From an uncultured archaeon (GTDB taxonomy: Archaea > Asgardarchaeota > Lokiarchaeia > Sigyniarchaeales > SOKP01): 14,537 bases of DNA. The position numbers and the translations under genes were made by a program. Where the stretch lies: NCBI GenBank assembly GCA_964632315.1, contig CAZWEM010000073.1, positions 1 to 14,537 of the forward strand, given 5' to 3'. Of the stretch, positions 1 to 14,537 are shown piece after piece. The notes under the pieces are model-generated. The model was given only the letters and a program-made list of their open reading frames with translations. It ran no database searches and was not told the DNA's origin. Each line of letters begins with the position of its first letter. The first letter of the stretch is position 1.

Positions 1-264
1 AGAGGAGTATATCCAAAAGCTAAAAGGGTTTTATATTTCCATTTAGCGACGTTTATCTTTGCGATACCGCTTTGGCTTCCTTTTTTGCCATTCTCTGCAT
101 TTTTCTTGTCGTTATGGGGCTTTATCCTTTTGATTCACTATGGTTTATTTGAATTCATTCATTTCGTTGTTCATAGAAATTCAAGGGATAACAAAGGTTC
201 TAAAACGTCGCATATCCAACGTCTGGTTGAAAAAGAAATGGAGAAAATGAAGAGAGAATTATAA
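1..264 (+). CDS. 3' end of a 2TM-domain membrane protein (5'-truncated by the window), close paralog of 5755..6720
   Basis: Not in the ORF track. Frame 1 is open from base 1 (RGVYPKAKRVLYFHLATFIF...HIQRLVEKEMEKMKREL) to TAA at 262-264. It aligns without gaps to 6457..6720 with 22 mismatches in 264 nt (hand count). Confidence 0.92.
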   Translation, partial: RGVYPKAKRVLYFHLATFIFAIPLWLPFLPFSAFFLSLWGFILLIHYGLFEFIHFVVHRNSRDNKGSKTSHIQRLVEKEMEKMKREL

Positions 265-366
265 AGTCGTTATTATTTTATATTCTAATTTCTAGTTATT
301 ATTTCACCAAAAAAAGAAAATGAAAGATATTAATTACAAAATAAAAAATGAACTTTTTATCCAAAC

Positions 367-1380
367 TTAGAGCAAGAGTAGTATTAGTAGAATTACAATT
401 ACACTGATAAGTGCAAGGTATGAAATTAAGATCATTCTGTATATAGGTTTTTTTATATCATCACCTGACATGCCTTTAAATCCAGTTCTGCTAAGGAAAG
501 ACCTTGCTTGAAGATCTAAGTCCTTTTGATTTCTAATTGCATGCTTTTCGAGGTCTTGCTTAATGACGAAGTGCTGACTATAAGGAAAGATCATAGCGTT
601 TACTGGTTTGAAAGGATCTATGATATTAGCCAGATAAGAGTTTGACTGGATTGAAACCTGTTCTAAAGGAATGTTTATCGCTTCTTTTACCATATCTGAG
701 TTAAAAATCAGGCTGAAAGGTTCTGAGAAATCGCTTTTTACCTCACCGCCATAATCTACAGTAAGATTTCCTTCAATCCAGAGAGATTCGTCCAATTCTC
801 TCGAAACGCCATTTTTTAAGTCAACCGATACAATGAATTCTTTATTGTTGGTGCGATTCTTAATATCAACCAGTAATTCCCCAAAACATGTGGTTGCAAA
901 CACCGCAGGGTCACATGTATATCCACAAAATCCATTCTTTGGATCATAGCTGTTAGTATTCGTTTCATAATCACAAATGATCCAAGATAACAACCCAGTT
1001 TCTTTATTACGAGCAATAATATAAAACTCGATTCGCATGCCTATAAATCCTGATGTTCGAGCGGTAAATACGCTTGCAATTGCCATGGGTATCTTTGCAT
1101 CGTTCTTATAGAATGAGGTTTCAGCAAGTTCATATCCGTCGGGGAGCATCTCTTGTGCTGCTGAAGTATTTGTTATCTTAAAAGATAGAAATAAACCATA
1201 GGGATCTACTATGAATCCCATATAAGGGACTTTTTTCTTACCGCTCTCCGTAAATTTATGTTGTGTTTTTTTAGGAAGAGAGGCACTGAAGCTACTCAAA
1301 AAACTTATAGCAGTTACATCTTGAGGCTTTACAAGAGATTCTGTCTTCCTTATGAAGTTCTTGTATTCTTCGTGGTTCAT
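367..1380 (-). CDS. Hypothetical protein with C-terminal membrane anchor; paralog of 1411..2433; possible acetoacetate-decarboxylase-like fold
   Basis: 337-aa ORF. Shares blocks with its neighbour (KKVPYMGFIVDPY, MLPDGYEL, FTARTSGFIGMRIEFYIIA, ETGLLSWI, LWIEGN, FPYSQHF). Ends in a hydrophobic helix. The fold guess rests only on the 'LPxGYEL' pattern. Confidence 0.8.
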   Translation of the reverse strand: MNHEEYKNFIRKTESLVKPQDVTAISFLSSFSASLPKKTQHKFTESGKKKVPYMGFIVDPYGLFLSFKITNTSAAQEMLPDGYELAETSFYKNDAKIPMAIASVFTARTSGFIGMRIEFYIIARNKETGLLSWIICDYETNTNSYDPKNGFCGYTCDPAVFATTCFGELLVDIKNRTNNKEFIVSVDLKNGVSRELDESLWIEGNLTVDYGGEVKSDFSEPFSLIFNSDMVKEAINIPLEQVSIQSNSYLANIIDPFKPVNAMIFPYSQHFVIKQDLEKHAIRNQKDLDLQARSFLSRTGFKGMSGDDIKKPIYRMILISYLALISVIVILLILLLL

Positions 1381-1410
1381 TTATATAACCCTCTTTTTTT
1401 AAATCCATCT

Positions 1411-2433
1411 TCATGGATTAATTATCAATAAAATAATTAGGAAAATAAAGATTACCATAAATAAAGAGATAGTCAATAAAAGCATTATCTTTATATTTCG
1501 TGTTGAAAAGGTTTTTATTTCTTTCATATCTGCAATTTTGTTATAGATCTCGATCATGTCATTGATATCTTTGATATAGGTACGACGGCCTGGACTATCG
1601 GCAATATAATGCTGGGCAAAGGGAAAACATAACACCTTACATAGTTCGGGATCTGCTAAATCCGGGAAAAGATTGTTAAACTTTAAATGAATATCCTCAA
1701 TAGGAATATCTAAAGCTTTTTCAACTTCAGCAGGATCAAATATTACGGCAAGTGTATCATCCTTGTTATCTGATTTATTATCGGAATATTTTTTACTGTG
1801 TCCAATCGATGTATTTCCTAGTACCCAAAGGGGTTGATCGAGGTTTCGCATTTTTCCATTGGTAATATTACCCGTTAATATTATCTGTCGGTCAGTCTTG
1901 TCTTCTTTAAAATCAAGTAATATTTCTCCTTTTGAGTTTGTCGTAAATATAGCATTTTTACTGTTTCTGTCTGCAACTCCTACTGAAGGGTTGGCAATTA
2001 TTGTATTGCTCAAAATATCTATAAAAATAAAGGAAATAAGCCCAGTTTCCTTATCTTCTGCAATGAGATAACATTCAAGTCTAGAACCCCAAAAAGTACT
2101 TGCTCGGGTATTAAAAATCCCCATTCCGAAATAATGATCTGGATCTTCATCAGCAAAAATTCTGGTCTTTTTCAACTCATAGCGTTCTGGCAATAACGAT
2201 TTTGCCTTCTCGATATTTTTGAGCTTAAAGAATAAGAACAGACAGTAGGGTTCAATAACGAAACCCATGTACGGGGTCTTTTTGGAAGTTTTGATTAATA
2301 ATTTTTTAAAAAGTGAGCGAGGCAAAAGCTTTTTGAATGTTTGAAAGAAATACAAATGGCTAACTTCCTTTGGATCAATTAAGTTTTCCACATGTCTGAT
2401 AAATTTTTCATCGTCTAAAATTTTCATATTCAA
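1411..2433 (-). CDS. Hypothetical protein with C-terminal membrane anchor; paralog of 367..1380
   Basis: 340-aa ORF from TTG at 2433; ATG at 2427 is an equally plausible start. Motifs KKTPYMGFVIEPY, LLPERYEL, FNTRASTFWGSRLECYLIA, LWVLGN, FPFAQHY. C-terminal TM helix. Confidence 0.8.
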   Translation of the reverse strand: MNMKILDDEKFIRHVENLIDPKEVSHLYFFQTFKKLLPRSLFKKLLIKTSKKTPYMGFVIEPYCLFLFFKLKNIEKAKSLLPERYELKKTRIFADEDPDHYFGMGIFNTRASTFWGSRLECYLIAEDKETGLISFIFIDILSNTIIANPSVGVADRNSKNAIFTTNSKGEILLDFKEDKTDRQIILTGNITNGKMRNLDQPLWVLGNTSIGHSKKYSDNKSDNKDDTLAVIFDPAEVEKALDIPIEDIHLKFNNLFPDLADPELCKVLCFPFAQHYIADSPGRRTYIKDINDMIEIYNKIADMKEIKTFSTRNIKIMLLLTISLFMVIFIFLIILLIINP

Positions 2434-2472
2434 AAAATAAGATATCTATCAAGAAATTTAAAATCTATTGGA

Positions 2473-2485
2473 ATTTATTATAAAT
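2473..2485. promoter_or_regulatory. Palindromic TATA-like element between divergent operons
   Basis: ATTTAT-T-ATAAAT lies about midway between the divergent starts at 2427/2433 and 2528. Confidence 0.35.
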
Positions 2486-2527
2486 GATCCTTTTGTTAGC
2501 TTCAGTTAAAAAATAAGAGCGATTCTC

Positions 2528-2968
2528 ATGAGTTATAGAATTGAAACTAAGGAACAATTCGTCAATCTATGGACGAATATTTATAATACTCAAGGTAAAC
2601 CAGATTGGTCACACATACTTCCCTACTATGATGATGATATTCATTTCCGTGATACTATTCAAGAAATTCGAGGCATGAAAGAATTTAAAGCTATGACTGA
2701 ACGGTTAGTTGAACGATCTCAAGATTTAAAGATGAAGATTGTCAATATTCTTTTTGAAGGGAACATTATTTTGTTTGAATGGGAAATGTCATTAAGCTTT
2801 AAGAGATCTCCTAACTCAACATTATTCGGTGCAAGCCGAATCACGTTGAATGAATCAGGCAAAATTATTAAACAACGAGACTATTATGATCTATGGGGTG
2901 ATATTTTTGATAATATACCCTTGCTCGGAAAAGGATATCGGAGATTTATGAAAAAAATGTTTGGGTGA
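2528..2968 (+). CDS. SnoaL-like / NTF2-family protein
   Basis: 146 aa with YDDDIHFRD, IRG, 'GASRITLNESGKIIKQRDYYD' and 'IPLLG', typical of NTF2-like (SnoaL_2/DUF2358-type) proteins. Overlaps the next gene via GTGA. Confidence 0.85.
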   Translation: MSYRIETKEQFVNLWTNIYNTQGKPDWSHILPYYDDDIHFRDTIQEIRGMKEFKAMTERLVERSQDLKMKIVNILFEGNIILFEWEMSLSFKRSPNSTLFGASRITLNESGKIIKQRDYYDLWGDIFDNIPLLGKGYRRFMKKMFG

Positions 2969-3912
2969 TTCATTTGAATAAATATTTAAAAGAGTATAAA
3001 TTGTCCCAGATACGTGCAATGCGCAAGAATAAAAAAGCAGACGTCAAGGAATGTGAAGAAGATTTTAAGGGAAAATTAGTGGTTATTACGGGAGCAACTT
3101 CGGGAATCGGCTATTTTACAGCAAGAGAATATGCAGCTCATGGAGCTAATCTTTTATTGATAAATCGAAATGAAGAAAAATCAATAAACGTTTGTGAGGA
3201 AATTCGTCAAGAATTTGGAGTAAAATGTGAATACAAAATTGCAGATTTTAGTCAAATTTCTGATGTAAAAAACGTTGGGAATGAGCTATTAGAATCTGAT
3301 CAGATAATCGATGTTTTTATTCATAATGCAGGGGTATATTCGACAAAAAAAATTATAACTGACGATGATTTAGAACTAGTTTTTCAAGTTGATTATTTAG
3401 GGTCTTTCATTCTGACTTATATGCTAAGAGATAAATTAAAAGCTCAAAAAAAAGCAAGAATTCTTCTAGTAAATTCTGAAGGACACCGTTTTGCCATTTT
3501 AGGAATACATTTAGATGACCTTAAATGGGAAGATCATCATTATTCAGGTCTACGCAGTTATGGGGTTGCTAAAACTGCTCAACTACTGTCAATGATTAAA
3601 TTTGATGATTATTTCAAAGATAGTGGAGTAACTATCAATGCCATGCATCCTGGAAGCGTAAAGTCAAATATGGGGCAAAATAACGGTAGACTTTATCGTT
3701 TTTTTAAGCGTCTATTTGTTGATCGAGCTGCAAAATCACCAGAAATATCAGCTACAGCTTTATACTATCTAGGTGTTTCAGAAGAACTTGAGGGTGTTAG
3801 TGGAAAATTTTATAGAGTTACTGCAGAAGAACAGCCAGCCCCTCCAGCATTGGATAGAGAGGTTGCAGATGAACTTTGGGATTTAAGTATTGAATTGGGT
3901 GGATTAGAATGA
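2965..3912 (+). CDS. Short-chain dehydrogenase/reductase, retinol dehydrogenase/WWOX-like subgroup
   Basis: TGATSGIG Rossmann motif, HNAG, catalytic YGVAK (YxxxK), MHPG, and C-terminal 'GVSGKFY...ADELWDLS'. GTG start. Confidence 0.92.
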   Translation: MIHLNKYLKEYKLSQIRAMRKNKKADVKECEEDFKGKLVVITGATSGIGYFTAREYAAHGANLLLINRNEEKSINVCEEIRQEFGVKCEYKIADFSQISDVKNVGNELLESDQIIDVFIHNAGVYSTKKIITDDDLELVFQVDYLGSFILTYMLRDKLKAQKKARILLVNSEGHRFAILGIHLDDLKWEDHHYSGLRSYGVAKTAQLLSMIKFDDYFKDSGVTINAMHPGSVKSNMGQNNGRLYRFFKRLFVDRAAKSPEISATALYYLGVSEELEGVSGKFYRVTAEEQPAPPALDREVADELWDLSIELGGLE

Positions 3913-5513
3913 ATGACTCGAAGCATCAAATTGTAATAGTTGGTGCTGGTATGGCCGGATTAGCTGCTGCTGCCTATTTGTCTAGGGCAAAATATGATGT
4001 CCTTTTAATTGAAAAAAATAAGGAAATTGGAGGTTTAGTTAACACAATTGAACGAGATGGATTTTTCTTTGATACAGCTGCAAGATCGATTGAAAATTCT
4101 GGTATTATTAAACCATTTTTGAAGGATTTAGGAATAAATCTAGAGATTACTAACAGTCCTATCTCTGTTGGGATTGAAAGCGAAGTTATTAATATCCGTT
4201 CGAAAGATAGTTTGTTTGATTATAAGAACTTACTAGAAAAATTGTACCCTGAAAAGATAGAAGATATCCAAAGAATTGTCTCATTTATGGAAAAAATGAT
4301 GAAAGATATGGCCATTTTATATGGGATTGACAATCCCCTTTTAAAAGATCTTAAGAAAGATAAAAAGTATCTATTTAAAGAACTACTTCCATATTTGGGA
4401 AAATTCTTGTTAACTGTTCGGCGCATGAATCGCCTAGATGAACCAGTTGAAGAATTTTTGGAAAAAATGTCTTCATACAGACCTCTTACTGATATAATCG
4501 ACCAGCATTTCTTTAAAAATACACCTACATCTTTTGCCATGGGCTATTTCTACGTTTATCTTGATTATATTTACCCAAAGGGTGGTACAGGTCAAATACC
4601 TAAAGCTATTGAACAAAAAGTTATCGAATGGGGAGGGAAAATCCAAACTGAGACAGAAATCTCCAAAATTATACCTTCAATGAATCAAGTAATCGATTTC
4701 AATGGTAATTTATATCCCTATGATTATCTCATTTGGTGCGCAGATCTAAAGACATTATACAAGAGACTCGATACAGATAATTTGGAGAATAAAATTTCTC
4801 GTAAAATTGAAAATCAAAAAGAAAAATTTATTTCTAATCGTGGTGGAGACTCGGTATTTAGTTTGTTCATCGGAGTTGATGAACCACCTGAAAAATATAA
4901 ATCAATTTCACACGGACACTTCTTTTATACTCCATCCAAAAAAGGTCTTGGAAAACTTAATCGTTCGGTATTAAAATCATTACTCGAAAATTTTGAAAAC
5001 ACCCCAAAAGAAGAAATCCTAAAGTGGTTAGATAAGTTTTGTAAATTAAATACTTACGAAATTTCAATTCCTGTACTTAGAGATCCATCATTAGCTCCAG
5101 AAGGAAAAACCGGGTTGATAATTAGTTTACTTGTTGAATATGAGTTATTTAAAAAAGTTCAAGAAGCGTCTTGGTATGAAGAATTTAAAACAGAATTTGA
5201 AAATTGCATTTTAGACACAATTTCAAATTCTATTTATCCTGGAATCAAAGAAAAAATTCTATTTAAATTTTCATCGACTCCAATAAGCATCTCAAAAATT
5301 GCGGGAAGTTCCGAAGGGGCAATTACAGGATGGTCATTTGAAAAGCAGGTTCCAGTAGTAACCAGTCTCCTTAAAATATTTAAATCGGTTTTAACCCCAA
5401 TTCCTAAAGTACTACAAGCGGGTCAATGGGTTTATAGTCCTTCTGGAATACCCATAGCAATTCTCACTGGTCTTCTTTCTGCTAAGAAAGTAATGAAAAA
5501 TATTAAAAGTTGA
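3909..5513 (+). CDS. FAD-dependent oxidoreductase, phytoene desaturase (CrtI)/retinol saturase-like (COG1233)
   Basis: VGAGMAGL...EKNKEIGG, YPKGG, DPSLAPEGK, STP, GAITG and QAGQW...GIP motifs. ATGA overlap with the SDR gene. Confidence 0.9.
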   Translation: MNDSKHQIVIVGAGMAGLAAAAYLSRAKYDVLLIEKNKEIGGLVNTIERDGFFFDTAARSIENSGIIKPFLKDLGINLEITNSPISVGIESEVINIRSKDSLFDYKNLLEKLYPEKIEDIQRIVSFMEKMMKDMAILYGIDNPLLKDLKKDKKYLFKELLPYLGKFLLTVRRMNRLDEPVEEFLEKMSSYRPLTDIIDQHFFKNTPTSFAMGYFYVYLDYIYPKGGTGQIPKAIEQKVIEWGGKIQTETEISKIIPSMNQVIDFNGNLYPYDYLIWCADLKTLYKRLDTDNLENKISRKIENQKEKFISNRGGDSVFSLFIGVDEPPEKYKSISHGHFFYTPSKKGLGKLNRSVLKSLLENFENTPKEEILKWLDKFCKLNTYEISIPVLRDPSLAPEGKTGLIISLLVEYELFKKVQEASWYEEFKTEFENCILDTISNSIYPGIKEKILFKFSSTPISISKIAGSSEGAITGWSFEKQVPVVTSLLKIFKSVLTPIPKVLQAGQWVYSPSGIPIAILTGLLSAKKVMKNIKS

Positions 5514-5602
5514 ATTTGAGTTGGCAAGTCTAAATATAACTACGAATATAAAATTAGATTTTCGCAACTATCTAAAATGCGATTATAATCTTGAAGCTAT
5601 AT

Positions 5603-5638
5603 AAAAGAGAAATGGAAAAATTGAATGAAAATAAATAG
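5603..5638 (+). pseudogene. Probable 3'-terminal remnant of another 2TM-family gene
   Basis: Reads KREMEKLNENK-TAG, resembling the family C-terminus EKEMEKMKKEL (19/23 nt match to 6685..6707). Its stop lies 8 nt before the promoter repeat; the intact gene's stop lies 10 nt before the second copy. Confidence 0.4.
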
Positions 5639-5646
5639 CTCACCTT

Positions 5647-5689
5647 TTTGATCTATGTAGATCCAACAATATTTATATAGAGCGAACAA
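5647..5689 (+). promoter_or_regulatory. Duplicated promoter copy 1: palindromic operator GATCTA-TG-TAGATC (5650-5663) plus TATA box TTTATATA (5672-5679)
   Basis: 39/43 nt identical to 6731..6773; both copies precede 2TM genes. Confidence 0.75.
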
Positions 5690-5754
5690 CTAATTGTGTC
5701 ACAAAAATCAACAAAAATTCATTTGCTTATAATCTAATTAAAAAGGTTTTAAAA

Positions 5755-6720
5755 TTGAATTCAAAACAAAATCCCGTACAGAAAATAAAAACTCCAGATT
5801 TTGATGAGTTTAATGATGAAGATTTGAGCGATATTTTAATGAATATTCATCGATCGAAGCGAAGATTAATAATTCATGCTGAAATTTATATCCTGCTTAT
5901 TTTAGTCATAATTGCGTTTAGTATAGTTATAACTAATCTATCTCTCTTAATCTTCAGCATAATCGGTGCCTTGATATGGTTCATTGGGTTAGGTGAACAC
6001 ATCGTAGCATATCGTGTGAAATCCCGCGAGGTATATCCGAAGTCTAAACGAGGATTTTATTATCATCTTGGAGCGTTTCTTTTTAGTATTCCCCTTATGG
6101 CATTCGCAACTATGTTTGTATTTATCTTTATTCCCCTGCTAATCTGGGGGAGTATTGTATTTACGCACTATATCATGTATAAATTAATGGATAGTAATTC
6201 AATACTTCATCAAGTTGAGTCATCTAACTATGATACGATTCCTAAGTATGGTGGTTTTTCTGAAGCTCAATTAAGAGTTTTAGCAGTAAAGAAGGTAAGA
6301 TTTCGCATATCTGTTTATATTCATGCTGTAATTTTTATCGGGGTGAGTGTAACTTGGAATTTTCTTTCAGGAGCAAGAACTATTTTACCATTGATAATTA
6401 TAGGTCCTTGGTTTATAGTTCTTGGGGAGCACATCACTGCATATCTAATGTTCTCGAGAGGAGTATATCCAAAAGCTAAAAGGGTTTTATATTTCCATTT
6501 AGCGACATATATCTTTGCAATACCACTCTGGCTTCCTTTAATGCCAATTTCTGGAATTTTCTTGTCCCTATGGGGCTTTATTCTTTTGATTCACTATGGT
6601 TTATTTCAATTCATTCATTACGTTGTTCATAGAAATTCAAGGGATAACAAAGGCTCTAAAAAATCGCATATCCAACGTTTGGTTGAAAAAGAAATGGAGA
6701 AAATGAAGAAAGAATTATAG
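5755..6720 (+). CDS. 2TM-domain membrane protein with internal duplication (about four 2TM units)
   Basis: Two halves, each with IHA...W(F)IxLGEHIxAY...RxVYPKxKRxxYxHL...WG...HY. Homologous to 6809..7330. TTG start. Confidence 0.85.
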   Translation: MNSKQNPVQKIKTPDFDEFNDEDLSDILMNIHRSKRRLIIHAEIYILLILVIIAFSIVITNLSLLIFSIIGALIWFIGLGEHIVAYRVKSREVYPKSKRGFYYHLGAFLFSIPLMAFATMFVFIFIPLLIWGSIVFTHYIMYKLMDSNSILHQVESSNYDTIPKYGGFSEAQLRVLAVKKVRFRISVYIHAVIFIGVSVTWNFLSGARTILPLIIIGPWFIVLGEHITAYLMFSRGVYPKAKRVLYFHLATYIFAIPLWLPLMPISGIFLSLWGFILLIHYGLFQFIHYVVHRNSRDNKGSKKSHIQRLVEKEMEKMKKEL

Positions 6721-6740
6721 GTCAATTGCATTTGACCTAT
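6717..6740. repeat. 9-bp perfect inverted repeat ATAGGTCAA-N6-TTGACCTAT
   Basis: Spans the stop codon of 5755..6720 and the left arm of the second operator. Confidence 0.5.
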
Positions 6741-6773
6741 GTAGATCTAACAATATTTATATAGAATGAACAA
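6731..6773 (+). promoter_or_regulatory. Duplicated promoter copy 2: operator GACCTA-TG-TAGATC plus TATA box TTTATATA
   Basis: Near-identical to 5647..5689; upstream of the 2TM-PadR-hypothetical gene run. Confidence 0.75.
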
Positions 6774-6808
6774 TATTTTATAATATAAAATTTCACATTA
6801 ATTGTGAT

Positions 6809-7330
6809 ATGTTAATGGAAGGATCAAGATTTAATGGATTTTCAGAAGAAAATTTGAGGGCTATTGCGAGTAGGAAAGTAAACTTCCGCATGTCCGTCAA
6901 GATTCATGTCGGAGTATATCTCATCGTTAATGTCTTCTTATTCATCGTCAATTTGCTTTTTACACCGATGTTTTGGTGGGTTCTTTTTCCAGCATTGGCA
7001 TGGTTAATTGGTGTAGCTGAACATGTGGCTTCTTATCTAATGTATGCCCGTGGTGTTTATCCCTATGCTAAACGGGGCTTCATTTTCCACTTTATTGCGT
7101 TTATTTTCGTAAATTTGATGTTATTTATAATCAATCTTTTGACTCTACCAAGTTTTTATTGGATACTCTTTCCGGCACTTTTTTGGGGTCTCGGCTTAGC
7201 TATCCACGGGATTTCTTACATGATTTATCATAGAAGTTCTACTAATGAGAAGGGAATATATCAGTCTCGAAGGGAAAAGGCGATTGAGAAGGAACTGGAT
7301 AAAATGAAAAAAAAGATGAGTCGGAAATAA
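6809..7330 (+). CDS. 2TM-domain (PF13239-like) membrane protein with two tandem units
   Basis: Two copies of the H-x3-(Y/F)-x3-N-x6-N...W-x2-FP-x3-W-x6-H pattern and a C-terminal 'AIEKELDK' tail characteristic of 2TM proteins. Confidence 0.88.
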   Translation: MLMEGSRFNGFSEENLRAIASRKVNFRMSVKIHVGVYLIVNVFLFIVNLLFTPMFWWVLFPALAWLIGVAEHVASYLMYARGVYPYAKRGFIFHFIAFIFVNLMLFIINLLTLPSFYWILFPALFWGLGLAIHGISYMIYHRSSTNEKGIYQSRREKAIEKELDKMKKKMSRK

Positions 7331-7349
7331 CCTCGGAGGATGATGTGGC

Positions 7350-7964
7350 ATGTGGCTTGGAAAGTTTGTTGACTTGGAAGAGGATTTAGATGAACTAAAA
7401 GAACAAATTGAGAAGGAGATCTTCAATGGAATTAAAAAAAGCAAACTCACTCCTGTAGAATTCACGATAATTGAATCCATCTTTAATTTCAAAGGAATGT
7501 CTGGATATGACTTAATTCAAAATCTTAATAAGCATTTTGCAGGTACGTGGGTTGCCCAATCGGGAACAATTTACCCAATCCTATCTAAATTAGAGCGAGA
7601 TGGCTTTTTACGATCCAACATGGTGAAAACTCCCATTGGGCCCCTCCGCAAGGTGTATTTTTTGACTGAAGCTGGGGAAGAAATCATTAAATTAAAAGTC
7701 AATAAAAATTTTCACGATCAGCTTAAATTTCTCGAAAATTTTCTCGTAGAGTTGAGTTCTATTTACATTAGGTCAAACCCTCGTTCAGAAAGAAAGGAAC
7801 AGATAAAACTTCTTGAGGAGACATTAAAAGAGACATTTCAGAATGTCATGGAGCGAATTCCCTCAATTTTAGACTATAAGGATATTTGCGAGAATTGTGG
7901 CTCAGAAATAGGTCGTAAGGCAGCATATTGCCCCTATTGTGGCTTTGGGTTGATTTCTGTATAA
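7350..7964 (+). CDS. PadR-family transcriptional regulator with C-terminal zinc ribbon
   Basis: SGYDL, GTIYPILSKLERDG and RKVYFLTEAG are PadR wHTH signatures. C-terminal CENC-x10-CPYCG. GGAGG at 7335-7339. Confidence 0.92.
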   Translation: MWLGKFVDLEEDLDELKEQIEKEIFNGIKKSKLTPVEFTIIESIFNFKGMSGYDLIQNLNKHFAGTWVAQSGTIYPILSKLERDGFLRSNMVKTPIGPLRKVYFLTEAGEEIIKLKVNKNFHDQLKFLENFLVELSSIYIRSNPRSERKEQIKLLEETLKETFQNVMERIPSILDYKDICENCGSEIGRKAAYCPYCGFGLISV

Positions 7965-7967
7965 GTA

Positions 7968-8429
7968 ATGAGTCCTCGATGGTTAGATGATGGAGATGAG
8001 ACGTGGGAACGTTGGTTTGCCAAAATGTGTGATGTTGACTTGGATGTATCGCCTTTAACTATGTTTGCTCTTGAATCTCATTTAGATGCCATTATTGAAC
8101 GATTAGAGTATCTGAGATCCACGATCACTAATAAAGAGCTTGCTTACAGGGGCAAAGGTCTTTTTGGTGAGGGTATTTATGATGAGTTCTGCACATCGGA
8201 AACTCAACTCGAAATCGCATATCAGATTCTTGCCATTCTAATTCTTGAAACAGGTAGCTATCTACCAGATAAAGTCCGTGATGAAGTCTTAAAGATAATA
8301 GATTGGGATAATGATAAAAAATGGGGGTGGGATCCAGAGATTTTGGATTATCGAAGAAGATATTTAAGCCTATTGAGAATTGCGTTAGAACTTCAAAACA
8401 ACAAAAGAAAAAAATGGAAAGTTTTTTGA
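7968..8429 (+). CDS. Hypothetical protein (helical, Trp-rich)
   Basis: 153-aa ORF starting 3 nt after the PadR stop; no family recognised. Confidence 0.7.
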   Translation: MSPRWLDDGDETWERWFAKMCDVDLDVSPLTMFALESHLDAIIERLEYLRSTITNKELAYRGKGLFGEGIYDEFCTSETQLEIAYQILAILILETGSYLPDKVRDEVLKIIDWDNDKKWGWDPEILDYRRRYLSLLRIALELQNNKRKKWKVF

Positions 8430-8440
8430 AATAAAATTGT

Positions 8441-9742
8441 TTACTTCTCTTCTATTAATATATTCTTTTTACGGAAATACTTTTCAATTTCATCTTTTGC
8501 GATGCTGGTTAACACGTCTCGTAATGGTGCCAAGACTTCATCCTTGGTCAAAGTTCGGTTTTTACTGATCCGTCCTTCTTGAATTTCAAATGCGCTCTGG
8601 GCCCATGAGTATTCGTCATTAAATGTAAACCAGATGTCTCTATATGCTCCTTCCTGTCCGCCATCCCTCGCTAGCGGCTTTTGTTCGACTAAGAGCTCGG
8701 GATCTTGCAAATAGCACCAATCTAAAATAATCCATTCAAGTTTACGCTCTGAATCTGGACGATCGGCTAAATATATACAATAAGCATGCCCACCTAACTC
8801 CTCCTCCGAAGGAGCAAATACAGGATCAGCAACTACTTGAGCAGCACACACTTTTACTCTCCATGAAGGGATACCCGCATTAATTAAAAGAGCGGCAATT
8901 AGAATTGCGCCATCTTCACAATCCCCGATCTCTGCTTGAATTGATTCAAAGGGAAATAACCAGAATTCGGGACAATCTACGGTCACATCATCATTAGCGT
9001 ACTTGAGAAATTTGCATACGAACTTTTGGATTTCCCACGCGGTCGCGTTTGCACTGTCTTTATAAAGCCCCGCTTGAGATATCACGTGCCAAAGTATCGC
9101 GTCATTCTTTTGGATGAAAATCTTAACATCAGCATCAATTTGCTTCTCATATGACTTTCCTCTTAATGCTCTTCCAGTATAGATTATTGCAGCTTTTTCC
9201 CATTTGTTATTCCAATAGTCAGGCCCATATTCTCCATAATCTCCCACGAAGGGTTTTATATCGACGAGATCAGGGCTTGCGGGAGGTATATCAGAATCGG
9301 GAAGTTGCTCAATAGGAGCTTTCTTAGGCTCCTTATCCCTTGGCTTTTTCTCTGGAATTCCCTCAAGCGAAGCAGCATTTTCTTTCCACTTTTGCACGTC
9401 TTTTTCTGATGGAATTTTGGAGAGAGCCTTAGGATTATCAATCTTTAACTGTTTTAGTTTTACTATGGTATTTTTAACATTCCTTCTGGCGAATTCCTTT
9501 ACAGAATCCATCCCTATTAAATTGAGAGCACTTGCAATTTGAGGAGATACTCCTTCTATTCTCATCAAGTCAGCATGCTCTTGCCACGTATCGAGTGTTC
9601 TTACGGATACACCAATCGCTCGTGCTAATTGTTGGATTTGATAATACGTAAGTGGAAGAAGATCATCTACCTCTTTAATTCCCGCTTTTTCGAGGAGCGT
9701 GGCATGTCTTTGTTCCAAACCTATGATATCAGTTAATTTCAT
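8441..9742 (-). CDS. DUF4332-like helix-hairpin-helix domain fused to a transglutaminase-like Cys-His-Asp domain
   Basis: N-terminus has LTDIIGL...LEKAGI and W..HADLMRIEGV...L..IG (HhH pair). A Pro/Lys-rich linker follows. C-terminus has FWLFPFES...GDCEDGAIL, GGHAY and WIILDW. Confidence 0.85.
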   Translation of the reverse strand: MKLTDIIGLEQRHATLLEKAGIKEVDDLLPLTYYQIQQLARAIGVSVRTLDTWQEHADLMRIEGVSPQIASALNLIGMDSVKEFARRNVKNTIVKLKQLKIDNPKALSKIPSEKDVQKWKENAASLEGIPEKKPRDKEPKKAPIEQLPDSDIPPASPDLVDIKPFVGDYGEYGPDYWNNKWEKAAIIYTGRALRGKSYEKQIDADVKIFIQKNDAILWHVISQAGLYKDSANATAWEIQKFVCKFLKYANDDVTVDCPEFWLFPFESIQAEIGDCEDGAILIAALLINAGIPSWRVKVCAAQVVADPVFAPSEEELGGHAYCIYLADRPDSERKLEWIILDWCYLQDPELLVEQKPLARDGGQEGAYRDIWFTFNDEYSWAQSAFEIQEGRISKNRTLTKDEVLAPLRDVLTSIAKDEIEKYFRKKNILIEEK

Positions 9743-9851
9743 TTTATTATCATTTAGAATTAAATTTTAAGTATGAATATGGATATATTTATATTAAACC
9801 TTTATCGATTCTCAAACGAATTGATTATACTGAATTAAACGAGTAGGAATT

Positions 9852-10301
9852 ATGGAAAATTCGAAACTTGACTCCAATGAGAAATTCTTAATTTACATTC
9901 AACATGGATCTCATTTATTATATTTGTTCATTCTCTGGGTTCTAGGATGGAGTTGGGACGCAGGTTTTGCCATAGGCCTCCCAAGTGGACTGATTTTTCC
10001 AATGGTTTTGTTTATTATTATTAGCGTTTTAAGCATTGTTATTACATATAGATTTATCATCCCTAGGATGCTAAGAAAAGAGAATCCTCATAATGCGTTA
10101 TTCATTATAATAGTGATTTTAGGTTGTGGGGCAGAAATTCCTTCTATTTTAGGATTACTATTTGGTGTAATAGGAATCATAGATTTTAACGCCATTTATT
10201 GGCAAATAAGTTTCTCTTTTATTTTACTTGGATTTGGACATTCACTATTCCTTCATTTCTTTAAAATTCAACCGTATTTAAGAACCTCAGAAGAGAGATA
10301 A
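9852..10301 (+). CDS. Hypothetical membrane protein (about 4 TM helices)
   Basis: 149-aa ORF with four hydrophobic segments; AGGA upstream of ATG. Confidence 0.75.
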   Translation: MENSKLDSNEKFLIYIQHGSHLLYLFILWVLGWSWDAGFAIGLPSGLIFPMVLFIIISVLSIVITYRFIIPRMLRKENPHNALFIIIVILGCGAEIPSILGLLFGVIGIIDFNAIYWQISFSFILLGFGHSLFLHFFKIQPYLRTSEER

Positions 10302-10447
10302 GAAATTGAATTACAAAATTAATTTTTTTACTATTAATAGTCCACTCATATTGGTCCCGCATAGCAGTATCTCCTACAATTCGAATTAGGTAATTATCAA
10401 CCCCAATTGTGTTTTGTTGCCACAAAAGAAATACTAAGAGTTAATTA

Positions 10448-11797
10448 TTATTTTTTCTCCCATTCAAAATCAAGCTGTATGAATTTTCGTGAGTAGAGGT
10501 AAGCACCGATAAGAATTAGAGAACATATTGGACCCCATATAACATAACCTAATGAAAACATTGAAGTTCCAACAGTAATTTTAGGCAATTCTAAGATAGC
10601 TCCCATAATCAATAATCCAACAGATTGAAAGAGGTTTAAAATTATACTTGGAAAGCCAGTATAAATTCCTGCTTTTAATTCGCCAGTTTTTTTTTCGTCA
10701 TCTTCGGCTATATCTGCTATAAAAATAGCAGGGAGTAAATACCAACCAGCTAAACATCCTCCTATTCCAAGGACAAAAATTAATCCAAATATAAATGAAG
10801 ATACCATTGGAATTAAGCCTATTAAAGAGAATGGAAGAAAAATTATTGCTACAAGAAAAATATATAAAACGCTTTGTTTTTTCCCTAATTTATGTACTAA
10901 TTTTCTCCAGATATAGAGAAATGTTAATATCCCTATAAGAAATACAGCTGCCACTATTATGTAAGTTGTCTGACTAAAAACTAATACCACCTGTATGTAT
11001 TGGAGAAGTAAAGCTCCAACCATTATCCATGCAATGCTTGCAATACCCATCATGCCATTTACTAATAAATAATTCTTATTTTTCAAAATTATCGTTAAAT
11101 TTTGAAATAGATTTGAATCTATTTTAAAATGCGGTTCTGTAGGCATTAGAAAAGTAATCAAATAAAAGAGTACTACCGGTATGATTCCGAAGATCATAAC
11201 CGATAGGGAGTATTCAAAAGGAATGACATTAGGATTAGTTTGAATTTTAGTGATAATTCCGGTTAAAATTATCAATGAAAATACTGACATTACACCTGAT
11301 CCTAACATGCCAATTGTATTTTGGTATTGCGATGCTCTAGGACGTTCATCTGTAGAAAACTGTTCTACCATCCATGAACCATATGGAGATGTAACTCCAT
11401 AGCTAATGTTAAAAATTTGATACAAGATTAATAACCAAAGAAAAACGGCATTTTTATCGCTGATATCAATCATTAAACCCGGCAATAATAAAAAAAAGAA
11501 GGACGCTCCAAGAATAGGACTTAAAATAATTAAATAAGGTTTTCTTCTCCCCCAACGAGTATATTTAGCATCACTTATCCAACCAAAGAAGAATTGAGAG
11601 GCCGCAATAGTAAGTTTTCCCATAGCTAACGCAAACCCGACTAAAAAAGCTGATACTTGAAAAGCTTGAATGTAAAGAGAAGCTAAAGCAAAATCTGCGA
11701 ATCCGATAAGAATAGATGTTCCAAACTTAGGTACTCCAAAAAGGAAAAATTTGCTTCTTGGACTTTTACTCCATGCTACATTATCTACTTCAGTCAT
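10448..11797 (-). CDS. MFS transporter, glycoside-pentoside-hexuronide (MelB/MFS_2) family
   Basis: About 12 TM helices. GWISD..TRWGRRKPY, ERPRAS, KLGKK and 'ADIAEDDE..TG...GIY.G' motifs. Confidence 0.92.
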   Translation of the reverse strand: MTEVDNVAWSKSPRSKFFLFGVPKFGTSILIGFADFALASLYIQAFQVSAFLVGFALAMGKLTIAASQFFFGWISDAKYTRWGRRKPYLIILSPILGASFFFLLLPGLMIDISDKNAVFLWLLILYQIFNISYGVTSPYGSWMVEQFSTDERPRASQYQNTIGMLGSGVMSVFSLIILTGIITKIQTNPNVIPFEYSLSVMIFGIIPVVLFYLITFLMPTEPHFKIDSNLFQNLTIILKNKNYLLVNGMMGIASIAWIMVGALLLQYIQVVLVFSQTTYIIVAAVFLIGILTFLYIWRKLVHKLGKKQSVLYIFLVAIIFLPFSLIGLIPMVSSFIFGLIFVLGIGGCLAGWYLLPAIFIADIAEDDEKKTGELKAGIYTGFPSIILNLFQSVGLLIMGAILELPKITVGTSMFSLGYVIWGPICSLILIGAYLYSRKFIQLDFEWEKK

Positions 11798-12134
11798 AAT
11801 TATTTTTACCTTTATTTAAGATTCCTTAAAAATAAATTTACATAAATCGAATAATATTTGATTTTAAGATTTTTAAATTTTCATTTTTTTCTCTTGATAA
11901 CTTGATAGTTAGCAAATAATCAAATCTAAATTAATAACCATAATTCTCGCTTAAAATTCTCTCTCTCTTAAACAAGACTCTAAGATAAGGACAATGACTA
12001 AGGATGAAGTAAGTAGTAAAACCTCTAGAGCCCTCTTCACAAGAGATTAGGAGTAAAATTTATAACATAACAAGTTTTTATTTATTTATCGTTTAATGTA
12101 AAATCTTGACCCTTGCTTTGGAGGGGTACCCGAG

Positions 12135-12164
12135 AACACGAGTCTCTACGACTCTGAACGGGAG
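12135..12164 (+). other. tRNA intron 1 (30 nt, position 15/16), relaxed BHB
   Basis: Central helix CCCG/CGGG with cuts AG|A and AG|T; internal hairpin GAGTC-TCTAC-GACTC. Flanking helices are imperfect, and the register could slip up to 3 nt because GAG is repeated. Confidence 0.8.
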
Positions 12165-12173
12165 TCTGGTCAA

Positions 12174-12202
12174 TTATTTTGACATGGTGTAAAATAGGCC
12201 TT
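12174..12202 (+). other. tRNA intron 2a (29 nt, position 21/22), BHB
   Basis: Central helix GGTC/GGCC, bulges AA|T and TT|T, inner helix TATTTT/AAAATA, outer pairing TCT/GGG. Confidence 0.72.
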
Positions 12203-12235
12203 TGGGATTCTTGAGAATGGGTCAAGACCGATCAT
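12203..12235 (+). other. tRNA intron 2b (33 nt, position 21/22), BHB formed after 2a is removed
   Basis: After 2a excision: central helix GGTC/GATC, bulges AA|T and AT|A, inner helices GG/CC plus TCTTGA/TCAAGA, outer pairing TCT/GGG. Confidence 0.72.
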
Positions 12236-12302
12236 AGGGGCTGGACTTAAGATCCAGTGGTAAAGGCCTTCGAGGGTTCGAATCCCTCCCCCTCCACATC
12301 CC

Positions 12303-12315
12303 TTATTTTTTTGTT
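12303..12315 (+). terminator. Oligo(dT) archaeal terminator-like tract after the tRNA
   Basis: TTATTTTTTTGTT within 20 nt of the discriminator base. Confidence 0.5.
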
Positions 12316-12463
12316 AATCTGATTTTGAGATGACGAGCTATAATAATAAAAAGATAAAATAATAAGAAAATAAATATAAATAAATAATCACACGATCTTT
12401 ACATAGAATAAGAAATAATAAGATTAAATAATAAATAATTTAATTGATAACGAGGTTAAAGGA

Positions 12464-12841
12464 TTGCCTGTTGGTATACTTGTAATACGTTGGGACAACG
12501 AGATCGGTCCGATTAATGAGGGATTTTATCCAGAAAATCTTAAGATTACGAATAACTTGTTAACACAAGTCTACTCTTCACATAGATATCAATCTCTTAA
12601 ACCAGGATTTGCGTCAATCTCTCTAAAAAATAACAAGGTGGTAAGTTTCTTTAGTGGTGTCGGAGAGGATCACATCAGTGTAGAAAACTTCGTTGTTGCT
12701 TTACTTTTACGGCGAGACGAGAAACCAGGGAAGTATAGAGAAATTTTAAAAACAATTGCGGCAGAGATATTAGATAAAATTAATGATGGGAAGTTCAAGA
12801 AAGTATTACCAGATCTATATAAGGATTTAGCTAAAATATAA
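12464..12841 (+). CDS. Stand-alone longin/uDENN-like domain protein (eukaryotic-signature type)
   Basis: 125 aa. The N-terminal beta-hairpin GILVIRWDNEIGP...YP resembles the 'FD...GP.....P' start of DENN/NPR2-type longins, followed by a helix, three strands and two helices. TTG start with GAGG upstream. Confidence 0.7.
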   Translation: MPVGILVIRWDNEIGPINEGFYPENLKITNNLLTQVYSSHRYQSLKPGFASISLKNNKVVSFFSGVGEDHISVENFVVALLLRRDEKPGKYREILKTIAAEILDKINDGKFKKVLPDLYKDLAKI

Positions 12842-12862
12842 TTTTACGTTTACTATTTACAC

Positions 12863-13897
12863 TCATTCTTCGACTTTTTTAACGTGTATCTTCCCCATCT
12901 CATCTATTTCCAAGAGATCTACTTTTTCAAGGTTTTCTACTACCTTTTTCACTAACACGATTGGAGACCCCATTGCATTTCGGAGGTCTTCAATACTTAT
13001 TGATCCGACATTCTCAACCAATAGGAATGCTTTAAATTGAGCCTCTTGTTCCATTAATGGTACTAATTTATCAAAATAATTTATTTTATTGAGATTTTCT
13101 TCATAAAATTTTTGATATTCGTCCAACTTTTTCTGGAGTCTGCGACTTTCCTCTTCTGCTTTCCTCTTCTCATCACTTAAGGTTTCTACTTTGTTAATTA
13201 ATTCTTCTTGCTTATTTCGTATTTCTTCGAAACGAGACTTCACATCTTTTGCCTCAGAAGTAGCTTCAGTTGAAATTAACTTACTATCTAATAATATGTT
13301 ATCCATTTCAGAAATTTTGGCATTTAATTCTCTCTTTTCTTCGAAGTGTTCCTTTTTAAGAGATTCAATTTCAGTTTTATACTTTTGATCCATATCGTGT
13401 AAAAGTTTAACTTGTTCATCTTGAAGCTTATCAGCAAAAGCTTGTACTTCTTTTACTTGATTTTCAAGGGTTTTAATTCTTTCAGTTTTAAGCAAAATTT
13501 CCGATTTTCGTTCCGCCGCCTCTGCTTTTAAATTTCCTATGGTTTCAAATGTTTCTTCTAGTTTTGTTTGGGTAGGAATCGCTTGTTGCTTATATAATTC
13601 TAATTCTCTTTGATATTGAGCGACTGTGCCCTTGGCATGCTCTAATTCAGTTTCTTTTTCAGTCAATAATGCTCGTTGAGTTCCAATCAATTCTTTTAAC
13701 TCTAGCACATCTTCTGGAATGTCATGCATTTTAGATATCTTTGTTTTTTGTTCTTCCATTATGTTTTCTTGTTCTGTAATTACCCTTTTCTGTCTTTCAA
13801 CGAGTTCTTGTAATCGATTAACCTTTGACTGCATCTGTGCTATCTCGGACTCACTTGATTCAATTCCATCAATCATATCCTTCAAATCTCTTGACAT
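12863..13897 (-). CDS. Long coiled-coil protein with C-terminal winged-helix-like domain
   Basis: About 280 aa of E/K/Q-rich heptads, then GSISIEDLRNAMG...VKKVVENLEKVDLLEIDEMGKIHV. No Walker A motif, so not a true SMC. Confidence 0.8.
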   Translation of the reverse strand: MSRDLKDMIDGIESSESEIAQMQSKVNRLQELVERQKRVITEQENIMEEQKTKISKMHDIPEDVLELKELIGTQRALLTEKETELEHAKGTVAQYQRELELYKQQAIPTQTKLEETFETIGNLKAEAAERKSEILLKTERIKTLENQVKEVQAFADKLQDEQVKLLHDMDQKYKTEIESLKKEHFEEKRELNAKISEMDNILLDSKLISTEATSEAKDVKSRFEEIRNKQEELINKVETLSDEKRKAEEESRRLQKKLDEYQKFYEENLNKINYFDKLVPLMEQEAQFKAFLLVENVGSISIEDLRNAMGSPIVLVKKVVENLEKVDLLEIDEMGKIHVKKVEE

Positions 13898-14015
13898 TAC
13901 GACTGGCTCCTTAATTCTATTATTAATTTATAAAATTATACATATGAGAATACAAGTAATTTGGTAAAATACAAATTTTAACCAATAAAAGTTAATAGAG
14001 AGATAATAGATTTGA

Positions 14016-14023
14016 TTTATATA
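14016..14023 (+). promoter_or_regulatory. TATA box for a probably leaderless ogt transcript
   Basis: TTTATATA ends 23 nt before ATG 14047, a spacing typical of leaderless archaeal mRNAs. Confidence 0.5.
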
Positions 14024-14046
14024 ATTTTCGAAATAATTACTACCTA

Positions 14047-14537
14047 ATGCTGTCCTATTATTTATTTAAGCCTAAAAACATCAAAGCAATCATCATATTT
14101 TTATATAACTTTGATGGAAAAAAAACGAAAATTCTCATTCATGGCATTAATATTTATAAAACTGAAAAAGAAGCATCGAGCTATTTAAATGAAAAAAAGC
14201 TCAAATCATTAGTCGAAGGTAGTCAAGTTGAAAAAGAAATCCTTGAGAATTTAAGGTTAATATTTCAAAAGTATTTCAGTGGTGAATTAAAAGATATTTA
14301 TCACGCAATTCAAGAATTAAATATAGAACTTCACTTAAAAGAAAAATTTAGAACGGATTTTTCTTGGTCGGTTATGAATGAAATTCTAAATGTGAAACCT
14401 GGTGAAACGACGTCTTATTATAAAATTGGTAAAAAAATTGGATCAAGAGCATATAGAGCTATAGGGAATGCTTGTAAGAGTAACCCAATTCCATTAATAG
14501 TGCCATGTCATAGAGTATTAAAAAAGAACGGAGAGGT
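14047..14537 (+). CDS. ogt: Methylated-DNA--protein-cysteine methyltransferase (MGMT), 3'-truncated by the window
   Basis: Not in the ORF track. Frame 1 is open from ATG 14047 to the window end: PGETTSY...RAIGNACKSNPIPLIVPCHRV, containing the PCHRV active site. Confidence 0.95.
   Translation, partial: MLSYYLFKPKNIKAIIIFLYNFDGKKTKILIHGINIYKTEKEASSYLNEKKLKSLVEGSQVEKEILENLRLIFQKYFSGELKDIYHAIQELNIELHLKEKFRTDFSWSVMNEILNVKPGETTSYYKIGKKIGSRAYRAIGNACKSNPIPLIVPCHRVLKKNGE

Follow-up and report, generated by a model that had tools for sequence, protein, structure and literature searches.

Nested introns in precursor tRNAs have been described for Thermoproteales. As that work (Sugahara et al. 2007, RNA 13:671; Tocchini-Valentini et al. 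2009, PNAS 106:20246) is summarised in two reviews (PMC3978253; PMC3728597), the last bulge-helix-bulge (BHB) motif forms only after another intron has been removed. Other archaea are already known to have nested BHB introns that are spliced in order, and the mechanism is not new. In Aeropyrum pernix pre-tRNA-Thr2, there is experimental proof for a single D-loop BHB intron whose removal calls for an endonuclease of broad specificity bearing the Crenarchaea-specific loop (CSL) (PMC3241643). This loop confers broad specificity, D-loop introns included, and CSL-bearing alpha/beta endonucleases also cleave bulge-helix-loop substrates (PMC3241643). An alpha2-beta2 endonuclease type has been reported for Asgard archaea (PMC5829648). 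Multi-intron tRNAs are also found in Cyanidioschyzon merolae, with BHB free energies of about -4.4 to -4.8 kcal/mol (PMC3728597).

For Asgard archaea, intron-rich tRNAs, multiple non-canonical introns and D-arm inserts missed by annotators have been published (2024, PMC11291895; bioRxiv 10.64898/2026.10.13.758758), and a sizeable share of the D-arm inserts has no canonical BHB when taken as one piece (bioRxiv 10.64898/2026.10.13.758758). Both studies centre on Atabeyarchaeia, Freyarchaeia and Jordiarchaeia; the words nested, stacked and ordered are absent from the text of the bioRxiv study.

The gene described here lies in a stretch of 14,537 nucleotides (nt) from an uncultured archaeon (the window). 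We consider it likely that it is a functional tRNA-Leu(UAA) gene with three BHB-type introns in the D-arm, two of which (termed 2a and 2b herein) are removed one after the other at a single site. As in Thermoproteales in the reviews' account, one tRNA would carry several BHB introns at non-canonical positions, to be removed in repeated rounds of two cuts and one ligation, and the host has an alpha2-beta2 endonuclease with the CSL. Unlike that system as the reviews summarise it, the host lineage is Promethearchaeota (Asgard), the arrangement is kept in 17 genomes of 5 genera, and the introns abut, with one 5' splice phosphodiester and the same exon GGUC in common. In contrast to the single intron of A. 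pernix pre-tRNA-Thr2, three units are predicted here, and whereas the BHBs of C. merolae fold independently and are not nested (PMC3728597), 2a and 2b are nested. Unlike the one-piece inserts of bioRxiv 10.64898/2026.10.13.758758, the long, BHB-less D-arm insert of this gene can be read as two BHB units. What looks like one long insert with no BHB can be a pair of introns, and the two-intron solution bears on the published Asgard intron censuses, in which each insert was scored as a single unit.

The tRNA-Leu(UAA) gene and its predicted spliced product

The features of the locus are listed in Table 1. The exons have a G+C content of 59%, compared to 33% for the window. Joined, the three exons give an RNA of 85 nt that ARAGORN calls as tRNA-Leu(taa), a class II cloverleaf with four complete stems and a long variable arm. 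The features of a class II tRNA-Leu and of the UAA isoacceptor are present, namely, a 3-bp D-stem, G18 and G19, a long variable arm and A73. The anticodon TAA (UAA) is located at 12248-12250 in an intact anticodon arm, the 7-nt acceptor strand at 12120-12126 has its complement at 12289-12295, the discriminator A is nucleotide 12296, and the CCA end is not encoded. Removal of the 30-nt insert and of the 62-nt insert (12174-12235) restores the canonical cloverleaf, and since the spliced exons give a tRNA-Leu(taa) called by ARAGORN, both inserts and the 9-nt micro-exon between them are taken to be real. A preliminary description of this DNA had proposed a tRNA-Leu(UAA) gene with three D-arm interruptions and a 9-nt micro-exon, the usual archaeal Leu D-loop in the product and an Asgard-type tRNA. 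The identity of the gene, the segments and the D-loop, with G18 and G19 in the cloverleaf, agree with the ARAGORN result, and the host is an Asgard archaeon, since its proteins are matched most closely by those of MAGs that carry the label Promethearchaeota or Promethearchaeia.

Table 1. Features of the tRNA-Leu(UAA) locus, in window positions; the two candidate signals were read from the sequence.
Feature	Position	Strand	Description
G+C-rich island			Lies within the 666 nt that separate an MFS-transporter gene (10448-11797, minus) from a small ORF (12464-12841)
Candidate TATA-like element	12059-12065	+	TTTATAA, 55-61 nt upstream of the tRNA 5' end
Exon 1	12120-12134	+	Acceptor 5' strand GGAGGGG, U8 A9, D-stem 5' CCC, G13 A14 G15 (ARAGORN cloverleaf of the product)
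Intron 1	12135-12164	+	30 nt, about position 15/16; relaxed BHB
Exon 2	12165-12173	+	9-nt micro-exon TCTGGTCAA; D-loop with G18 G19
Intron 2a	12174-12202	+	29 nt; strict BHB with flanking helices
Intron 2b	12203-12235	+	33 nt, about position 21/22; BHB complete only when 12173 abuts 12203
Exon 3	12236-12296	+	A22, D-stem 3' GGG, anticodon arm, long variable arm, T-arm, acceptor 3' strand
Candidate archaeal terminator	12306-12312	+	Run of seven T, 10 nt past the gene

A GTAAAA(A)TTTAWA block (window 12050-12069) is conserved upstream of the tRNA in many relatives, about 100 nt upstream in the orthologs of the genus. It is probably a BRE/TATA promoter, in which case the leaders would be roughly 30 to 80 nt long; the T run downstream of the gene is a likely archaeal terminator.

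On the unspliced gene in the window, neither ARAGORN nor Rfam at its gathering cut-offs called anything. The Rfam tRNA model matched only 12215-12296, with 25 bits against a cut-off of 29 bits, and at E-value thresholds Rfam returned partial or spurious matches only. The earlier expectation that standard scanners may miss the gene thus holds for two of them, ARAGORN and the Rfam tRNA model. Since standard finders miss the gene, genomes like that of the host look as if they had no tRNA-Leu(UAA). In the host genome, which is rated 99.5% complete, the Rfam tRNA model scored above its cut-off at only 20 places, and a scan for T-arm plus acceptor yielded 24 loci, of which 15 exceed 90 nt and tRNA-Leu(UAA) is the longest (176 nt). 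Many tRNA genes of the host are probably hidden by introns.

Splice motifs and the proposed order of intron removal

We define a BHB here as a central helix of 4 bp with two 3-nt bulges on opposite strands and cuts after the second nucleotide of each bulge. Every possible intron was scored for its central helix, its bulges and cuts, and the uninterrupted pairs that adjoin the bulges on their inner and outer sides. Intron 1 is a relaxed motif and not a strict BHB, since a 4x2 internal loop lies between its central and inner helices. Only the central helix is exact (D-stem strand CCCG at 12129-12132 with intronic CGGG at 12159-12162); the inner helix beyond the loop consists of 2 bp and 5 bp (12140-12144:12150-12154), and the cuts fall after AG on both sides. 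GAG is found at both ends of the intron, and its borders can therefore slide by up to 3 nt with no change in the product.

Read as one intron, the 62-nt insert has a complete GGUC:GAUC central helix (4/4) and no inner-helix pairs beside the bulge. A split at 12202/12203 gives two units. For 2a, the central helix is 12168-12171:12197-12200 (GGUC:GGCC, 4/4), the bulges are 12172-12174 (AA|U) and 12201-12203 (UU|U), with 3 nt each, the inner helix has 7 contiguous pairs (12175-12181:12190-12196), and the outer helix has 3 (12165-12167:12204-12206). Moving the 2a border one base to the right (12175-12203) leaves the product the same. Intron 2a is the only candidate in the precursor that combines a 4/4 central helix with at least 3 inner and at least 3 outer pairs, and among 20,000 dinucleotide shuffles of the insert, only 0.085% contained an equally good subintron at the fixed 5' site. 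In the unspliced RNA, an intron starting at 12203 has a central helix of just 3/4 (GGCC with GAUC). Once 2a is taken out, the helix 12168-12171:12230-12233 is complete (GGUC:GAUC, 4/4), the bulges are AA|U and AU|A, two adjacent inner pairs (12204-12205:12228-12229) are followed by a 6-bp helix (12209-12214:12222-12227), and the outer helix has 3 pairs (12165-12167:12237-12239). The second BHB is thus incomplete in the primary transcript and complete without 2a, and the same is found in 16 of 16 composite orthologs. Both 2a and 2b use GGUC of exon 2 (12168-12171) as the exon strand of their central helix. These results match the preliminary description, according to which the 62 nt have no inner helix as one piece and split into two BHB units at 12202/12203, the units use the same exon GGUC, with GGCC and GAUC as partners, and are both cut after AA, and 2b gains its full BHB only when 2a has been excised.

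The pathway that we propose starts from an old 33-nt intron 2b that is preceded by the 29-nt 2a, placed exactly on the 5' splice phosphodiester of 2b. Intron 1, in which D-stem CCCG would pair with intronic CGGG, could be removed independently of 2a and 2b. In the first round at the shared site, 2a would offer GGCC to exon GGUC, the alpha2-beta2 endonuclease would cut after A12173 and U12202, and RtcB would join the ends after release of 2a, creating the exon/2b junction as it is found in relatives. In the second round, GGUC would pair with GAUC, and cuts after A12173 and U12235 followed by ligation would leave a normal D-loop. Intron 2a would have to go before 2b, because it lies inside the 5' bulge of the 2b motif and both need the same GGUC. 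The earlier claim that ordered splicing is needed follows from this geometry, but a strict order is not forced, since alpha/beta endonucleases also cut relaxed bulge-helix-loop motifs and could remove the 62 nt in one step. In that alternative, which we regard as unlikely, the 62 nt are a single intron within which 2a is merely a structured insertion; GGUC:GAUC, the 3' bulge AU|A and the outer helix are recognised, and the 5' cut is made in a multibranch loop (a relaxed hBH-loop). GGUC:GAUC (4/4) and a 3-bp outer helix are indeed already available in the primary transcript, cleavage of bulge-helix-loop substrates by CSL-bearing alpha/beta endonucleases has been described (PMC3241643), and forcing the helix costs just 3.4 kcal/mol above the conformer with the 2a BHB.

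For the whole precursor, the conformer with the 2a BHB has -61.8 kcal/mol and is 4.3 kcal/mol worse than the MFE structure (-66.1 kcal/mol); it is better than the one-step (62-nt) conformer by the 3.4 kcal/mol given above. In the local 48 nt, the 2a BHB has a computed energy of -4.7 kcal/mol, close to the BHB energies of C. merolae (PMC3728597), compared to -7.7 kcal/mol for the MFE structure; the folding of these 48 nt is no better than that of shuffles (z = -0.15). MFE folding of the precursor, of the intermediates and of the local 48 nt did not display the 2a BHB, with other pairings ahead by 3 to 4 kcal/mol. On BHB formation and sequential splicing, these modelled folding energies are not decisive.

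Public metagenome contigs were also scanned for mature, intron-free, intermediate or 2a-only forms, and none was found; the scan returned only 2b-type variants of 16 to 30 nt and unrelated intron-free tRNA-Leu genes.

The D-loop inserts of related genomes and their origin

Orthologs were gathered from the genus, family and order of the host, which gave 88 distinct loci (87 from the family and one from another family of the order) with 59 distinct inserts. All 88 loci have an insert at the D-loop site of 2a and 2b, none being intron-free there, and all keep [TC][CA]TGGTCAA in the micro-exon region. Most loci contain a single 2b-type unit only, of 16 to 38 nt (16 nt in one genus and 27 to 38 nt in most). 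Inserts of 47 to 52 nt occur in two genera, and inserts of 62 to 66 nt, of which 16 are distinct, occur in 17 genomes of 5 genera (including the host, G016 and G057). Intron 2b is the ortholog of the single 16- to 38-nt intron of most relatives. The preliminary description had suggested looking across relatives for loci with only 2a or only 2b; orthologs with 2b alone or with 2a and 2b were found, and no 2a-only ortholog was present among the 88 loci. This one-site family series (16, 27 to 38, 47 to 52 and 62 to 66 nt) is a natural data set for the growth, stacking and loss of BHB introns.

The 16-nt minimal intron (e.g., ATTGGGTCAAGACCAA) was observed in loci L101 and L102 (genomes G078 and G079), where it forms a BHB with a GGUC:GACC central helix.

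Read as one intron, all 16 composites of 62 to 66 nt have 0 to 1 adjacent inner pairs. In each of the 16, GGCC or GGCU (GGCY) stands exactly 2 nt before the split point, and what remains after the split is the single 2b-type intron of the relatives. The central helix of 2a with exon GGUC is formed at 64 of 64 pair positions (4 pairs in 16 composites), compared to 13 to 36 when the partner is slid by 1 to 3 nt. Outside AGGCY, the sequence of 2a varies strongly; its second inner pair, for example, can be A-U, U-A, G-C or U-G. With the rest of 2a so variable, an invariant in-register GGCY is hard to explain unless it pairs with exon GGUC. One-step removal of the 62 nt offers no reason why GGCY should be invariant and in register, exactly 2 nt ahead of the 2a/2b border, in every one of the 16 otherwise divergent composites, and leaves unexplained why the remainder is always the single intron of the relatives. 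In its favour, most of the 47- to 52-nt inserts of the two other genera fold as one strict BHB, with TTGACC:GGTCAA as inner helix.

In the two-intron reading, A-U pairs are frequent in the inner helix of 2a, which in 6 of 16 composites is offset or shows fewer than 2 adjacent pairs, and slid controls of this helix score nearly as high (45 versus 29 to 42 of 64); in the host lineage, the inner helix of 2b beside the bulge has just 2 bp. When the 16 composites were aligned with MAFFT and folded with RNAalifold, the consensus was weak (-3.2 kcal/mol) and unrelated, and the 2a helix was not recovered. MAFFT sets GGCY one column out of register in three sequences, and pairs were therefore counted by anchoring on the intron borders.

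The 3' part of 2b, GGGTCAAGACCGAT (window 12219-12232), hardly varies in about 13 genera and is thus better conserved than D-loop positions 16-17. Within it lies a near-copy of the D-loop GGTCAA. Formation of the BHB accounts for GACC and GAUY, whereas the conservation of GGGTCAAGACCGAT goes beyond what the BHB requires.

We regard it as extremely improbable that the exons have to be chosen differently, with GGGTCAA in 2b (12219-12225) as the true D-loop and TCTGGTCAA as intronic. The presence of a near-copy of the D-loop in the intron would fit such a choice, as would unrelated intron-free tRNA-Leu genes that read CCCGAG-TGGTCAA-AGGGG. However, a 10-nt 'intron' GACCGATCAT that lacks a BHB would be required, the relatives with 16-nt inserts would require introns of 11 nt and 6 nt, and the variation at positions 16-17 of TCTGGTCAA is of the kind expected in a D-loop; this candidate D-loop was rejected.

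In addition to the ordered removal of 2a and 2b, the preliminary description had proposed that introns were gained repeatedly at one site. The 2a-plus-2b composite is shared across genera and, as far as the sequences indicate, is old. The host 2a has a 14-nt block, TTGACAT(G/A)GTGTAA, in common with genome G086 of another genus (13 of 14 identical), and two species of the host genus differ in the top of the 2a hairpin. Because at least 5 genera share the composite, and in view of the block shared with G086, the composite may just as well be old and have been lost precisely many times as have been gained several times, and repeated gain keeps its place as one of two readings that fit equally well. 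Single-gene proxies for relatedness are uninformative: an accessory protein from the window is patchy and discordant, and RtcB is 74 to 80% identical across nearly the whole family.

Two candidate origins were rejected. Pairwise scores of 2a against 2b revealed weak similarity (z of -1.0 to 2.7 compared to shuffles), which is unconvincing for a tandem duplication with 2a as a paralog of 2b. As for transposition of introns inside the genome, a blastn-short search of the complete assembly with introns 1, 2a and 2b gave no more than chance matches, none of them longer than 17 nt.

A further idea, which we put forward as speculation and think quite unlikely to be correct, is that existing splice sites are hotspots for arriving BHB introns, 2a sitting exactly on the phosphodiester that is cut for 2b. 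RtcB might religate a cleaved pre-tRNA with a foreign excised intron between the halves, and the product might then be copied back to DNA; alternatively, 2a might stem from a tandem duplication of the resident intron. If general, such stacking could explain part of the long D-arm inserts that were not fitted to a BHB in the 2026 Asgard census and would give a concrete answer to how introns arrive, a question left open by bioRxiv 10.64898/2026.10.13.758758.

Other intron positions of the gene vary among close relatives, too. Exon 1 is identical in G016 and G057, and a homolog of intron 1 is present in G016 and absent from G057. Intron 1 is found in 7 species of the genus, and at its site, 5 other species of the genus and 2 species from another one have introns of unrelated sequence. 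Presence of introns also differs at the T-loop, anticodon-loop and variable-arm positions. A T-loop intron of the same tRNA-Leu(UAA) gene was seen in many species. Locus L022 (G016:C149) contains four units (intron 1, 2a, 2b and a T-loop intron), and L040 (G020:C1, around 87900-88100) contains 2b, an anticodon-loop intron and a variable-arm intron. A different 62-nt composite is present in L114 (G123:C16:73496-74142), which consists of the 30-nt unit of its sister (L113, G115) and an extra 32 nt on the 3' side; no strict BHB was found for these 32 nt.

Need for the gene and processing enzymes

UUA is the commonest Leu codon in the confident ORFs of the window (90 of 227). A BLAST search of the host assembly with the mature sequence turned up no second host copy, and the locus is apparently the only UUA-reading tRNA-Leu gene of the host. 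As the gene thus seems to be the sole decoder of the commonest Leu codon, the cell would have to splice its transcript correctly three times, with part of the order probably fixed.

An intron-free tRNA-Leu(UAA) was found by ARAGORN on contig C78 of the assembly (G000:C78:10642-10725, minus; L170). This archaeal contig of 12.5 kb carries archaellum genes and an argS that is a duplicate, the other argS being located on a host-like contig. Its G+C content is 43%, compared to 33% for the genome, none of the 41 other genomes of the genus has its tRNA, and the host assembly is rated 8.6% contaminated; for these reasons, C78 is probably foreign, a contamination of the bin. The intron-free gene, together with the missing scanner calls, might suggest that the interrupted gene is a decaying pseudogene with inserts that are junk and never removed. 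We consider this very improbable, since every stem formed by the exons is complete, the 88 related loci keep both the exons and the splice motifs, UUA is the top Leu codon, and the C78 copy has the marks of foreign origin given above.

The enzymes for removing BHB introns are encoded by the host, on contigs with host-like G+C content. Two PF01974 endonuclease paralogs are present, an alpha subunit on contig C28 with catalytic residues and the CSL and a beta subunit on contig C8 that lacks the catalytic His, as beta subunits do, along with an RtcB ligase (568 bits). The pair agrees with the alpha2-beta2 type described for Asgard archaea (PMC5829648). The alpha subunit is closest to the catalytic subunit of A. 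pernix (E = 8e-34) and keeps K and R of the CSL (NKPR), the equivalents of K44 and R46. The broad-specificity endonuclease expected earlier is therefore predicted from its sequence to be the alpha/beta pair found here.

In six relatives, matches to RtcB start only at query residue 85-96 (G016:C2, G001:C295, G081:C222, G088:C3, G090:C13 and G009:C397), and their RtcB genes may be interrupted or mis-started near that point.
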